Shown: in pieces, positions 1-64,000 of the stretch
Layout: each line of letters begins with the position of its first letter
How positions within the stretch are numbered: the first letter of the stretch is position 1
Source: Clostridia bacterium
Lineage (GTDB): Bacteria > Bacillota > Clostridia > Christensenellales > Aristaeellaceae
NCBI GenBank assembly: GCA_017527065.1
Contig: JAFXQO010000073.1
Location: 1,693 to 65,692, forward strand
Direction: 5' to 3'
Length of the DNA: 64,000 nucleotides
Translations under genes and position numbers: made by a program
The notes under the pieces: model-generated
The model's input: the letters and a program-made list of their open reading frames with translations, nothing else
Told to the model about the DNA's origin: nothing
The model's database searches: none

Positions 1-642
1 GGAGAAGGCCACGCTGCTCACGCCCACGCAGTAGAAATAGCGCCTGTAGAAGGACGGGTCGTCGTAATCGCTGTCCTGCAGCACCTGATAGGGGTAATAG
101 CCGTGCAGCCGGTATCTTTCGCCGTACTTCTTCGCGATGTATTCCAGCAGCCGGGCGCTGAAGGTGTTCAGCACGCACTTGTCGGCGTATCCGTAGGCTT
201 CGATTTGGTCGATCAGCCTGTCGCAGCACTCGAAGGCCCATTCCTCCCGGCCCGGCTTGGGATATTCCTTCAATTCAAAATTGATCAGCGTCCCGTGAAC
301 CGAGCAGAGCTCCAAAAACTCCTCCAGCGTCGGCGGCGCGACGCCTTCCGGATAATCCTCATAGTCCGCCGCGGCGTTCAGCGCCTTGAACTCGGAGAGC
401 GTCATGTCGCAGATCGCGCCTTTTTTATCCGTCGTGCGGTCGACCGTGGCGTCGTGCATCAGGACGAGCTTCCGATCCTTCGTCATGCGCACGTCCGTCT
501 CGATCATGTCAACGCCCTGGGCGATGGCGTGACGGAACGCCGGCATGGTGTTTTCCGGGTAGATGAACCGTGCCCCTCTGTGCGCCGCCACCAGCACCCT
601 GCTGTCGTGACCCGGCCACATGGGCCTTTCCAGTCGCTTCAT
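1..642 (-). CDS. glycerophosphodiester phosphodiesterase (GDPD family), C-terminus cut by window edge
   Basis: Absent from the ORF track because it runs off the window. The reverse complement of 541-642 reads MKRLERPMWPGHDSRVLVAAHRGARFIYPENTMP, which carries the HRG...PENT signature of GDPD enzymes. A GGAGGGGGG Shine-Dalgarno lies about 10 nt upstream (rc of ~653-661). Same strand as the upstream operon. Confidence 0.8.
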   Translation of the reverse strand, partial: MKRLERPMWPGHDSRVLVAAHRGARFIYPENTMPAFRHAIAQGVDMIETDVRMTKDRKLVLMHDATVDRTTDKKGAICDMTLSEFKALNAAADYEDYPEGVAPPTLEEFLELCSVHGTLINFELKEYPKPGREEWAFECCDRLIDQIEAYGYADKCVLNTFSARLLEYIAKKYGERYRLHGYYPYQVLQDSDYDDPSFYRRYFYCVGVSSVAFS

Positions 643-668
643 TTGAGCCTGTCCCCCCTCCGCCGCCG

Positions 669-1406
669 TCAATCGCCCATCTGCTGCCGGAGATACTCCG
701 AGAAGGTGATCGCCGGCTCCTGATTGGCCTGGCTGTCCAGGAGGTTCACGGTGCCCGCTTCGGTCATGCGGATGTGGTGGAAGGCGTGGAGCGTCGCCAC
801 CTGTTCCCGGTTCAGCGGCCGGAAGCGCTTCAGCTCCAGGATCAGGAAGGCGAGATGCGCGCAGGCCTCGGCGTCCTCCAGGTTGAACCAGGCCTCGTTC
901 GGCGTCTTGCCCCAGGCCAGCGGGCCGTGATTGCCCAGATTGACCACGTGATAATCCTTCACATAGGGAATGATGCTCTTGGCCAGCTCCTGGCTGCCGG
1001 AGCAGCAGTAGGGAACCACGGGCACGCGCCCGCTGATGCACGCCGCGGCCGGTGTAGACGCGAGATCCAGCTCGATGCCCGCGCAGGCCAGCGCCGTCAG
1101 ATACAGCGGATGCGCGTGGGCGGTGGAAACCACCTCGCCGTCGGTGCGATAGACGTTCAGGTGCATGCCCAGCTCGGAGGTGGGCTTCCAGGCGCCTTCC
1201 AGCACGGCGCCGTCCGAGATGCGCACACGCAGCAGTTTATCCTCCGTCAGGTCGCCCTTGTTGACGCCGGTGGGCGTGGCCCACACTTCGTCATCTCCCA
1301 CGCGCACGGTGATGTTGCCGTCGTTCGCGGTGACGAAGCCGCCCTCGTGCATCTTTCGGCCGACGTCGATGATCAGGGCCTTCGCTTCTCTATCGGTTAG
1401 ATACAT
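669..1406 (-). CDS. class II aldolase/adducin-family protein (FucA/AraD/MtnB-like)
   Basis: 245-aa ORF with NDGNITVR, ATPTGVNKG and AHAHP segments typical of the class II aldolase fold. It ends 26 nt before the GDPD start. Confidence 0.75.
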   Translation of the reverse strand: MYLTDREAKALIIDVGRKMHEGGFVTANDGNITVRVGDDEVWATPTGVNKGDLTEDKLLRVRISDGAVLEGAWKPTSELGMHLNVYRTDGEVVSTAHAHPLYLTALACAGIELDLASTPAAACISGRVPVVPYCCSGSQELAKSIIPYVKDYHVVNLGNHGPLAWGKTPNEAWFNLEDAEACAHLAFLILELKRFRPLNREQVATLHAFHHIRMTEAGTVNLLDSQANQEPAITFSEYLRQQMGD

Positions 1407-1461
1407 GGACTGTCTCTCCTTGTCGTCTGGTTGCGGTCGTAAGGACCTGATTCACGCCTTT

Positions 1462-2757
1462 TCAGCGAAACAGCTCCTTCAGGCATGCGCCGTCCGTTCC
1501 GGTCATCTCAAATCCCAACGCGTGCGCGAAGGTCGGCGCCTCGTCCACCAGGCTGGCGTTTTCCAGCACGACGCCCGGTTTGATGTGCGGGCCGAATGCG
1601 AACAGCGTGGGGCCCGGGCCCTTGGAAGGCAAATGCCCGTGCGTCGCGCGGCCGAACCGGTAGTTCTGGTTGTCCAGCGAGCGCACCAGCGGGCGCATCC
1701 AGTCGTTGGAGAAGGTGGTGTAGCCGTCCGTCTCCAGGACGAAGGAGAAGGGGCCGGAGAGATGCTCCTCGGCGTCGGCCTCTTCAACCGTCATCACGCG
1801 GCCGATCCCGTAGACCTCCTCCGCGCAGAGCGCGTCCAGCAGCGCCTTTGTCTCGTCATAATCCTTTTTGTTGGCGGGATCCTTCAGATAGACCAGGCAG
1901 GAAGTGCCGCCGGATTTGCAGAAGGCGCGCCAGTTGGCGATCCGGCCCTCCGCGTCTACGTCGATCAGGCCGGCTTCCTTCAGCTTCACGTTCAGCGCGA
2001 TGGCGCGCCGCACGTTGATCTGGCCATGATCGCTGACGATAAAGAAGTCCGTCTGGTCGTAGATGCCGGCGTTTTTCGTTTCCTGGATCAGATGCTGCAT
2101 CCACAGGCTCGTCTCGGTGAGGGCGATCTCGACCTTTTTGGTAAACAGGCCCGTCTCGTGGCGATAGGCGTCCACGTTGGCGGGATGAACCATGAGCAGG
2201 TTTGGCCTGAACTCGCGGATCATGGCGCTGGCGCAGCTCATGACGAACGCGTCGCAATAGGGATGCTGGCGAATGCGCCCCTTCATGAGCGGCAGGTTCG
2301 GCTTCACGATCTTTTCCATCACCTCGGGCGAGGAGCCGGCGTCGATAAAGCACTGCTCGTCGGTCTCGCCGTGCTGCGGCCAGTATTCGGCGACGTTGTA
2401 GTCGATGCTCTTGTCATTTCCGCTGACCGGCCAGAACACGGCGGCCGTGGAGAGCCCGTTTTCCTTGGCCCAGTCAAAGATGTTCTTCCCGCGGTACATA
2501 TCGCGCATGTGCTGCCAGAGGCTGCTCTTTTCGCACATGATGGGCTGTTCGTTGTTCACGATGCCGTGCTTGTTGGGATACAGGCCCGTCTGCATCGTGG
2601 TGTGACAGGGATACGTGATCGTCGGATAGATCGATCTGACATGGTTGACGCGCGCCGTCTCCGCCCAGATGCCTGCAAAGGCCGGCAGCTTGGACAGGGT
2701 TTCCAGGTCCTCATAGACCATCGCGTCCACCGAAACAACGATGACATGCCTCTCCAT
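1462..2757 (-). CDS. alkaline-phosphatase-superfamily phosphodiesterase / nucleotide pyrophosphatase (NPP-like)
   Basis: 431-aa ORF. It has VVSVDAM near the N-terminus and YPTITYPCHTTMQTGLYPNKHG, the catalytic Thr region of type I phosphodiesterases. Confidence 0.75.
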   Translation of the reverse strand: MERHVIVVSVDAMVYEDLETLSKLPAFAGIWAETARVNHVRSIYPTITYPCHTTMQTGLYPNKHGIVNNEQPIMCEKSSLWQHMRDMYRGKNIFDWAKENGLSTAAVFWPVSGNDKSIDYNVAEYWPQHGETDEQCFIDAGSSPEVMEKIVKPNLPLMKGRIRQHPYCDAFVMSCASAMIREFRPNLLMVHPANVDAYRHETGLFTKKVEIALTETSLWMQHLIQETKNAGIYDQTDFFIVSDHGQINVRRAIALNVKLKEAGLIDVDAEGRIANWRAFCKSGGTSCLVYLKDPANKKDYDETKALLDALCAEEVYGIGRVMTVEEADAEEHLSGPFSFVLETDGYTTFSNDWMRPLVRSLDNQNYRFGRATHGHLPSKGPGPTLFAFGPHIKPGVVLENASLVDEAPTFAHALGFEMTGTDGACLKELFR

Positions 2758-2824
2758 AAAAAAGACTTCTTCCTCCCTGACTGTCTTCTTCAGAATGAAC
2801 CGATGTCCTTTGTCAGCCGGGCGA

Positions 2825-3682
2825 TCACTTGACGCCGCGGTAGGTAAAGCCCTCTATGATCTTCTTGCTGGCGAAGATGAACACCACCAGGATGGGGACG
2901 ACGAGCAGCGAGTTACCCGCCATCAGCGTGTTCCAGCGGATGCCGACCTCCGCGTCCCTCAGGCGCTCGATGGCCAGCGTCAGGGGGCGGAACTCCTCCT
3001 TCCGGGTCATGACCAGCGGCCAGAAGTAGGCGTTCCAGACGCCGATGAAGGAGAACATCGCGATGGTCACCATGGCGGATTTGCACATGGGCAGCATGAT
3101 CTGCACCATGATCTGCACTTCGCTGGCGCTGTCCAGGCGGGCGGATTCCACGATCTCGTCGGGTATCTGCTTGAAGGACTGGCGCAGCATGAAGATGCCG
3201 AACGCGTCGCAGCCCAGCGGCAGGATCTGCGGCCACAGGGAGTTGATCATGCCCCAGCCGCTGACCATGATGTATACCGAGATGTAGGTCAGCTGCTGCG
3301 GAATCATGAACGCCACCAGCACCAGGCTGAAGGCGAGGCCGCGCAGCGGGAAGGTGCGCTTGGCGAAGGCGTAGGCCGCGGGCACCATGACGATCAGCTG
3401 CAGCGCGATGACAGAAACGGTCACGACCACCGTGTTGCGCATGTATCCCAGGATATTCAGGCCGGAATTGAACGTGCTCACGTAGCCCTCGAGGGACCAC
3501 TGGCTGGGCAGCAGCGTCGGAGGCACCGCCACGGATTCCGAATACGTCTTGAACGCCGTGATCAGCATCCAGTAAAACGGAAACACAAACGCCAGCATGA
3601 CAGCGATTTTCAGGATGTCGCTGATGACCGTGCCGACCAATTCCTTTTTTCGATCTGTTACCGTAAGATTGATCTTCTGCAT
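2825..3682 (-). CDS. ABC sugar-type transporter permease (MalG/UgpE-like)
   Basis: 285 aa and polytopic. The EAA-type loop ESARLDSASEVQIMVQIMLPM is present. Confidence 0.85.
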   Translation of the reverse strand: MQKINLTVTDRKKELVGTVISDILKIAVMLAFVFPFYWMLITAFKTYSESVAVPPTLLPSQWSLEGYVSTFNSGLNILGYMRNTVVVTVSVIALQLIVMVPAAYAFAKRTFPLRGLAFSLVLVAFMIPQQLTYISVYIMVSGWGMINSLWPQILPLGCDAFGIFMLRQSFKQIPDEIVESARLDSASEVQIMVQIMLPMCKSAMVTIAMFSFIGVWNAYFWPLVMTRKEEFRPLTLAIERLRDAEVGIRWNTLMAGNSLLVVPILVVFIFASKKIIEGFTYRGVK

Positions 3683-3693
3683 AGCGCTTCTCC

Positions 3694-4629
3694 TTATTGA
3701 TAATGGACTTTCTTCTCGACGAATGCAAAGTCAAACACAGTCAACACGATCATTATGATCATCATGATCATGCCCGCGGAACAGGCGTAGCCCAGCGTGT
3801 TGTTGCGCTGGAAGGCGTAGTCATAGATGTACATGCTCAGCACGCGCGTCGAGTCGCCCGGTCCGCCGTTGGTCATGATGCGCACGGAATCGAACACCTT
3901 GAACGAACCGGTGGTGATCGTGATCAGCAGGAGAAACAGCTGCGGCGAGATCATCGGCAGCGTGATCCTGAAAAAGATCTTGAAGGACGAGGCGTTGTCC
4001 AGGCGCGCCGCCTCATAGATCTCCGTCGGGATCGACTTCATGCTGGAGAGGATGATCAGCGCGTAATAGCCGATGTTCTTCCAGGTGTTCATCATGATGA
4101 TGGAGATCATGGCCGTGGAAGAGTCATCCAGCCACCTGACCGCCGGCAGCCCCAGCGACGTCAGCACGGTATTGAACAGGCCGTAGGACTGGGAGCTGAG
4201 CAGCCAGGACCAGATGAAGCCCGCGGACACGCCCGCGACCAGGTGAGGCGTGAAGAACACCGTCTGGGCGACGTTGTTCAGCTTCCTGGACCGGAACATC
4301 CACTGGGCCAGCAGCACGGAGAACACGATGATCGAAACCAGCGCGCCGGCCGTGTAATACGCCGTGTTGCCCAGGGCGTTGTAGAAGTCCTTTTTGACAA
4401 AAAAAAGCGTGTTGTAGTTGTCCAGGCCGATGAACTTTTTGTAGGGCTTGGTGGCGTTTGAGTAAAACAGGCTCATGATCGCCATGTTGACGGCGGGATA
4501 AACGACGAAAGCGATCAGAAAGGCCACCGCCGGAAGCACCATCAGCCAGGAGGTGACGGCGTTCGTGACCCGCTTGCCCAGGCTGCCCTTATTCTGGTGA
4601 ACATAGGATGGCGTCTTGTCCTTAGACAT
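3694..4629 (-). CDS. ABC sugar-type transporter permease (MalF/UgpA-like)
   Basis: 311 aa and polytopic, with the EAA loop EAARLDNASSFKIFFRITLPM. Its start overlaps the upstream ATPase stop by 8 nt. Confidence 0.85.
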   Translation of the reverse strand: MSKDKTPSYVHQNKGSLGKRVTNAVTSWLMVLPAVAFLIAFVVYPAVNMAIMSLFYSNATKPYKKFIGLDNYNTLFFVKKDFYNALGNTAYYTAGALVSIIVFSVLLAQWMFRSRKLNNVAQTVFFTPHLVAGVSAGFIWSWLLSSQSYGLFNTVLTSLGLPAVRWLDDSSTAMISIIMMNTWKNIGYYALIILSSMKSIPTEIYEAARLDNASSFKIFFRITLPMISPQLFLLLITITTGSFKVFDSVRIMTNGGPGDSTRVLSMYIYDYAFQRNNTLGYACSAGMIMMIIMIVLTVFDFAFVEKKVHYQ

Positions 4630-5674
4630 CGTTCATCCCTCCTACTACCTCCGCCAGCAGCTCCGGAGCCCCGCCGTGACTGTAATGGACGCCGGAGAGA
4701 TCGAAGTAATGCAGATGCTCCGGCTCGACGGTGATCCACACGTCCTGCTTTTCGCGGAAGCGGGAATCGGCGATCTTGACCATCACGGCCTGGCCGCTGC
4801 TGAGCTCGACTTTATACTGCGTCTCCGCGCCCAGCATCTCGCGGGTGACGATCCGGCCCTTCTTGCGATAGCCGTCGCCCGCCGGCTTTTCGGCAGTGAA
4901 CACCACCGATTCCGGCCGGTAGCCCATCTTGTAGCCGTTGGGCATGTCTATGATGTTCATGGGCGGCGTGCCGATAAACTGGGCGGCGAACACGTTGGCC
5001 GGCTCGTGGTAAATTTCCTCGGGCGTGCCCACCTGCTGGATCTCGCCCTTCTCCATCAGCACGATGATATCCGCCATGGACATGGCCTCGACCTGGTCGT
5101 GCGTCACATAGACGAAGGTGGTCTTCAGCTTCTGATGCAGCTCCTTGAGCTCGATGCGCATGCTGGCGCGCAGCTTCGCGTCCAGGTTCGAAAGGGGTTC
5201 GTCCATCAGGAACACAGCCGGCTTCTTGACCATGGCGCGGGCCAGGGCGATTCTCTGCCGCTGGCCGCCGGAGAGCTGGCTGGGCTTGCGGGAAAGCAGG
5301 TTATACATATCAACGATTCGGGAATACTCGTCTATCAGGCGATTGCGTTCCTCTTTGGGAACCTTGCGGTTCTTCAACCCGAATTCGATATTCTCGCGCA
5401 CTGTCATGGTAGGATAGATGGCGTAATTCTGGAACACCATCGCAATGTCGCGCTTTCCGGGCGCGACCTCGGAAATATCCTTGCCATTCATGAGCACCTG
5501 GCCGGATGTCGCCGGCCCGATGCCGGCGATCATGCGCAGGAGCGTGGTCTTGCCGCAGCCGGACGACCCGACCAGCACGGTGAACTTGCCGTCCTCGATC
5601 GTCAGGTTCAGATTCTCTATGACCTTGTTGGAGCCGAAATATTTGCTTACGTTCCGAAACTCTATCTGTGCCAT
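4622..5674 (-). CDS. ABC transporter ATP-binding protein (UgpC/MalK-like)
   Basis: Walker A GSSGCGKTT, signature LSGGQRQR and Walker B FLMDEP are present, followed by a C-terminal regulatory-type domain. Confidence 0.9.
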   Translation of the reverse strand: MAQIEFRNVSKYFGSNKVIENLNLTIEDGKFTVLVGSSGCGKTTLLRMIAGIGPATSGQVLMNGKDISEVAPGKRDIAMVFQNYAIYPTMTVRENIEFGLKNRKVPKEERNRLIDEYSRIVDMYNLLSRKPSQLSGGQRQRIALARAMVKKPAVFLMDEPLSNLDAKLRASMRIELKELHQKLKTTFVYVTHDQVEAMSMADIIVLMEKGEIQQVGTPEEIYHEPANVFAAQFIGTPPMNIIDMPNGYKMGYRPESVVFTAEKPAGDGYRKKGRIVTREMLGAETQYKVELSSGQAVMVKIADSRFREKQDVWITVEPEHLHYFDLSGVHYSHGGAPELLAEVVGGMNDV

Positions 5675-5757
5675 CAGCTTACCCTCCGGTTCTTGAAACG
5701 GGGCGGGAGGATATACAAGTACATCCTCCCGCCCGAGACAGGGTTTTGTTGGAATGA

Positions 5758-7083
5758 TTACCAGATGATATCAGACTCGGCCTTGATGTTCGCAACAGCC
5801 TCTTCAGGCGTGATGCTCTTCTCCTGGATCAGCAGGGAGACGTTGTCCCAGCAGATCTGCGTGTAGTCCTGAGCGACGGTGATGTAAGGCGTCTCCTGGC
5901 CGCGGCCATAGGCCAGCATCTGATCGTAGGCGACCTTGAAGTTCGGGTTCGCCTCCCAGAAGGAGACCATCTCAGGATACTCGGCAACGGACTTGGTGCA
6001 GGCCACATAGCCGGACGTGCAGGCGTTGAAGCACTGCTCCTCGTCGCTCATCAGGAACTTGACGAACTCCCAAGAAGCCTGGATCTCTTCGTCGCTGTTG
6101 TCGCCGCCGCAGATGGAGACGTTCGCGCCGCCGATCTCGGCCACATGGTTGTCCATGTCATAGGACGGGAACATCGCGACGCCCAGATCAACGCCCGCTT
6201 CGGCGCAGGCCTTGGTCAGGTTGCCCAGGCCGGCGCAGCTGTTCACGTAGGAGGCCAGCTCGCCGCTGATGAACATGGCCATGGCCGTGTCGCCGGCGTT
6301 GGTCACGTCGAACGGACGGCACCAGCCCTCGTCAACCCAGGAGCGCCAGTCGGTCAGAACCTTCTCCATGACGCCGTCTTCCAGGCAGGGAGCGGATCCG
6401 CCGGTGCCATCGGTCTCGTCGGTGTGCATGTATTCGGAACCGAGCTGATAGATCCACGCGGCGTTGTAGTAGCCGAAGTCGTTGAACAGCTCGAAGCCAT
6501 AGCGGGTGACGTTGCCGTCGGCGTCCTTCTGCATGACAGTCTGGCCGAACTTGATCAGCTCATCGATGGTGATGCTGTCGCCGATCTCAATGCCGACTTC
6601 CTCGGCGATGGCCTTGTTGTAGTACAGCAGGGGCGTGGAGCGGCAATAGGGCAGAGAATACATCTCGCCATCGGTATTGCCGGCGATGTGCAGCAGCCAG
6701 TCCATCACGTTGCCGGTGATGTCATAGCCCTCGGCCTCGGCCAGAGGCGCCATGTCGACGATCATGTCGTCTTCCAGCATGTAGGCGACGTAGGTGTTGG
6801 CGGCGGAGATGACATTCGGCGCTTCGCCGGCCTGGAAGGCCAGCTGGATGGCGGCGAACAGATCGACGTAGCCGCCCTGAAAGGCTTCTTCGACGACGAT
6901 GCCCTTCTCCTTGCCGATGGTCTCATTGAAGAGATTCACGGCGTGAGTCACGCATTCGTACTGGGCACCGGAGCCGCGATGATGCCAGAACTGGATGACG
7001 ATCGGGTCGCCGGAATCCGCCGCGGCGGACATCACGGGCACGGCCATGATCAGGACGAGCAGCAGTGCGAGCAGTTTCTTCAT
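5758..7083 (-). CDS. extracellular solute-binding protein of the ABC transporter
   Basis: The track ORF is 5758-7137. I prefer the internal ATG at 7083 (MKKLLALLLVLIMAVPVMSAAADS signal peptide), which is preceded by AGGGAGGTAG (rc of 7088-7097). Confidence 0.85.
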   Translation of the reverse strand: MKKLLALLLVLIMAVPVMSAAADSGDPIVIQFWHHRGSGAQYECVTHAVNLFNETIGKEKGIVVEEAFQGGYVDLFAAIQLAFQAGEAPNVISAANTYVAYMLEDDMIVDMAPLAEAEGYDITGNVMDWLLHIAGNTDGEMYSLPYCRSTPLLYYNKAIAEEVGIEIGDSITIDELIKFGQTVMQKDADGNVTRYGFELFNDFGYYNAAWIYQLGSEYMHTDETDGTGGSAPCLEDGVMEKVLTDWRSWVDEGWCRPFDVTNAGDTAMAMFISGELASYVNSCAGLGNLTKACAEAGVDLGVAMFPSYDMDNHVAEIGGANVSICGGDNSDEEIQASWEFVKFLMSDEEQCFNACTSGYVACTKSVAEYPEMVSFWEANPNFKVAYDQMLAYGRGQETPYITVAQDYTQICWDNVSLLIQEKSITPEEAVANIKAESDIIW

Positions 7084-7276
7084 GATGAATCTACCTCCCT
7101 GAAATGTCCATACGAATCGCTTCGTATTATTATCCAAGCACTTTCGTGCTTATGCGCGTATTATACCATGCGCCACCCCGCTTTGCAATACTTTTTTTAT
7201 GGACAGATTAAAAAAGAGGCAAAAAAGTTAGCGCCCGGTTAATAGAAGCGCACGGGGCGGCGGCCCTCGGCGCGCC

Positions 7277-7306
7277 TTGACAGCGGGCGCGGGGACGCCT
7301 TATACT
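7277..7306 (+). promoter_or_regulatory. sigma-70-type promoter (TTGACA, 18 nt spacer, TATACT)
   Basis: TTGACA lies at 7277-7282 and TATACT at 7301-7306, about 45 nt upstream of the 7353 start. The motif stands out in a GC-rich background. Confidence 0.55.
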
Positions 7307-7352
7307 GGACCCGGAAAACCGCAATGCGGAGTCAGGAAGGAGTCCATGAATC

Positions 7353-8561
7353 ATGAGCTGCGAACGCCTTGACAGAACCCGGCTGTTGATCGGCACATAC
7401 TGCCTCCAGCCCTATGCCCGGAGCGAGGCGCACGTCCGGGCGCTGGCCGACGCGGGCATCAACTATCTCTGCGCCACGCCCGCCGACCGGAATCTCCTGG
7501 ATCTGTGCGAGAAGTACGGCATCGGCGTCTTCGCCACGGGCGTCCTGCCCGCCTGGTGGGGCGGCGACGGGGACAACGCCGGCACGATGGCTTCGTCCGT
7601 GCCCGTTTCCCTGTATGAAGAAGCCGCCCGCAATCTCGAGGATCATCCCGCCCTCTGGGGGCTGGACATGGGCGACGAACCCAGCGCCCTGGATTTTCCT
7701 CATTACGGACGGCTCTTTGAGGCCGTGAAGCGCCTCTTCCCGCGCCATTTCCCTTATCTCAACCTCTACCCCAACTACGCCTCCGTGCCGGAAAATACGG
7801 CCAGCGAATGCCGGTCGCAGCTGGGCGCGCCGACCTACCAGGCCTACATCGACGAATACGCCCGCTGCGTCGGCAGCGACTATATCTGCTACGACTACTA
7901 CATGTACTCGACCACCGTGGCCGGCGCGTATGAAAACCTGCGCGTCGTGGCGGACAAGTGCCGCGAGACGGGGCGCGACCTGTGGATCGTGCTTCAGGTC
8001 AACTCAAACCGGCCGGCCGAGTGGATGAGTCTTTCACAGCTGCGCCATCAGGCCTACACCGCCTTGGCCTTCGGGGCCAGGAGCGTCAACTGGGCCTGCT
8101 GGACGGCGGGCTGGTGGCACAACCAGGTGCTGGACGACGCCGGCCACCCGACGCAGCAGTATCCCAAAATGTGCGCCGTCAACCGCGAGCTGCACGCCCT
8201 GGGCGAGCGGTTCATGCGCTATCGCAATCAGTCCACCCATTTCGTGGGAGCCATCCCCGCCGAGCGCCTGGCGGGGGTGAACCAGGCGGCGGAACCCGCC
8301 GTAAACGCCGGCGCTTTCCGGGATGTGCGCGGGGAGGACGGTTTCGGCGCGATCATCGGCCACATGACGGCCCCGGACGGCGCCGACGCGCTGATGGTGG
8401 CCGACGCTTCCGGACGCGGCGAAGCCGGCTGCCTGCTCTTCCGCAAGGCGGGCAAAAAGCCCGCCGCCCTGCTGAACGGGCTGCCGGCTCCCGTGCTGCG
8501 CGTCGGCGAAGACGTCTACCGCGTGCGCCTCGAGCCCTGCTCCGGCCTGCTGATCGAGTAG
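7353..8561 (+). CDS. hypothetical enzyme, possibly a TIM-barrel glycoside-hydrolase-like protein
   Basis: 402-aa ORF with a GGAAGGAG SD. GLDMGDEPS and NLYPNYA segments resemble GH42/GH35-like barrels. No signal peptide. I cannot name the family. Confidence 0.5.
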   Translation: MSCERLDRTRLLIGTYCLQPYARSEAHVRALADAGINYLCATPADRNLLDLCEKYGIGVFATGVLPAWWGGDGDNAGTMASSVPVSLYEEAARNLEDHPALWGLDMGDEPSALDFPHYGRLFEAVKRLFPRHFPYLNLYPNYASVPENTASECRSQLGAPTYQAYIDEYARCVGSDYICYDYYMYSTTVAGAYENLRVVADKCRETGRDLWIVLQVNSNRPAEWMSLSQLRHQAYTALAFGARSVNWACWTAGWWHNQVLDDAGHPTQQYPKMCAVNRELHALGERFMRYRNQSTHFVGAIPAERLAGVNQAAEPAVNAGAFRDVRGEDGFGAIIGHMTAPDGADALMVADASGRGEAGCLLFRKAGKKPAALLNGLPAPVLRVGEDVYRVRLEPCSGLLIE

Positions 8562-8579
8562 GCCGGGCGCGCCTTTCTG

Positions 8580-9626
8580 TCAGTGGTGTTCGACCCTGAC
8601 CGGCAGGCCGGTCTCGATGGACCTGTTGCAGGCCATGACGAACTCCATGGTGCGCACCGCGTCCGCGTAGGGCGAACGGATCTGAGAGGGATCGCCGGTC
8701 AGCACGGCGTCCACAAAGGTGCGGTCGCACCGGATGCCACCGTAGCTGCCGTCTTCCTTGATGGTGATCGCGCCGCCGCCGGCCTGCATCGTGCCGTCGC
8801 CCCGGAACACCAGGCCGTTGTCAGCGTTGCCGTCCCCCTTCAGGCCGTAGATGTTGACCTTGCTCAGGATATAATGATCCAGCCGGCAATCCTTCGCGCT
8901 GAAGGTGATCTTGCTGTCGAAGGCCTCGCCGCTCTTCGCGTAGCAGCCGGTGGACAGGGAGCCCAGCGCGCCGCTCTCGAAACGGACGGAGGTGGTGGAC
9001 ACGTCGTCGGTATCGTAGTTCACCCAGTCGGTCACGAAGCCCCGGGCGGCCAGCGTGAACACCTCCGCCGGTTCGCCCATCATATAGCGCACCATGTCGA
9101 TGTTGTGTATGGTCTGCTCGACGATCTGCCCGCCTGAGCGCTTCTTGTCGCGCCACCATTCCACTTCCGGAACGCCGCCCATGCGCACGCAGTCCACGAA
9201 GGTCACGCGGTGATTGTTCACGAAGTCGCGGGTGTCGTCCACGATCTTCGCGTAGCGGCACTGCAGGCCGACGGCCGTGATCAGGCGTTTTGCCTGAATC
9301 TCATCGCGGATGCGGTAGGCCAGGTCCATGTCCAGCGCTACCGGCTTTTCGATGAACATCGGAATGCCGCGCCGGATGGTCTCGAATTCGATCTCGCCGT
9401 GGCAGTAGGGCGGCACGCAGATGAACACCATGTCCGGGCCGACGGCGTCGTACATCTCCCGGAAATCCGTAAACGCGCGGCCGCTCCCCGCCTTCTCCGC
9501 GAAGGCCTGCGCCCGCTCGGGAATCAGATCGCAGAAACCCGCCAGTTCGATGTCCTTGTAATCCAGAAAATGTCCCAGGTGATAGGCGCCGATGCCGCCG
9601 CAGCCGATGACCGCCAGCTTCTTCAT
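8580..9626 (-). CDS. Gfo/Idh/MocA-family NAD(P)-dependent oxidoreductase
   Basis: N-terminal Rossmann motif MKKLAVIGCGGIGAYH and the EKP motif (FIEKPVA). Confidence 0.85.
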   Translation of the reverse strand: MKKLAVIGCGGIGAYHLGHFLDYKDIELAGFCDLIPERAQAFAEKAGSGRAFTDFREMYDAVGPDMVFICVPPYCHGEIEFETIRRGIPMFIEKPVALDMDLAYRIRDEIQAKRLITAVGLQCRYAKIVDDTRDFVNNHRVTFVDCVRMGGVPEVEWWRDKKRSGGQIVEQTIHNIDMVRYMMGEPAEVFTLAARGFVTDWVNYDTDDVSTTSVRFESGALGSLSTGCYAKSGEAFDSKITFSAKDCRLDHYILSKVNIYGLKGDGNADNGLVFRGDGTMQAGGGAITIKEDGSYGGIRCDRTFVDAVLTGDPSQIRSPYADAVRTMEFVMACNRSIETGLPVRVEHH

Positions 9627-9688
9627 GTTTCTCCGCTCCTTTATTGTTTTCCGTCAGGTCTGTTCCGGTTCTCGCCCTCCGGATCGTC

Positions 9689-10513
9689 TCACATCGCGAG
9701 GATCAGATCGAGCGCCCTGTCCGTGATGTCGTAGAGGTAGTCCGGCGCGGCCGGCATGGGGGACAGCTCGGCGGTCAGGTATCCGTCGTAGCCCGCCTCC
9801 CGCAGGGCTCTTGCCACCCTGTCCCATCGGATACTGCCTTCGAGCAGGTTGCAGAAATAGCCCGTGTTGGTCCCGCTCCGGCGGAAGTCCTTCACGTGCA
9901 CTTTCGCGATGCGCCGCCCCAGGATGTCGATCCAGTACTCCGGCCAGGAGAAAATGGCCACGTTGCCCACATCGAAATACGCGCCCAGGTTCTTCATGGC
10001 CATCTCGTCGATGAAGCGGGCCATGTCAAAGGGCGAAATGAAAAAGTTGTTCCACACGTTCTCGACGCCTACCGCGACGCCGCTTCCTTCGATCAGGCCG
10101 CGGCAGGCCTCCAGCTCCGCCTGCGCGTTCCGCCATGCCTCGCGTATGCTCATCTCGGGGCCGATGCCGCCCGGCACGACCAGTATGCCGTCCGCGCCGA
10201 GCTCCTGGGCGCAGCGCAGCTGCTGCGCCATCACCCGCGCCGCCGGCAGCTCCTGTGACGGGCCGCACAGCGTCGTCTTTCCCCACAGCGAGCTGGAAAC
10301 GCCGCTCACCGCCAGCCCGGTGTCCTCGCTGATGCGGCGGATCTCCATAAGCTCCCGCGCCGAGGTCTCCATCGTCAATGAGTGGCGACTGCGCCCCGCC
10401 GGGTCGAGGTTCAGCTCCACGCCGTCGAAGCCCGCCCGCTTCAGCGCGGCAAACATGGGCTCAAAGGGCACGTCGTCCGGTACGGTCCATGCGTTCAGCG
10501 ATTTTTTCATCAT
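9689..10513 (-). CDS. sugar phosphate isomerase/epimerase (xylose-isomerase-like TIM barrel)
   Basis: 274 aa. GFDGVEL near the N-terminus and the overall AP-endonuclease-2/TIM pattern. Confidence 0.75.
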   Translation of the reverse strand: MMKKSLNAWTVPDDVPFEPMFAALKRAGFDGVELNLDPAGRSRHSLTMETSARELMEIRRISEDTGLAVSGVSSSLWGKTTLCGPSQELPAARVMAQQLRCAQELGADGILVVPGGIGPEMSIREAWRNAQAELEACRGLIEGSGVAVGVENVWNNFFISPFDMARFIDEMAMKNLGAYFDVGNVAIFSWPEYWIDILGRRIAKVHVKDFRRSGTNTGYFCNLLEGSIRWDRVARALREAGYDGYLTAELSPMPAAPDYLYDITDRALDLILAM

Positions 10514-10565
10514 CCTCAGATCCCTTCTCCTGATTGTCGGGCGCGCCGGGCGTCCCGTCCTCCGG

Positions 10566-11369
10566 CTACGCCTTGATTCCGAAATAATCCAGCGCCTTCT
10601 CGATGGTCAGGTCCCAGAAGCGCCACTCGTGCCGGTAGCCGTCGATTTCCTCAAACTTCGCTTTCAGGCCGATTTCCTCCGCGTGCGCTTTGAAATGAAG
10701 GAAACCTTCGTAAAGCGGGTCCGCCCTGCCGCAGGCAAAATACAGCTTCGGCAGGTCGACGCCGTTTTTCACGGCCTCGTCCAGCACCCGCCAGGTGTTC
10801 TCATAGGAGGCCAGATAGGCGTCCAGGCCGCCGCGGTTGTCGATGCTCCCCTGCGTCCGCTTGAAGAAGGCCGGATTGACCCGCCTGTCCCACTCAATGT
10901 CCCGGGGCACCTGGGAGAGAGCCGCCGCTCCGGCGAAGAGTTCCGGATGGCTGAAGGCGTACACGCAGGCGCCGCGCCCGCCCATGGAGAGGCCGGCGAT
11001 GTAGTTGTCTTCCCGGCGCGGGGAGAGCGGGAGCCAGTTGTGCGCCAGGGGCATGAGCTCCTCCGTCAGGTAGTCGTACATATTATAGCCGATGCTGAAG
11101 CGCTCCCAGTTCGCGTAGTTGGAATTCAGGGCCGAGGGCATGACCACGGCCAGGTTCCGCTCGCAGGCATAGAGCTCGATGTTGCTCTTGCGGATCCAGT
11201 CGCTGTGGTCACCAAACGTCCCGTGCAGCAGCCACAGGACCTTATACTTCTTGCCGGAGCCATAAAACTGAGCCGGCGTCATGTCCCGGGGCTTGTCCGG
11301 AAGGATGACGGAAACCGTCGTGTTTCCCTGCAGGTATTCGCTCTGGAAATCAAACTGCATGTATGCCAT
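10566..11369 (-). CDS. alpha/beta-hydrolase esterase (putative esterase / EstA-like)
   Basis: 267 aa. WLLHG oxyanion-type segment and the nucleophile elbow GLSMGG. Confidence 0.75.
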   Translation of the reverse strand: MAYMQFDFQSEYLQGNTTVSVILPDKPRDMTPAQFYGSGKKYKVLWLLHGTFGDHSDWIRKSNIELYACERNLAVVMPSALNSNYANWERFSIGYNMYDYLTEELMPLAHNWLPLSPRREDNYIAGLSMGGRGACVYAFSHPELFAGAAALSQVPRDIEWDRRVNPAFFKRTQGSIDNRGGLDAYLASYENTWRVLDEAVKNGVDLPKLYFACGRADPLYEGFLHFKAHAEEIGLKAKFEEIDGYRHEWRFWDLTIEKALDYFGIKA

Positions 11370-11654
11370 GGGCGCTTCCTCCTTTGTGAGTCAGGTCTGT
11401 CGGGTTCACATACTTCTGAGCCGCCAGGCGCAAAGGCGTCCCCTTGGGCGTCCTGAAAGACGCCGATGATCTTCTGATTGATCGTTTTGGACAGTTCATG
11501 ATTGAGTCCATGTCCCGCGTTCTTCCGCTTCTTTGGCTTCTGTTGTCATTATAGCAGAAGTCGGAGCGTTTTGGAATATAGCGCACGTTTTTTTCGAGCG
11601 GCATAAGCGCGCGACGGCGGCGGGACGCCGCATGGCAAAAACCAATTTTATGAT

Positions 11655-11756
11655 AAAAAGAAAACACCCGCCTGAGCGGATGTTTCCCTATTTGGTGCCT
11701 CCATCCGGATCCGAACCGGAGTCTTCGCCATGAGAGGGCGACGTCTTAGGCCTCTT
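11655..11756. repeat. direct repeat copy A (102 bp) of tRNA-Glu 3' part plus downstream terminator
   Basis: Gap-free hand alignment with 12872-12973 gives 95/102 identical positions. Confidence 0.85.
11693..11756 (-). pseudogene. 5'-truncated tRNA-Glu fragment (D-loop to CCA, 64 nt)
   Basis: The rc reads AGAGGCCTAAGACGTCGCCCTCTCATGGCGAAGACTCCGGTTCGGATCCGGATGGAGGCACCA. The 5' acceptor strand and D-stem are missing. Confidence 0.8.
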
Positions 11757-11780
11757 TCCGTAAAGAAGACCGAAAACTGA

Positions 11781-12017
11781 TTATTGTTCAATATAATTAT
11801 AAGCCACAAGCTGCTTCAGGATATCGTCCTCAGGTATATGCTTCTCATGCAGATGGTTGCTCATTTCCCAGGCTTTTTCCATATCAATAACCCGGTGAAT
11901 CGTTATAGAACCATCTTCATGAGTATATGTCATGGTATTATAACCTTTAAAATGGAAAAAACCACCAACAACCATCTCAAGTTCTTTATCAGTAATCTGT
12001 TTTTTTTCACCAGTCAT
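11781..12017 (-). CDS. double-glycine-leader peptide precursor (bacteriocin-like / GG-motif peptide), 78 aa
   Basis: GAGGAGG lies 6 nt upstream of the ATG at 12015-12017. The leader MTGEKKQITDKELEMVVGG fits the consensus [LI][ST]xxELxx[IV]xGG exactly. The gene is AT-rich (21/60 G+C in 11781-11840, hand count). Confidence 0.7.
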   Translation of the reverse strand: MTGEKKQITDKELEMVVGGFFHFKGYNTMTYTHEDGSITIHRVIDMEKAWEMSNHLHEKHIPEDDILKQLVAYNYIEQ

Positions 12018-12097
12018 AGATAACCTCCTCATAAATGGAAAAGCAGATGATGGTATCCTTCTCCGGACGCCCTGATGCGGGAATCACCTTTTTATCG

Positions 12098-12340
12098 TTA
12101 GGTGATTTTGCGGGACTTTTCGGGATTCGGGTCCGGTACGGGAACCGGGACAGGAACCGGTACGGGAACCGGTACGGGAACCGGGACAGGAACCTCGTTC
12201 CTCTCCATCCTCGCGTCCGGACTGTTACCTTTGACGGCATCTTCCGGCCCGTCGAACAGCGGGTCTGAGGCGTACCTCCTTGTTTCCACTCCGCCCGTTA
12301 CCTTTTCCGTCTGTTCAAGATCCAGCGCTTTTCTCTTCAT
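12098..12340 (-). CDS. GG-motif small peptide precursor with a (Val-Pro)10 repeat core, 80 aa
   Basis: AAGGAGA SD upstream of the ATG at 12338-12340. The N-terminus MKRKALDLEQTEKVTGG is a weaker double-glycine leader match. The core contains (VP)10 followed by DPNPEK. Confidence 0.55.
   Translation of the reverse strand: MKRKALDLEQTEKVTGGVETRRYASDPLFDGPEDAVKGNSPDARMERNEVPVPVPVPVPVPVPVPVPVPDPNPEKSRKIT
12134..12193. repeat. tandem 6/12-nt repeat (CGGTAC GGGAAC CGGGAC AGGAAC ...) encoding (VP)10
   Basis: Ten consecutive hexamers of the form CGGKAC/RGGAAC, read directly from the sequence. Confidence 0.9.
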
Positions 12341-12754
12341 GCTTTCTCCATCTCCTTATGTATTTCTCAAAGACCTTTCGGCCCTTTACTGTTCTGCCAC
12401 ATCAGTTTATACGCGGCTGATCTCCCGGTGGCACCGCGGCGGCCCTTTTTGGGAAGAAGAATATCACATACGGATCCTGACGGTCCTGATACAGCCGCCG
12501 TAAGCGGGATATTGTCAATGCGTGTCCGGCAGGGAAAAACAGAATCCTGTCTTAAGGGTACCTGCACACTTCCATCATACACGACAATCATTGAATCGTC
12601 AACCGGAATTCAACTATGTCTAAGCAAGTCGGATAGAATCTGTGCGAATCTAAGCGACTGATCCGACGATGACGCTCCGGGTATACGCCAAAGCAGAGCA
12701 ATCGAAGCTGCCGGCAGCGGTTTCACAAATTGACGATTACCTTCACTGACGACG

Positions 12755-12790
12755 TTTTGTGCGCGGTTTTGTGCGTAATTTTGTGCGCGA
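12755..12790. repeat. three tandem 12-bp repeats TTTTGTGCG(C/T)(G/A)(G/A)
   Basis: TTTTGTGCGCGG TTTTGTGCGTAA TTTTGTGCGCGA, located inside the island and upstream (minus-strand sense) of the peptide genes. Confidence 0.85.
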
Positions 12791-12870
12791 ATCACCCAGA
12801 GCGGCGAGCCTGCCGCTGGATGGGGCAGACGGCGCGCAGAACCAAAGCGCAACAATTCTTGCAATATGGA

Positions 12871-12899
12871 AAAAAAGAAAACACCCGCCTGAGCGGATG
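12871..12899 (-). terminator. rho-independent terminator of the tRNA-Gln/tRNA-Glu operon
   Basis: The minus-strand RNA reads CAUCCGC-UCAG-GCGGGUG followed by UUUUCUUUUUU. Confidence 0.7.
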
Positions 12900-12973
12900 T
12901 TTCCTTATCTGGCACCTCCATCCGGATTCGAACCGGAGTTTTCGCCGTGAGAGGGCGACGTCTTAGGCCTCTT
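12872..12973. repeat. direct repeat copy B (102 bp), part of the intact tRNA-Glu and its terminator
   Basis: Pairs with 11655-11756 at 95/102 identity. Confidence 0.85.
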
Positions 12974-12985
12974 GACTATGGAGGC
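12910..12985 (-). tRNA. tRNA-Glu (anticodon CUC)
   Basis: The rc reads GCCTCCATAGTCAAGAGGCCTAAGACGTCGCCCTCTCACGGCGAAAACTCCGGTTCGAATCCGGATGGAGGTGCCA. Cloverleaf arms pair, the anticodon loop is CT-CTC-AC, the T-loop is TTCGAAT and CCA is encoded. Confidence 0.9.
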
Positions 12986-12990
12986 ATGAT

Positions 12991-13064
12991 TGGCTGCCGA
13001 ACTAGGATTCGAACCTAGAATGAACGAGTCAGAGTCGTTAGTGTTACCGTTACACCATTCGGCA
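12991..13064 (-). tRNA. tRNA-Gln (anticodon CUG)
   Basis: The rc reads TGCCGAATGGTGTAACGGTAACACTAACGACTCTGACTCGTTCATTCTAGGTTCGAATCCTAGTTCGGCAGCCA. The acceptor stem TGCCGAA/TTCGGCA pairs and the anticodon loop is CT-CTG-AC. Confidence 0.9.
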
Positions 13065-13102
13065 TCATGCTTTGCCGACCGCTTGCGCAATCGACAAAAG
13101 CT

Positions 13103-13131
13103 ATTATACGGTCGGCGCGGCGATTTGTCAA
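13103..13131 (-). promoter_or_regulatory. consensus sigma-70 promoter for the tRNA operon (TTGACA, 17 nt spacer, TATAAT)
   Basis: The rc of 13126-13131 is TTGACA and the rc of 13103-13108 is TATAAT, about 35 nt upstream of tRNA-Gln. Confidence 0.7.
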
Positions 13132-13229
13132 CCAGTTTGAATGTAAATTCTGTATGAACGCCGGACGCCGCCGCCCCGCGCCGCCCCGGACGGATGGGAA
13201 ATATTAGCGATTATTCTTTCTATTCTTAA

Positions 13230-13258
13230 TTGACTTGCGCCGTGTCCTTGCTTATAAT
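13230..13258 (+). promoter_or_regulatory. sigma-70 promoter for guaB (TTGACT, 17 nt spacer, TATAAT)
   Basis: TTGACT at 13230-13235 and TATAAT at 13253-13258. Confidence 0.65.
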
Positions 13259-13307
13259 ACTCCTAATAACGGAAAACCCGCGTCTGTACTTAAGAAGGGG
13301 GACTTGA

Positions 13308-14762
<1,455 letters not shown>

Positions 14763-14776
14763 GGACAATCCCCCTT

Positions 14777-14818
14777 GCGCTCCCCGTCGTTTGGCGGGGA
14801 GCGTTTCCTGTTATTTTC
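14777..14818 (+). terminator. rho-independent terminator after guaB
   Basis: GCGCTCCCCG / CGGGGAGCG stem followed by TTTCCTGTTATTTT. Confidence 0.6.
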
Positions 14819-14828
14819 CTTGGGGGTG

Positions 14829-15040
14829 TCTCATTTAAAGTGTCATTCACAAATAGGCGTATGACGAGGATGACCCTTCAGGCGCTGCGCGCCAGCTCCC
14901 CTGAAAGGGGAGCCAAGAAGAACGCCCCAATAGGAACGATCTTGCTTCCCCTATCAGGGGAAGTGCCGAGCGCAGCGAGGCAATAGGGTCGTTCTCCAAT
15001 ACGTCTACATCCAATTTGTTGAACGAGTCGTTAAATGACG
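14829..15040. repeat. ~210-bp nested-palindrome (MITE/REP-like) element, copy 1
   Basis: Outer inverted arms are TCATTTAA.../...TTAAATGA. Inner arms are GACCCTTCAGGC...GCTCCCCTGAAAGGGGAGC and CCCCTATCAGGGGAAGTGCCGAGCGCAGCGAGGC...AGGGTC. The same core recurs at 63669-63876. Confidence 0.75.
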
Positions 15041-15064
15041 CCCTGTTAATTTCCCTGTCAGTCG

Positions 15065-15093
15065 TTGCATATCGGCCCGAACCGTGCTATACT
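15065..15093 (+). promoter_or_regulatory. sigma-70 promoter of the pheST leader (TTGCAT, 17 nt spacer, TATACT)
   Basis: TTGCAT at 15065-15070 and TATACT at 15088-15093. Confidence 0.6.
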
Positions 15094-15099
15094 GGACGC

Positions 15100-15358
15100 A
15101 GTTTCATAACAGGCAGAGACGGAGAAGAGTACCCCGCAAGGCGGCCCTCGAGAGAACGCGCGCCATCGGCTGGAAGCGCGCGGGGCAGGCGGCGGGCGAA
15201 GTTCGCTCCCGAGCTCCCGCGCTGAAAGGATCAGTAGGCGCGGGCGGTCCCGTTCCCCGATAGCGGAACGAAAGGCCCGCGCGCAGAGCGCGCGGACGAA
15301 AACGGGTGGTACCGCGAGTAGATTCAGCTCGCCCCTTTGGGGCGGGCTTATATTTTTC
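15100..15358 (+). promoter_or_regulatory. T-box leader riboswitch (Phe), with terminator/antiterminator
   Basis: Conserved T-box sequence AAACGGGTGGTACCGCG at ~15299-15316. AGAGA and AGTA elements in stem I. Candidate specifier TTC at 15202-15204 (GAAGTTCGCT). Terminator GCTCGCCCC-TTTG-GGGCGGGC plus TTATATTTTT at 15327-15358. Located upstream of pheS. Confidence 0.85.
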
Positions 15359-15411
15359 TCCGCCGGAATAACCAAGTCAATTCTGCGAACCGCGAAAGGA
15401 GTTCATTTACC

Positions 15412-16434
15412 ATGCAGGATCAACTCAAATCCATCAGAGAGCGCGTGACCGAGGAGCTGAAAAACATCCAGGATTCGAACGCCCTGGAGCAGCTGCGCGT
15501 GCGCGTGCTCGGCAAGAAGGGCGAACTGACCGCCATACTCCGCGGCATGGGCAAGCTGCCCGCCGAGGAGCGCCCGAAGATGGGCCAGATCGTCAACGAG
15601 ACCCGGGAAAAGCTGGAGTCCGCCATCGACGAGGCCGCCGCCGCCCTGCGCGCCAAGGAAAAGGAATTCCGCCTCAAGCGCGAGACCATCGACGTGACCC
15701 TGCCCGGCAAGACCCGCACGGCCGGCAGCCTGCACCCGATGAACATCGTGCTGGACGACCTTCTGGACATCTTCACCGGCATGGGCTTCGAGGCCGTGGA
15801 AGGCCCCGAAATCGAATACGACCACTACAATTTCGAGCTGCTGAACCTGCCCAAGAACCACCCCGCCCGCGACGCCCAGGACACCTTCTACGTTGACGAC
15901 AACGTGGTGCTGCGCACTCACACCTCGCCCGTACAGGCCCGCGTGATGACCACCCGCAAGCCGCCCATCCGCATCGTCTCGCCCGGCCGCGTGTACCGCG
16001 CCGACGAGGTGGACGCCACGCACTCCCCGGTGTTCCACCAGATCGAGGGCCTGGTCATCGACGAGGACATCTCCATCGGCGACCTCAAGGGCACGCTGGA
16101 TACCTTCGCCGAGCGGCTCTACGGCAAGGGCATCGTCACCCGCTTCCGCCCCTCCTTCTTCCCCTTCACCGAGCCCTCGGCCGAGGTCGATCTGACCTGC
16201 TCGGCCTGCGGCGGCAAGGGCTGCCGCACCTGCAAGGGCACCGGCTGGATCGAGGTGCTGGGCGGCGGCATGGTTAACCCCAAGGTGCTGGATATGTGCG
16301 GCATCGACTCGAAGAAATACTCGGGCTTCGCCTTCGGCATCGGCATCGAGCGCCTCACCATACTGAAATATAACGTGCCGGACATGCGGTATCTTTATGA
16401 AAATGATCTGCGGTTCTTGAAGCAGTTCAGGTAA
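15412..16434 (+). CDS. pheS: phenylalanine--tRNA ligase alpha subunit
   Basis: AAAGGAG SD followed by ATG at 15412 (MQDQLKSIRERV...). Class II motifs include HPARD, FRPSFFPFTEPS and GFAFGIGIERL. Confidence 0.95.
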   Translation: MQDQLKSIRERVTEELKNIQDSNALEQLRVRVLGKKGELTAILRGMGKLPAEERPKMGQIVNETREKLESAIDEAAAALRAKEKEFRLKRETIDVTLPGKTRTAGSLHPMNIVLDDLLDIFTGMGFEAVEGPEIEYDHYNFELLNLPKNHPARDAQDTFYVDDNVVLRTHTSPVQARVMTTRKPPIRIVSPGRVYRADEVDATHSPVFHQIEGLVIDEDISIGDLKGTLDTFAERLYGKGIVTRFRPSFFPFTEPSAEVDLTCSACGGKGCRTCKGTGWIEVLGGGMVNPKVLDMCGIDSKKYSGFAFGIGIERLTILKYNVPDMRYLYENDLRFLKQFR

Positions 16435-16578
16435 ATTAGGAATTTGGAATTAGGAATTAGGAATTTTAGTTTGATTGAAAAGGAACGGAAACGATGGACG
16501 CTGTCGGCAAAACCGCGCCCGCAGGCGCGGCTGCCCCAGTAACCATAATTCCTAATTCCAAATTCCAAATTCCTAATT
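16435..16578. repeat. palindromic element with heptamer-repeat arms between pheS and pheT
   Basis: The left arm ATTAGGAATTTGGAATTAGGAATTAGGAATT (16435-16465) and right arm AATTCCTAATTCCAAATTCCAAATTCCTAATT (16547-16578) are about 94% complementary (about two mismatches). They flank an ~80-nt GC-rich core with its own hairpin, GCGCCCGCAGGCGCGGC. Confidence 0.85.
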
Positions 16579-16615
16579 CAAAACCGATCATCTATCAGTG
16601 GGAGGACAAATATCT

Positions 16616-19009
16616 ATGAAACTGCCTATGAAGTGGCTGAAGGAATATACCGAGATCAATCTGCCCGCGCAGGAATACGCCGAGAAGATGGTCATGGCGG
16701 GCAACGGCGTGGAGGGCGTCGAGAACACCGGAGACCTGTTCGACAAGGTGGTCGTGGGCCACGTGCTCAGCTGCGAGGACATCGAGGGCACCCATCTGCA
16801 CCTGTGCATGGTGGACGTGGGCCAGGCGGAGCCCTTACAGATCGTGTGCGGCGCGCCGAACGTGAAGGCCGGCGCCTGGGTCTGCGCGGCGCTGGACGGC
16901 GCGCGTCTGCCCGGCGGCGTGAAGATCAAGAAGGGCAAGCTGCGGGGCTATGTGTCCAACGGCATGCTGTGCTCCGGGCCGGAGCTGGACGTGCCCGCCG
17001 GCCTCTATCCGCATTGCGGCGAGGAGGGCATCATCCTGCTGAACGAGGAATACGCCCCCGGCACCGACGTGAAAGAGGTGTTCCACCTGGGCGACGACGT
17101 GATCGACTTCGAGGTGCTGGCCAACCGGCCCGACTGCCTGAGCGTGTGGGGCCTGGCCCGGGAGAGCGCCGCCGTGCTGGACACCCACTGCGTCATGCCC
17201 GAGATCGCCGTGGAGGAGGCGGAGGGCGTGGACGCGTTCGACGACTACGCCAAGATCGCGGTCGAGGACGACGAACTGTGCCCGCGCTACTGCGCCCGCG
17301 TGATCAAAAACGTGAAGATCGGCCCCTCGCCCATGTGGATGCGCGAGTACCTCTACGGCGCGGGCGTGCGCCCGATCAACAACATCGTGGACATCACCAA
17401 CTTCGTCATGCTGGAGACCGGCCATCCGATGCACGCCTTCGACCTCTCCAGGGTGCGGGGCCGCAGGATCGTCGTTCGCCGCGCCCACGAGGGCGAGCCG
17501 CTCACCACGCTGGACGGCAAGGAATACACCCTCACGGAAAACATGCTCGTGATCGCGGACGCGGAGCGCGCCACCGGCCTGGCCGGCATCATGGGCGGCG
17601 AGGAGAGCGAGATCGTGGAGAGCACCACGGACGTGCTGTTCGAGTGCGCCGCCTTCGACCGCACCAACAACCGCCTCACCTCCCGCGCCCTGGGCATCCG
17701 CACCGAGTCCAGCGGCCGGTTCGAGAAGGGCGTGTGCGTGCGCACCACCATGGAGGCCCTGGACCGCGCCTGCATGCTGGTGAACATGCTGGAATGCGGC
17801 GACGTGGTGCCCGGCGCCTTCGATCACTACCCGAACCCGCTGAACCCGCAGGTCATCGACGCGGACGTGAACCGCATCAACCGGCGCATTTCCTGCCGTC
17901 TCTCCGCCTCCGAAATGGAGGACATCCTGGAGCGGCTGGGCTTCGAGGTCGAGGTGAGCGGCGACGAGCTCTCCTGCACCGTGCCCGAATGGCGCATGGA
18001 CCTGGAGACCGACGCGGACATCTCCGAGGAGGTGCTGCGGCTGTACGGCTACGACAAGATCCCCTCCACGCTGATGACCGGCGTGACCATGGCCGGCCAC
18101 CGCAGCGAAAAGCAGGCGCTCCTCGACATCGTGAAAAACAGCCTGGTGAGCATGGGCTATTTCGAGGCGCTGAACTTCTCGTTCATCTCGCCCAAGTGGA
18201 TCGCCGCGCTGAACCTGCCCGAGGACGACCCGCGCCGCCGCTTCGTCACCATCCGCAATCCCCTGGGCGAGGACACCAGCGTCATGCGCACCACCCTCGT
18301 CCCCTCCATGCTGAACACCCTCGCCCTGAACATCAACCGCGGCAACGCGGAGGGCCGCCTGTTCGAGGCCGCGCCGGTGTTCTCCGAGGGCAAAACCGAC
18401 ACCACCGCCGCCACCGAGAAGCCCAGCCTGTGCCTGGGCCTGTACGGCGAGAAGGCCGACTTCTACGCCCTGCGGGACGCGGTCGTGTGCCTGCTGGGCC
18501 AGTTCGGCATCAAGCCCGCCGTGTCCGCCGGCGGCGACGGCTACTACCATCCCGGCCGCAAGGCCGTGCTCACCGTGGGCGAAACCGTGATCGCGCGGGT
18601 GGGCGAGATCCATCCGGACGTGGCCGGGGCCTTCGACATCGACGGCCGCGTGTACGTGGCCGAGGTGGACCTGAGCCTGGTTCCCGCGCTGGCGCGGCCC
18701 ATTCCCGCCGTGCAGCCCCTGCCCCGCTTCCCCGCTGTGACCCGCGACATCGCGCTGGTGATGGGCGAGGCGGTGGAGGTGGGTCCGGTGATGGACGCCA
18801 TCGTCAGGGCCGGCGGCAGGCTCATCGAAGAGGTGCGCCTGTTCGACATCTACCGCGGCGAAAAGCTGGGCCAGGACAAGAAGAGCGTGGCCTTCGCGCT
18901 GAGCTTCCGCGCGGCGGACCGAACCCTCACGGACGCCGAGATCGCCGCCGCGATGGACAAGATCCTCGCCGCCTGCCGCGACGGCTTCGGCGCCGAGCTG
19001 AGAAGCTGA
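16616..19009 (+). CDS. pheT: phenylalanine--tRNA ligase beta subunit
   Basis: GGGAGGA SD followed by ATG at 16616 (MKLPMKWLKEYTEINL). tRNA-binding, B3/4, B5 and FDX-ACB domain order is recognisable. Confidence 0.95.
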   Translation: MKLPMKWLKEYTEINLPAQEYAEKMVMAGNGVEGVENTGDLFDKVVVGHVLSCEDIEGTHLHLCMVDVGQAEPLQIVCGAPNVKAGAWVCAALDGARLPGGVKIKKGKLRGYVSNGMLCSGPELDVPAGLYPHCGEEGIILLNEEYAPGTDVKEVFHLGDDVIDFEVLANRPDCLSVWGLARESAAVLDTHCVMPEIAVEEAEGVDAFDDYAKIAVEDDELCPRYCARVIKNVKIGPSPMWMREYLYGAGVRPINNIVDITNFVMLETGHPMHAFDLSRVRGRRIVVRRAHEGEPLTTLDGKEYTLTENMLVIADAERATGLAGIMGGEESEIVESTTDVLFECAAFDRTNNRLTSRALGIRTESSGRFEKGVCVRTTMEALDRACMLVNMLECGDVVPGAFDHYPNPLNPQVIDADVNRINRRISCRLSASEMEDILERLGFEVEVSGDELSCTVPEWRMDLETDADISEEVLRLYGYDKIPSTLMTGVTMAGHRSEKQALLDIVKNSLVSMGYFEALNFSFISPKWIAALNLPEDDPRRRFVTIRNPLGEDTSVMRTTLVPSMLNTLALNINRGNAEGRLFEAAPVFSEGKTDTTAATEKPSLCLGLYGEKADFYALRDAVVCLLGQFGIKPAVSAGGDGYYHPGRKAVLTVGETVIARVGEIHPDVAGAFDIDGRVYVAEVDLSLVPALARPIPAVQPLPRFPAVTRDIALVMGEAVEVGPVMDAIVRAGGRLIEEVRLFDIYRGEKLGQDKKSVAFALSFRAADRTLTDAEIAAAMDKILAACRDGFGAELRS

Positions 19010-19019
19010 CGATACCCCG

Positions 19020-19075
19020 CGATTCGCAATCCGCGGCCGTCCTACAGCCGCGGATTGCGAATCGTTTATTGTTAT
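19020..19075 (+). terminator. rho-independent terminator after pheT (18-bp perfect stem)
   Basis: CGATTCGCAATCCGCGGC (19020-19037) pairs with GCCGCGGATTGCGAATCG (19047-19064), followed by TTTATTGTTATT. Confidence 0.75.
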
Positions 19076-19103
19076 TACTGAAAGAAAAAGGAGGCATGCC
19101 GCC

Positions 19104-20015
19104 ATGACGAGATCAGGACAGGCCAGGAAGTTTGCCCGAAGGACGCTGGGCAAGACCGGCGGCGCGACGCGCCGGGTGCTGTGCGTCCAGATGGCGCTGT
19201 ACACGCTCATCATCGCCGCCGCGGCCGCGCTGTTTGAGCTGGACGCCCGGGGCGTCCTGCCGCTGGGGGCGTACAGGCCGTATCTTCTGCCCTGCGCCGT
19301 GTACCTCGCGTCGCTCACGAACCTGCTCATCAACGCGCCGCTGACGGCCATCGCCCGCAAGAGCGGCGACGGCGCGTTCTCCCGCCTGAATTTCGGCCGC
19401 GCGCTCATCGCGATTCTGCTGCCCGTTCTGCACGCCGCTGCCTGCTGGGGCCTCGGCCTGCTCGCGGGGCTTGGCCAGGCGCAATCCGAGCGGATCACGG
19501 CCTGGTTCAACGACTGGGTGCTGAAAACGCTGGGCAACGAGATCATCGCCGGATGCGGGGCGGCTGCGGCGCTGCTGCTGATCGTCTACCTGTGCGGCGT
19601 GATCGGCGTGTTCACGCGGCAGATGATGCTGTACATGGCCGACAAGCCGGATAGGATGGACGGCGGGAGCGTGGGCCAGATTGCGGCCAACGGCTTCGCC
19701 TACGGTTTCGCGCCGGTGCTGATGGTCATCCGCTCGCTGTTCTGGTTCCTGCTGATCCTGATCGTGACGGCGGCGCTGCTGGGCGGGGCGTGCCTGATCA
19801 CCGCGCCGGAGCCCATCGCCTTCACTGGCGGCTGGCAGGAGATCGCGGCGGCCTTCTGGAGGGCGCTGGCCGCGCTGCCGGCTTGGGCCGTGGGCGCGTC
19901 GCTGGCGCTGGGCTGCGTGTGGATACTGGGCCTGGGGCTGATCTTCTGGCCGCGCTTCGCCATGATGCGCCTCTACTACCACCGCCTGGTCATGCGCGAC
20001 ACGGAGGTGATGTAG
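19104..20015 (+). CDS. hypothetical polytopic membrane protein
   Basis: GGAGG lies 9 nt upstream of the ATG. 303 aa with several long hydrophobic segments. I cannot name the family with confidence (possibly DUF975-like). Confidence 0.65.
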   Translation: MTRSGQARKFARRTLGKTGGATRRVLCVQMALYTLIIAAAAALFELDARGVLPLGAYRPYLLPCAVYLASLTNLLINAPLTAIARKSGDGAFSRLNFGRALIAILLPVLHAAACWGLGLLAGLGQAQSERITAWFNDWVLKTLGNEIIAGCGAAAALLLIVYLCGVIGVFTRQMMLYMADKPDRMDGGSVGQIAANGFAYGFAPVLMVIRSLFWFLLILIVTAALLGGACLITAPEPIAFTGGWQEIAAAFWRALAALPAWAVGASLALGCVWILGLGLIFWPRFAMMRLYYHRLVMRDTEVM

Positions 20016-20042
20016 CGGAGCCGGAGGCTCCGCTGCATCAAT

Positions 20043-20073
20043 GGGGAATTGGGAATGGGGAATGGGGAATTGG
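20043..20073. repeat. tandem heptamer array GGGGAAT TGGGAAT GGGGAAT GGGGAAT TGG
   Basis: Read directly from the sequence. It has the same xxGGAAT x4 layout as the arms of the 16435-16578 element. Confidence 0.85.
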
Positions 20074-20094
20074 AGAACGGCCTCTGACGCGGGG

Positions 20095-20499
20095 TCAGCG
20101 GGCGGTTGCCCGGCGGCGGGCGGGGAGATTCGCCGCGAGGGCGCCGAAGAGCGAGCCCAGCAGCAGCCCCATGGCCATCTCGATGACCAGCATCCGCGCC
20201 GTGACCAGGGCCAGGCCGCTCAGGGCCGTCAGGCCGTAGCCCAGCGCGATGTAGACGAGCCCCACGCATCCGCCGAGGGCCAGGCCCCGCCGCCCGCCGG
20301 GCTTCACGGCGATGAGCGCCCCCAGGCCGATGGCCGCGATCTTCAGCGCCTGGTTCAGCATGATGAGGGCCCTGTCGCCCAGCCGCGCCCAAACCACCAG
20401 CGCCGCCAGGATCAGCATGCCGGCCAGCGTCAGGGCGATCGCCGCGCCCAGTCCCCGCGCTATCGCGCGCACCGCGTCTCTTCTCAAAACCTGCGACAT
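20095..20499 (-). CDS. small membrane protein (TIGR04086/YrzE-like)
   Basis: Three or four TM helices rich in G/A/L. I prefer the start MSQVLRRD at 20499, with GAGAGG 8 nt upstream. The track ORF extends to 20580. Confidence 0.6.
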   Translation of the reverse strand: MSQVLRRDAVRAIARGLGAAIALTLAGMLILAALVVWARLGDRALIMLNQALKIAAIGLGALIAVKPGGRRGLALGGCVGLVYIALGYGLTALSGLALVTARMLVIEMAMGLLLGSLFGALAANLPARRRATAR

Positions 20500-20697
20500 A
20501 TCCATCACCTCTCTGGCGCCATGATATGCCCGCGGGCTTGTCATCATGCGTTTTCGGCTTCTCATTGATTGCGATTCCACAAATCATCCCAAAGAATTAG
20601 CAACGATTTCATTGCTTTTTTCGTCATAAGAATGTATGATATGGGCGTGGTTTCAAGACATGCCGCACGACCAAACCAACACAAGAGGAGGAAAACC

Positions 20698-22176
20698 ATG
20701 AAGAATCATTTCAACCGCGCATTCGCGCTGATCGTGGCCCTGCTGGTGCTCTGCGCCCCCATGGCCATGGCCGACGACCTGGAGATCCCGGCCGTCAACC
20801 TTTCCCTCGCCCTGAGCAACTTCCGGGTGCAGATCGGCGATCAGCTGGACGCCACCGTTGACATCACCGCGCAGATCGACCTGACCGCCGACCTGACCGC
20901 AGGCGACTTCGCCGGCACGCTGACCGCTCTGGCCGGCGAAGAAAAGGCCATCAAGGGTGGCTTCGCCTTCGATCCCGCCACCATGAACCTCACCGCCGCC
21001 CTCGAGGGCGCGACCGACGCCGTGCTGCTGCCCATGGGCGAGATCATTGAATCGGTCCAGGCGAGCATGAGCAGCGCCACCTCCGAAGGCATGGACCTGG
21101 AGACCGTTGAGAAGATCGCCAACGTGGCCACGAACCTGGTGGCCGCCGCCGAGAACGCCGACGCCGAAGCCTTCACCGGGCTCGTTATGACCTGGATCGG
21201 CGATCAGATCACCGGCGTTGAGGAAGGCGTCTCCCTCACGGTGGACGACGTGGAGATCACCGCGGACCGCTATGACTTTGAAGTGACCCTGCAGGAGCTG
21301 GCGGCCCTGGCCGGCGACCTGGCGAAGACCGTTCAGGCCGATCCCGACCTGACCGCCGCGATCCAGGACTACATCGACCTGATCCTCGAGATGTCCGGCG
21401 AGGAGGTCGAGATTGACCTCGCCACCATGGACGTCGACGCCCTGCTGGAGCAGATCCCCGAGGACGAAGTCATGACCCTGGCCGGCAGCCTGTATGTGAA
21501 CGGCGAGGAAGGCCATGTGGTGCTCGACATGACCGTGACCGCTACCGAGGATGACGAGACCGTCGTCGTGCCCTATCAGGTGATCGTGCTGAACATGGGT
21601 GACTACACCTATGTCAGCTACGCCACCGAGTTTGAGGAAGACGGCGAAACCGTGACCCTGACCGTTGACGTGAACGCCACCAACGACGACAAGGCCGTGT
21701 TCGACGTGAATGTGGCCCAGACCACCGACGGCGACGACGGCTCCGAATACGTCGGCTTTACCCTCAGCGTGGACTGCAGCGACGGCGCGGACATCACCCT
21801 GTACGTGGAGAACAGCTCCGAATACACCTACGGCGATGAGACCTACAACGCCCTGACCGCCTTCGGCGTCAACTACACCGGCACCACCATCGAGGATGAG
21901 ACCGGCGTCGCCGCCACCGGCACGCTGACCTTCTACCTGAACCAGGATGGCCAGGAGATGACCTTCGCGGCCGACACGCTGGCCGCCCTGACCGCCGACA
22001 GCTACGTCACCTTCGACATGCCCAACAACGTCATCGACCTCGCCCAGGCCGACGACGACACCATGGAAGCCCTCGGCGAGGAGTACATGCAGGTGCTGTA
22101 CACCGGCCTGACGAGCCTGATGAGCGCCCCCGGCATCGAGGACCTCTCTCCCGTGCTCGGCGGCCTGATGGGCTGA
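20698..22176 (+). CDS. secreted, extremely acidic protein of unknown function
   Basis: AGGAGGA SD followed by ATG at 20698. The signal peptide is MKNHFNRAFALIVALLVLCAPMAMADD. The body is rich in D/E/T/V/A with very few K/R. A strong terminator follows. Confidence 0.75.
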   Translation: MKNHFNRAFALIVALLVLCAPMAMADDLEIPAVNLSLALSNFRVQIGDQLDATVDITAQIDLTADLTAGDFAGTLTALAGEEKAIKGGFAFDPATMNLTAALEGATDAVLLPMGEIIESVQASMSSATSEGMDLETVEKIANVATNLVAAAENADAEAFTGLVMTWIGDQITGVEEGVSLTVDDVEITADRYDFEVTLQELAALAGDLAKTVQADPDLTAAIQDYIDLILEMSGEEVEIDLATMDVDALLEQIPEDEVMTLAGSLYVNGEEGHVVLDMTVTATEDDETVVVPYQVIVLNMGDYTYVSYATEFEEDGETVTLTVDVNATNDDKAVFDVNVAQTTDGDDGSEYVGFTLSVDCSDGADITLYVENSSEYTYGDETYNALTAFGVNYTGTTIEDETGVAATGTLTFYLNQDGQEMTFAADTLAALTADSYVTFDMPNNVIDLAQADDDTMEALGEEYMQVLYTGLTSLMSAPGIEDLSPVLGGLMG

Positions 22177-22194
22177 TTCGACAATTAACCCCTT

Positions 22195-22230
22195 CCGGCG
22201 CTTCGCCCTTCGGCGAAGCGCCGGTTTTTT
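22195..22230 (+). terminator. rho-independent terminator
   Basis: CCGGCGCTTCGCC-CTTC-GGCGAAGCGCCGG followed by TTTTTT. Confidence 0.85.
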
Positions 22231-22340
22231 GAAAGTCAGAGGGGATTTATGCGAAAATTGGGACTTCACAGAGCCGGAAGGTTATGTTATAATCTGAACG
22301 AAGGGGACACCCCTACATGCGAAAATGGGAGGTAATACTC

Positions 22341-23513
22341 ATGGGCAACAACAACGCTGATGCGGTCCTGAGCCAGTTTACTCAGGCCATCGAAGAGGAA
22401 GCCGTCGACACGTCCAGGAAACTCAAGGTCGGCATCATCGGCACCGGCTGGATCGCCGAGTCCCATATTCAGAGCTACAAGAACATGCCCGACGTCGAAA
22501 TCGTCGCCGCGGCCGACCTGATCCCCGGCAAGGCCGAAGCGTTCATGAAGAAGTTCGGCGTCGAGGGCGTCCGCTTCTATCCCAGCCACAAGGAAATGAT
22601 CGACAGCGAAGAACTGGACGCGGTCTCCGTGTGCACCTACAACACCGCCCACTGCGCGCCCACCGTGTACGCCCTGGAGCACGGCATCAACGTGCTGCTG
22701 GAGAAGCCCTTCTCCGTGACCACCGAAGAGGCCGTCGAGATGATGCGCGCCGAGAAGAAGAGCGGCAAGGTGCTCTCCATTGGCTTCCAGCCCCGCGGAG
22801 ATGAGAACATGCAGATGATCAAGAAGGTCGTGCAGAGCGGCGTGCTGGGCGACATCTACTACATCCAGACCGGCGGCGGCCGCCGCCGCGGCATCCCGAA
22901 CAGCACCTTCATCGAAAAGTCCACCGGCGGCATCGGCGCGCTGGGCGACATCGGCTGCTATTCTCTGGACGTGGTGCTCAACGCCATCGGCTATCCGAAG
23001 CCCCTCACCGTGACCGGCTACAAGAGCGACTTCTTCGGCAAGAACCCGAAGTACGCCACGCCGGATAAGTTCCACACCGCCGAGGAGAACGCCGCGCGCT
23101 TCTCCGTCGACGACTTCGCGGCCGCGTTCGTGCGCCTGGAGGGCGGCATCATCCTGGACTTCCGCATCTCCTGTGCCATGCACGCCGACACCCCCGGCGA
23201 CACCATCATCTTCGGCAAGGAAGGCGCGCTGCGCATTCCCTCCACCGACTGCTGGAACGGCACCTTCACCAGCCCCATGACGCTGTATCACGACGTCGCC
23301 GGCAAGCAGGTTGAGACCGTCATCCCGCTGATTCCCCACAGGGGCCCCGGCCTGTTCGACATCAAGATCCGCGGTTTCCTGGACGCGATCAAGTACAACC
23401 GTCCCGCGCCCGTGCCCACCAGCGAGATCCTCTACAACCAGGCCATCATCGACCACATCTGCAAGTCCGCCGAGCTGGGCCATGAGATCGAGGTCGAAAT
23501 TCCCGAAATCTGA
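22341..23513 (+). CDS. Gfo/Idh/MocA-family oxidoreductase
   Basis: GGGAGG SD followed by ATG at 22341. Rossmann motif KVGIIGTGWIAESH and EKP motif LLEKPFS. Confidence 0.85.
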   Translation: MGNNNADAVLSQFTQAIEEEAVDTSRKLKVGIIGTGWIAESHIQSYKNMPDVEIVAAADLIPGKAEAFMKKFGVEGVRFYPSHKEMIDSEELDAVSVCTYNTAHCAPTVYALEHGINVLLEKPFSVTTEEAVEMMRAEKKSGKVLSIGFQPRGDENMQMIKKVVQSGVLGDIYYIQTGGGRRRGIPNSTFIEKSTGGIGALGDIGCYSLDVVLNAIGYPKPLTVTGYKSDFFGKNPKYATPDKFHTAEENAARFSVDDFAAAFVRLEGGIILDFRISCAMHADTPGDTIIFGKEGALRIPSTDCWNGTFTSPMTLYHDVAGKQVETVIPLIPHRGPGLFDIKIRGFLDAIKYNRPAPVPTSEILYNQAIIDHICKSAELGHEIEVEIPEI

Positions 23514-23535
23514 CAAACCGCACCGCCGAACGCAT

Positions 23536-23571
23536 AAAAAATCCCCGACCCGCTCCGGGCCGGGGATTTTT
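23536..23571. terminator. bidirectional terminator between convergent genes
   Basis: AAAAAATCCCCGACCCGCTCCGGGCCGGGGATTTTT, with an A-run and a T-run flanking the stem. Confidence 0.75.
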
Positions 23572-23574
23572 CGG

Positions 23575-24099
23575 TCACTGCATCGTGGTCACGTTGCGCA
23601 CGATGGTGTCCACGCGGGATTCGGCGTCCGCGTCCAGCGCGCCGCCGCCCAGCGAATCGGCGATTGAGAAGATGGTATCCACATCCTCCTTCTCGCTGGT
23701 CACGGCCACCACCTGGATGTTGGGGTCGGCCTCTTTCACCACGCCGGCGATGAGGTTCTGGATGCGCTGGGTCATCTGGCCCTGGTACTCCCTGGCGAAG
23801 GTGACGCCCACCAGCGCGGTGCTGCCGGTGGTCACGACGCGGCTGGTCTCGATCTCGCTGAGCAGGTCGATCTTTTCCTCAACCGCGGTGCGGCCGGTGA
23901 TCCAGTCGTAGGCGTTCTGCGCGGCGGACGTGGCCTGCGGCATCACCGAGGCGCCCTCCGTCGGCTGGGGCGCGGCGTCGCGATCGCTGTCGCTGCCCGG
24001 CAGGCGGCCGGCGGCGTTCATGCAGCCCGCCAGCGCGGCGGCCGCCAGCAGCGCGCAGGCGATGATGAGAAATCCCTTGCGTTTCAAAGACATAATCAT
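23575..24099 (-). CDS. YhcN/YlaJ-family sporulation lipoprotein
   Basis: Lipobox LAGC after a signal sequence. The C-terminal part resembles YhcN/YlaJ (VVTTGSTALVGVTF..., QVVAVTS...). Confidence 0.65.
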   Translation of the reverse strand: MIMSLKRKGFLIIACALLAAAALAGCMNAAGRLPGSDSDRDAAPQPTEGASVMPQATSAAQNAYDWITGRTAVEEKIDLLSEIETSRVVTTGSTALVGVTFAREYQGQMTQRIQNLIAGVVKEADPNIQVVAVTSEKEDVDTIFSIADSLGGGALDADAESRVDTIVRNVTTMQ

Positions 24100-24162
24100 A
24101 TCCCTCCCTTGCGAGCCTATTTTGCGCAGGGAGGGACGTTTTTAATCGCGCGGGGCGAAAAA

Positions 24163-25812
24163 TCATTTGTCTTCGCGATAGAAACAGCATCCGCCGATGA
24201 ATTCGCGTAAAATGGAATTGAGCGGGATCTCGTCCTCCACGTCGGCGGACTGGAAGTAATTGAGGAATTTGATCAGCCGGTGCGCCATGGTGTAGTAGGG
24301 GCTGGCGGGGGTGAGCCGGGTGAGCATCGGGTAGACGTATTTCTTCAGGATCGCCACCTCGTAGACCAGCGACGAGTTGAAGATCACGTCCGCCTCCTCC
24401 TGATAGGGGAAGATGTACTTCTCCTCGCCGTTGCGCACCGAGGGCCACATGGCCATAGTGTCCTCCGGCGCGGTGCCGCGGAAGTGGAAATCGCGCACCA
24501 TGCGGCGCAGCAGCCGCGCCTCGGTGGTGCGGATGCGGTTGTGGTCGTCCAGGTTGAGGGTGGTGAGGGCGCTGATGTACACCTTGAATTTCAGGTTGCG
24601 CGCCACGTCGCGGGTGAGCTCGTCGTTCAGGCCGTGGATGCCCTCGATGATGATGGGCTGGTCGCCGTCCACGTGCATGAGGTGGGTGGCGGCGGCGCGA
24701 CGGCCCGTCTTGAAGTCGTACAGCGGGACCTGGACCGGCTCGCCCTGCAGCAGGCGCACCAGGTGGTCGTTGAACAGCGCCACGTCGAGGGTGTCCAAGC
24801 GCTCGAAATCCCGGGTGCCGTCCGGCTCCAGGGGGATCTGATCCCGATCGAGGTAGTAGTCGTCCAGCGAGATGGCCACGGGCCGCAGCCCCAGCACCCG
24901 CAGCGCGATGGAGAGCCGGTTGGCGAAGGTGGTCTTGCCCGAGGAGGACGGCCCGGCGATGAGTATGACGCGCGCGCCGCTTGTCACGAATTCGTCGGCG
25001 ATGTGCGCGATGGAGCGCTCGTGCAGCGCCTCGTTGACGCGGATGAATTCGCGGATCTGGCCGCTCTGCGTGAGCGCGTTGAGGTCGGCGGTGTTGGAGC
25101 AGTGCAGTATGGCGTTCCAGCGGGCCGATTCGGCGAAGGTGTTCATGAGCTTCGGGAGCTGCCTGAGCGGCGCGACCTTCGCGGGGTCCTCCGGATCGGG
25201 CAGCAGCAGCACCAGGCCGGGCAGCTGCAGCTGCAGAGCGAACACCTGGATGCAGCCGGTGGAGGGGGCCATGACGCCGTAAAAATACTCCATCATGTCT
25301 CCCAGGCGGTAGAGCTGGAAGGTCTCGTAGGGGCGGTATTTGAGCAGGTTGACCTTGTCGGTCTCGCCGGTCTGCTCGAAATAGGCGATGGCGTCGCGCC
25401 GGGAGATGGCGTGGCGCACGAAGGGCATGTCCTCCTTCACGATCTCCCGCATGCGCGCCTCGATGACCCTGACGTCCGCGCCGGTGAGGGAGCGCCGGCT
25501 GTCGCGCACCTCGCAGTACACCCCGCCGCCCAGCGAGTGCTCGATGCGAACCCGCCGGTTCGGAAACAGCTCGCGCACGGCCAGCAGGAAGATGAACCGC
25601 AGCGACCGCTCGTAGATCAGCCGGCCCTCGGTGTCCCGGATGGTGATGAGAGAGGCGCTGTCGCCGTCCTTGGGACGGGCGGTGAGGCACAGCGTTTCGC
25701 CGCCCACGAGCACGCCCAGCGCGCCGGCGTCCGGCATGGCCCGCGCGATGATCTTCGCGTAGCTTTCGCCGTTTTCAAAGGCAATATCCTTTCCGTTCAG
25801 ATGAAGCAGCAT
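24163..25812 (-). CDS. uridine-kinase/PRK-family nucleoside kinase with an N-terminal TGS-like extension
   Basis: P-loop GPSSSGKTT is embedded about 290 aa into the protein. GGAGGAGG SD before the ATG at 25812 (MLLHLNGKD). The track ORF starts 13 codons earlier. Confidence 0.7.
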   Translation of the reverse strand: MLLHLNGKDIAFENGESYAKIIARAMPDAGALGVLVGGETLCLTARPKDGDSASLITIRDTEGRLIYERSLRFIFLLAVRELFPNRRVRIEHSLGGGVYCEVRDSRRSLTGADVRVIEARMREIVKEDMPFVRHAISRRDAIAYFEQTGETDKVNLLKYRPYETFQLYRLGDMMEYFYGVMAPSTGCIQVFALQLQLPGLVLLLPDPEDPAKVAPLRQLPKLMNTFAESARWNAILHCSNTADLNALTQSGQIREFIRVNEALHERSIAHIADEFVTSGARVILIAGPSSSGKTTFANRLSIALRVLGLRPVAISLDDYYLDRDQIPLEPDGTRDFERLDTLDVALFNDHLVRLLQGEPVQVPLYDFKTGRRAAATHLMHVDGDQPIIIEGIHGLNDELTRDVARNLKFKVYISALTTLNLDDHNRIRTTEARLLRRMVRDFHFRGTAPEDTMAMWPSVRNGEEKYIFPYQEEADVIFNSSLVYEVAILKKYVYPMLTRLTPASPYYTMAHRLIKFLNYFQSADVEDEIPLNSILREFIGGCCFYREDK

Positions 25813-25952
25813 GTCTCCGTCCTCCTCCCCGGCGGTGTGCCCGGAACGCATTTATTTGATAAAGAATTATCCTCATTAAACCACAAAAGCGGGGAAATGT
25901 CAATCGGCGCGGAAGGGCGGGAACAAGGCTCCTTCGTTCCGTTCATCCCGCC

Positions 25953-25981
25953 TTGACAAACGCGCCGGAAATCACTACAAT
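25953..25981 (+). promoter_or_regulatory. sigma-70 promoter (TTGACA, 17 nt spacer, TACAAT)
   Basis: TTGACA at 25953-25958 and TACAAT at 25976-25981, upstream of the GTG start at 26014. Confidence 0.6.
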
Positions 25982-26013
25982 GTAATATGGAATAAAATTG
26001 AGGAGGGAGCGCG

Positions 26014-27189
26014 GTGCCGTCGTCGCTGAAATCGAAGCTCAACGCGCTTTCCTCCGGCGCGCCTGCCGCGCCGAAGCCGGCCGCCGGCCCCGCTCTGATG
26101 GAATACGTCAGCCGCGTCCCGGCGGACGGGGCGCTGTTCTCCCTGAGCGGGGAGGGGCTGCGGCGGATGCGCTTCGACGCGCCCTTCGACCCGAGGCGGG
26201 CGCTGTTCCTGGACACCGAGACCACCGGCCTCTCCGGCGGCGCGGGCACAGTGGCGTTTCTCGTGGGGCTGGGGCGCGTGGAGGGCGACCGCTTCGCCGT
26301 ATACCAGTACCTGATGCCCAACTACGGCGCGGAGCCGCTGCTGCTGGAAAAGGTGGCCGCGCTCGTCCGCGAGGCCGAGGCCCTGGTGACCTTCAACGGC
26401 CGATCTTTCGACGTGCCGCTGCTCCGGTCCCGGTTCGTCATGTGCCGCATGGAGGACCCCACCCGGGACATGCCCCATCTGGACCTCATCCACCCCGCCC
26501 GGCGGGCCTGGAAGCTGCGGCTGAAGGACTGCTCCCTGGGACACATCGAGGAGAGCGTGCTGGGGATCCGCCGCGAAAACGACATACCCGGCTCGGAGGT
26601 GCCCGAGCGGTATTTTTCCTTTCTCAAAAGCGGCGACATGAGCCTGCTGGAGGACATCGTATCCCACAACCGGCAGGACATCGTGTCGCTGGAAGCGCTG
26701 CTGGCGCGGCTCAGCCGGGCCTACGCCGCGCCGCTGGAGCAGACCAGCATGCTGGACGTGTTCAGCCTGGGCAAGGCGCTGGAAAAGCAGGGCGAGCGCG
26801 CCGAGGCGGGCGCCTGCTACCGCCTGGCCGCCCGGGAGCGCCCGCTGAGCGCCATGGCCCGGCTGCGGGAGCGCCATGTGGCCGGCAGCGCCAACCAGCG
26901 GCTGAGCCTCATGCTGCGCGCCGGTCGGGACTGGGGCGAAGCCGAGCGCGTGTGGCGCGAGATGATCGACCGGCGGCAGATGGGCGTGTTCCCCTACGTG
27001 GAGCTGGCCAAGCTGTACGAGCATCGGGCCGGCGACCCCCGGGAGGCGCTCCGGCTGACCGAGGCGGCGCTGGCGCTGGCCACGGCGGAGGAAAGAGGCG
27101 CGCTGGAGCGGCGCAGGATCCGGCTGCTCGCCTGCGTGGCCGCCCGGGAAAAGCGCGAAAAGCAAAGAAACAAAACGACGGAGGCGTGA
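26014..27189 (+). CDS. RNase-H-fold exonuclease-like protein with C-terminal TPR region (YprB/COG3359-like)
   Basis: GTG start with a GAGGAGGGA SD. LFLDTETTGL and TFNGRSFDVPLL motifs of the RNaseH-like/DnaQ-like fold. The C-terminal half is helical-repeat. Confidence 0.7.
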   Translation: MPSSLKSKLNALSSGAPAAPKPAAGPALMEYVSRVPADGALFSLSGEGLRRMRFDAPFDPRRALFLDTETTGLSGGAGTVAFLVGLGRVEGDRFAVYQYLMPNYGAEPLLLEKVAALVREAEALVTFNGRSFDVPLLRSRFVMCRMEDPTRDMPHLDLIHPARRAWKLRLKDCSLGHIEESVLGIRRENDIPGSEVPERYFSFLKSGDMSLLEDIVSHNRQDIVSLEALLARLSRAYAAPLEQTSMLDVFSLGKALEKQGERAEAGACYRLAARERPLSAMARLRERHVAGSANQRLSLMLRAGRDWGEAERVWREMIDRRQMGVFPYVELAKLYEHRAGDPREALRLTEAALALATAEERGALERRRIRLLACVAAREKREKQRNKTTEA

Positions 27190-27195
27190 TGTATT

Positions 27196-27951
27196 ATGGG
27201 ACTTTTTGACACATTCAGGTCGGAGGCCGCGGGACGCCGGGCCTATACGGCCCATGTTCAGGGCAACCGGCTCTACGACGCGGGCAAGACCGCCGAGGCC
27301 AAGGCCAAGCACGACCAGGCCGTAACGCTGTACGAGACGGCCTTCAAATGCGGCTGCAACAAGCCCGCCTACCTCATGGCCTACGGCGTGCTGCTGCTGC
27401 GCTACGGCCGCTTCGACGAATCGAAGGAGGTCCTTCTGAAGGCCGAGCACGCGCCGGGCATCACCAAGGACCAGAAGCGCCAGCTGCGCGTCAACTTCGC
27501 CATCTGCCAGTGGAAGCTGGGCAACCTGGATTCGGCCATCTCGCAGATGCGCATCGCCATGAACGACGGCGTGAACGGCCTCATTTACGGCTCGCTGGGC
27601 TACATGCTGATCGAAAAGGCCCGCCAGACCGGCGACTTCACCGAGGCCGTCGAGTTCAACGAAAAGGCGCTGGACTACGACGACGAGGACGCCGTGGTGC
27701 TGGACAACCTGGGCCAGCTCAACCTGGCCCTGGGGGAGAAGGACAAGGCGATGGAATACTTCACCAAGGCCCACGAGTACAAGCCGCGCCAGGTGGACAC
27801 CCTTTACTACCTGGCCCTGCTGTCCGCGGAGAAGGGCGACAAAAAACAGGCCCTTTCCTACATCGACCAGGCGCTGGACGGCAATTACTCCGCGCTGTGC
27901 ACCACCTCCCGGCAGCAGGCGCTCGATCTCAAGGCGCGTCTCAGCGCGTAA
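27196..27951 (+). CDS. tetratricopeptide-repeat protein
   Basis: 251 aa with recurrent A/Y/L-patterned 34-aa repeats (e.g. AMEYFTKAHEYKPRQVDTLYYLALL). Starts 7 nt after the previous gene. Confidence 0.7.
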   Translation: MGLFDTFRSEAAGRRAYTAHVQGNRLYDAGKTAEAKAKHDQAVTLYETAFKCGCNKPAYLMAYGVLLLRYGRFDESKEVLLKAEHAPGITKDQKRQLRVNFAICQWKLGNLDSAISQMRIAMNDGVNGLIYGSLGYMLIEKARQTGDFTEAVEFNEKALDYDDEDAVVLDNLGQLNLALGEKDKAMEYFTKAHEYKPRQVDTLYYLALLSAEKGDKKQALSYIDQALDGNYSALCTTSRQQALDLKARLSA

Positions 27952-27983
27952 GGCGGGCTTAAATCAATCCCGGAGGATCAACC

Positions 27984-30932
27984 ATGGCGAAAAAGAAGCA
28001 ATCCGGCGGCGCGCTGGCCCTGGCGGCGCTCATCGGCGCGCTGGCGCTGGCGGCCGGCTACCTGCTGGACCGCAGCGCGCTGGCGCGGGTGGGCGGCGAC
28101 CGGGCCGCGGACCTGGGCGCGCTGCGCATCAGCGAGGTGCAGACCGACAACTGGAACACCCTGCGCGCGGCGGACGGCGCGGCCCCGGCCTGGATCGAGA
28201 TCGAAAACACCGGGCGGGAGAGCGTGTCGCTGCGTGGGGCGTATCTTCAAAAGGATTTGAAGGTGGCCCGGGCCTTCGTGTTTCCGGATATCGAGCTGGC
28301 GGGAGGCGGCTTCCTGGTGGTGTTCGCCGGCGAGACGGTCTCGGCGGCTTCGCCCGGCGCGCTGGTGGCCCCGTTCAATCTGCCGCCGGGGGGCGGCGAG
28401 GCGATCATGCTCCTGGCCCCCGACCAGACGGTCATTGACTCCGTCGCCCTGCCGCGCCTCACCCCGGACGCCGCCTACTGCCGGGCGGACGGCGGGTGGG
28501 CCGTCACCCAGCGGGCCACGCCCGGCGCGGCCAACGTGGTGAGCGACGAGGCGCAGATCACGGCGTCGATGTCCACGGGCCGGATCGAGCTGAGCGAGAT
28601 CATGACCGGCAATCCCGCGTTTTATCCGGACGAAAACGGCCTGTTCCACGACTATGTGGAGCTGCACAACGCCTCCGGGCAGAGCGTGAGCCTCAAGGGC
28701 TGGCGGCTCTCCGACAATCACGACAAGCCGGACAAATGGACCCTGCCGGACGTGACGCTGCCGCCGGACGGCTATTTCGTCGTCTACTGTTCGGGCCTCA
28801 ACCGGGCGGACGACCCGGCGCGCCCCCACGCGAATTTCAGGCTCTCCGCCGGGGAGCCGGTGTGCCTCAGCGCGCCGGACGGGGCGCTGGCCGCCCTGGT
28901 GACGCCGCCCGCGCTGGAGAGCGGCCAGGCCTACAGCCTGTCGGAAGGCGTTTGGACGGCGGCCCTTCCCCCGACGCCCGGCGCCGAAAACGCCGCCGGC
29001 TCGGCCGACCGCCTTAACGCCCTGGGCGCTGCGGCGCTGAACGGCGTTTACATCAGCGAGATCCTGGCCCTGCCGGCGTCGGATGAAGAGGCGGATTGGG
29101 TGGAGATCTGCAACGGCGGCGGCGCGGCTGTGGACCTGTCGGGCTGGGGCCTTTCCGACCGGCTGGGCCGGCTGAGGAAATGGCAGCTGCCCGCGGGCAC
29201 GACCCTCGCCCCCGGCGAGCGCCTCACGGTGACCTGCTCGCCAGAGGTCAAGGGCGCGCTAGCCGCTCCCTTCTCCCTCAGCGGCGACGGCGGCTACGCG
29301 GTGTGCCTGTGCGACGCGGCGGGCGTCCTGGCGGACTGCGTGAGCCTGCCGCGGCAGTATGCCGGGGCCTCCTACGGCCGCGAGGCGGGCGGCCGCTGCG
29401 GCTACTTCGCCGATCCCACCCCCGGCGCGGCCAACGGCGCGGCGCTGAACGCCCCCGCGGAAGGCGCGGCGTATTCCGTGTCCGGCGGGGTATTCCGGAC
29501 CGGCGACAGCTTCGCCGTGTCCCTCAGCGCGGCGGCGGGCGCGCGCATCTACTACACCCTGGACTGCGCCGATCCGGACGAGTCCTCGCGCCTGTACGAC
29601 GGATCGCCCATCGCCGTCTCCTCCACCACCATCCTGCGCACCCGGGTTTACCGGGACGGCTGCCTGCCCTCCCTTTCCGACACGCAGAGCTACCTCTTCG
29701 ACGTGGACGGCGGGCGGGAGGTGAGCTTCGTGGTGTCGCTGGTGTCCGACCCGGAAAACCTGTACAGCGACGAAAAGGGCATCCTGGTCAAGGGCCCCAA
29801 CGCCACGGACACCTTCCCCTTCGGCTCCTACGGCCGCGGCGCGAATTTCTGGATGGACTGGGAGCGGGAGGCCCATGTGGATCTGTTCGACCACGGCGGG
29901 GAGGCCGTGATCTCCCAGGGCTGCGGCGTGAAGGTGCACGGCCGCAACTCCCGCGGCTACGACCTCAAGTGCCTCAAGGTCATCGCCCGCAATCGGTACG
30001 GCGAAAGCCTGTTCAGCTATCCGATCTTCGGCGACCGGCCCTACGGCGAATACGAGGCCTTCCTCATCCGCTGCGCCGGGCAGGACTACAAATACACCTT
30101 CATGCGCGACGCCGTGCTGACCTCCCTGGCCGCGGACACCTCCGTGCTGTATCAGGAGGCGGAGGAGGGCGTGTGCTACATCAACGGCGAATACTACTCC
30201 GCCGTCTACGTGCGCGAGAACGTGAGCGCCTGGTCCATCGCCCGGGCCATGGGCTGGGAGGGCCAGGAGGAGGACATCGACCTGGTCAAGAGCAGCAAGG
30301 AGGTCATGCAGGGCTCGGACGACACCTACCTGGCCCTGAAGGACTGGCTGGCCGCCCACGACACCACCACGCAGGAGGCCTTCGACGTGATCGACGCGGC
30401 CATCGACGTGGACAATTTCGCCGAGTACATCGCGCTGCAGGTGTACCTGGGCCCGCCGGACACCGTCAACGTGAAGCGCTTCCGCAACCAGAACACGGAC
30501 GGCAAGTGGCGCTGGGTGCTCTACGACGTGGACCGCGCCCTCCGGGACGACGTGGACGGCTTCGCCCTGCTGGCCCAGGGCACCAACAGCGCGCTGTTCA
30601 AGGCGTGCATGAGCAATCCCCTGTTCCAGGAGCGCTTCTTCGACTGCCTCAACCGCCTGCTGGCCACCACCCTGTCCTCCGGGCACGTGACGGCGCTGGC
30701 GCAGGCGCAGTACGGGCGCATCCGCCCGGTGCTGCCCGCTTTCTGGGAGAAGACCGGCATGACGGAGAAAAAGTACGAGGCCGCGTACAAGGGCCTTTTG
30801 AAGATGATCAGCGGGCGGCCCGCCAAGGTGATCGAAAACTGCCGGGACTGGCTGAAGCTGACAGACGATGACATGCGCCGCCTCCTGCCCGACGCCTTCG
30901 CGGCCATCGAGGCCTGGGAAGCCGCCAATTAA
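27984..30932 (+). CDS. membrane-anchored protein with multiple lamin-tail (LTD) domains and a CotH kinase domain
   Basis: N-terminal TM segment. There are repeated LTD-like units (ISEVQ.../WIEIEN..., LSEIMT...YVELHN, ISEIL...WVEICN). The C-terminal half has a CotH-like run: KGPNATD...VKVHGRNSRGY...CAGQDYKYTFMRD. Confidence 0.75.
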   Translation: MAKKKQSGGALALAALIGALALAAGYLLDRSALARVGGDRAADLGALRISEVQTDNWNTLRAADGAAPAWIEIENTGRESVSLRGAYLQKDLKVARAFVFPDIELAGGGFLVVFAGETVSAASPGALVAPFNLPPGGGEAIMLLAPDQTVIDSVALPRLTPDAAYCRADGGWAVTQRATPGAANVVSDEAQITASMSTGRIELSEIMTGNPAFYPDENGLFHDYVELHNASGQSVSLKGWRLSDNHDKPDKWTLPDVTLPPDGYFVVYCSGLNRADDPARPHANFRLSAGEPVCLSAPDGALAALVTPPALESGQAYSLSEGVWTAALPPTPGAENAAGSADRLNALGAAALNGVYISEILALPASDEEADWVEICNGGGAAVDLSGWGLSDRLGRLRKWQLPAGTTLAPGERLTVTCSPEVKGALAAPFSLSGDGGYAVCLCDAAGVLADCVSLPRQYAGASYGREAGGRCGYFADPTPGAANGAALNAPAEGAAYSVSGGVFRTGDSFAVSLSAAAGARIYYTLDCADPDESSRLYDGSPIAVSSTTILRTRVYRDGCLPSLSDTQSYLFDVDGGREVSFVVSLVSDPENLYSDEKGILVKGPNATDTFPFGSYGRGANFWMDWEREAHVDLFDHGGEAVISQGCGVKVHGRNSRGYDLKCLKVIARNRYGESLFSYPIFGDRPYGEYEAFLIRCAGQDYKYTFMRDAVLTSLAADTSVLYQEAEEGVCYINGEYYSAVYVRENVSAWSIARAMGWEGQEEDIDLVKSSKEVMQGSDDTYLALKDWLAAHDTTTQEAFDVIDAAIDVDNFAEYIALQVYLGPPDTVNVKRFRNQNTDGKWRWVLYDVDRALRDDVDGFALLAQGTNSALFKACMSNPLFQERFFDCLNRLLATTLSSGHVTALAQAQYGRIRPVLPAFWEKTGMTEKKYEAAYKGLLKMISGRPAKVIENCRDWLKLTDDDMRRLLPDAFAAIEAWEAAN

Positions 30933-30985
30933 GCCCGATCCGCGAGGCTTTCAAACATTTTCCGCGACATCCGGGGCAAAAGTGA

Positions 30986-31014
30986 TTGACCGGAGCCGTC
31001 CGGCGCGCTATAAT
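30986..31014 (+). promoter_or_regulatory. sigma-70 promoter (TTGACC, 17 nt spacer, TATAAT)
   Basis: TTGACC at 30986-30991 and TATAAT at 31009-31014. Confidence 0.65.
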
Positions 31015-31041
31015 TTTCCTGTACGGAGGGAGGAAGGTCAC

Positions 31042-31692
31042 TTGAAGAAAACTCGTATCGTCAAATCGGCCCTGCCCATCTACATGGCCGCGGCCGTGTG
31101 GCTCGTGTTCGGGCTGATTCATCCGGTTTATAAGCTGCTGCCGCTGATCCTCTGCGCGGTTTTGTCCGTCGCGGCGTATTTCGTGGGGCTCAAGCTGTTC
31201 CCCGGCCGGCAGGAGGAATACGAAGCCGCGCCCGATTCCGGCGACGCGGAGGTCAACCGCCAGATCACCGAGGGCCGCGAGGAGATGAGGCGCCTGCGCG
31301 AAGCCAACGCGGCGCTGACCGACCCCGGCATCACCGAGCGGCTCGACCGCATGGAGCACGCCGCGGGCAAGATCTTCGAGGCGCTGGAGCGCAACCCGCG
31401 CCAGGCCATGGAAGTGCGCAAGTTCATGAATTATTACCTGCCCGTGAGCGTGAAGCTGCTGGACCAATACCGCACGCTGGACAGCACCGGGCTGAACACG
31501 GACCACATCGCCAAGTCCAAGGCCGCCGTGGAAAACAGCCTGGACATGATCGCCGTCGCCTTCGAGAAGCAGGTGGACAACCTCTACCGCAACACGCATC
31601 TGGACATCACCACCGACATCCAGGTGCTGGAGAACATGATGGCTGCCGAGGGGCTTACGGACGCGCCCTCGCTTGCCCGCGCCGGCCGCTGA
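31042..31692 (+). CDS. xpaC: XpaC-like (5-bromo-4-chloroindolyl phosphate hydrolysis) membrane protein
   Basis: Probable TTG start at 31042 after GGAGGGAGGAAGG. Two N-terminal TM helices are followed by a helical domain. It sits directly upstream of a TelA/YaaN homologue, as in Bacillus subtilis. Confidence 0.6.
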   Translation: MKKTRIVKSALPIYMAAAVWLVFGLIHPVYKLLPLILCAVLSVAAYFVGLKLFPGRQEEYEAAPDSGDAEVNRQITEGREEMRRLREANAALTDPGITERLDRMEHAAGKIFEALERNPRQAMEVRKFMNYYLPVSVKLLDQYRTLDSTGLNTDHIAKSKAAVENSLDMIAVAFEKQVDNLYRNTHLDITTDIQVLENMMAAEGLTDAPSLARAGR

Positions 31693-31742
31693 GGTCCGCG
31701 CTATAAATGGGAATCTATTATACAGAAATGGAGGAACCCCAC

Positions 31743-32909
31743 ATGCATGATATCAAGCTGACCCTCGGCAACGAACCCATCGAACAGGCGCCCGCCGCGC
31801 CCGATCCGACCGCCGCGCTGGCCGCCGCCGAGGCCGCGGTCGAGACCGCGAAGCAGACCGTCGCCGAGCAGACCGCCCCGACCTTCACGGCCGACGAGCA
31901 GGCCCAGATCGACGAGTTCGCCGGCAAGATCGACGTGACCAATGCCTCGCTGGTGTTCCAGTATGGCGCCGGCACCCAGCAGAACATCGCCAACTTCTCC
32001 GACGCCGCGCTGGCCAACGTGCGCAGCAAGGACCTGGGCGAGGTGGGCGACATGATCGCCGGCCTGGTCACCCAGCTGCGTTCCTTCAACGTGGACACCG
32101 AGGAGGAGAAGGGCGGCATCTTCGGCTTCCTGAAGAAGAAGGTCGACAAGATGACCCTGCTCAAGAACCGCTATGACGACGTGGAAGTGAACGTGAACAA
32201 GCTGGTGAGCGAGCTGGAGAACCACCAGGTGACCCTGCTCAAGGACATCGCCACCATGGAGCAGCTCTACGACATGAACCTGGGCTACTTCAAGGAGCTG
32301 TCGATGTACATCGCCGCCGGCAAGAAGGCCCTCGACGAGTTCCGCGCCGGCGACCTGCAGGCCGCCCGCGACAAGGCGACCGCCTCCGGCCTCCCCGAGG
32401 ACGCCCAGGCCGCCAGCGACCTGGCCGCCATGGCCGACCGCTTCGAGAAGAAGATCTTCGACCTGGAGCTCACCCGCAACATCGCCATCCAGATGGCCCC
32501 GCAGATCCGCCTGCTGCAGAACAACAACCAGATGCTGGCCGAGAAGATCCAGTCCACCATCGTGAACACCATCCCGCTGTGGAAGAGCCAGATGGTGCTG
32601 GCCCTGGGCCTGGAGCACTCCCAGAGCGCGCTGCAGGCCGAGCGGTCCGTGACCGACCTCACCAACGACCTGCTCAAGAGCAACGCCGAGCGCCTGCATC
32701 AGGGCAGCGTGGAGATCGCCCGGGAGTCCGAGCGCGGCATCATCGACATCGAGACCCTCACCGAGACCAATCAGAAGCTCATCCAGACCATGGACGAGGT
32801 GCTCGAGATCCAGCAGACCGGCCGCCAGAAGAGGCGCGACGCCGAGGCGGAGCTGCAGAACATCGAGAAGCAGCTGCGCGAGAAGATGCTGGAGATGAAT
32901 ATGAAGTAA
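31743..32909 (+). CDS. telA: TelA/YaaN-family toxic-anion-resistance protein
   Basis: GGAGGA SD followed by ATG at 31743. FTADEQAQIDEFAGKIDVTNASLVFQYGAGTQQNIANFSD...VRSKDLGEVG matches the TelA N-terminal region. Confidence 0.8.
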   Translation: MHDIKLTLGNEPIEQAPAAPDPTAALAAAEAAVETAKQTVAEQTAPTFTADEQAQIDEFAGKIDVTNASLVFQYGAGTQQNIANFSDAALANVRSKDLGEVGDMIAGLVTQLRSFNVDTEEEKGGIFGFLKKKVDKMTLLKNRYDDVEVNVNKLVSELENHQVTLLKDIATMEQLYDMNLGYFKELSMYIAAGKKALDEFRAGDLQAARDKATASGLPEDAQAASDLAAMADRFEKKIFDLELTRNIAIQMAPQIRLLQNNNQMLAEKIQSTIVNTIPLWKSQMVLALGLEHSQSALQAERSVTDLTNDLLKSNAERLHQGSVEIARESERGIIDIETLTETNQKLIQTMDEVLEIQQTGRQKRRDAEAELQNIEKQLREKMLEMNMK

Positions 32910-32930
32910 TCATCCCGAAAGGATTGAACC

Positions 32931-33467
32931 ATGAAGCTTTCAGAAAATCGTCCGCTGGCCTGCGGCGTGCTGGCGCTGGTCATCGCCGGGACGCTGTTCA
33001 TCGGCGGCGGCAACGCGCTCAGCGCGAAGGGGAAGGCCGTCGAGGCGCTGTTCAGCGCCTCCTCGGAGAGCATCACCGCGGAGCTCAAGGAATTGGCCGA
33101 CAACGCCGTGGTGATGAACAGCATCGCCGCCAACGCCAAGGGCGCGAACGAAGCCTACGTTTCGGCCGTGACGGACGCCGTGGAGGCGCTGCGGGGCGCT
33201 GCGGGGGTTTCCGCCAGCGCGGACGCCAGCCACGATTTGACCGCGGCGGTCGAAAACCTGTATTCCAACGTGTCGAACCTGAAGCTCTCCGACAAGGACG
33301 CCGAGGACTTCAAGTATCGCTACCGGAACTACGAATCGGCGCTGCTGCGCATATCCCACGACAGCTACAACGACGAAGCGAGGGCCTTCAACATGGAGAA
33401 GGGCGGCTTCCCGGAGTGGCTGATCAGCGCGGTGCGCGGCATCCGCAACGCCGAACTGTTTGACTGA
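32931..33467 (+). CDS. divergent LemA-like membrane protein
   Basis: N-terminal TM segment. The C-terminal YNDEARAFNMEKGGFPEWLIS...ELF resembles the LemA C-terminus (YN..V..YN..I..FP.N). Followed by a TPM-domain gene, the usual LemA partner. Confidence 0.45.
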   Translation: MKLSENRPLACGVLALVIAGTLFIGGGNALSAKGKAVEALFSASSESITAELKELADNAVVMNSIAANAKGANEAYVSAVTDAVEALRGAAGVSASADASHDLTAAVENLYSNVSNLKLSDKDAEDFKYRYRNYESALLRISHDSYNDEARAFNMEKGGFPEWLISAVRGIRNAELFD

Positions 33468-33615
33468 TCATTGGCCTTTGCGAGCGGCCCGCGCGTTTTT
33501 TCCGCGGGCCGCCCGCGCAGGGGCGCGTATCAAAGCCCATCCCGCGCCGGCGGGCTTTGACATGCGCCCATCGACGCCCGGCTTTCGGGCGGATTATTGA
33601 TCGAGGAGGAGAAAG

Positions 33616-34821
33616 ATGAAGAAGGTATTCGCACTGGCGCTGGCGCTCATGCTGCTGCTCTCGGTTCCCGCGCTGGCGGCCGCCTCCGTGCTGAAGCCCA
33701 CGGATGATTTCTATGTGAACGACGCGGCGAACGTGCTCACCAACGAGACGGTGGGCCACATCGTGCTGAACAACGACGCGCTGTACAAGGCCTGCGGCGC
33801 GCAGATCGTGATCGTGACGGTGGACACCACCGGCTCCACGAAGCTGGAGAACTACGCCTACAAGCTGTTCAACGATTGGAAGATCGGCGGCTCGAAGAAT
33901 TACGGCTTCCTTCTGGTGATGGCCATTCGGGACGACGACTACTGGTACACCATCGGCTCCGGCCTGGACCAGTACCTGACCGCGGGCGACGTGGGCGAGC
34001 TGATCGACCAGTACCTGGAGCCGAATTTCGCCCGGCAGGACTACGACAAGGGCGCGCGGGCGTTCTTCGACGCCCTGTTCGCCGACGTGGCGCGCGTGCT
34101 GAAGGCGGGCGTTTCGGTGGACGAGACGGCCTATACCCGCTACGTGGCGAAGGAAAACGCGCAGAACGCCGGCACGCAGACGGGCGCGGTGGGCGGCGCG
34201 ACCTCCTCGTCCGATTCCGAAGAAGGCTCCGCTATCGTGGGCTTTTTGTTCATCGTGCTGGTCGTGGTGGTCATCGTGCTGATCGTGCGCAGCCGCAAGC
34301 GGCGCAGGGCGACCTACAATAATCCGAATCCCACGGTCATCGTCAACAATCCCGTGAGTTCGTCGCAGTCGTACAACCGCGGCTTCCTGGCGGGCATGCT
34401 GAGCCGTTCGGCGCGCCAGGCCCGGCGCACGCCGCCGCCTCCGCCGGTTCAGACGTATACGCAGGTCCCGCCGACCGGGCGCACCAACACGGCGACCCGG
34501 CCCACGCAGGCGACGCGGCCCGTTCAGACGCCGCCGGCCCAGACACGGGGCAGCGCGTCCTCCGGCCAGTCCTACGGCGGGTTCAGCCAGCCGCCGGGAC
34601 GGGCGAGCAGCGCGGGCCGGTCATACAGCGCCGGCTCCAGTTCCAGCTCGTCGCGTTCGAGCAGTAGCAGCAGCCGCAGTTCGAGCGGCGGTTCGATTTT
34701 CGGCGGATTCAGCGGCGGCGGCCGTTCTTCCGGCGGCTTTGGCCGCAGCGGAGGCTTTGGCGGCGGCCGTTCAGGCGGCGGCGGCTCTACCCGCGGCAGC
34801 GGCGGCGGCCGACATCGCTAG
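33616..34821 (+). CDS. TPM-domain (YgcG-like) protein with TM segment and long S/G/R/P-rich tail
   Basis: Signal peptide, then the TPM signature YVNDAANVL...IVIVTVDT...GFLLVMAIRDDDYWYTIGSGL, a TM helix (IVGFLFIVLVVVVIVLIV), and about 160 aa of low-complexity tail. Confidence 0.8.
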   Translation: MKKVFALALALMLLLSVPALAAASVLKPTDDFYVNDAANVLTNETVGHIVLNNDALYKACGAQIVIVTVDTTGSTKLENYAYKLFNDWKIGGSKNYGFLLVMAIRDDDYWYTIGSGLDQYLTAGDVGELIDQYLEPNFARQDYDKGARAFFDALFADVARVLKAGVSVDETAYTRYVAKENAQNAGTQTGAVGGATSSSDSEEGSAIVGFLFIVLVVVVIVLIVRSRKRRRATYNNPNPTVIVNNPVSSSQSYNRGFLAGMLSRSARQARRTPPPPPVQTYTQVPPTGRTNTATRPTQATRPVQTPPAQTRGSASSGQSYGGFSQPPGRASSAGRSYSAGSSSSSSRSSSSSSRSSSGGSIFGGFSGGGRSSGGFGRSGGFGGGRSGGGGSTRGSGGGRHR

Positions 34822-35060
34822 GCGGGCAGTGCCCGCGGACGCTTGCTGACGCGGCTATAAACGGACTTCATCGCGCTTAAGGCGCGCTCGAAGTCCTTCG
34901 CTGCGGGGCGCAGCGGCGTTAATGGGGTCATTCGCTCCGGCGGCCATAGATTGGAGCCGCCGAAGCTGTCAGAGTTTTGAAACGTGTCGATTGAAGCGCA
35001 GCCCGGACAACCGAGAAAAAGGTGTCCGGGCTGATTTCGGGAAATGGGGAATCGTTTTTT

Positions 35061-35819
35061 ATGGAAGTCACCTGGCAAATGCTGCTCATTGTGTGTCCGC
35101 TGGTGTTTCTGGCGTCCACGGTGGACGCCATCGGCGGGGGCGGCGGGCTGATTTCGCTGCCGGCGTATCTGCTCACGGGGCTGCCGCCGGCGGTGGCGGC
35201 GGGCAGCAACAAGATGTCGGCCAGCATCGGCACGCTGATCGCCACGGGGCGGTTTTTGAAGAGCGGGCGGCTGCTGGTGAAGCCGGCGCTGTGCGCGGCG
35301 GCGGGGGCTCTGCCGGGCGCGTGGCTGGGGGCGGAGCTGCTCAAGCGCGCGGACCCGGCGGTGGTGCGGGTGTTCCTGATCGTGGCGATCCCGGTGATGG
35401 CGCTGGTGCTCATCTTCAAAAAGGACGCCCCGGCCCAGTCGAAGCCCATCACGGTGGCGCGGCTGTGGGGCTGTCTGGCGCTGGGCGTGGGCTGCGGGTT
35501 TTACGATGGCTTCTTCGGCCCCGGCACGGGCACGCTGCTCATCATGGGCCTCACCTGGCTCATCGGCATGGACATGGTGACGGCCTCCGGCAGCGCGAAG
35601 CTCATCAACCTGGCGAGCAACGTGTCGGCGCTCGTCTCGCTCATATCGGGCGGGAAGGTGCTGTTTTCGCTGGCGCTGCCTGCGGCGGCGTTTTCGCTGG
35701 CGGGCGGGTATCTGGGAAGCTGGCTGGCCATCCGGCGCGGCGCGGGGTTCATCCGCAAGATCATGCTGGCGGTGCTGGCGATCCTGATCGTGCGGCTGGC
35801 CGTGGAGTGGTTCGCGTGA
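35061..35819 (+). CDS. TauE/SafE (TSUP) family anion-export permease
   Basis: DAIGGGGGLISLPAYL motif and 7-8 TM helices. ATG at 35061 (MEVTWQML). Confidence 0.8.
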   Translation: MEVTWQMLLIVCPLVFLASTVDAIGGGGGLISLPAYLLTGLPPAVAAGSNKMSASIGTLIATGRFLKSGRLLVKPALCAAAGALPGAWLGAELLKRADPAVVRVFLIVAIPVMALVLIFKKDAPAQSKPITVARLWGCLALGVGCGFYDGFFGPGTGTLLIMGLTWLIGMDMVTASGSAKLINLASNVSALVSLISGGKVLFSLALPAAAFSLAGGYLGSWLAIRRGAGFIRKIMLAVLAILIVRLAVEWFA

Positions 35820-35842
35820 AAAAGAGAATACGGGAAAGTGAT

Positions 35843-35880
35843 AAAAAACCAGCCCTCGCGCGGTGCGGGGGCTGGTTTTG
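35843..35880. terminator. bidirectional terminator (TSUP gene / rpsR)
   Basis: AAAAAACCAGCCC...GGGCTGGTTTTG. Confidence 0.7.
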
Positions 35881-35893
35881 CTTTTCGATTGAA

Positions 35894-36151
35894 TCAATCG
35901 GTGGTGTAGGGCATCAGGGCCACGGTGCGGGCGCGCTTGATCGCCACGGACAGCTGGCGCTGGTGCTTGGCGCAGGTGCCGGACATGCGGCGGGGCAGGA
36001 TCTTGCCGCGCTCGTTGGTGAAACGGCGCAGGCGGGTGATGTCCTTGTAATCGATATGCTGGATCTTGTCAACACAGAACATGCAGACCTTGCGGCGCTG
36101 CTTGCGGCCGCGCGGACGGCGCATGCCGCGATCGCCTCTATCTTCAGACAT
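35894..36151 (-). CDS. rpsR: 30S ribosomal protein S18
   Basis: CMFC...IDYKD...[21 protein letters not shown] signature. Confidence 0.95.
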
Positions 36152-36191
36152 GATTGTCTCCTCCTTCTGCTAAATGGTGATTTCCTCTCGG

Positions 36192-36623
36192 TCAGAAAGG
36201 AAGCTCGTCGTCGTCAACCTGAGTAAAGCCGGTGTTGCTCGTATAGGAAGAAGACGGTTCGGGCGGCGGCGGAACGTCGCCGGGATTATACTGACTGGAG
36301 CTGTTCGGGTTGCCGCCGACGAATTCGACCTCGTCGGCCACGACCTCGGTGATGTAGCGCTTGGTCCCGTCCTGCGCATCATAGGAACGGTTCTGCAGAG
36401 ACCCCACGACGGCGCACTTGCGGCCCTTCGAGAGGAATCTCGCGCACAGCTCTGCGGTCTGGCGCCAGGCGACGATGTTGAAAAAGTCGGCCTCGCGCAC
36501 GCCCTGCTGATTGGCGAAGCGGCGCTGAACGGCGATGCGGAAGGTGCACAGCGAAATATCGGAGGCGGTCTTGCGCAGCTCGGGGTCAGCCACCAGGTTG
36601 CCGATCAATATAACCTTATTCAT
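36192..36623 (-). CDS. ssb: single-stranded DNA-binding protein
   Basis: MNKVILIGNLVADPELR OB-fold N-terminus and the acidic tail DDDELPF. Confidence 0.95.
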   Translation of the reverse strand: MNKVILIGNLVADPELRKTASDISLCTFRIAVQRRFANQQGVREADFFNIVAWRQTAELCARFLSKGRKCAVVGSLQNRSYDAQDGTKRYITEVVADEVEFVGGNPNSSSQYNPGDVPPPPEPSSSYTSNTGFTQVDDDELPF

Positions 36624-36659
36624 ACCAGATTCACCTGTCTTCCGTCGGGCGTAAGGGGA

Positions 36660-37103
36660 TTACTCCTGCTCGGTCGCTTCAACCGCGGGGGCTTCCTCAG
36701 CGGGCGCTTCGGGAGCGGGGGCCTCGGCCTCGGCGGGCGCTTCAGCCTCAGCGGCAGGCGCGGCGGCCTCGGTATGAGGCGTGTAGGGCTTCAGCGGCTC
36801 GCGCTTCGGCGGCAGCGCGCCCTCGTAGCGGATCACCATGTAGCGGAGAACGTTCTCGTTGATCTGGAAGTTGCGCTCCAGCTCACGGGGCAGTTCGGCG
36901 GGGGCCGCGATGTACATCAGCACATAGTAGCCTTCCGTCTTGTAGTTGATGGCATACGCCAGGCGGCGCTTGCCCCATTCATCGACGCGGTCAACCTGAC
37001 CACCATTCAGCTCTACCAGACCCGAAAAGCGATTGATCAGGTCAGCGCGAGCCTGCTCTTCCAGAGCGGTATCGATGACGTACATGACTTCGTATTGATT
37101 CAT
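36660..37103 (-). CDS. rpsF: 30S ribosomal protein S6 with A/E/P-rich C-terminal extension
   Basis: MNQYEVMYVID...WGKRRLAY core, then about 45 aa of AEAPA-type repeats. Confidence 0.9.
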   Translation of the reverse strand: MNQYEVMYVIDTALEEQARADLINRFSGLVELNGGQVDRVDEWGKRRLAYAINYKTEGYYVLMYIAAPAELPRELERNFQINENVLRYMVIRYEGALPPKREPLKPYTPHTEAAAPAAEAEAPAEAEAPAPEAPAEEAPAVEATEQE

Positions 37104-37238
37104 TGCTTTTCACCTCCTTATGGACTTGCGGCCCTGATCGGTTTATCAGGGCAAGGATGCGCTAATAATGTATTATAACGGTTTTGGGTCAATAGTTCAA
37201 TATGTTGCGGGAAATTTTACAAACGGGCGTTTCCCTGT

Positions 37239-38309
37239 TCACCCCTGCTTCGCGTACTGGTGGATCAGCTGCATCACGTTCGCCACGCCGTCGGCGGAGT
37301 GCTCCCGCTCCATGGCGTCGATCAGCTCGCCGCGGTTCTTGTAGGTGTCCACCACGGCGGAGAAGAGGGTGTCCGGCGTCATGTCTTCCTGCATCAGCAC
37401 CCGCGCCAGGCCCCGCTGCTCGAAGGAGCGGGCGTTGAGGATCTGGTCGCCGCGGCTGGCCTCCCTGGGATAGGGGATCAGCAGGGCGGGCTTGTGCAGC
37501 GCCAGGATCTCGCACAGCGTGTTGGAGCCCGCGCGGGAAATGAGCACGTCGGCGCAGGCGTAGGCGTGGCTCATCTGCTCGTCGAGGTATTCGTACTGGT
37601 GATAGCGGATCGCGCCTTCCATCTCGGGGTCGAGGTTGCCCTTGCCGCACAGGTGCAGCACCTGGAAGCAGTCGGTCAGGGGCCCGAGCGCCTGGCGCAC
37701 GGCCTTGTTCACGGCCTGCGCGCCGCTGGAGCCGCCCACCACCATGAGCACCGGGCGCGGGTCGTCCAGGGAGAAGAGCTTCAGGCCCGTCTCGCGGCTG
37801 CCGCTGAACAGCTCGGCGCGCAGCGGCGTGCCGGTCACGCGGCCCTTCCGGCCGGCCGAGGCGGCCGCCTCGGGGAAGGTGCAGCACAGCGCCTTGGCGA
37901 AGGGCGCGGAGATCTTGTTCGCCAGGCCGGGGGACATGTCGGATTCATGCAGCAGCACGGGCACGCCGGCCATGCGCGCGCCGTACACCACGGGCACGGA
38001 CACGAAGCCGCCCTTTGAGAAGACGATGTCCGGCCTGATCTGGCGCACCAGCGCGGCGGCCTGGAAGGCCCCCTGAACCACGCGGAAAGGATCTGTGAAG
38101 TTTTTGAGGTCGAAATACCGGCGCAGCTTGCCGGTCTTGACGACGTGATAGCTCACGCCGTCGAGGGGCTCGATGAGCCGCCGCTCGATGCCGTTTTCCG
38201 TGCCGATGTAGTGGATCTCCCAGCCCTCGGCGCGCAGCGTGGGGATGAGCGCCAGATTCGGGGTGACGTGGCCGGCGGTGCCGCCGCCCGTCAGGACGAT
38301 TTTCTTCAT
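37239..38309 (-). CDS. murG: UDP-GlcNAc:undecaprenyl-PP-MurNAc-pentapeptide GlcNAc transferase
   Basis: MKKIVLTGGGTAGHV G-loop and the GGSSGA motif. ATG at 38309 after a GGAGGG SD. Confidence 0.9.
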   Translation of the reverse strand: MKKIVLTGGGTAGHVTPNLALIPTLRAEGWEIHYIGTENGIERRLIEPLDGVSYHVVKTGKLRRYFDLKNFTDPFRVVQGAFQAAALVRQIRPDIVFSKGGFVSVPVVYGARMAGVPVLLHESDMSPGLANKISAPFAKALCCTFPEAAASAGRKGRVTGTPLRAELFSGSRETGLKLFSLDDPRPVLMVVGGSSGAQAVNKAVRQALGPLTDCFQVLHLCGKGNLDPEMEGAIRYHQYEYLDEQMSHAYACADVLISRAGSNTLCEILALHKPALLIPYPREASRGDQILNARSFEQRGLARVLMQEDMTPDTLFSAVVDTYKNRGELIDAMEREHSADGVANVMQLIHQYAKQG

Positions 38310-38631
38310 GGACTGCCCTCCTGCAAAGCACAGGGATTTCATCGCCAGCTATTATATCATAACGAACTGGGCGCAGTTTTACCGTGCTGTAAAAACGGCG
38401 CAAAAAGTGGGGCGGAAAAGGGAAAGATTTGACTTGATCCGGCTGAGCGCGCGGCGCTTTTTCCCCGTCCGCCGGGCCGAATCATCTATACGCCGGCTTG
38501 AGGGGCGGCATGCGCGGCTTTTATTTCAGCAGGAAATGTAAAACATTGGTAAAATCGGATTTTTGGCAGGAATTCAAGGTTTCATGTAGAAAAGTAATCC
38601 AGAATAGCGAAACTGTCGTAAGAAGGCTTTT

Positions 38632-40629
38632 GTGCGAATGGAGCTGACGGTTGCCTCTCATGTGGGGTTCTGCTTTGGCGTCAGGCGCGCCGTGGCGGAA
38701 GCGGAAAAGCTGCTCGACGCGGGGAAGACCGTGCGCACGCTTGGCCCGGTGATCCACAACCCTCAGATCGTCGAGTCCCTCGCGGCCCGGGGCGCGCGCG
38801 TGGTGTCCTCTCCCGAAGAGGTGGAGCCGGGCGCGACGGCGCTGATCCGGGCGCACGGCGTGGGCCGGGCGGTGATCGAGGCGCTGGAGGCGCGGGGCGT
38901 CGAAGTCGCGGACGCGACCTGCCCCTTTGTGAAGCGCATCCACGCGCTGGCCGACGAAGCGGCGGCTTCCGGCATGCGGGTGCTGGTGGTCGGCGCGAAG
39001 GATCATCCCGAGGTGCGGGGCATCCTGGGGTGGGCCCGCGGCCGCGGCCTCGCCATTGAGACGGAGGAAGAAGCCGAAGCGGCGCCCGGCGGGGGCAAGG
39101 CCCTCGTCGTCGCCCAGACGACGGTCACGCCGGAGCGGTTCGAGCGGGTATGCGCCGTTCTGAAGCGCCGCGGCATGGATCTCGATATCCGGAACACCAT
39201 CTGCCAGACCACGCCCGTCCGCCAGCGGGAGGCGGTCGAGATCGCCCAAAAGGTTGACGTGATGCTGGTCATCGGCGGAAAGAACAGCTCGAATACGCGC
39301 AGGCTGTACGAGCTGTGCCGGGCCATCTGCCCCCGGACCTATCTGGCGGAAACCGCGCGGGAAATCCAAAATATAAAAATCAGCCCGCGCGATCACATCG
39401 GTATTACCGCCGGCGCCTCGACGCCGGATGGTACATTTAAGGAGGTTGTTGCACGAATGAACGACATCAAGAATCAGGAACAGGAAGAACTTCAGCAAGA
39501 GACCGTGGCCGAGCCCGATTTCGCGGCAGAGTATGAAAAGACGCTTGTCCAGCTCCGTCCGGGTCAGACCGTCACCGGCAAGGTCGTGCAGATCACCGAG
39601 GACGAGGTCTGCGTGAATGTGGGCTACAAGGCGGACGGCCTGGTCAAGAAGTCCGACCTGTCCACGCCCGATGTCAAGATCGATGACGAAATCGAGGTCG
39701 AGGTCGTCAAGGTCAACGATGGCGAGGGCAATGTGCTGCTGAGCCAGCGCAACATTGTCAACCGCAAGGTGTGGGATGCCATCGTCGCCGCCTACGAATC
39801 CGGCGAGATCGTCAAGGGCGTCGGCAAAGAATCCGTAAAGGGCGGCCTGATTGCCGATGTCATGGGCATTCGCGCGTTTATTCCGGCCTCCCTGCTGTCC
39901 CTGCGCTACGTCGAGAAGATCGACGAGTTCGTGGGCCAGGAGATGGATCTGAAAATCATCGAGATCGACAAGAGCAAGAAGCGCGTCGTGGCCTCCCGCA
40001 AGGCCGTGCTCCAGGCCGAGGAAGAGGCCAAGAAGGCCGAGGCCTGGGAAAAGCTGGCTGAAGGCGAGATCGTGAAGGGCATCGTCCGCAGGCTGACCAC
40101 CTTCGGCGCCTTCGTGGATATCGGCGGCGTGGACGGCCTGGTCCACGTGTCCGATCTGGCCTGGAAGCGCGTGGGTCATCCCTCCGAGGTCGTTTCCGTC
40201 GGCCAGGAGATCGACGTGAAGATCATCAAGCTCGACAAGGAGCGCGACCGCATCTCCCTGAGCTACAAGGCCACCCAGCCGAAGCTGTGGGACATCGCCG
40301 GCGAGAAGTACATCCCCGGCACCGTCGTGTCCGGCAAGGTCGTGCGCATTGTGCCCTACGGCGCGTTCGTTGAGCTCGAGCCCGGCCTGGACGGCATGGT
40401 TCACATCTCCCAGTGCGCGCCCACCCGCATCGAGAAGGTTGAGGACGCCGTGAACGTGGGCGATGAGATCCGCGTGAAGATCCTGAGCGTGGACACCGAA
40501 GCCAAGCGCATCAGCCTGAGCATCAAGGAAGCCCTGGCCGACGACGCCCTGGAGTCCGTCTCCGAGGACGAGTTCGCCATTCCCGAGGCCCCCGAAGCCG
40601 CTGAAGCGCCCGAGGCCCCCGAAGCCTGA
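38632..40629 (+). CDS. ispH: fusion of 4-hydroxy-3-methylbut-2-enyl diphosphate reductase (IspH) and ribosomal protein S1 repeats
   Basis: The N-terminal ~280 aa is IspH (GFCFGVRRAV, DATCPFV, NTIC...). It is followed by four S1 domains (GQTVTGKVVQITEDEVCVNVG..., etc.). The start is GTG 38632 or ATG 38638. Confidence 0.9.
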   Translation: MRMELTVASHVGFCFGVRRAVAEAEKLLDAGKTVRTLGPVIHNPQIVESLAARGARVVSSPEEVEPGATALIRAHGVGRAVIEALEARGVEVADATCPFVKRIHALADEAAASGMRVLVVGAKDHPEVRGILGWARGRGLAIETEEEAEAAPGGGKALVVAQTTVTPERFERVCAVLKRRGMDLDIRNTICQTTPVRQREAVEIAQKVDVMLVIGGKNSSNTRRLYELCRAICPRTYLAETAREIQNIKISPRDHIGITAGASTPDGTFKEVVARMNDIKNQEQEELQQETVAEPDFAAEYEKTLVQLRPGQTVTGKVVQITEDEVCVNVGYKADGLVKKSDLSTPDVKIDDEIEVEVVKVNDGEGNVLLSQRNIVNRKVWDAIVAAYESGEIVKGVGKESVKGGLIADVMGIRAFIPASLLSLRYVEKIDEFVGQEMDLKIIEIDKSKKRVVASRKAVLQAEEEAKKAEAWEKLAEGEIVKGIVRRLTTFGAFVDIGGVDGLVHVSDLAWKRVGHPSEVVSVGQEIDVKIIKLDKERDRISLSYKATQPKLWDIAGEKYIPGTVVSGKVVRIVPYGAFVELEPGLDGMVHISQCAPTRIEKVEDAVNVGDEIRVKILSVDTEAKRISLSIKEALADDALESVSEDEFAIPEAPEAAEAPEAPEA

Positions 40630-40646
40630 TCCCACTGAAACCAGCG

Positions 40647-40680
40647 CAGCGCCCCTCCGAGAGGAGAGGCGCTGTTTTTT
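40647..40680 (+). terminator. rho-independent terminator
   Basis: CAGCGCCCCTC...GAGAGGCGCTG followed by TTTTTT. Confidence 0.8.
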
Positions 40681-40702
40681 GCGTGATCGCGCGCGTTATC
40701 CG

Positions 40703-40731
40703 TTGACAATTTGGACGCAATCGTGTACCAT
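40703..40731 (+). promoter_or_regulatory. sigma-70 promoter of the TA operon (TTGACA, 17 nt spacer, TACCAT)
   Basis: TTGACA at 40703-40708 and TACCAT at 40726-40731. Confidence 0.5.
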
Positions 40732-40750
40732 TATGGCAGGAGGTGAGCTC

Positions 40751-41032
40751 ATGAACTTCTATTCCATGCGCGATTTGCGCACAGGCTCCAAGAACATGTG
40801 GGCCGATCTCACCCGCGGCGACGAGGTCGTGCTGACCAACAACGGCAAGCCCTCCGCGCTGGTCGTCGACATCCCCGAGGGCAGCTTTGACGAAATCATC
40901 CAGGCCGTCCGCCAGGCCAAGGCCATGATCGCCCTGAACAACATGCGCAGGCGGGCCGCGCGCGAGGGATACAAGACCGACGAGGAGATAGAATCCCTCG
41001 TCGACGAGGCGAGAGGCGGAGGCCGGCCATGA
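40751..41032 (+). CDS. Phd/YefM-type antitoxin
   Basis: AGGAGGTG SD followed by ATG at 40751. MNFYSMRDLRTGSKNMWADLTRGDEVVLTNNGKPSALVVDI is a typical Phd N-terminus. Its stop overlaps the next start (ATGA). Confidence 0.8.
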   Translation: MNFYSMRDLRTGSKNMWADLTRGDEVVLTNNGKPSALVVDIPEGSFDEIIQAVRQAKAMIALNNMRRRAAREGYKTDEEIESLVDEARGGGRP

Positions 41033-41421
41033 ACATCGTGCTGGACACCAACGTCCTCGTCTCCGCGGCGTGGTCGCCGGGCCGGAACGCGAGCGACATC
41101 CTGAACGCCGCGTTTGCCCGGCGGTTCACCGTGTGCTACGATTATCGCATCCTCGAAGAATACGACCGCGTCCTGCGCTATCCCAAGCTGAAATTCAGCG
41201 AGAGCGAAATCAGCGCGATACTCGATCCATTGATCAAAAACGGCCTTTCCGTCGTGGCGGAGCCCCTGCCGGACGTCTCGTTTGAAAGGGACGATACCGA
41301 CCGGAAATTCTATGAAGTGGCGAAGTTCTGCCGTGCGGTCCTCGTGACGGGGAACCTCGTCCACTATCCGTCCGATCCCGATATCATGTCTCCCGCCGAA
41401 TTCTGCCGGAAATACCTGTGA
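41029..41421 (+). CDS. PIN-domain toxin (TIGR00305-like)
   Basis: MNIVLDTNVLVSA (first acidic PIN residue), with later D/E positions and VTGN near the C-terminus. Confidence 0.8.
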   Translation: MNIVLDTNVLVSAAWSPGRNASDILNAAFARRFTVCYDYRILEEYDRVLRYPKLKFSESEISAILDPLIKNGLSVVAEPLPDVSFERDDTDRKFYEVAKFCRAVLVTGNLVHYPSDPDIMSPAEFCRKYL

Positions 41422-41510
41422 GGGGCGGCCGTTTTGCCCGGCCGCCCCTCGCTTGATCTCCTGTTCCGGCTCGTCGACGCCCCGCGCTGGGCGCTGTCAT
41501 TTGCCCGAAA

Positions 41511-42599
41511 CTAAATATCCAATTCCGGCAGCCGCCAGCGCGTATACAGCACGCTGGTCTTTTCGTCTCCCGGCACCCGCTGGTAATACACCGTGAAGAT
41601 CGAACCGTCCGCAAGCTCCACCGAGGCGGGGTAGCCCAGGTCGGCCTCCGGGCCGTCGTCGCGCAGTATGATCTCCTCGCTCCAGGTCAGGCCGTCCCGG
41701 GTGAGCAGCGCGCGCTGGCCGTAGGGCTCGTGCCGGTAGCCGTACACGCACACCGCCACCCCGGAGGAGTGCATGAGCAGGTGCGGCGGGGTGCCGTCGC
41801 AGGGCAGGCGGCAGGCTTCGCTCCAGGTGAGGCCGCCGTCGGTCGAGCGGCTCATCCACACGGCCGCCGTGTCCTTTTCATGCACGCGCATGGCGCACAG
41901 CAGCGCGCCGTCCTCCAGCTCCGCCAGGTGCGGCTCGTGGATCTGGTCCGCCCCGAACCCCGCCGGGCGGGGCACTGTGGCGATCACGCGCCAGCTCGCG
42001 CCCAGATCGTCGCTGAGGGCCACGGCCACGTCTTCGTTCACGGGGCGGGCGTCGCGCTCGGGGAAGGGCTTGCCGGCGTACATGAGCGCGCCGCTCTTCA
42101 GCAGGATCGGGCCGTGGGGCGCGGTGACGGGGGCGCGGCGCGGGGCGCTCCAGGTCTGGCCGCCGTCCAGGCTGAGGCGCGTCCAGCTGCCCGCGCCGGC
42201 GCGGACGACGCCGTCCGTGATCGCGCTGAGCTTGGCCTCCATCCAGGGGATCATGTCCTGCGGCAGGTGCTTGAGGAAGTTCTCGTAGAACTGGCGCGGG
42301 TCGAGGGTGAACCAGGTGAGCAGCAGCGTCTTCCCGCCCAGCGACACAATGCCCGCGTCGCGGTCGTCCAGCGGGGAATCGTGGGCCACGACCGGCGCGG
42401 TCCAGGTTTTGCCGTCGTCGCGGCTGAAGCAGACGCTGTCCTTGCCCCAGGGGCAGATGTGGGCGCAGCGCGGCCCGCTCGCCGCCACGGCCAGCGCGCC
42501 GTCCTCCATCCGGGCGACGGAGGGCCAGCCGAAATAGCCAAACGGGCTGCCCGGCATGCGGCAGACGACGCCGTGCTCGCCGCTGATTTTGACGCTCAT
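41511..42599 (-). CDS. BNR/Asp-box exo-alpha-sialidase-like protein without signal peptide
   Basis: AAGGGGGA SD before the ATG at 42599. Five Asp-box-like motifs (SRDDGKTW, SLDGGQTW, SDDLGASW, STDGGLTW, TRDGLTW) and an N-terminal CRMP (FRIP-like) motif. The upstream part of the track ORF is read-through over the next gene. Confidence 0.7.
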   Translation of the reverse strand: MSVKISGEHGVVCRMPGSPFGYFGWPSVARMEDGALAVAASGPRCAHICPWGKDSVCFSRDDGKTWTAPVVAHDSPLDDRDAGIVSLGGKTLLLTWFTLDPRQFYENFLKHLPQDMIPWMEAKLSAITDGVVRAGAGSWTRLSLDGGQTWSAPRRAPVTAPHGPILLKSGALMYAGKPFPERDARPVNEDVAVALSDDLGASWRVIATVPRPAGFGADQIHEPHLAELEDGALLCAMRVHEKDTAAVWMSRSTDGGLTWSEACRLPCDGTPPHLLMHSSGVAVCVYGYRHEPYGQRALLTRDGLTWSEEIILRDDGPEADLGYPASVELADGSIFTVYYQRVPGDEKTSVLYTRWRLPELDI

Positions 42600-42613
42600 G
42601 GCCGTTCCCCCTT

Positions 42614-43513
42614 TTACGCGAAGGCGTCCACGCCGCCCAGCGCGTCCACTTCCGCGAGGAACGCTTCCTTCTGTGCGGCGGTGAGGCGCTTCATGGGCCG
42701 GTTGGTCTCGCCTATGTCGTAGCCGCGCTTGTCGAGCATGAGCTTGCAGCAGGAGATGACGTCGTATTTGAGCATCAGCTCGATCAGGTCGTCCGCCTTC
42801 ATCTGCAGCGGCTTGGCCTCTTCGGCGCGGCCGGCCTTCACGGCCCCGTAGAGCCGGACGAACAGCCTTGGCATGACGTTGTAAGTGGAACCGATGGCGG
42901 CGTCCGCGCCCATCAGGAGGCCCAGCATGCAGGTCTCGTCCGGGCCGTTGATGATGTTGATGTTGCCGCCGTCCAGCTTCTTGTAGCGGGTCATGAGGAA
43001 GTAGTTGGGGTTGGTGTACTTCATGCCGACGAAGCCGGGGATGTCCAGCATCTTTTCCACGGTCTCCACGGCCAGCGGCGTCCCGCTCAGGGGCGAGGCG
43101 TAAATGAGCAGCGGCAGCGCTTCGCTCTCGTCGGAGATGGCGCGGTAGTAGTCGATGACGCCGCGCTCGTCGTAGTTGAAGAAGAACGGCGGCACGGAGG
43201 AGACGCCGTCCAGCCCGATTTGCCGGCTGTGGCGCGCCAGGCGGCGCACGGTGGCCAGGTCGGCCGCGCCGATGTGGTTGATGAGCTTCATGCCCTCCGG
43301 CACTTCGTCCTTCACGATTTCGACCAGCTCCATGCGCCGCTCGGGGGCCATGGCGATGCCCTCGCCGGTGGCGCCGCACAGGTAGAAGCCGGTGACGCCG
43401 GTCTGGGACAGGTCCCGCACCAGGCGGCGCAGCGCCTTCTCGCGGATGGAGCCGTCCTCGTTCACGGGGGAGAGCAGCGCCGGCATGATGCCGGTAAAGA
43501 GTATGCGGTTCAT
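42614..43513 (-). CDS. DapA/NanA-family lyase (probable N-acetylneuraminate lyase)
   Basis: 299 aa. GFYLCGATGEG motif and family length. Adjacent to the sialidase-like gene. Confidence 0.7.
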   Translation of the reverse strand: MNRILFTGIMPALLSPVNEDGSIREKALRRLVRDLSQTGVTGFYLCGATGEGIAMAPERRMELVEIVKDEVPEGMKLINHIGAADLATVRRLARHSRQIGLDGVSSVPPFFFNYDERGVIDYYRAISDESEALPLLIYASPLSGTPLAVETVEKMLDIPGFVGMKYTNPNYFLMTRYKKLDGGNINIINGPDETCMLGLLMGADAAIGSTYNVMPRLFVRLYGAVKAGRAEEAKPLQMKADDLIELMLKYDVISCCKLMLDKRGYDIGETNRPMKRLTAAQKEAFLAEVDALGGVDAFA

Positions 43514-43535
43514 GAGAGGCCCTCCTTTTTTCCGG

Positions 43536-44633
43536 TCACACGTTGAAGCGGAACAGCGTCACGTCGCCGTCCTGCATCACATAGTCCTTGCCCTCGCTGC
43601 GCACCAGGCCCTTCTCCTTGCAGGCGTTCATGGAGCCCTCGCGCACCAGGTCCTCATAGGCCACGATCTCAGCGCGGATGAAGCCCTTCTCGAAGTCGGT
43701 GTGGATCTTGCCGGCGGCCTGGGGGGCCTTGGTGCCCTTTTCGATGGTCCAGGCGCGCACCTCCTTGGGCCCGGCGGTGAGGAAGCTGATGAGGCCCAGC
43801 AGGTCGTAGCTCACCTGCACCAGGCGGTCCAGGCCGCTGGCGCCGATGCCCAGCTCTTCCAGGAACATCTGCTTCTCGTCCAGCGGCAGCTGGGCGATCT
43901 CCTCCTCCACCTTGGCGGAGATGACCATCACGCGGGCGTTTTCCCTTTCGGCGATCTGACGCACCTTCCGGACGTTCGGCAGGTCGTCCTCGCCCTCGCC
44001 CAGCTCGTCCTCGCCGATGTTCGCGGCGTAGAGCACGGGCTTCATCGTCAGCAGGAACCAGTCCTCCACCTGCGCGCGCTCGTCGTCGGTCAGCTCGCAG
44101 GTGCGGGCGGGCCGGCCCTCGTTCAGGTGGGCCAGCACCTTGTTGGCGGCGGAGAGCTCCACGGCCAGCTTGCTGTCGCCGTTTTTCACCAGGTGGCTGG
44201 CCTTTTCCTGACGCCGGGTCACGGTTTCCAGGTCGGCCAGGATGAGCTCGGTCTCGATGGTCTCGATGTCCCGCGCCGGATCGACGGAGCCGTCCACGTG
44301 GATGATGTTTTCGTCCTCAAAGCAGCGCACCACGTGCACGATGGCGTCCACCTCGCGGATGTGCGAGAGGAACTTGTTGCCCAGGCCCTCGCCGCGGCTG
44401 GCGCCCTTCACCAGGCCCGCGATATCCACGAATTCGATGGTGGCGGGGGTGTACTTCTCGGGGTGGTACATCTCGCTGAGCACGTCCAGCCGGCTGTCCG
44501 GCACGGCCACAACGCCGGTGTTGGGCTCGATGGTGCAGAAGGGATAGTTCGCGGCCTGCGCGCCCGCGCAGGTGATGGCGTTGAACAGGGTGCTCTTGCC
44601 CACGTTCGGAAGGCCGACGACGCCTAATTTCAT
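43536..44633 (-). CDS. ychF: redox-regulated ATPase YchF
   Basis: [20 protein letters not shown]1 motif, TGS-like C-terminus and 365 aa length. Confidence 0.95.
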
Positions 44634-44673
44634 GAAATCACATCTCCTTTTATGGTAAAACCGCGCGGACGCG

Positions 44674-45699
44674 TCAGCCCCCGAAGACCTTCGAGCGCTG
44701 AACGCGATAGCTGAGGAAATACAGAAGCCCGTCCACGAGGATCTTGGCCAGTATCGCGGGCACGCGGAGCTTTTCCAGCGCCAGGTGGCCCAGGCAGCTG
44801 CAGCCGAGGACGCACAGGGCCAGCGCCGCGTAGCGTGCGAAGGACTGGTTCGTGGGCTTTTTGCCGAATACCATGCGGCTGTTGAGCAGGTAGTTCACCG
44901 TGGCGCTGATCACGCGCGCGCCGATCTGGGCCCCGATGCGGCTCCAGCCCAGCGTGTAATGGGCCAGGGAGAAGAGCAGCACGTCCAGAAGCGCCGAAAT
45001 CAGCGAGGACAGCACGAATTTGCCCGCCTGGCGGAACATGAGAGCGTAGATCTTCAGGCCGTCCTTCAGGGCGTTGAAGTGGGAGGAGGCGTTGTTGTCG
45101 AGGTAGATGGTCTCGATTTCGATCTCCTTCACCGGGATGTTCTGTTCGCTGGCGCAGATGAGCATATTGATTTCGTATTCGTAGCGGTCGCCCTCCAGCG
45201 TGGCGAAGCGATCCAGCGCCGGAGCGGGCAGGCCCCGAAGGCCCGTCTGGGTGTCGCCCAGCCACAGGCCGGTCAGCAGGCCGAACACGCCGCAGGTGAG
45301 GGTGTTTCCGGCCTTGGAGCGGGGCGGCATGGCCTTCTTGTCCCGGGAGCCGAGGATGAGGGCGTCCGGCTGGGCGAGGAGCGCGTCCGCGATCTTCGCA
45401 ATGTCCGCCGGGGTGTGCTGGCCGTCGGCGTCGGCCGTGACGGCGCTGACGCCGGGCGTCTTTTTGATTTCCGCGAGGCCGGTTTTGAGGGCCGCGCCCT
45501 TGCCGCGGTTCACGGGATGGGTGAGCACGGTGGCCTTGCCCGCCAGGTCGGCGAATATGGGGGCGTAGGCCTCGCCGCCGCCGTCGTCCACGACGACGAT
45601 GCGCTTGAAGTCCGCCGCGAGCAGGTCGTCCACCAGCTGGTTCAGCCGGCGGTCCGGCTTGTAGGCCGGGATCAGCACGGCGATGTTGTCGTATTTCAT
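44674..45699 (-). CDS. family-2 glycosyltransferase fused to a GtrA-like membrane domain
   Basis: VLIPAYKP...VVVDDG...NRGKGAAL GT2 motifs. The C-terminal ~120 aa has four TM helices of GtrA type. Confidence 0.8.
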   Translation of the reverse strand: MKYDNIAVLIPAYKPDRRLNQLVDDLLAADFKRIVVVDDGGGEAYAPIFADLAGKATVLTHPVNRGKGAALKTGLAEIKKTPGVSAVTADADGQHTPADIAKIADALLAQPDALILGSRDKKAMPPRSKAGNTLTCGVFGLLTGLWLGDTQTGLRGLPAPALDRFATLEGDRYEYEINMLICASEQNIPVKEIEIETIYLDNNASSHFNALKDGLKIYALMFRQAGKFVLSSLISALLDVLLFSLAHYTLGWSRIGAQIGARVISATVNYLLNSRMVFGKKPTNQSFARYAALALCVLGCSCLGHLALEKLRVPAILAKILVDGLLYFLSYRVQRSKVFGG

Positions 45700-46100
45700 A
45701 ATGATCTCCTTACGGTTTCCTTTTGTCCCGGCCGCGTTGGCCGGGCCGCGCGGGCCTGGGGCGGGCGGGCGGCGGCCGGGGCGGCCGGTTGGGGCGCGCG
45801 CCGCTTCTCCTGCGCCTCGCGCAGGCGGCGGCGGTATTCGGCGCGTTCGGCCCGCCGCTGCAGCGCGATCAGCTGGACGGCGAAATAGATGGTCAGCAGC
45901 GACAGCGCAAAGGTCAGGCGCTTGTGGAACTCGTTGGTCATGAAGCCCATGGGCTTGTTGACGCGGTCGATGGCGAAGAACACGATCAGCATGCCCGCCA
46001 TGAGGATGGCCGCGTGGGGCAGGAGTTTTTTGACGAGGCGGAGCCAGTCGGCCGGCCGGGCGCGCCGGATCCGGTCCAGCGTTTTTTTGACGATCTTCAT
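45696..46100 (-). CDS. hypothetical membrane protein with basic A/P/R-rich tail
   Basis: 134 aa with two TM helices. Its stop overlaps the GT2 start by 4 nt. Confidence 0.55.
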   Translation of the reverse strand: MKIVKKTLDRIRRARPADWLRLVKKLLPHAAILMAGMLIVFFAIDRVNKPMGFMTNEFHKRLTFALSLLTIYFAVQLIALQRRAERAEYRRRLREAQEKRRAPQPAAPAAARPPQARAARPTRPGQKETVRRSL

Positions 46101-46113
46101 GCGCTTGCCTCCC

Positions 46114-47160
46114 TCAGCCGGCCATGTCGGCGACGCAGATGAGGTCGCTGGTGGAGCGGCCGTTCTTGTAGGGGTCGTTGACCAGGGCGCCGAGGAAGGT
46201 CATCTGGCTGGTCTGGCCGCCGTCCAGGTTGTAGGCCACGGCGCAGCCCAGCTCCTTGCAGAGGTTGGCGCACTCGGCGAAGGTCATGCCGGCGGAGTAG
46301 CTGTTGCGCCGGCCGTCGATCACCACGAACACGTAGTGGCCCGGCTCCACCATGCCGATGAGGGTGCGCGGCTCGTGGTTGCGGGGATTGACGCCTTCGT
46401 AGCTGGGATAGACCTCGCCGTTTTCGTCCAGCAGGCTGGGGCCGAAGCTGAAGGCCTGCCACGCGCCTTCGGCCATGGCCCGGTCGAGGTCCAGGTCGGC
46501 CTCGCCCTCATAGACCTTCATGTTGCCGTCCCGGAAGATGATCAGCACCGGCTCGTCGATCTCGAAGGCGCGGCGGTAGAGCTGGCCGTTGCGGATGACG
46601 ACGCCCGCGTTGCCCGCGCCGTAGTAGTCGGAATTGATGGCCGCCACGGCGTTTGTGCGCGCGGACATGCTCACCACGTCCTCCGAGATGGATTTGCCGA
46701 AGGTGTCTTTGGCGAAGACCGTGCGCAGGCACTCGATGTTGCGCACGTAGATATCCTCCACGAAGTAGACCTCGTTGCGGTTGTTGACGGTGGTTTCATA
46801 GCGCGTCAGGGTGACGTTCAGGTTGGGGCTCTGGTAGCTGGTGTCGGTCCGGATGACTTCGTCCACGGTGAATTTGTCCGCGAACCGCGCGCTGAAATCC
46901 CCCGCGGCCGCCTGGGCCGGCGCGTCCGTCGGGGCGGGCGTCGCCTCGCCGGGCTCCGGAACGTTTGGCATGGCGGTGGGCGCGGCCGTGGCGGCGGGCG
47001 CGGAATAGGCCGCCTTCTGGGCGGGCCGGGGAATGACGTGGTCGAACAGGGCGAACAGGAGCAGGCACGCGCCGATCAGCAGGATGTCGATCGCCGCGAT
47101 GAGCGCGGGATGGAGCTGCTTCGGCGGCCTGGGGCGGGGCGGCGTATGTTTATTCTGCAT
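46114..47160 (-). CDS. phosphodiester glycosidase family protein (DUF2233/NAGPA-like)
   Basis: N-terminal TM anchor and C-terminal ...AYNLDGGQTSQM... typical of this family. Confidence 0.7.
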   Translation of the reverse strand: MQNKHTPPRPRPPKQLHPALIAAIDILLIGACLLLFALFDHVIPRPAQKAAYSAPAATAAPTAMPNVPEPGEATPAPTDAPAQAAAGDFSARFADKFTVDEVIRTDTSYQSPNLNVTLTRYETTVNNRNEVYFVEDIYVRNIECLRTVFAKDTFGKSISEDVVSMSARTNAVAAINSDYYGAGNAGVVIRNGQLYRRAFEIDEPVLIIFRDGNMKVYEGEADLDLDRAMAEGAWQAFSFGPSLLDENGEVYPSYEGVNPRNHEPRTLIGMVEPGHYVFVVIDGRRNSYSAGMTFAECANLCKELGCAVAYNLDGGQTSQMTFLGALVNDPYKNGRSTSDLICVADMAG

Positions 47161-47417
47161 GGCACAGACGAACCTCTTCTTTGGGAGCGTACTGACCCGC
47201 GGGGCGGGCGGGAAACGTGTTCGCGCCGACAGGCGGCCCTTCTATTTTAGCATACGCCCTGCGCCTTCGCAAGCCCGAGTTGGACGGGCCTTCTGTTTTT
47301 TATGAGAAAATATGGATAAAGGGGGGAACAACGCGGCCGGGCCGCGCGTCAAAAGGTTAAATCTATGTTGGGAAAAGGTTGACTGAAGGGACTTGTGCGG
47401 AAAGGGGTTTGTTTCCA

Positions 47418-48431
47418 ATGAGGAAAACGGCGAGGGTGCTCATTTCGGTTCTCCTGTGCGCGATGCTTTGCGCGGGCGCGGCGCAGGCCTCCTCCTACGC
47501 GTACGACAGCGGCTACGGCGAAACCAGCGTCTACTACTGCTCCACCGGCCAGCTGACGAACATCTACCTGGCGGCGGACGCCATCAACGGCATAACGCTC
47601 GGCGGCGGCCAGCGCTTCTCCTTCAACGACACGGTGGGCCCCCGCAGCGCCGAGAAGGGCTATGTGCGGGCGGTCAACGGGCGCGGCGCGAAGGTGCGCG
47701 GCGGCGGCGTCTCCCAGGTGGCTACCACGCTTCTGCTTGCCGTGGAGGATTTCGGCTGGATGAACGTGGAGGACTACATGGCCTACGGCGATAAATTCAC
47801 CGGCGGCTACGTCTACGACACCTCGAAGGCCGTGGTCACGGACTATGAGCACGGCCACGACCTCGCCTTCACCAACTGTTACCCCGGCCAGGTCGTCATC
47901 TACGCCTGGGTGTCGGACGACGCGCTGCACGTCACCGTTTCGCCCAGCAGCAGCAGCGGCAGCAGCGGATACAGCTACAGCGGCGTTCTGGCCAACGGCG
48001 TCACGCCCATGCCCGGCGAATACGGCCAGCGGCAGAACGTGAACCTGGCCGCGTCGCTGATCAACGGCTGCCAGCTGCGCTACGGCGACCGCTTCTCCTT
48101 CAACGGCATCGTGGGCCCGCGCACCAAGGCCGCCGGCTTCGTCGACGCGACCAACGGCCGCGGCGTGAAGGTGACGGGCGGCGGCGTGGCGCAGGTGGCC
48201 TCCACGGTCTACCTGGCGGTCAAGCAGCTGGACAGCATCACCGTCGATCCCGTCAAGACCTACGGCGACCGCTTCACCGGCGGCTACGTGGCCGACAGCG
48301 CCGACGCCATCGTGACCGATTACAACGCCGGCACCGACTTCTCCTTTACCTATTACGGCGTGCGGACGCTGCTCATTTCCCTTTACGAGCAGAACGGCAT
48401 GCTGTGGTGCACGCTCACCGAGATCAATTGA
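47418..48431 (+). CDS. secreted protein with two VanW-like domains
   Basis: Signal peptide MRKTARVLISVLLCAMLCAGAAQA. The motif FSFN..VGPRS/T...GY/F..A.NGRG.KV.GGGV.QVA.T is present twice. Confidence 0.7.
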   Translation: MRKTARVLISVLLCAMLCAGAAQASSYAYDSGYGETSVYYCSTGQLTNIYLAADAINGITLGGGQRFSFNDTVGPRSAEKGYVRAVNGRGAKVRGGGVSQVATTLLLAVEDFGWMNVEDYMAYGDKFTGGYVYDTSKAVVTDYEHGHDLAFTNCYPGQVVIYAWVSDDALHVTVSPSSSSGSSGYSYSGVLANGVTPMPGEYGQRQNVNLAASLINGCQLRYGDRFSFNGIVGPRTKAAGFVDATNGRGVKVTGGGVAQVASTVYLAVKQLDSITVDPVKTYGDRFTGGYVADSADAIVTDYNAGTDFSFTYYGVRTLLISLYEQNGMLWCTLTEIN

Positions 48432-49215
48432 TCCCAGCGCCGGACAGCGCGGCGGCGGCGGCGGCGCTCTCGTTCAGCCGGTCGTTCAGCGCCGAGAGGA
48501 ACTGCTTGTTGCCCGGCGGGGACGGACAATGGGGCAGCGGCCGCAGGGCCGGCTCCATGCGCCGCCAGATCTGGCAGACGGCGTAGCGCATGCTGCGCTC
48601 CACGTTGGCCGGCGCGTCGCCGAAGCGCAGGGCGAGGGCGGGATAGAGCCGCCCGTCCATGTTGTCCAGAAGGCGCGGGTCGTCCGACGCCATTTCCAGC
48701 GCCTCCCGCAGGTACCGCCCGCCCTTGAGATGGGGCGAGACGCCGGCGAGAAAGAGCAGCCGCTGCAGGTCCTCCCGCCGCCTGGCGCGCCGCGCGGCCC
48801 GAACCTCCGGCGGCGCGGCGCTCTCCAGCAGGGCGGCCAGCGCGTCGCAGATCGCGCCCACCGGCGTGCCCCTCAGGCCGCAGCCGTCCGCGATGCGGGC
48901 GGCGCAGGGCGGCAGCGCCTCCCGGCTGGGCGCGTCCGAACAGGCGTAGATGCGGGGCCGCGAGGGATCGCCGCTCAGGCACTCGAGAATGCGCTCGGCG
49001 TTGGCAAAGGCCAGGTCCACCAGGATCACGCCGGCCGGCAGGAAGCACTGGCGCTGGATCAGCAGCGCGCCGCTCTGCACCGCCTCGATCTCCGCCGCCA
49101 CCCGCCTTCGCCGGAGCTCCTCCGTCAGGTTGAGCAGCAGCTGGCCGTTCCTGTGCGCCAGAAGGATTCTCGGTTTATCCATGTGGTTCATCCCCGTTCG
49201 TCTTGTTGCCCTCAT
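48424..49215 (-). CDS. Spo0A_C-domain DNA-binding protein with degenerate receiver domain
   Basis: The C-terminal segment GVSPHLKGGRYLREALEM...LYPALALRFGDAPANVERSMRYAV parallels the Spo0A effector domain. The N-terminal receiver-like part lacks the acidic pair (ILLAHRNG). The start is uncertain (49215, 49191 or 49182). Confidence 0.6.
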   Translation of the reverse strand: MRATRRTGMNHMDKPRILLAHRNGQLLLNLTEELRRRRVAAEIEAVQSGALLIQRQCFLPAGVILVDLAFANAERILECLSGDPSRPRIYACSDAPSREALPPCAARIADGCGLRGTPVGAICDALAALLESAAPPEVRAARRARRREDLQRLLFLAGVSPHLKGGRYLREALEMASDDPRLLDNMDGRLYPALALRFGDAPANVERSMRYAVCQIWRRMEPALRPLPHCPSPPGNKQFLSALNDRLNESAAAAAALSGAGIN

Positions 49216-49268
49216 TATACTACAATTCTGTGACGTGTTGTAATATTTCAGAAATATATACAGAATCA

Positions 49269-49320
49269 GGGCCGTTATTCAAATACTCCTGCATATTATG
49301 CAGGAAACGGCCCTCGGTTT
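49269..49320. terminator. orphan long hairpin with T-run (terminator-like)
   Basis: GGGCCGTT...AACGGCCC encloses the perfect palindrome CCTGCATATTATGCAGG and is followed by TCGGTTTTT. Confidence 0.4.
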
Positions 49321-49402
49321 TTCTCTGGGAAAAGTATATGCGCCTTTCCTTCATGGCGCCATGGCGAAAAGACGGGGAATCGCCGGAATTTAACATAAAC
49401 AG

Positions 49403-49433
49403 GCATCGCCGCGAGGCTGGCTCGCGGCGATGC
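49403..49433 (-). terminator. terminator downstream of carB
   Basis: 13-bp stem GCATCGCCGCGAG / CTCGCGGCGATGC, 24 nt after the carB stop. U-rich stretches lie on both sides. Confidence 0.6.
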
Positions 49434-49456
49434 TTTTGCGCGGGGGAATCCGGCGT

Positions 49457-52400
49457 TCAGCGGCGCATGTGGTTGATATCCACCAGTTCCGTGTTTTGCA
49501 GGGAGAAGCGGGAGCCGAGGATGTCCATCAGGGCGTTGGCGGTGTCCAGGGAGGTCATGCAGGGAATGCCAAGGACCATGGCCCTGCGGTGAAGCACCGT
49601 GTAGTCGCCGACGGTGTCGTCCTTCACGGCGCCGGTGTAGATGATATAGTTCACGTCGCCGTTTTCCATCAGCCCGACGATCTCGTCGCTGATCTTCGGA
49701 TCGGCCACCGGCGTCACGCGGATGCCGACCTTCGATATGGCCCGGGCGGTGTCCTTGGTGGCGTAGACGCTGATGCCCTGATCGTAGCACCGTTTGGCCA
49801 CCGTGACGGCGTCGGGGAAATCCTCGTCCTCCACGGAAAGCAGCACGCCGGTGCGGCCCTTTTCACGGGCTGTGGGCAGATGGAAGCCGGCGGCGGAAAG
49901 CCCCTTGAACAGCGCTTCCGCCTTTGTGATGCCGATGCCCAGCACCTCGCCGGTGGATTTCATCTCCGGGCCGAGGATGGAATCGGCGTCGTGCAGCTTC
50001 TCAAAGGAGAAGACGGGCACTTTGATGGCGCAGTAGGGCGGCGCGGGATAAAGGCCGGTGCCGAAGCCGAGATCCTTCAGAGGTTCGTCCAGCATGACCC
50101 GGGAGGCCAGATCCACCATGGGCACGCCGGTGACCTTTGAAATATACGGCACGGTCCGGGAAGCCCGCGGGTTGACCTCTATGACGTAGAGCTCGTTGTC
50201 GAAGATCAGGTACTGGATGTTGACCAGGCCCTTTGTGCCCAGGGCGAGGGCCAGCTTGGTGGAGATGTCGCAGATCTTGTCCTGGAATTTATCCGTCAGG
50301 TTGAAGGGCGGATAGACGGCGATGGAATCGCCGCTGTGGACGCCGGCGCGCTCAATGTGCTCCATGATGCCGGGGATCAGCACATCTTTGCCGTCGGAAA
50401 TGACGTCCACCTCCAGCTCGATGCCCGGCAGATACTGGTCCACGAGCACGGGATTCTCGATGCCGCCGGAGAGGATCCGGGTCATATAGTCGACAGTCTG
50501 CCCCCGGCTGCGGGAGATGGTCATGTTCTGGCCCCCGATGACGTAGGAGGGGCGCAGCAGGACGGGATAGCCCAGCTCCTCCGCGGCGGCGATGGCCTCG
50601 TCCATGGTGCGGACGCCCATGCCCCGGGGCCGGCGGATGCCGAACTGCTCCAGCAGCCGGTCAAAGCGCTGGCGGTCCTCGGCGATGTCGATGGATTCGG
50701 CGCTGGTGCCCAGTATGCGGATCCCCTGGCTGTCCAGGTATTTGGTCAGCTTGATGGCGGTCTGCCCGCCGAAGGCGACCACGACGCCCACCGGCTTTTC
50801 CACCTCGATGACGTTCATGACGTCTTCCGGCGTGAGGGGCTCAAAATACAGGCGGTCGGCGGTATCGTAGTCCGTGGAGACGGTCTCCGGATTGTTGTTG
50901 ACGATGACCACGTCGTATCCGATGCGGCGCAGGGTCCACACGCAGTGGACGGAGGAGTAGTCGAACTCGATGCCCTGCCCGATGCGGATGGGGCCGGAAC
51001 CGAGCACCACGACCACCGGCCGGCCGGAGCGCTTCAGGCTCCGGGACTCGCAGGCCTTGTCCGTGCAGGAATAGAAGTAGGGCGTTTCCGCGGCGAACTC
51101 CGCCCCGCAGGTATCCACCATCTTATAGCTCAGTTTCCAGCCGGGGACCTCTTTGGCCCCGGTGATGCGCTTGATGGCGGCGTCCGGGTAGCCCATGCGC
51201 TTGAAAAGCGCGTAATCGCCGGGCAGCAGGCCCGTCTTTCCGGCCCGCAGCTCCAGCTCCGCCATGGCGCGGAGGCGGAAGATGAAGAAACGGTCGATCT
51301 TTGTGATGTCAAATATTTCGTCCACGGAGAGGCCCTGCTTCAGCGCCTCGAAGACCGTGAAGAGCCGGCGGTCGTCCTGCTGGGCCAGGCGCTCGCGGAT
51401 CGGCAGGTCGGACAGGGAGGGTGCGTTCAGCGTATCCAGGGAGATCTCCGCCCCGCGGACCGCTTTCATCAGGGCTTCCTCAAAGCGCTGGCCGATGGCC
51501 ATCACCTCGCCGGTGGCCTTCATCTGGGTGCCGAGGCGGCGGGAGGAGCCGTGGAATTTGTCAAAGGGCCATTTGGGGAATTTGACCACGACGTAGTCCA
51601 CCGTCGGCTCGAAGCAGGCGCAGGTCTTCCCGGTGATGTCGTTGGCGATCTCATCCAGGGCGTAGCCCAGGGCCAGCCTTGTGGTGATCTTGGCGATGGG
51701 ATAGCCGGTGGCCTTGCTGGCCAGGGCCGAGGAGCGGCTGACCCGGGGGTTGACCTCGATGACCGCGTATTCAAACGAATCCGGGTTGAGGGCGAACTGG
51801 CAGTTGCAGCCCCCCACGATGCCGATGGCGCTGATGATGTCCAGCGAAGCGGTGCGGAGCATCTGGTATTCCTTGTCGGACAGCGTCAGCGCCGGCGCGA
51901 CGACGACGCTGTCGCCGGTGTGGATGCCCACCGGGTCGACGTTTTCCATGGAGCAGACCGCGATGACGTTTCCCTGGGCGTCGCGCATGGTCTCAAACTC
52001 TATCTCTTTCCAGCCGGATATACATTTTTCCACGAGGATCTGGGTGATCGGGGAGGCGTCCAGCCCGGCGCGGGCCATGACGCGCATCTCCTCCTCGTTT
52101 TCGGCGATGCCGCCGCCGCTGCCGCCCAGGGTGTAGGCGGGCCGTATGATGACGGGATAGCCGATTTTCCCGGCGGCTTTGAGCGCTTCCTCCAAAGTTT
52201 CCGCGATGCCGGAGGGCACGCAGGGCTGCCCCGCCTTCAGCATGGTTTCGCGGAATTTCTCCCGGTCTTCGGCCTTTTCGATGGCCTCGATCTGCGAGCC
52301 GAGGAGGCGGACGCCGAATTCCTCCAGCGTGCCGTCCCGGCTCAGCTGCATGGCGATGGTCAGGCCGGTCTGGCCGCCCAGGCCTGCCAGCAGGCCGTCC

Positions 52401-52648
52401 GGGCGCTCTTTCTCGATGATCCGCCGCACGGTGGCGGCGTTCAGGGGCTCCAGATAGATTTCATCCGCCAGGTGCTGATCCGTCATGATGGTGGCGGGAT
52501 TGGAATTGACCAGGACAACGTTGACGCCCTCCGCTTTCAGCACGCGGCAGGCCTGGGCCCCGGCATAGTCGAATTCGGCCGCCTGGCCGATGACGATGGG
52601 GCCGGAGCCGATGACGAGGACTTTTTTGATGGAAGGATCTTTAGGCAT
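49457..52648 (-). CDS. carB: carbamoyl-phosphate synthase large subunit
   Basis: 1063 aa. Duplicated ATP-grasp halves, MPKDPSIKKVLVIGSGPIVIGQAAEFDYAG N-terminus and an MGS-like C-terminus. Confidence 0.97.
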   Translation of the reverse strand: MPKDPSIKKVLVIGSGPIVIGQAAEFDYAGAQACRVLKAEGVNVVLVNSNPATIMTDQHLADEIYLEPLNAATVRRIIEKERPDGLLAGLGGQTGLTIAMQLSRDGTLEEFGVRLLGSQIEAIEKAEDREKFRETMLKAGQPCVPSGIAETLEEALKAAGKIGYPVIIRPAYTLGGSGGGIAENEEEMRVMARAGLDASPITQILVEKCISGWKEIEFETMRDAQGNVIAVCSMENVDPVGIHTGDSVVVAPALTLSDKEYQMLRTASLDIISAIGIVGGCNCQFALNPDSFEYAVIEVNPRVSRSSALASKATGYPIAKITTRLALGYALDEIANDITGKTCACFEPTVDYVVVKFPKWPFDKFHGSSRRLGTQMKATGEVMAIGQRFEEALMKAVRGAEISLDTLNAPSLSDLPIRERLAQQDDRRLFTVFEALKQGLSVDEIFDITKIDRFFIFRLRAMAELELRAGKTGLLPGDYALFKRMGYPDAAIKRITGAKEVPGWKLSYKMVDTCGAEFAAETPYFYSCTDKACESRSLKRSGRPVVVVLGSGPIRIGQGIEFDYSSVHCVWTLRRIGYDVVIVNNNPETVSTDYDTADRLYFEPLTPEDVMNVIEVEKPVGVVVAFGGQTAIKLTKYLDSQGIRILGTSAESIDIAEDRQRFDRLLEQFGIRRPRGMGVRTMDEAIAAAEELGYPVLLRPSYVIGGQNMTISRSRGQTVDYMTRILSGGIENPVLVDQYLPGIELEVDVISDGKDVLIPGIMEHIERAGVHSGDSIAVYPPFNLTDKFQDKICDISTKLALALGTKGLVNIQYLIFDNELYVIEVNPRASRTVPYISKVTGVPMVDLASRVMLDEPLKDLGFGTGLYPAPPYCAIKVPVFSFEKLHDADSILGPEMKSTGEVLGIGITKAEALFKGLSAAGFHLPTAREKGRTGVLLSVEDEDFPDAVTVAKRCYDQGISVYATKDTARAISKVGIRVTPVADPKISDEIVGLMENGDVNYIIYTGAVKDDTVGDYTVLHRRAMVLGIPCMTSLDTANALMDILGSRFSLQNTELVDINHMRR

Positions 52649-53702
52649 GCTTGTTTGTCATCCTTTCCACAAAGCGATCAAACAACAGGGCGGTGTCCCG
52701 GGGTCCGGAAGCGGCTTCCGGATGGAACTGCACGGTGAAGCAGTTCAGGTCCGGATAATCCATCCCCTCGCAGCTGCCGTCGTTGGCGTTGCGGTAGGAT
52801 TCCACGCCGACGCCCTTCAGCGAAGCGGCCACGACCGCGTAGCCGTGGTTCTGGGAGGTGATGTAGGTGCGCTCGGCCGCGAGGTCCCGCACCGGCTGAT
52901 TGCCGCCGCGGTGGCCGTATTTCAGCTTGACGGTGTCTCCGCCCAGGGCCAGGGCCGTCAGCTGATGGCCGAGACAGATGCCGAAGAGCGGTTTTTGCCC
53001 GATCAGCTTTTTCAGCTCCGCGATGCAGGCCGTATTCTCCTTGGGATCGCCCGGACCGTTGGAAAGCATGACGCCGTCCGGATCGGAGGCGAGGATGGTT
53101 TCCGCCGCGGTGCGGGCGGGCCAGACCGTGACCGAACAGCTGCGCTTCTGCAGGCTGCGTATGATGTTGTGCTTGGCGCCGTAGTCGATCATCGCCACCC
53201 GGCAGCGCTCCGGGCCTTCGGCCGGCCAGAATTCCTTCCTGTTTTCGGTCACGGAATCCACAGCGTCCTTTACGGTGAAGGCGCGGACCGCGCTCAGGTC
53301 CTGGGGAATTTCGTCGCAGATCATGGCGTTCATGACGCCTTCCTCGCGGGTGATGCGGACGATTTCCCGCGTGTCCACACCGCACAGGCCGGGGATCCCC
53401 CGGGCGACCAGATAATCGCCCAGCGGATAGGCGGAGCGGAAGTTGGAAGGCGTGTCGCACAGCTCGCGGACGATATAGCCGAAGAGCGCGCTGCTGCCCT
53501 CGAAATCCTCCTCGATGACGCCGTAGTTGCCGATGAGCGGGAAGGTCTGGGTGACGATCTGGCCGTAATAGCTGGGGTCGGTCAGGGTTTCCAGGTAGCC
53601 CTCCATGCCGGTGGTGAAGACCAGCTCGCCGATCCGGTCGATGGGCGCGCCGATGCGCTTTCCTTCAAAAACGGTCCCGTTGGACAGTACGAGGTATGAC
53701 AT
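52641..53702 (-). CDS. carA: carbamoyl-phosphate synthase small (glutaminase) subunit
   Basis: GICLGHQ catalytic Cys motif. I prefer the start MSYLVLSNG at 53702 (GGAGAG SD). It overlaps the carB start by 8 nt. Confidence 0.95.
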   Translation of the reverse strand: MSYLVLSNGTVFEGKRIGAPIDRIGELVFTTGMEGYLETLTDPSYYGQIVTQTFPLIGNYGVIEEDFEGSSALFGYIVRELCDTPSNFRSAYPLGDYLVARGIPGLCGVDTREIVRITREEGVMNAMICDEIPQDLSAVRAFTVKDAVDSVTENRKEFWPAEGPERCRVAMIDYGAKHNIIRSLQKRSCSVTVWPARTAAETILASDPDGVMLSNGPGDPKENTACIAELKKLIGQKPLFGICLGHQLTALALGGDTVKLKYGHRGGNQPVRDLAAERTYITSQNHGYAVVAASLKGVGVESYRNANDGSCEGMDYPDLNCFTVQFHPEAASGPRDTALLFDRFVERMTNKHA

Positions 53703-53739
53703 ACGGATCTCTCCAATAACCATTCATGATTGAGGATAG

Positions 53740-54903
53740 TTACGCTTTGCAGGCCTCTTTGATGATCTCCGCGGCCTTGACGATGAGCTCGTCGGGGATA
53801 TTGAGGGCGGGAAGGAGGCGGAGCTTGTCCTTGGCGGTGAGGCAGAGGACGCCGTTTTCCATGCAGGCCGACAGCACCGAGCCGGCGGGCCTGGCGGTCT
53901 TCAGGCCGATCATGAGGCCGAGGCCGGAAATCGCCTCGATGCCGGGCGCGCCCCGCAGGAGATCGCGGATCAACTCGCCCTTCCGCGTGACCTCCGCCAG
54001 GAAATCGTCCGTCAGGCGGCCGACGACGGACAGCGCGGCGGCCGCGGCCACCGGGTTGCCGCCGAAGGTGGACCCGTGGTCGCCGTAGGAGAAGACGTCC
54101 TTCAGCTTCTCGCTCAGCAGGGTCGCGCCCATGGGCAGCCCGCCGGCCAGTCCCTTGGCGGTCGACACCACGTCGGGCTCGAGGCCGTAATTCATGTAGG
54201 CGTACATTTTTCCGCTGCGGCCGTTGCCGGTCTGGACTTCGTCCACCATCAGCAGGATATCCTGCTCCTTCAGATAAGCGGCCAGCTCCCCGGTAAAGGA
54301 CGGGTCCAGCGCCACGACGCCGCCCTCGCCCTGCACGCATTCGATGAGCACCGCGGCCACCGTGCCGCCGGCGCAGAGTTCCTTCAGTTTCGCCATGTCG
54401 CCGGCGGGGAAGGAAGCGAATCCGGGGGTCAGCGGCTGGAACAGCTCGTGGTAATGCGCCTGTCCGGTGGCGGACAGCGTGGTCAGGGTCCGGCCGTGGA
54501 AGCTGTTTTCCAGCGTGAGGATGGTGGAGCAGGCGGGCCCTTTGCGCTCCGCGGCCCACTTTCGGGCGGCCTTGATGGCGCATTCGTTGGCCTCTGCGCC
54601 GGAGTTGGAGAAGAAGACCTTCGCCATGCCGGTCTTTTCGCACAGCGCCTGGGCCAGGCGGGCGCAGGGCGCGGTGTAATAGAGGTTGGACATGTGCTGG
54701 ACGGCGTGGATCTGCTCTTCGACCGCCGCGATCCAGATATCGTCCGCGACGCCGAAGGAGGTCACCGCGATGCCGGAGCCCATGTCGATATACTGTTTGC
54801 CGTTCACGTCTGTCACCAGGGACCCCTTGCCGCTCACGATTTCCACCGGGAACCGCTTGTAGGTTCCCGCGATATAGGTCCTATCCAGTTCAAAGGTATT
54901 CAT
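53740..54903 (-). CDS. argD: acetylornithine aminotransferase
   Basis: Class III aminotransferase motifs (NSGAEANE, DEVQTG.GR.G, STAKGL lysine region), located in the arg operon. Confidence 0.9.
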   Translation of the reverse strand: MNTFELDRTYIAGTYKRFPVEIVSGKGSLVTDVNGKQYIDMGSGIAVTSFGVADDIWIAAVEEQIHAVQHMSNLYYTAPCARLAQALCEKTGMAKVFFSNSGAEANECAIKAARKWAAERKGPACSTILTLENSFHGRTLTTLSATGQAHYHELFQPLTPGFASFPAGDMAKLKELCAGGTVAAVLIECVQGEGGVVALDPSFTGELAAYLKEQDILLMVDEVQTGNGRSGKMYAYMNYGLEPDVVSTAKGLAGGLPMGATLLSEKLKDVFSYGDHGSTFGGNPVAAAAALSVVGRLTDDFLAEVTRKGELIRDLLRGAPGIEAISGLGLMIGLKTARPAGSVLSACMENGVLCLTAKDKLRLLPALNIPDELIVKAAEIIKEACKA

Positions 54904-54990
54904 GATATCAGCTCGCTCTCAGAATTGTCGGTTCGCATGCCGTGTTCAAATCTTTCCGCCGGCGGCGGTTCGGGGCCGCCCCGCCGCCCC

Positions 54991-55860
54991 TCAGGCTTTG
55001 CCCTTTGAAACCATGGTGCCCGCGCCTTCGTCGGTGAGGAGCTCCATGAGGATGGAGTGGGGGACCCGGCCGTCCATGATGACGACGTTGCGCACGCCGT
55101 GGGAGAGCGCGGCGGCGCAGCACTCCACCTTGGGGATCATGCCGCCGGAGATGACGCCGCTTTCATACAGCGCGGGGAGCTCCTGCAGCGTGATTTCCGG
55201 AATCAGAGTGGAGGGATCGTTCCGGTCCGCCAGCACGCCGGCGATGTCGGTCATCATGATCAGGCGCTCCGCGCCCAGCGCGCCGGCGACATACGCGGCG
55301 GCGGTGTCGCCGTTGATGTTGTAGGCGTTGCCGTTTTTGTCGCAGCCGACGGTGGAGACCACCGGGATATAGCCGCGATCCAGAAGGTCCATCACCGGCT
55401 GGATGTGCACCTTCTCGATTTCTCCCACGAAGCCCAGGCGTTCGTCCTTTACGGTGCACTGGAGCAGGCGTCCGTCCATGCCGGAGAGGCCCACGGCCTT
55501 GCCGCCCTTCATTTCCAGCAGGTTGACCAGGGTCTTGTTGATTTTGCCGGCCAGGACCATCTGGACGATGTCCATGGTTTCCTTGTCCGTGACCCGCAGC
55601 CCGTCCACAAACTCCGGCTTTTTGCCGAGCCGGGCCATCAGGTCGTTGATTTCCGGGCCGCCGCCGTGCACCAGAACGATGCGTATGCCGATAAGCCACA
55701 GCAGGACGATGTCCTCCATCACCTGCTGCTTCAGCTGTTCGTTGATCATGGCGTTTCCGCCGTACTTGACGACGACGACCTTGCCGTTATAGCGGCGGAT
55801 ATAGGGCAGCGCGGCGGTCAGCACCTCCGCGCGCTCCTGATTGGTCAGATCACTGTACAT
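54991..55860 (-). CDS. argB: acetylglutamate kinase
   Basis: VVKYGGNAM and LVHGGGPEI motifs. Confidence 0.95.
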   Translation of the reverse strand: MYSDLTNQERAEVLTAALPYIRRYNGKVVVVKYGGNAMINEQLKQQVMEDIVLLWLIGIRIVLVHGGGPEINDLMARLGKKPEFVDGLRVTDKETMDIVQMVLAGKINKTLVNLLEMKGGKAVGLSGMDGRLLQCTVKDERLGFVGEIEKVHIQPVMDLLDRGYIPVVSTVGCDKNGNAYNINGDTAAAYVAGALGAERLIMMTDIAGVLADRNDPSTLIPEITLQELPALYESGVISGGMIPKVECCAAALSHGVRNVVIMDGRVPHSILMELLTDEGAGTMVSKGKA

Positions 55861-55921
55861 GGCTGTTTTCCCCCTGCTCCGCGGTTGTCGGAAAGCTTTT
55901 GCCGGACGGCGGATCGTGCCG

Positions 55922-57169
55922 TCAGGTCCTGTAATCGCCGTTGATCTTCACATAGTCGTAAGTGAGATCGCAGCCCCAGGCGGCGGCTTCCGCCTCGCCC
56001 ATGTTCATGTCGCAGTCAAAACGGACGTCGTGCTCCGAGAGGATGCGAAGCGCCTTCTCCTCGTCGAAGCGCTGCACGCAGCCGTCCTTATAGAAGCAGA
56101 CATCGCCCGATTTTCCCGACATGGTGATGACCAGCTTTGCCGGATCAAAGTCGGGGCCGGCGTAGCCCAGCGCGCACAGCACCCGGCCGCAGTTGGCGTC
56201 CTTTCCGTAGATCATGGCCTTGACCAGGCTGGAGCCCACCACGGAACGGGCGAGGACGCGGGCGTTTTCCTTCGTGTCCGCGTGGAAGACGTGGGTCTCT
56301 ATCAGGTGGGTCGCGCCTTCGCCGTCGGAGGCCATGCGCCGGGCCAGATCGTGACAGACGGTGAACAGGGCGGCGCAGAACAATTCATAGTTTTCATCTT
56401 CCTCGTCGATCAGCCTGTTGCCCGCCAGGCCGCTGGAAAGCAGGATCAGCGTGTCGTTTGTGCTGGTGTCTCCATCCACGGTGATCATGTTGAAGGTATC
56501 CTTGACCACGGCGGAGAGGGCCTTTTGCAGCAGGGGCGGCGCGATGGCGCAGTCCGTGCTGAGATAGCCGAGCATGGTGCACATATTGGGATGGATCATG
56601 CCGGAGCCCTTGCTCATGCCGCCCAGGCGCACCGTCACCGCGCCTTCCCCGGAGGCCGCGGGCAGCTCGAAGGCCACCGCGGATTCCTTGTTCACCGTGT
56701 CGGTGGTCATGATCGCCCGGCTGGCGGAGGTTCCGGCTTCGGCGGAATCGGAAAGGGTTCCCGCCATCGCCGCGACGCCGGCGGTGATCCGCTCCAGGGG
56801 GACGTTCGGCCCGATGACGCCGGTGGACCCCACCAGCACGGCATCGGCGGGTATCCCCAAAGTATCCGCGGTGAAGGCCGCGGTTTCCCGGCAGAGGCGG
56901 AGGCCCTCTTCGCCGGTGCCCGCGTTGGCGATGCCGGTGTTGACCACGACGGCCCGGACAGGTTTCCCGGATTTGACGATGTCCATGTCCCAAAGTACCG
57001 GCGCGGCCTTCACTTTGTTGGAGGTAAACGTGCCGGCCGCGGCGCAGGGGACCTCCGTGAAGAGCAGGGCCATGTCCAGCCGGTTCTGATACTTTATGCC
57101 CGCCTGGCAGCTGGCGGCCTTAAAGCCCTTTGCGGATGTAAATCCGCCCGTGATGTTACGAATCTTCAT
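55922..57169 (-). CDS. argJ: bifunctional ornithine acetyltransferase / N-acetylglutamate synthase
   Basis: The autoprocessing site ...CTMLGYL (Thr nucleophile), GMIHPNM and 415 aa length. Confidence 0.95.
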   Translation of the reverse strand: MKIRNITGGFTSAKGFKAASCQAGIKYQNRLDMALLFTEVPCAAAGTFTSNKVKAAPVLWDMDIVKSGKPVRAVVVNTGIANAGTGEEGLRLCRETAAFTADTLGIPADAVLVGSTGVIGPNVPLERITAGVAAMAGTLSDSAEAGTSASRAIMTTDTVNKESAVAFELPAASGEGAVTVRLGGMSKGSGMIHPNMCTMLGYLSTDCAIAPPLLQKALSAVVKDTFNMITVDGDTSTNDTLILLSSGLAGNRLIDEEDENYELFCAALFTVCHDLARRMASDGEGATHLIETHVFHADTKENARVLARSVVGSSLVKAMIYGKDANCGRVLCALGYAGPDFDPAKLVITMSGKSGDVCFYKDGCVQRFDEEKALRILSEHDVRFDCDMNMGEAEAAAWGCDLTYDYVKINGDYRT

Positions 57170-57647
57170 TGTCTTCTCCTATGAACATTGTGATATTCGC
57201 TTCGTTCAGCACGAAATCGTAGTAGTTTACGTCAGACCGCTTTGTCCAGCCGATCTGTTTCCAGAAGGCGTTTCCGGCGTCGTTGACCGTGAAGGCGATC
57301 AGGGCGACCTTGTTGATGCCCATGGCCTTGAGCTGGTTCATGCAGAAACCGACCATGCGGGTGCCGATGCCGCGCCGCCTGTATTCTTCGGCGACGCAGA
57401 CATGGTACAGCGCCCCCTGGCGGCCGTCTGAGCCGCAAAGGATGGTTCCGATAATCCGGCTCCCGGCTTTCGCCACCACGCTGGTGGTGGGGTTGCGGAG
57501 GATGAAGCGCTCAATGTCTTCCCTGGAATCGTCCAGGGCGCGGATCCCGAAGCCGCGGATCGTCAGCCAGAGAGCGCGTATATCGTCGTAGTCTTCCGGC
57601 TTCATGGGGACAATGCTGATTTCCGTCGGGTTCTTCTGATCTTCCAT
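57156..57647 (-). CDS. GNAT-family N-acetyltransferase embedded in the arg operon
   Basis: 163 aa from the ATG at 57647. Acetyl-CoA motif VAEEYRRRGIGTRMV. Its 3' end overlaps the argJ start by 14 nt. The track merges it with out-of-frame upstream sequence. Confidence 0.8.
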   Translation of the reverse strand: MEDQKNPTEISIVPMKPEDYDDIRALWLTIRGFGIRALDDSREDIERFILRNPTTSVVAKAGSRIIGTILCGSDGRQGALYHVCVAEEYRRRGIGTRMVGFCMNQLKAMGINKVALIAFTVNDAGNAFWKQIGWTKRSDVNYYDFVLNEANITMFIGEDNEDS

Positions 57648-57652
57648 AGGTC

Positions 57653-58582
57653 CTACATTACCAACCCTTCCGTTTCTTCCATGCCGAGCGCGATGTTCAT
57701 GTTCTGAATCGCCGCGCCGGAGGCGCCCTTGCCCAGATTGTCGAAACGCGAAATCAGCAGGATCCGCTCTTCGTTTCCGAAAACGGAAACCTCCAGGTCG
57801 TCCCGGCCGCTGAACGCGCCGGCGGAGAGGAAGCCGCCCTCCTCCGACGGCTCCGCATACCGGATCAGACCCCCGTGATAATACGCGCGGTAAACGGCGC
57901 GAATTGCATCGGGAGAGGCGGCGGTGTCCTTGGGCGTCAGGGGCACGGTGACTTCCATCCCGGCGTAATACGGCGCGACGATGGGGCAGAAGACGGGCGC
58001 GTGTTCCAGGCCGCACAGCTTTGCCATCTCCGGCAGGTGCTTGTGGGTCTGCCCAAGGCCGTATTGGCGCGGCGCCTGATACAGGGGATCCCTGTCCGGG
58101 GATTCGTACTCGGCGATCATCTTCTTGCCGCCTCCGGAATAACCGGTGAGGGAGAAGCAGGAAAGCCTGGCGTCCGGCCTGACCAGTCCGGCGGCCACGA
58201 GGGGGGCGACCAGGGCGATAAACCCGGTGGCGTGGCATCCGGGATTGGCGATGCGCGTCGCGGCCTTCAGTTTTTCCCGCTGGCCGGTCAGCTCGGGCAG
58301 GCCGTAGACCCAGCCTTCGGCGACCCGATGGGCCGTCGAGGTGTCGATGACGACCGTTTTTGGATTTGTTACGAGGGGGACCGCTTCCACGGCCGCGGCG
58401 TCCGGAAGGCAAAGGAAGGCGACGGCCGCGGCGTTCAGCGCCTCCGCCCGGGCGGAGGGATCCTTGCGCTTCTCCTCCGGCAGGGCGATCAGTTCGATTT
58501 CCTTCCGGCGGGAAAGTCTTTCACGGATCCGCAGGCCGGTCGTCCCCGCGCTTCCGTCAATGAATACCTTAATCATAAGCAT
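57653..58582 (-). CDS. argC: N-acetyl-gamma-glutamyl-phosphate reductase (short, type-2 ArgC)
   Basis: IKVFIDGSAGTTGL N-terminus and the catalytic region ANPGCHATG. Confidence 0.9.
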   Translation of the reverse strand: MLMIKVFIDGSAGTTGLRIRERLSRRKEIELIALPEEKRKDPSARAEALNAAAVAFLCLPDAAAVEAVPLVTNPKTVVIDTSTAHRVAEGWVYGLPELTGQREKLKAATRIANPGCHATGFIALVAPLVAAGLVRPDARLSCFSLTGYSGGGKKMIAEYESPDRDPLYQAPRQYGLGQTHKHLPEMAKLCGLEHAPVFCPIVAPYYAGMEVTVPLTPKDTAASPDAIRAVYRAYYHGGLIRYAEPSEEGGFLSAGAFSGRDDLEVSVFGNEERILLISRFDNLGKGASGAAIQNMNIALGMEETEGLVM

Positions 58583-58647
58583 TACCGGCTTTCCTGACAG
58601 AGGCGGCCCTTATAAAAGCATCTTTATTCACTATATTGGCCCCTTTT

Positions 58648-58693
58648 TACATGATTATGCAGAAAATATACACCAAACAACCCTCCTTGTCAA
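58648..58693 (-). promoter_or_regulatory. arg operon promoter (TTGACA, 17 nt spacer, TATATT) with an adjacent ARG-box-like imperfect palindrome
   Basis: The rc of 58688-58693 is TTGACA and the rc of 58665-58670 is TATATT. The rc of 58648-58661 is TGCATAATCATGTA (10/14 self-complementary), immediately downstream of the -10. Confidence 0.5.
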
Positions 58694-58768
58694 GTGAAAA
58701 ACAGGCGTAGGTTCGTTTAAATCATGGGAACAATCGTGGTTCGATTTGCCGTCTTCGGCCCCGCGCTC

Positions 58769-58797
58769 TTGCAATAACCGGCCGATGCCCTTATAAT
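58769..58797 (+). promoter_or_regulatory. sigma-70 promoter (TTGCAA, 17 nt spacer, TATAAT)
   Basis: TTGCAA at 58769-58774 and TATAAT at 58792-58797. It is divergent from the arg promoter. Confidence 0.6.
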
Positions 58798-58828
58798 AGA
58801 AGCATGACAAACGGGGAGGTGAGCGGCA

Positions 58829-59368
58829 TTGCACGGCCATACGGAAGACGGCCGGCGCGGCGCGGCGCCGCTGGAAATCGAGCGGAAATATCTGATCGCC
58901 TGGCCCGACGTGGCGGCGCTGGAGCGCAATCCCGACTGCGAGCGCGTGGACATCGTTCAGACATACCTGAGAACGGACGATCCGCGGGACACCCTGCGCG
59001 TGCGCCGCTGGGAGAGCGGGGGAAAATGCGTCTACATCAAAACCTACAAGCGCAAGCTCACCGCCCTGACGCGCATCGAACGGGAAGAAGAAATCGCCGA
59101 GGCGGACTACGAGGCCCTGCGCGCCCGGCCGGACCCGGACTGCCGGCCCATCGTCAAGCGGCGCTACCGGGTGAAGGAGAACGGCTTCTGCTACGAGATC
59201 GACGTCTTTCCCGAATGGACAGACCGGGCCATACTGGAAATCGAACTGACCGGCGAGGATCAGCCGGTCCTCCTGCCGGACTGGGTTTCCGTCATCCGCG
59301 AGGTGACGGACGACCCGCGCTACACGAACCGCGCCCTGGCCCGCCGGAACCGGCCCTGGCCGGACTGA
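58829..59368 (+). CDS. CYTH-domain protein (triphosphate tunnel metalloenzyme)
   Basis: TTG start 9 nt after GGAGG. The EIERKYL (ExExK) signature lies at the N-terminus and a later EIE motif is present. Confidence 0.75.
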   Translation: MHGHTEDGRRGAAPLEIERKYLIAWPDVAALERNPDCERVDIVQTYLRTDDPRDTLRVRRWESGGKCVYIKTYKRKLTALTRIEREEEIAEADYEALRARPDPDCRPIVKRRYRVKENGFCYEIDVFPEWTDRAILEIELTGEDQPVLLPDWVSVIREVTDDPRYTNRALARRNRPWPD

Positions 59369-59402
59369 CGCGCCGCGAAGGAAGAAAGAAAGGAGCCTGC
59401 CC

Positions 59403-60254
59403 ATGAACATTCGCCCCATTCCCGAACAGTACCTCGCGCCCTGCGCCGCTCCCGGCCGCGTGGAGCGGGTGGACTACGTCACCACCGACGCCTTCGCCCA
59501 GGAGAAATACGCCCTCGTGTACCTGCCTCACGGCTACGACCCCGCCAGGGCTTACAACGCGCTGTACATCATCCACGGCGGCGGCGGCAGCCAGGAGTCC
59601 TTCTTCTCGAAGGCGTTCCTCTCGCTGCTCGATCACATGATCGCCTCGGGCGAGCTGGAGCCCCTCATCGTCGTCTCGCCCACCTACTACCGCCCCGACG
59701 AGACCGACAAGACCCCCGGCTCCTCCGGCAACGCCGTGGCCGTCTTCGCCCGGGAGCTGAAGGCGGACGTCATCCCCGCCGTGGAGGGCCGCTACCGCAC
59801 CTTCGCAACCTCCACCGACGCGGCGGGCCAGCGCGCCTCCCGCGACCACCGGGCCATCGGCGGCTTCTCCATGGGCAGCGTGACCACCTGGTACGCCTTC
59901 CTGGACGCGCTGGACGCCTTTCGCTGGTTCATGCCGCTGAGCGGCGACTGCTGGCTCTACGGCAGACTGGGCGGCTCCAGCCACGCGGAGGAGACCGCCC
60001 GGGCCCTGGCCGAAGCCGTGGCGAAGCAGGGCTTCACGCCGGAGGACTTCCGAATCCACGCCCTGACGGGCACCAAGGACATCGCCTATCCCAACGAGAC
60101 GGCGCAGATCGACGCCATGCGCGCCTTCCCGGAGGTGTTCCGCTTCGGCGGCAACATCGACTACGACCTGCTGGAGGAGGGCGTGCACACCTACGAGGAC
60201 ATATTCCGCTACATCTACAACGCGCTGCCCGCGTTCTTCAGGGCGGGGAAGTGA
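59403..60254 (+). CDS. alpha/beta-hydrolase esterase (putative esterase / CE1-like)
   Basis: YIIHGGGG oxyanion-type motif and nucleophile elbow GFSMGS. Confidence 0.75.
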   Translation: MNIRPIPEQYLAPCAAPGRVERVDYVTTDAFAQEKYALVYLPHGYDPARAYNALYIIHGGGGSQESFFSKAFLSLLDHMIASGELEPLIVVSPTYYRPDETDKTPGSSGNAVAVFARELKADVIPAVEGRYRTFATSTDAAGQRASRDHRAIGGFSMGSVTTWYAFLDALDAFRWFMPLSGDCWLYGRLGGSSHAEETARALAEAVAKQGFTPEDFRIHALTGTKDIAYPNETAQIDAMRAFPEVFRFGGNIDYDLLEEGVHTYEDIFRYIYNALPAFFRAGK

Positions 60255-60266
60255 GCGCGCGCCGTC

Positions 60267-60295
60267 TTGAAAAGCCGGGCGCGGGGGCGTATACT
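60267..60295 (+). promoter_or_regulatory. sigma-70 promoter (TTGAAA, 17 nt spacer, TATACT)
   Basis: TTGAAA at 60267-60272 and TATACT at 60290-60295. Confidence 0.55.
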
Positions 60296-60324
60296 ATAAC
60301 CATCCTGATGCTGGGGGCCTGAGA

Positions 60325-61191
60325 ATGATCATACGAAACGCCGTGGAAGCGGGCAGGAAAAGCGAAAACGCCTTCGTGGCCGTCGACAGCCTCGGAGACG
60401 AATACGGCTGGTGCCGCGTCGAGCCGCATATGAACGAACAGCAGACGCCCGAGCGCCCGCTCGAAATCAAGATTTCAGCCGGCGGCCGGGACGACGCCCA
60501 GCTCAGCCTCTTGGCCGCCGCCATGGCGCGGGCCATGGTCATCGCCCGCGAGCGGCCGGACGTGCGCGCCCGGGTGTACGCCGAAGTCCCGCCGGGGGAC
60601 GACGCGCTGATGGAGCGGCTCACCGAGCTTGGCTTCGCGGACGACGACGCCCTGCTGCGCATGCGCCGGCGCGTGGTCGGCGGCCCGATTACCGTGCCCC
60701 TGCCGGAGGGCTGCGCGCCCGTGGGCGACCGGCTGGACGATCCCACCGAGCGCCGCTTCTTCCTGGAGCGGCAGGAGAAGCTCTTCCACCGCGACGACGC
60801 CGCCGCCTGGCTGGACGAGCTCCGCGGCCGCCCGGGCTTTCGCCGGCTGCTGCTCACCGCGCGCAGCGGGCTGGCGGGCGAGCTCATCTGCTGGATGGAG
60901 CCGGAGACCCGCGAGGGCGTGGTCGGCCTGGTCTATACCGTGCCGGACTGGAGGCGGCGCGGCGTGGCCTCCTACCTGATGGAGGCCGCGCGGCAGTACT
61001 TCGACCAGTGCCGCCTGCCGGCGGCGTACCTGCCGAAGCTGCGCTTCGCCAAGGACCGCCCGCTGGAGGACAGCCTGCTCGAGGCCGTGGCCGACGTGCG
61101 CTGGCGGCAGGCCCCCGCCGTTCACCTGGCCGCCACCGCCGGCTACCGCCGCGGTGAGACCCTGCTGCGTCTCCCGGGCATCGACCTGTGA
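60325..61191 (+). CDS. GNAT-family acetyltransferase (two-lobed)
   Basis: 288 aa. The C-terminal lobe carries VPDWRRRGVASYLM, a Q/RxxGxG/A-type CoA motif. Confidence 0.65.
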   Translation: MIIRNAVEAGRKSENAFVAVDSLGDEYGWCRVEPHMNEQQTPERPLEIKISAGGRDDAQLSLLAAAMARAMVIARERPDVRARVYAEVPPGDDALMERLTELGFADDDALLRMRRRVVGGPITVPLPEGCAPVGDRLDDPTERRFFLERQEKLFHRDDAAAWLDELRGRPGFRRLLLTARSGLAGELICWMEPETREGVVGLVYTVPDWRRRGVASYLMEAARQYFDQCRLPAAYLPKLRFAKDRPLEDSLLEAVADVRWRQAPAVHLAATAGYRRGETLLRLPGIDL

Positions 61192-61283
61192 GGAAGGACA
61201 CGCCCCCGAAAAGGCTGCGGGCCGTATCATTTGAAAAATGAGAGCGCAAAGCCGCGTTTTTGGAAGAAATGCACTGCCAAATT

Positions 61284-61597
61284 GTAATGAGTCAACGGCA
61301 TATGTCGTGCACACCTCTTCCCCTGCACCCCTTCCCCGCTCATCGCGGGGACGGGGAAAAGTTTGTTGTGGGCTTCGCCCACACGGAGCAGGGCTCCGCC
61401 CTGTACCCGGCTTCGTTAAAGCGCAATGCGTTCGTTTTGACCCCGGGGTCCGGGGCCGGGAGGCCCCAGTGGGTGCAGGGCAAAGCCCTGCTCAGCATGG
61501 GGCGAAGCCCCATATCTATTCTTTCCCCGTCCCCGCGGAGAGCGGGGAAGGGGGCGGGGGGAAGGGGTCTGCTCGGCATACGCCGCTGACTCATTGC
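61284..61597. repeat. 314-bp long imperfect palindrome (MITE-like)
   Basis: The left end GTAATGAGTCAACGGCATATG...CCCCGCTCATCGCGGGGACGGGGAAAAG mirrors the right end CTTTCCCCGTCCCCGCGGAGAGCGGGG...CATACGCCGCTGACTCATTGC. The centre holds a second arm pair (GGGCTTCGCCC...GAGCAGGGC and GCCCTGCTC...GGGGCGAAGCCCC). Confidence 0.8.
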
Positions 61598-61732
61598 GCT
61601 TTGCTGTTCATTCCATCGAGCGATATTTCAAATGAAACGCCTCCGCAAAGGCCATTTTTCTGATGGACAGGACGCCAAACCCGTGATAAAATAAAATCAC
61701 GATAATTTAATCATCAAGGGAGGAAGATCAAC

Positions 61733-63532
61733 ATGGCTGTCAACCGTTATGTCGGAGAATATCCCGTGATCGGCATTCGCCCCACCATCGACGGGCGGCG
61801 CGGCGTGCTCAAGGTGCGCGAGAGCCTGGAGGAGCAGACGATGAACATGGCGAAGTCCGCCGCGAAGCTGTTCACCGATAACCTGCGCTACTCCAACGGC
61901 GAGCCGGTCAAGGTCGTCATCGCCGATACCACCATCGGCCGCGTGGCGGAGGCCGCCGCCTGCGCCGAGAAGTTCCGCCGCGAGGGGGTCGAGATCACCC
62001 TCACCGTGACGCCCTGCTGGTGCTATGGCTCCGAAACCATGGACACCGAGCGCGACACCATCAAGGCCGTCTGGGGCTTCAACGGCACCGAGCGCCCCGG
62101 CGCGGTGTACCTGGCCTCCGTGCTGGCTACCCACGCCCAGAAGGGCCTGCCCGCCTTCGGCATCTACGGCCGCGACGTGCAGGACGCCGACGCCACCGAG
62201 ATCCCCGCCGACGTGACCGAGAAGCTGCTGCGCTTCGGCCGCGCCGCCGTGGCCGTGGCCACCATGCGCCGCAAGAGCTACCTGCAGATCGGCTCCATCA
62301 CCATGGGCATCGGCGGCTCCATCATGGACACGCACTTCATCGAGGACTACCTGGGCATGCGCGTGGAGTCCGTCGACGAGGTGGAGATCATCCGCCGCAT
62401 GACCGAGGGCATCTACGACAAGAAGGAATACCAGAAGCTTAAGAAGTGGGCCGACAAATACGTCGTCGAGGGCTTCGACAAGAACCCCAAGGAGCTTCAA
62501 AAATCCCGCAAGCAGAAGGATGCCGACTGGGAGTTCACCCTCAAGATGTACCTCATCATCAAGGACCTGATGAACGGCAACAAGAACCTGCCCGCGGGCT
62601 GCGAGGAAGAGGCCGTGGGCCACAACGCCATCGCCGCCGGCTTCCAGGGCCAGCGCCAGTGGACCGATTTCTACCCGAACTGCGACTTCCCCGAGGCCAT
62701 GCTGAACACCAGCTTCGACCACAACGGCGCCCGCGAGCCCTACATCCTGGCCACCGAGAACGACATCCTCAACGGATTGGGCATGCTGTTCATGAAGCTG
62801 CTCACCAACCGCGCCCAGATGTTCGCCGACGTGCGCACCTACTGGAGCCCCGAGGCCGTGAAGAAGGCCGCCGGCTACGAGCTGGAGGGCGTGGCGAAGG
62901 AGAACGGCGGCTTCATCCACCTGATCAACTCCGGCGCCTGCTGCCTGGACGCCAACGGCAAGGCCGCCTACCGCAACGGCGAGCCCGTGATGAAGCCCTG
63001 GTACGACGTGACCAAGAAGGATCAGGAAGCCATCATGGCCCACACCACCTGGAACTACGCCGACCTGGGCTACTTCCGCGGCGGCGGCTATTCCTCCCGC
63101 TTCGTGACCGACGTGGAGATGCCCGTGACCATGATCCGCCTGAACCTGGTGAAGGGCCTGGGCCCGATGCTGCAGATCGCCGAGGGCTGGACGGTCAGGC
63201 TGCCCGACGAGGTCACCGACATCCTCTGGAAGCGCACCGACTACACCTGGCCCTGCACCTGGTTCGCTCCCCGCTGCGACGGCAAGGAAGGCCCCTTCAA
63301 GGACGCCTACAGCGTGATGAACAACTGGGGCGCGAACCACGGCGCCATCAGCTACGGCCACATCGGCGCGGACCTGATCACCCTGTGCTCCATGCTTCGC
63401 ATCCCCGTGGCCATGCACAACGTGCCGGAAGAGAAGATCTTCCGTCCGTCGGCCTGGAACGCCTTCGGCATGGACAAGGAGGGCGCGGACTATCGCGCCT
63501 GCGCCAACTACGGCCCAGCCTACAAGAAGTAA
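61733..63532 (+). CDS. fucI: L-fucose isomerase
   Basis: 599 aa. [12 protein letters not shown]-terminus, [10 protein letters not shown] segment and length typical of FucI. Confidence 0.9.
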
Positions 63533-63550
63533 TACCGTTTCCGCACAGGA

Positions 63551-63598
63551 GGGGGCTGTCTCAAAACGCGCGCGTTTTGAGACAGCCCCCATGATTTG
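63551..63598 (+). terminator. terminator after fucI (20-bp perfect palindrome)
   Basis: GGGGGCTGTCTCAAAACGCG / CGCGTTTTGAGACAGCCCCC followed by ATGATTTG. Confidence 0.7.
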
Positions 63599-63668
63599 CG
63601 CCGCGGCAGGGTTTTGAGCCGGGGCGACGAATTCATTACACGGGCCAATCCGACGGACGCTGAAGGGG

Positions 63669-63876
63669 CAATGTCATCAACTTAAGCCATATGTAACTGC
63701 GAAGCGTGGCATTGGCAGACCCTTCAGGCAGCTTCGCTGCCAGCTCCCCTGAAAGGGGAGCCAAGATTCGCTCGTGTCTCGCCTCCCCTTTCAGGGGAGG
63801 TGCCGAGCGCAGCGAGGCGGAAGGGTCCGTTCCCGTTGCGGTGTATTGACATACATTCCTTGAGTTTATGACATTG
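63669..63876. repeat. ~208-bp nested-palindrome (MITE/REP-like) element, copy 2
   Basis: Terminal inverted repeats are CAATGTCATCAACTTAAG (63669-63686) and CTTGAGTTTATGACATTG (63859-63876). The core GACCCTTCAGGC...GCTCCCCTGAAAGGGGAGCCAAG...CCCCTTTCAGGGGAGGTGCCGAGCGCAGCGAGGC matches 14829-15040. Confidence 0.8.
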
Positions 63877-63897
63877 GCTGAAAGGGGACGCGGCTGC

Positions 63898-64000
63898 ATG
63901 TCTGTATATATCTCATTCGACGGCGGGGGCAGCAAGCTGAACGGCATGATGTTCGACGAAAACCTCCACCTGCTGGGCGCGGGGCGCTCGGGGGGCATCA
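63898..64000 (+). CDS. BadF/BadG/BcrA/BcrD-type ATPase (N-acetylglucosamine-kinase-like), N-terminal fragment
   Basis: ATG at 63898. MSVYISFDGGGSKLNGMMFDE is the FDGGGSK phosphate-1 motif of this sugar-kinase family. The gene runs off the window. Confidence 0.6.
   Translation, partial: MSVYISFDGGGSKLNGMMFDENLHLLGAGRSGGI

What the first reader, a model, noticed from the sequence alone, without database searches (positions are those of the whole stretch)
11655..12985. AT-rich 1.1-kb micro-island behind tRNA-Glu, bounded by 102-bp direct repeats and lacking any recombinase
Seen in sequence:
- 11655-11756 and 12872-12973 align without gaps at 95/102 positions (hand alignment).
- Each copy holds the last 64 nt of tRNA-Glu(CUC), from the D-loop AGAGGCC to CCA, plus about 38 nt containing the downstream terminator hairpin.
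- Copy B belongs to an intact 76-nt tRNA. Copy A lacks the 5' acceptor and D stem, so it is a stranded fragment.
- The intervening DNA begins with a gene of about 35% G+C (21/60 in 11781-11840), against more than 60% in the flanks.
- It encodes only two small double-glycine-motif peptides plus about 500 bp with no convincing ORF.

Established knowledge: duplicated tRNA 3' ends are the attL/attR scars of tyrosine-integrase islands.

Inference: this is a decayed, or helper-dependent, cargo-only integrative element. It is unusual because the repeat runs past CCA through the terminator and no integrase, transporter or immunity gene accompanies the cargo.
Basis: partly seen in the sequence, partly recalled or inferred. 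Interest (0 to 1): 0.75.

Follow-up and report, generated by a model that had tools for sequence, protein, structure and literature searches.

The report
Truncated tRNA-Glu repeat beside mosaic peptide locus
A real 105-bp repeat of the tRNA-Glu 3' end brackets two small secreted-peptide genes. It looks like an old, eroded integration scar inside a patchwork, strain-variable locus rather than an intact mobile mini-island, so it is instructive but fairly ordinary.

Summary

- **Proximal part is resident.** A strain of the same species (L110) has an identical backbone from IMPDH through tRNA-Glu to about 12400. It then carries a different peptide allele and a truncated ATPase, with only one tRNA-Glu copy in 3.4 kb.
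- **Flank conserved elsewhere.** Another organism (L104) keeps the 175 bp next to tRNA-Glu at 88%, followed by ordinary genes.
- **Only 299 bp is AT-rich.** This stretch (11757-12055) is an orphan 78-aa gene. Two tested relatives sit directly upstream of radical-SAM genes.
- **Two exchangeable modules.** This cassette and the 380-bp PV-peptide module recur elsewhere with the same sharp ends.
- **Nothing else found.** I found no integrase, no empty site and no parent element.

My best reading is an eroded integration scar (a CIME-like remnant) whose interior became a recombining peptide locus. The distal fragment now supplies the operon terminator. The origin is inferred, not shown. Interest is low to moderate.

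The parts
13103..13131 (-). Promoter-like site of the tRNA-Gln/tRNA-Glu operon (TTGACA-17-TATAAT, 12/12)
12991..13064 (-). tRNA-Gln(CUG), intact
12910..12985 (-). tRNA-Glu(CUC), intact. Acceptor pair G1.U72, discriminator G73.
12869..12973 (.). Direct repeat copy B: tRNA-Glu positions 13-76 plus a 41-nt trailer with the terminator hairpin (12875-12906)
12694..12868 (-). Flank of tRNA-Glu, 175 bp. It is conserved at 88% beside tRNA-Glu in another organism (L104) and identical in the alternative-allele strain L110. It holds three tandem 12-bp repeats GTTTTGTGCGCG at 12754-12789.
12436..12693 (-). Non-coding spacer of the resident backbone, identical in L110. It holds a promoter-like site TTGACG-17-TATGAT at 12574-12602.
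12056..12435 (-). PV-peptide module. The ORF at 12098-12340 encodes 80 aa: the leader MKRKALDLEQTEKVTGG followed by a (PV)n repeat. The module is allelic between strains (68-aa allele in L110) and occurs in an unrelated context (L105). In all three contexts it ends at ...GGCGTCCGGAGAAGGAT, which is the 5' half of its own terminator.
11757..12055 (-). AT-rich (36% G+C) cassette. The ORF at 11781-12017 encodes 78 aa: the leader ...KELEMVVGG followed by a 59-aa beta3-alpha2 domain. It is an orphan copy of a family found next to radical-SAM genes. The same cassette ends (ACCATCATC... and ...TTTACGGAA) occur in other contexts (L017-L021).
11652..11756 (.). Direct repeat copy A: a 5'-truncated tRNA-Glu fragment (11693-11756; carries G58, C72, A73) plus the terminator hairpin (11658-11689). 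It now lies at the 3' end of the two-peptide transcription unit.
11561..11651 (.). Allele-specific 91 bp between copy A and the shared esterase backbone. A strain with an identical esterase (L015) has unrelated AT-rich DNA from 11561 onward.
10566..11369 (-). Esterase gene (PF00756), part of the right-hand backbone

Best explanation
The repeat is a pair of scars from an old site-specific (Campbell-type) insertion into the 3' end of tRNA-Glu(CUC). Copy B completes the working tRNA. Copy A is the displaced 3' end together with its terminator.

The inserted element has eroded completely. It has no recombinase and shows no sign of present mobility. Its interior has become resident DNA that now evolves as a patchwork small-peptide locus. 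Two single-gene modules of about 300-380 bp are swapped in and out by recombination at short conserved or illegitimate junctions:
- the PV-repeat GG-peptide module;
- an AT-rich 78-aa GG-peptide gene, orphaned from a radical-SAM RiPP-type cluster.

**Shown.** The anatomy, the mosaic structure, the variation between strains and the absence of a recombinase.

**Inferred from sequence.** A promoter-like site at 12602-12574 drives a two-peptide transcript. The 78-aa cassette sits inside the PV gene's own terminator loop. Transcription therefore runs on to the terminator carried by the tRNA fragment. That terminator is the fragment's only likely present function.

**Inferred.** The integrase origin of the repeat.
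For: **Repeat hallmark.** A 5'-truncated tRNA 3' end lies in direct repeat with sharp borders on both sides.

**Divergence.** The copies differ by 8/105 although strains are 99.9-100% identical. In the unconstrained trailer, copy A, copy B and the L104 orthologue are about equally distant, at 2-3 differences in 42 nt. Copy A is therefore old, or came from another lineage. It is not a fresh duplication.

**Pattern of defects.** The differences fit an attL/attR exchange near ATCCGGAT:
- copy A has G58, where A58 is near-universal in tRNAs, upstream of that point;
- copy A keeps C72/A73, which pair with G1, downstream of it;
- the working tRNA has G1.U72.

**Erosion and residency.**
- No integrase or transfer gene lies between the repeats, or among the called genes about 10 kb either side.
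- 12436-12871 is invariant in strain L110, whose distal content differs.
- 175 bp of it is conserved in L104.

**Mosaic modules.**
- The 78-aa cassette is 88-91% identical in L017-L021, and the homology ends exactly at 11756/11757.
- The PV module recurs in L105 and L110 with a common end ...GGAGAAGGAT, followed by three different sequences.
- L105 shows that this end is half of a terminator hairpin.

**Orphan cargo.** Family members P0008 and P0009 lie directly upstream of radical-SAM genes. P0009 also follows a PqqD-domain gene and a 45-aa peptide.

**Known category.** Elements that keep att sites but have lost all recombination and transfer genes are described as CIMEs. They are 1.2-13 kb, with micro-forms of 130-220 bp, and are common (PMC5704250, PMC7563491).
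Against: - No empty site, excised circle or related element carrying an integrase was found in any collection.
- The DNA directly after copy B should be element DNA under this model. Instead it sits beside tRNA-Glu in another organism, followed by histidine phosphatase, PP-loop ATPase and ADP-ribosylglycohydrolase genes. That organism shares a dispersed REP-like repeat with the window, so it is probably a relative. Either that organism carries the same ancient insertion, or the flank is native and the model is wrong.
- L104 also has T72/G73, so G1.U72 may simply be a trait of the lineage.
- The left border of the repeat coincides exactly with the end of the 78-aa cassette. An insertion that truncated an existing sequence would explain this more simply.
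- The crossover argument rests on 8 variable sites.
Confidence: 0.42

Rival explanations
1. No integrase was ever involved. When the foreign 78-aa cassette was captured, it became joined to a partial copy of tRNA-Glu plus its terminator. The capture may have been by homology-facilitated illegitimate recombination, or by Campbell insertion of a small circle through RecA using tRNA/terminator homology. The partial copy was either duplicated locally long ago or imported from a related donor. The repeats are a by-product and have no recombination function.
For: - Cassette homology to L017 and L021 stops exactly at the repeat border 11756/11757.
- The strain-variable block 12055-11561 holds the cassette, copy A and 91 bp together.
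- The proximal 436 bp behaves as native backbone.
- The repeat unit includes the whole terminator. Homology-driven events would capture this naturally, whereas an att core has no need for it.
- Other junctions in this locus are clearly illegitimate. Three different sequences follow ...GGAGAAGGAT, and L110 has a 5'-truncated ATPase there.
Against: - The 8% divergence between copies is hard to square with a local duplication at the time of a recent capture.
- Import only moves the question to the donor, where a truncated tRNA next to foreign DNA again suggests an att scar.
- From my general knowledge, partial tRNA repeats downstream of the intact gene are overwhelmingly integrase products.
Confidence: 0.27
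2. One reading: an intact cis- or trans-mobilisable cargo-only element (CIME). Its attL and attR still work, and it is moved by an integrase encoded elsewhere.
For: - Both repeat copies are well preserved, at 92%.
- Three tandem 12-bp repeats lie 80-115 bp from the core, where arm-type integrase sites would be expected.
- Contig L006 carries a block that is 100% identical from 12965 to 11703 (1263 nt). It is flanked by a different tRNA-Gln, a different tRNA-Glu 5' half and a different right flank. Both break points fall inside the tRNA-derived repeats, and the right one falls at the inferred crossover ATCCGGAT.
Against: - L006 is a 1.5-kb metagenome contig and may be chimeric at the conserved tRNA.
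- Its right flank (TGAGGACACAC...) cannot complete a tRNA acceptor stem, so it is not a clean insertion into an intact tRNA.
- The 12-bp repeats are also present, in two copies, in L104 upstream of an ordinary gene.
- Presence/absence variation between strains does not follow the repeat borders.
- No empty site or helper element was found.
Confidence: 0.13
3. Copy A is the remnant of a second, once complete tRNA-Glu gene from an old tandem duplication of tRNA plus terminator. Arrival of the 78-aa cassette cut off its 5' part.
For: - The repeat unit is exactly a gene's 3' part plus its terminator.
- The truncation point coincides with the cassette end.
- Copy A shows changes typical of a pseudogene, such as G58.
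Against: - No relative with two tRNA-Glu genes was seen. L104 has none in 2.9 kb and L110 none in 3.4 kb.
- No homology remains between the sequences downstream of the two terminators.
- C72/A73 in copy A against T72/G73 in copy B would need two adjacent changes in an identity region of one of two functional duplicates.
Confidence: 0.1

Closest known systems
CIMEs (cis-mobilisable elements): decayed ICE/IME remnants that keep attL/attR but have lost integration and transfer genes. Examples lie at tRNA-Lys in Streptococcus agalactiae and at rpsI, rpmG and fda in S. salivarius (PMC5704250, PMC7563491).
   Same: - Direct repeats that hold the 3' end of the target gene.
- No recombinase or transfer gene.
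- Small size: 1.2 kb is at the lower bound of 'classical' CIMEs.
- A few cargo genes.
- The decayed copy lies distal to the target gene.
   Different: - No related ICE or IME is known, and none lies in tandem.
- The part next to the tRNA is shared with a strain and with another organism that lack the distal copy.
- Variation between strains does not follow the att borders.
- The repeat runs 41 nt past CCA through the terminator.
- Activity of the att sites is untested.
tRNA-targeting genomic islands and prophages with tyrosine integrases. Sublocation classes of integration within tRNA genes are as described by Williams 2002 (from my own knowledge, not checked here).
   Same: - An intact tRNA is regenerated at one end and a truncated 3' fragment lies at the other.
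- The repeat copies are not identical, as expected from attP/attB divergence.
- The inferred exchange point lies at the 3' side of the T-arm.
   Different: - No integrase, excisionase or any phage or ICE gene is present.
- No compositional signal exists outside 299 bp.
- No empty site was found.
Variable bacteriocin or RiPP precursor loci with double-glycine leaders, exported by C39-peptidase ABC transporters (PCATs)
   Same: - Both ORFs have a GG motif at residue 17-19, preceded by an acidic/hydrophobic pattern.
- The 78-aa leader matches the consensus positions: I-12, E-8, L-7, V-4, GG.
- Allelic and modular exchange between strains.
   Different: - Profile scores are below threshold (TIGR01847: 13.1 bits against a cut-off of 15.7).
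- No PCAT, immunity gene or maturase appears in the neighbourhood.
- The predicted mature parts are hydrophilic (a folded 59-aa domain and a PV-repeat), unlike typical class II bacteriocins.

Membership tests
tRNA-integrating element (tyrosine-integrase island or prophage) | Direct repeats made of the 3' part of the target tRNA, with an intact tRNA at one end | tested here: met
   Repeat of 105 nt at 92%. Copy B lies in the intact tRNA-Glu and copy A is 5'-truncated.
tRNA-integrating element (tyrosine-integrase island or prophage) | Integrase gene, or a recognisable pseudogene, inside the element, usually next to the tRNA | tested here: not met
   No ORF in 11757-12871 has any recombinase hit at E<=1. 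The called genes about 10 kb either side include no integrase.
tRNA-integrating element (tyrosine-integrase island or prophage) | Presence/absence polymorphism whose borders are the repeats (an empty attB in relatives) | tested here: not met
   Alternative alleles L110 and L015 break at about 12435 or 12055 and at 11560, not at the repeats. No empty site was seen in any contig or collection.
tRNA-integrating element (tyrosine-integrase island or prophage) | The whole inter-repeat DNA is foreign (composition, absence from relatives) | tested here: not met
   Only 11757-12055 is atypical, at 36% G+C. The stretch 12694-12868 is conserved beside tRNA-Glu in L104.
CIME (cis-mobilisable element) | Retains attL and attR | tested here: inconclusive
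   Repeats with att-like anatomy are present. Whether they are recombination-competent cannot be judged from sequence.
CIME (cis-mobilisable element) | Devoid of recombination, conjugation and mobilisation genes | tested here: met
   Only two small peptide ORFs are present.
CIME (cis-mobilisable element) | Derives by deletion from an ICE or IME (sequence relationship to one, or tandem accretion with one) | tested here: not met
   No similarity in the phage or plasmid collections beyond a low-complexity repeat. No hits of core or arm patterns in viral contigs. The 24 hits matched only the search pattern itself and look like chance. No ICE or IME lies in tandem in the window.
CIME (cis-mobilisable element) | Excises or transfers when a helper element integrates next to it | not testable with these tools
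   This needs read-level junction searches or an experiment. The only hint is contig L006, which may be chimeric.
Double-glycine-leader peptides exported by PCAT transporters | Leader matching the GG-leader profile | tested here: inconclusive
   78-aa peptide: TIGR01847 scores 13.1 bits against a cut-off of 15.7 at residues 6-19. Relative P0004: CTB-family leader scores 18.1 against 32. The 80-aa peptide has no leader hit. The motif xLExVVGG is invariant across the family.
Double-glycine-leader peptides exported by PCAT transporters | Cognate C39-peptidase ABC exporter and immunity gene in the locus | tested here: not met
   Not among the called genes about 10 kb either side, nor among the large window ORFs tested.
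Radical-SAM RiPP cluster component (78-aa family) | Gene adjacent to a radical-SAM maturase, a PqqD-like recognition protein or both | tested here: not met
   This holds for relatives P0009 (PqqD gene, 45-aa peptide, the 79-aa gene, then radical SAM) and P0008 (radical SAM directly downstream). It does not hold in the window, L017 or L021, where the gene is an orphan.
Tandem tRNA gene duplication with a decayed second copy | Relatives carry two complete tRNA-Glu genes at this locus | tested here: not met
   L104 and L110 each show one tRNA-Glu. Genome relatives found through IMPDH have no tRNAs at the locus at all. Sampling is thin.

The most novel reading that the evidence does not exclude
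Single-peptide 'micro-cassettes' of 300-400 bp (one GG-leader ORF with its ribosome-binding site and a few dozen flanking bases) may be units of exchange in rumen Clostridia. Under this reading they land in or beside intrinsic-terminator hairpins and generate or exploit long direct repeats that contain the terminator.

The sequence evidence that prompts this:
- In the window, the 78-aa cassette sits in the loop of the PV gene's terminator and is followed by the 105-bp repeat of tRNA fragment plus terminator.
- In L017, the same cassette is bracketed by two 66-bp copies of a terminator-like palindrome.
- Both modules have identical ends in three or more unrelated contexts.

This would imply an undescribed trans-acting or structure-directed cassette-capture mechanism, rather than an ordinary integrase scar plus random illegitimate recombination.
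Probability: 0.08. Interest if true: 0.6.

Novelty: new member of a known kind. Interest (0 to 1): 0.28.

Why it matters
If the best reading is right, this is one more decayed integration scar at a tRNA gene, a common and well described class (CIMEs and island remnants). Its value is mainly as a caution. A textbook attL/attR-looking repeat does not delimit the unit that actually varies between strains.

Comparison with alternative alleles shows that the mobile currency here is much smaller, at 300-380-bp single-gene modules. The tRNA fragment has been co-opted as a transcription terminator.

Two side products may be more useful than the island itself:
- an uncharacterised family of about 78-aa proteins with an invariant GG-type leader and a folded beta3-alpha2 domain, whose tested members sit next to radical-SAM genes;
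- evidence that orphan copies of such genes spread as tiny cassettes between high-GC and low-GC rumen Firmicutes.

Tried and rejected
**Searches for the element elsewhere.**
- A 34-mer specific to copy A (with its three diagnostic substitutions) had no hit in species-representative genomes, IMG/VR or JGI metagenomes.
- A degenerate pattern covering the 3' end and terminator gave one JGI hit, L104. It proved informative as a flank homologue, not as an empty site. The same pattern had no viral hit.
- The cassette-tail and terminator/arm patterns had no hit in viral contigs.
- The 12-bp arm-repeat pattern gave 24 viral hits. All matched only the pattern itself, so I treat them as chance.
- BLASTN of 11757-12871 against the phage and plasmid collections matched only the low-complexity PV repeat.

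**Searches for synteny and empty sites.**
- An IMPDH-anchored search of genomes found the closest relative at 90% amino-acid identity (RUG13560). The rest were at 74% or less, mostly Christensenellaceae or Christensenellales MAGs. None has tRNAs next to IMPDH, so this route gives no empty site.
- Exact-protein look-ups of the esterase, IMPDH and AP-endonuclease-family genes returned only the window arrangement, plus the variants L015 and L110.
- I tried to extend L015 through its partial neighbouring ORF. This found only a 931-bp JGI contig with no useful context.

**Checks inside the window.**
- Rfam matched nothing in the 530-bp non-coding stretch.
- Pfam matched none of its ORFs.
- The large window ORFs I tested included no C39/ABC exporter. 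Several of them were probably wrong-strand ORFs.
- I looked for residual homology beyond the repeat ends and found none.

**Other.**
- A fold search of the AlphaFold model of the 78-aa protein against the PDB found nothing at E<=0.001.
- I first read copy B's 3' end and the adjacent 175 bp as clearly element-derived. I dropped that reading after L104 and L110.
- I considered integron-like attC cassettes for the peptide modules and rejected the idea. The cassette 3' ends carry no palindromic site. From my own knowledge, integrons are not known in Firmicutes; I did not test this.
Full report
**1. The observation**

- The repeat finder reports 11652-11756 against 12869-12973: 105 nt at 92%, ungapped.
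- ARAGORN and Rfam agree on an intact tRNA-Glu(CUC) at 12910-12985(-) and tRNA-Gln(CUG) at 12991-13064(-).
- A perfect TTGACA-17-TATAAT promoter lies at 13131-13103.
- The repeat covers tRNA positions from the D-loop to CCA (64 nt) plus 41 nt of trailer. Both trailers hold an intact 14-bp terminator hairpin and a T-run.
- Copy A lacks the 5' acceptor strand and the D stem. ARAGORN's 78-nt 'tRNA' at 11693-11770 borrows unrelated upstream bases. Rfam does not support it at E<=1, and folding does not either.
- Similarity stops abruptly at both ends of the repeat.
- Contigs from several samples and assemblers span both copies at 99.9-100% identity, so this is not an assembly artefact.

One correction is needed. 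Only 11757-12055 is AT-rich, at 36% G+C. The remaining 813 bp between the repeats is 50-56%, against 61-65% in the flanks.

**2. What lies between the repeats**

In the tRNA's orientation (the window's minus strand), the order is as follows.

(a) 12868-12694, 175 bp. This holds three tandem 12-bp repeats, GTTTTGTGCGCG as read on the plus strand.

(b) 12693-12436, non-coding. This holds a promoter-like TTGACG-17-TATGAT at 12602-12574.

(c) 12435-12056, the 'PV module'. Its 80-aa ORF encodes MKRKALDLEQTEKVTGG followed by a (PV)n repeat.

(d) 12055-11757, the AT-rich cassette. Its 78-aa ORF has a strong GGAGG ribosome-binding site and the leader ...ITDKELEMVVGG.

(e) Copy A.

No ORF in (a) or (b) matches Pfam, and Rfam finds nothing there. 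The called genes about 10 kb either side are PheST, IMPDH, an esterase, sugar-metabolism genes and ABC-importer genes. None is an integrase, a C39 exporter or a maturase.

**3. Related sequences change the picture**

*L110.* This contig has an IMPDH identical in protein sequence, so it is the same species. It is identical to the window from 14923 down to about 12400, apart from one base. That span includes both tRNAs and segments (a) and (b). L110 then carries a different PV allele of 68 aa. Directly after ...GGCGTCCGGAGAAGGAT comes a 5'-truncated AAA_14/DUF4143 ATPase gene in place of the 78-aa cassette. Only one tRNA-Glu copy is present in its 3.4 kb.

*L104.* This JGI metagenome contig ends inside a tRNA-Glu. 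It continues through the same terminator and a homologue of segment (a), at 88% over 266 nt and with two of the 12-bp repeats. It then runs into histidine-phosphatase, PP-loop ATPase and ADP-ribosylglycohydrolase genes, with no second tRNA fragment in 2.9 kb. That organism shares a dispersed REP-like repeat with the window, so it is probably a relative.

*L015.* Its esterase is identical in protein sequence. It matches the window only up to 11560 and then has unrelated AT-rich DNA.

Together these show that the segment varying between strains runs from about 12435 or 12055 to 11561. It does not run from repeat to repeat, and the 436 bp next to the intact tRNA behaves as resident backbone.

**4. 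The two peptide genes are separate modules**

*The 78-aa cassette.* It recurs at 88-91% nucleotide identity in L017-L021, in different surroundings. The homology ends exactly at the repeat border...TTTACGGAA, then AGAGGCC in the window but GGTTGGAACCCC in L017 and L021. In L021 it begins at the same left end, ACCATCATC.

*The PV module.* It recurs in L105 at 82%, downstream of unrelated genes. There the sequence after the gene forms a complete terminator, GGCGTCCGGA...TCCGGATGCC followed by TTTCTT. In the window and in L110 only the 5' half of that hairpin remains. Three different sequences follow ...GGAGAAGGAT.

The 78-aa cassette therefore sits inside the PV gene's terminator loop. The next terminator downstream is the one carried by copy A. 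A two-gene transcript that ends in the tRNA fragment's terminator is the likely consequence. This is an inference.

**5. The cargo**

A profile search of 1.84 billion representative proteins finds 70 clusters related to the 78-aa protein.
- About 35 are 73-88-aa proteins with the same xLExVVGG leader and a conserved core, roughly [ILM]TYTHxDG...KAWExSN...IPEDDIL...GYI.
- The core also occurs at the C-terminus of large surface-type proteins that carry MBG_2 or Big_2 domains.
- AlphaFold gives a beta3-alpha2 domain with mean pLDDT 79.6, and no PDB neighbour was found.
- GG-leader profiles match in the right place but below threshold.

For the members whose context could be read:
- P0009 lies between a PqqD-domain gene plus a 45-aa peptide (MLEKYETPEVEFVEMEEED...) and a radical-SAM gene.
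- P0008 is followed directly by a radical-SAM gene.
- P0004 follows the same kind of small peptide.

The window copy, like those in L017 and L021, is an orphan cut off 24 nt after its stop codon. The locus is therefore not a self-contained bacteriocin system.

**6. Origin of the repeat**

*For an integration scar.*
- A 5'-truncated tRNA 3' end repeated downstream of the intact gene is the standard product of site-specific integration. This is my general knowledge of tRNA-targeting islands.
- The copies differ at 8 sites although strains are almost identical.
- In the unconstrained trailer, copy A, copy B and L104 are about equidistant. Copy A is therefore old or foreign, not a fresh duplication.
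- The differences are distributed as an exchange near ATCCGGAT would predict. Copy A has the non-functional G58 upstream of that point, but C72/A73, which pair with G1, downstream. The working tRNA has G1.U72.

*Against it.*
- The DNA after copy B should be element DNA, yet it is conserved beside tRNA-Glu in L104 and is invariant in L110.
- L104 also has T72/G73.
- No empty site, circle junction, integrase remnant or parent element was found anywhere.
- The repeat's left border coincides with the cassette end. A truncating insertion or an illegitimate join would explain that directly.

*Weights.* I give about 0.42 to an old, eroded integration scar whose interior became a resident, recombining peptide locus. 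I give about 0.27 to a non-integrase origin (illegitimate or homology-driven capture), about 0.13 to a still-mobilisable CIME, and about 0.10 to a decayed tandem tRNA gene.

**7. The one hint of present mobility**

Contig L006 (1.5 kb) is 100% identical to the window from 12965 to 11703. Its flanks differ:
- a diverged tRNA-Gln (about a dozen differences);
- a different tRNA-Glu 5' half (D-loop AAGCGGTTAAGAC);
- a low-GC promoter region;
- an unrelated AT-rich right flank that starts just after ...ATCCGGAT in copy A.

Both break points fall inside the tRNA-derived repeats. This is what att-site or tRNA-homology recombination would give. However, the right flank cannot complete an acceptor stem, the contig is short, and a conserved tRNA is a typical site of metagenome chimeras. 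I leave it unresolved.

**8. Comparison with known systems, and verdict**

The closest described category is the CIME, an ICE or IME remnant that keeps its att sites but has lost all recombination and transfer genes. CIMEs are reported at 1.2-13 kb, with micro-forms of 130-220 bp, and in the hundreds at a single tRNA-Lys locus (PMC5704250, PMC7563491).

The present locus has that anatomy but fails the tests that would make it a member:
- no relationship to any ICE or IME;
- no tandem partner;
- no repeat-bounded presence/absence polymorphism.

As it stands, this is an ordinary scar embedded in a small, interesting mosaic. The most novel reading that the evidence does not exclude is a dedicated terminator-associated micro-cassette mechanism for GG-leader peptide genes. 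I give it about 8%.

Noticed in passing
window 11781-12017(-); relatives P0008-P0076; loci L137, L142, L143, L022: The 78-aa protein belongs to an uncharacterised family with no Pfam or NCBIfam model. About 35 representative clusters are 73-88-aa proteins with an invariant xLExVVGG leader and a predicted beta3-alpha2 domain. Two tested members lie directly upstream of radical-SAM genes, and two follow a 39-45-aa peptide that begins MLEKYETPEVEFVEMEEED. The domain also ends large MBG_2 or Big_2 surface proteins.
   Followed up: partly
window 12098-12340(-); L110:642-848; L105:783-1025: This is a GG-motif peptide with a (PV)n repeat whose length varies between alleles (80 aa against 68 aa). Conserved boxes flank it: CCGGGAGATCAGCCGCGTATAAACTGATG upstream and GGCGTCCGGAGAAGGAT downstream. 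Alleles appear to be exchanged at these boxes. Only one homologous cluster was found among 5.8 billion proteins.
   Followed up: partly
window 12754-12789: Three exact TTTTGTGCG units lie at 12-bp spacing, with only one other exact copy in the 64 kb. Two units are conserved at the same place in L104. They could be an operator or arm-type protein-binding sites.
   Followed up: partly
window 14872-14994 and 63718-63832; L104:1065-1108: This is a dispersed REP-like element of about 120 bp made of nested palindromes (...GGCAGCTTCGCTGCCAGCTCCCCTGAAAGGGGAGCC...CCCCTTTCAGGGGAGGTGCCGAGCGCAGCGAGGC...). It occurs twice in the window, and part of it occurs in the L104 organism.
   Followed up: partly
window 15107-15339(+): A T-box leader lies upstream of pheS. 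It scores 90.2 bits, just under Rfam's gathering score of 93.
   Followed up: no
L017:1-112 and 2863-2974; L017:152-217 and 625-690: The 3-kb contig that carries a 93-aa relative of the cassette has perfect 112-nt inverted repeats at its ends. These may be inverted IS copies or an assembly fold-back. The cassette there is bracketed by two 66-nt copies (82% identical) of a terminator-like palindrome, GGAACCCC...AAAAAATGCCG...CGGCATTTTTCGGGGGTTCCC. DUF3990 and DUF3791 genes lie next to it.
   Followed up: partly
L006 (ERZ28654223, 1529 bp): A block 100% identical to window 12965-11703 is joined to a different tRNA-Gln/tRNA-Glu 5' half and to an unrelated right flank. This is either very recent transfer into another host or a chimeric contig.
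   Followed up: partly
L015:1-167 (upstream of an esterase identical to the window's); L103: An alternative allele replaces window 11561 and upstream sequence with AT-rich DNA. That DNA encodes a small protein (MTIEIEAPKLRKKYYLYAWSDAG...). Its only relative lies next to a highly acidic 243-aa ORF in a JGI contig.
   Followed up: partly
window 11693-11770(-): ARAGORN reports the truncated fragment as a 78-nt tRNA-Glu with its anticodon at position 37. Rfam's tRNA model does not support this, so automated annotation would probably list a spurious second tRNA-Glu here.
   Followed up: yes

Follow-up and report, generated by a model that had tools for sequence, protein, structure and literature searches.

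The locus considered here raises two related questions, namely whether an open reading frame (ORF) that specifies ten consecutive Val-Pro dipeptides is a gene at all, and what kind of peptide it would supply if it is. The ORF, referred to as the VP ORF, lies in the window, which is the whole 64 kb stretch of DNA that was analysed. The feature is real, and it is most likely a translated gene for a putatively exported peptide of the double-glycine (GG) leader type with an unusual X-Pro cargo. The reading preferred here, to which a probability of roughly one half is assigned, is that the VP ORF is the gene for a GG-leader pre-peptide whose X-Pro cargo is exported by a C39-peptidase ABC exporter (PCAT) and that the gene resides on a mobile module. 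The features of the ORF and its immediate surroundings are the following.

12098..12340, minus strand: VP pre-peptide gene (ORF list and sequence; homologues P0001-P0006, P0011-13, P0016 and P0017)
12345..12357, minus strand: Shine-Dalgarno (SD) region, AAGGAGA then GGAGA (sequence; a GGAG site also precedes the ATG in the other complete modules)
12290..12340, minus strand: first 17 codons, MKRKALDLEQTEKVTGG, a putative double-glycine leader (all 7 sequences of alignment A1 share KVTGG)
12194..12289, minus strand: codons 18-49, with conserved E-x-R-x-Y, DP and PE motifs and then a variable, GPDARM-containing middle (alignment A1)
12122..12193, minus strand: X-Pro tract, (VP)10 at 12134-12193 and then DP-NP (Tandem Repeats Finder, repeat families, family register table, AlphaFold2)
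12101..12121, minus strand: basic C-terminal tail EKSRKIT, conserved (alignment A1; lowest regional dN/dS)
12574..12602, minus strand: promoter-like site TTGACG-17-TATGAT, agreeing with the consensus at 10/12 positions (consensus scan)
11781..12017, minus strand: second GG-leader small protein (peptide 2), 78 aa from MTGEKK (ORF list, homologues)

The original prediction described an 80-aa ORF with an AAGGAGA SD, and this is present on the minus strand at 12098-12340 as 80 codons plus a TAA stop, beginning with ATG. The deduced product is MKRKALDLEQTEKVTGG-VETRRYASDPLFDGPEDAVKGNSPDARMERNE-(VP)10-DPNPEKSRKIT. AAGGAGA occupies 12351-12357, 10 nt 5' of the ATG, and a second GGAGA is found at 12345-12349, 4 nt 5' of the same codon. 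TTGACG-17-TATGAT lies 235 nt upstream of the ATG and is weak evidence for a possible VP promoter; two such sites were found versus 1.8 expected. The predicted (VP)10 tract is where it was placed, at 12134-12193 (codons 50-69), and the X-Pro register runs on through DP-NP to give 12 consecutive dipeptides before the tail EKSRKIT. Tandem Repeats Finder reports the tract at 12133-12194 with a period of 12, 5.2 copies, 88% matches and a score of 96. Two 12-nt variants, A (GTTCCCGTACCG) and B (GTTCCTGTCCCG), alternate as B-A-A-B-A on the coding strand, and an exact 26-nt repeat recurs within the tract at a spacing of 36 nt (12133-12158 = 12169-12194). Of the 12/24-nt higher-order repeat that had been proposed, the 12-nt period is thus retained, whereas the order of the variants and the 36-nt spacing do not fit a 24-nt period.

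Relatives of the VP peptide are few. A search of 5.8 billion proteins returned six clusters of 68-92 aa with E-values from 1e-29 to 2e-13, and three further members belong to one of these. When 1.84 billion representatives were searched exhaustively with a profile, the only further matches were the distant relatives P0016 (6.5e-7) and P0017 (4.8e-6) and a spurious Pro-rich one. The VP family comprises about a dozen distinct sequences of 57-92 aa, every one from metagenome assemblies. No relative was found in GTDB representative genomes scanned with the family profile, the sole match in a metagenome scan was the contig of the already known P0005, and IMG/VR yielded no match to the VP family or the peptide-2 family. 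A search of phage and plasmid collections with the DNA of the islet (see below) gave only a low-complexity match to the repeat, and a PDB sequence search with the VP family profile gave none. Scans of the VP peptide and peptide 2 against Pfam, NCBIfam and PHROGs produced compositional or sub-threshold matches only. The VP family is very rare and unannotated, and comes from uncultured gut or rumen Clostridia.

Counted back from G17, the N-terminus of the VP peptide has L-12, T-7, V-4, G-2 and G-1. This is the looser double-glycine match that had been noticed originally, with L-12, V-4 and the GG at -2/-1 all in place and Thr at -7. GG leaders are N-terminal stretches of 15-30 residues that end in Gly-Gly, here G16 and G17, and have hydrophobic residues at -4, -7 and -12, of which the window peptide has V-4 and L-12 but not the one at -7. 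Thr-7 occurs in most relatives too, and L at -7 is found in P0004, P0011-13 and P0016. Invariant columns in alignment A1, which contains 7 sequences, are K13-V-T-G-G17, E19, R21, Y23, P27 and P32-E33, and KVTGG is also kept in P0011-13 and P0016. Past the leader, the family follows the pattern E-[KT]-R-[KR]-Y..DP..PE.

AlphaFold2 places the sole helix of the VP peptide at residues 8-12 (-10 to -6), with low confidence. In the structure of PCAT1 with its substrate CtA, leader residues -10 to -4 are helical, Leu-7 and Leu-12 make up a hydrophobic knot, specificity is tuned by the residue at -4, and the cargo, 66 residues long, is unstructured (PMC6959990). The predicted VP helix agrees with that of CtA and was counted in favour of a leader. 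Leader models (TIGR01847, TIGR03949, PF04604 and others) gave no match for the window VP peptide up to E = 10. Below threshold, relatives matched a class IIb bacteriocin model over the leader positions (14.2 bits vs a cut-off of 21.5) and the EntF induction-factor model (12.1 bits), and the peptide-2 relative P0010 matched a CTB-family bacteriocin model (18.1 bits). A loose leader pattern matches 27 of 2667 candidate start sites (about 1%) in the G-rich window; since the motif is not rare there, the case for a leader rests on its conservation in relatives. No C39-peptidase ABC exporter was found among the ORFs of the 64 kb window, where the large ORFs lack C39 or ABC-exporter domains and the single ABC ATPase signature (LSGGQ) belongs to a 382-aa importer-type ORF. 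Nor does such an exporter adjoin any relative on the contigs that were examined. Because of T-7, the sub-threshold models, the motif rate of about 1% and the lack of a nearby exporter, membership of the VP peptide in the GG-leader class of PCAT substrates is rated as plausible only.

CtA of Clostridium thermocellum is the closest parallel among PCAT substrates that was considered. Like the VP peptide, it is a small pre-peptide of clostridial origin in which a short double-glycine leader at the N-terminus precedes an unstructured cargo of ~65 residues, and it is recognised through its leader only (-4, -7, -12 and GG) (PMC6959990). The CtA gene adjoins its transporter and specifies Leu-7 and a 24-residue leader, whereas the VP peptide has Thr-7, a 17-residue leader, an X-Pro cargo and no transporter within 64 kb, and the two share no sequence similarity. 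Under the export reading, a PCAT encoded elsewhere in the genome would bind the VP leader and cleave the pre-peptide after G17, leaving a 63-residue cargo, acidic, cysteine-free and non-globular, outside the cell. There the VP tract would hold the conserved N-terminal motif and the C-terminal tail apart as an extended spacer of polyproline-II-like form.

Several of the same observations have to be weighed for an alternative, judged unlikely, in which the VP ORF does encode a small protein, yet no processing takes place at the GG, so that the product remains intracellular and acts for the mobile module that carries it, for example in its maintenance, in regulation or in counter-defence. An exporter is found neither in the window nor beside any relative, Thr occupies -7, all leader models stay below their cut-offs, and the VP gene always rides a mobile module. 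The residues right after the GG are, moreover, conserved as strongly as the leader itself. Set against these points, the N-terminal position of the motif, its acidic helical segment and the invariant KVTGG fit GG leaders, and the relatives with L at -7 match the consensus fully. The neighbouring gene, though unrelated, bears a leader of the same kind, and a 63-mer that is disordered and rich in Pro is not a likely effector inside the cell.

Both readings presuppose that the ORF is translated, which is judged likely from the comparison of relatives. Of 7 VP modules, 6 keep the ATG together with a ribosome site that contains GGAG; in the complete modules other than that of the window this site is AAAGGAGAGAGAAAC (four of them) or GCAGGAGAAGAAAGC (L001), and in L093 a 1-nt deletion shifts the canonical ATG out of frame. 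P0003 and P0005 have two indels outside the tract, 21 and 24 nt long, which are in frame and delete the middle part of the peptide; the GPDARM-containing middle is dispensable. GPDARM and the tail DPNPEKS(R/S)(R/K)(I/L)T are kept in most family members, the tail EKS[RS][RK][IL]T being present in 5 of the 7 sequences of alignment A1 and EKPRRIT in P0004. Each of the other two sense frames contains 1-6 stops in every family member. Pairwise dN/dS of the VP ORF averages 0.59, with 0.45 for the leader, 0.28 for the tail and about 1 for the middle, and variable sites at codon positions 1, 2 and 3 number 26/57, 24/57 and 33/57, respectively. Selection at the protein level is weak. A structured-RNA reading of the locus was rejected for want of a signal, as the folding z-score is -0.96 and the only Rfam matches above gathering score are tRNAs.

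A quite unlikely alternative is that the ORF is untranslated and arose as a by-product of the 12-nt repeat together with conserved non-coding DNA in a non-autonomous element, for example a protein-binding or recombination region. The modest dN/dS speaks for this, as an antisense frame that is open in 6 of 7 relatives equals it (0.58 vs 0.59) and the excess of changes at third positions is slight, and so does the conservation of the module's non-coding flanks (75-82% by blastn), which is similar to that of the ORF. The SD and ATG, however, are conserved at the right spacing, the indels outside the tract keep the frame, the invariant residues form a leader-like pattern, and the distant relatives were recovered only at the protein level and in the VP frame; stops in the remaining sense frames and the lack of an RNA structure signal point in the same direction. 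The concern, voiced with the original prediction, that the ORF might merely reflect a simple DNA repeat is accordingly not borne out, since relatives keep the SD, ATG, invariant residues and in-frame indels outside the tract. The VP ORF is probably a genuine gene for a small, putatively exported, unstructured peptide. Were it untranslated, the locus would still illustrate, in compact form, a mobile islet of the non-autonomous kind at a tRNA gene.

The predicted mature part of the VP peptide has 63 residues, of which 15 are Pro and none is Cys, with a pI of about 4.9, a GRAVY of -0.7 and a net charge of about -2. AlphaFold2 predicts the peptide to be non-globular (pTM 0.16) and models the X-Pro tract as extended (pLDDT 81-85). 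In this, the mature part is unlike both pore-forming class II bacteriocins and Cys-dependent RiPP cores. That the core lies outside known bacteriocin classes, as first proposed, agrees with its acidity, the lack of Cys, its predicted non-globular state and the absence of any family match above threshold. A guess from the composition, which argues against a membrane-active bacteriocin, is that a signalling or surface-interacting peptide would be more compatible with it.

Peptide 2, encoded downstream of the VP gene, bears on both the leader and the question of a bacteriocin. Its SD is GAGGAGG at 12024-12030, and its leader, with I-12, E-8, L-7, V-4 and GG, reads as a textbook GG leader. Peptide 2 has a small family of its own, unrelated to the VP family, and is predicted by AlphaFold2 to be compact, with three strands and two helices (pLDDT 79.6, pTM 0.67); fold searches with this model against PDB and BFVD gave no match at E <= 0.001. 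A functional link between the two GG peptides had been suggested from their adjacency, but the comparison of contexts does not uphold it, since the pairing is not conserved and each gene occurs elsewhere alone. The VP gene is found without peptide 2 in L001 (after a radical SAM gene), in L002/L106 (after an HSP70-like operon) and in L008/L089/L090 (between repeats beside an aminopeptidase-like gene), while the peptide-2 relative P0008 occurs without a VP gene in L004 and L005; the two are adjacent only in the window-type islet. The G+C content of the VP gene (58%) and that of the peptide 2 gene (35%) differ by 23 points, and the two genes were taken to have separate origins because of this difference. 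A shared exporter for the two peptides is possible.

It is improbable that the VP peptide is a class II bacteriocin with peptide 2 as its second component or as its immunity protein. Such an arrangement would account for two adjacent GG-leader genes in what looks like one transcription unit, from promoter-like site to terminator, and for the weak resemblance of relatives to class IIb bacteriocin and induction-factor models. Both mature parts, however, are acidic and hydrophilic (pI 4.9 and 5.5, GRAVY about -0.7), and they contain neither GxxxG nor amphipathic segments, whereas class II bacteriocins are cationic or amphipathic-hydrophobic and are accompanied by immunity and transport genes. No immunity, transporter or regulator gene was found in the islet, and the unconserved pairing and separate origins noted above also count against a two-component system. 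In comparison with the class II bacteriocins and GG pheromones of Firmicutes more broadly (ComC, BlpC, EntF, class IIb), the VP peptide is alike in its GG-ended leader with an acidic helical segment and in being encoded by a small gene of the kind often found on mobile DNA. It differs in that the models for those peptides stay below threshold, in its acidic, Pro-rich and non-amphipathic mature part, and in that the locus has no immunity, transporter, histidine-kinase or response-regulator gene nearby.

The thioether crosslinks of sactipeptides and ranthipeptides require Cys. A role as a RiPP precursor tailored by a radical SAM enzyme is accordingly very remote, for although the VP gene of L001 sits 116 nt downstream of a gene for a 373-aa radical SAM protein whose best full-length resemblance is to SPASM-type peptide maturases such as StsB (66 bits vs a cut-off of 625, all such scores being far below cut-offs), the VP core has no Cys, the islet in the window has no maturase, the adjacency occurs in one of six contexts (L001 only), and it was dismissed as accidental because conservation of the module there starts just 33 nt before the ATG. 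On its composition the peptide is unlikely to act as a bacteriocin, nor is it likely to be a RiPP.

The genomic setting of the VP gene supports mobility. The features that define it are as follows.

12055..12466, minus strand: VP module, conserved from about -126 to +43 with respect to the ORF (blastn of modules, upstream alignment A3, downstream comparison)
11703..12965, minus strand: 1.26 kb low-G+C islet (zero differences vs L098 while the flanks differ; G+C)
12869..12973, minus strand: direct repeat copy 1, made up of the last 64 nt (3' part) of the intact tRNA-Glu(CUC) (12910-12985) and the terminator (12875-12906)
11652..11756, minus strand: direct repeat copy 2, a partial tRNA-Glu without its 5' 12 nt plus terminator (11658-11689)

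G+C in the islet is 35-58% as compared with 64% for the window, in which housekeeping genes have GC3 values of 0.84-0.93. On the minus strand, tRNA-Gln (13064-12991) is followed by the intact tRNA-Glu(CUC) (12985-12910) and its terminator, ~530 nt in which no gene is supported, the VP gene, the peptide 2 gene (12017-11781), and finally the partial tRNA-Glu with a second copy of the terminator. The partial tRNA-Glu scores 21 bits with the Rfam tRNA model, against a threshold of 29. The two tRNA-derived direct repeats are 105 nt long and 92% identical, and they place the 3' part of the tRNA at both ends of the islet, as is found for tRNA-targeted elements, an arrangement that marks integration into a tRNA gene at its 3' part. 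The islet holds only the two small genes, with no tyrosine or serine recombinase encoded in its 1.26 kb, and a further ORF, of 74 aa, has no family match. L098 carries 11703-12965 of the window with zero differences, while the tRNA-Gln, the 5' part of tRNA-Glu and the distal flank differ; this second context may be a chimeric assembly at the tRNA. The low G+C, the tRNA-Glu direct repeats and the second flanking context concur with the earlier view that the locus was acquired horizontally.

An empty site was sought through relatives of guaB, of which the closest, in L015 (90% identical), lacks both synteny and tRNAs at that place, and through the esterase, which led only to islet-bearing or broken contigs and one rearranged context, L112. 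The islet resembles tRNA-targeted integrative elements and their cis-mobilisable derivatives in its position directly 3' of tRNA-Glu, the direct repeat of the tRNA 3' part, the foreign G+C and the identical copy in a second flanking context. It is unlike them in being only 1.26 kb, in lacking a recombinase, and in having a long repeat (105 nt, 92% identical) that includes the terminator.

Within the islet, the VP module measures about 380 nt. Its conservation starts at about -95/-126 and ends at +43, it holds a -10-like TATAAA at 12406-12411, and in the window it keeps only the left half of its 3' terminator hairpin, which is cut off. In L008, L090 and L091 the module and a 74-aa ORF lie between two diverged 133-nt imperfect-palindrome repeats. 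L092, assembled by MEGAHIT at k = 141, has identical 141-nt ends, which implies a 733-nt unit; its junction repeat is a hybrid whose left side is copy 2 and whose right side is copy 1. Such a hybrid is the product expected of recombination between flanking repeats, giving either a circle or a tandem duplication. L002 and L106 are 99.4% identical, and the right junction of the module differs between them. The peptide-2 relative in L004 forms a 473-nt unit between 66-nt hairpin repeats. An integron attC nature of the flanking palindromic repeats was considered and set aside, as canonical R''/R' core sites (RYYYAAC/GTTRRRY) were not evident by inspection and no integrase was seen.

In the preferred reading, the VP gene is carried by the ~380-nt module, which brings along its ribosome-binding site, a possible promoter and a terminator and occurs in genomic contexts that are unrelated to one another; in the window it forms, together with the unrelated peptide 2 gene, an integrase-less islet of 1.26 kb integrated at tRNA-Glu(CUC). 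A tentative and rather doubtful extension is that single GG-leader genes, that for the VP peptide included, are the cargo of undescribed miniature mobile cassettes in gut Clostridia that shuffle exported peptides between genomes. These would be recombinase-less, repeat-flanked units of 0.4-1.3 kb that are excised through direct repeats of ~70-130 nt to give circles or tandem copies, and re-insert at the 3' ends of genes, at terminators or at tRNA genes. The mobility of the mini-modules may be the more novel aspect of the VP locus.

If the VP peptide is exported, the range of double-glycine/PCAT cargo extends to an acidic, disordered X-Pro-repeat peptide, a cargo that, to our knowledge, no bacteriocin or pheromone class currently covers. 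Genes of this type would then be seen to pass, as mini-modules complete in themselves, between uncultured Clostridia of gut or rumen, which bears on how repertoires of competition or communication peptides are exchanged in gut communities. Orphan GG peptides like this one would escape genome mining that depends on a neighbouring gene for a transporter or for immunity.

As to the tract itself, X-Pro spacers with which it can be compared include the proline-rich rod of TonB (PF16031) and those of the surface proteins PspA, InlK and ClfB. An extended, polyproline-II-like spacer is expected in all of these, and the number of repeats differs between relatives. The resemblance to PF16031 is compositional only (15.6 bits vs a cut-off of 33), and the spacers of TonB, PspA, InlK and ClfB are segments of large anchored proteins, whereas the VP product is predicted to be a free peptide of 63 residues. 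One speculation is that the X-Pro tract is a length-variable fuse trimmed by X-prolyl dipeptidyl peptidases, which would free the C-terminal heptapeptide as a signal.

The number of X-Pro dipeptides across the VP family is 12, 12, 12, 10, 9, 7, 6 and 4, always in register and with occasional X-Ser or X-Leu substitutions, and the gaps in tract alignments are 12, 24 and 36 nt. Tract length thus does change by units over evolutionary time, and under the export reading it would drift through gain or loss of 12-nt units with the frame kept. Slippage by units of 6 or 12 nt always leaves the VP frame intact, so variation of the tract is uninformative on coding, and the occurrence of frame-disrupting variants, which had been put forward as a sign of non-coding DNA, cannot discriminate for the tract itself. 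In phase-variable (contingency) genes, the repeat unit is not divisible by 3, slippage switches the frame, and length is polymorphic within populations. The VP gene differs in its 6/12-nt unit and in its constant length of 10 units in ten near-clonal samples.

Those ten samples are of the window species, and every contig from them (nine besides the window's own scaffold) carries 10 units; the contigs were found by way of the VP protein and, in an independent approach, by way of peptide 2. The anticipated variation in repeat number was thus seen between lineages, in multiples of 12 nt, and not within the species, where the contigs are 99.95-100% identical over 4-6 kb and the comparison has little power because the population is near-clonal. 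Two of the very few single-nucleotide differences among these contigs sit in the tract, and both are non-synonymous (P69S in L102 and P63T in L103).

The VP module, the conserved DNA unit around the gene for the putative GG-leader peptide with the (Val-Pro)10 tract, is enclosed in contigs L090 and L008 together with a 74-aa ORF by two diverged 133-nt direct repeats. The separate repeats around the gene for P0008, which is a relative of the neighboring GG-leader protein (peptide 2), and the low-G+C islet carrying both small genes in the window are listed with them here.

Repeats and islet in the window and in metagenome contigs
L090, 36-166 and 768-900: repeats flanking the VP module, imperfect palindromes
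L008, 139-271 and 867-1003: repeats flanking the VP module, imperfect palindromes
L004, 152-217 and 625-690: direct repeats flanking the P0008 unit, 66 nt, hairpin-forming
L004, 1-112 and 2863-2974: terminal inverted repeats, 112 nt, perfect
Window, 11652-12973, and L098, 117-1487: islet including its flanking repeats, with two small genes

The ends of contig L092 (1-874, a k141 assembly) are identical over 141 nt, which leaves a unit of 733 nt, and the repeat at the junction is a hybrid whose left part derives from copy 2 and right part from copy 1. The hybrid repeat and the identical ends indicate a probable circular or tandem form of the VP module that would have arisen by recombination between the repeats.

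The right border of the module is, judging from the contigs compared, a putative rearrangement hotspot. L002 and L106 are 99.4% identical and diverge directly 3' of the VP stop codon (L002 4345-4386; L106 5679-5868). L002 retains a 37-nt 3' tail of the module joined to an AAA_14 ATPase gene truncated at its 5' end, whereas L106 lacks the tail and retains the first 83 ATPase codons. Upstream of the module both contigs carry the same operon (L106 1296-4857; L002 188-3523), which encodes a 646-aa ATPase of the HSP70/actin fold that scores far under the DnaK cut-offs, as well as three proteins (60, 143 and 279 aa) for which no family matches were found.

Peptide 2 (window 11781-12017, minus strand) has a textbook GG leader followed by a hydrophilic domain of 59 residues for which three strands and two helices are predicted confidently (pLDDT 80, pTM 0.67). 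The domain model gave no match in PDB or BFVD, and only about five members of the family are known. The P0008 unit in L004 spans 473 nt between direct repeats that are 82% identical; the terminal inverted repeats of this contig may be an assembly artefact.

In the window, a 105-nt direct repeat consisting of the 3' part of tRNA-Glu and its terminator bounds the 1.26-kb islet, which contains no integrase. Window positions 11703-12965 show zero differences from L098, but the flanks differ, as tRNA-Gln and the 5' part of tRNA-Glu are diverged and the distal gene is a different one. This pattern would reflect either recent transfer of the islet or a second locus, though L098 may instead be a chimeric assembly joined at the tRNA. 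A 12-nt tandem repeat (GTTTTGTGCGCG, three copies, 79% matches, window 12754-12789) occurs in the stretch that separates the VP module from the tRNA-Glu terminator, where no gene is supported.

Two of the very few SNPs in the population (99.95-100% identical over 4-6 kb) fall within the 60-nt VP tract, and both replace proline: P69S (nt 205 of the VP gene in L102) and P63T (nt 187 of the gene in L103), equivalent to window positions 12136 and 12154. Mutations could be genuinely enriched at this site, or the two changes could be errors in assembling the repeat. The VP relative P0006 (L093 and L094, 80-358) may be a decaying copy. Because a 1-nt deletion directly follows the canonical ATG, the frame is intact only from an upstream GTG, which lacks an obvious ribosome site; the C-terminus differs as well.

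The esterase-tRNA junction is apparently rearranged in the strain from sample ERZ28654223, the source of both L098 and L112, since L112 (1-167), compared with the window from coordinate 11560 onward, carries a different neighbor upstream of the esterase gene. The esterase itself is identical to that of the window at the protein level.
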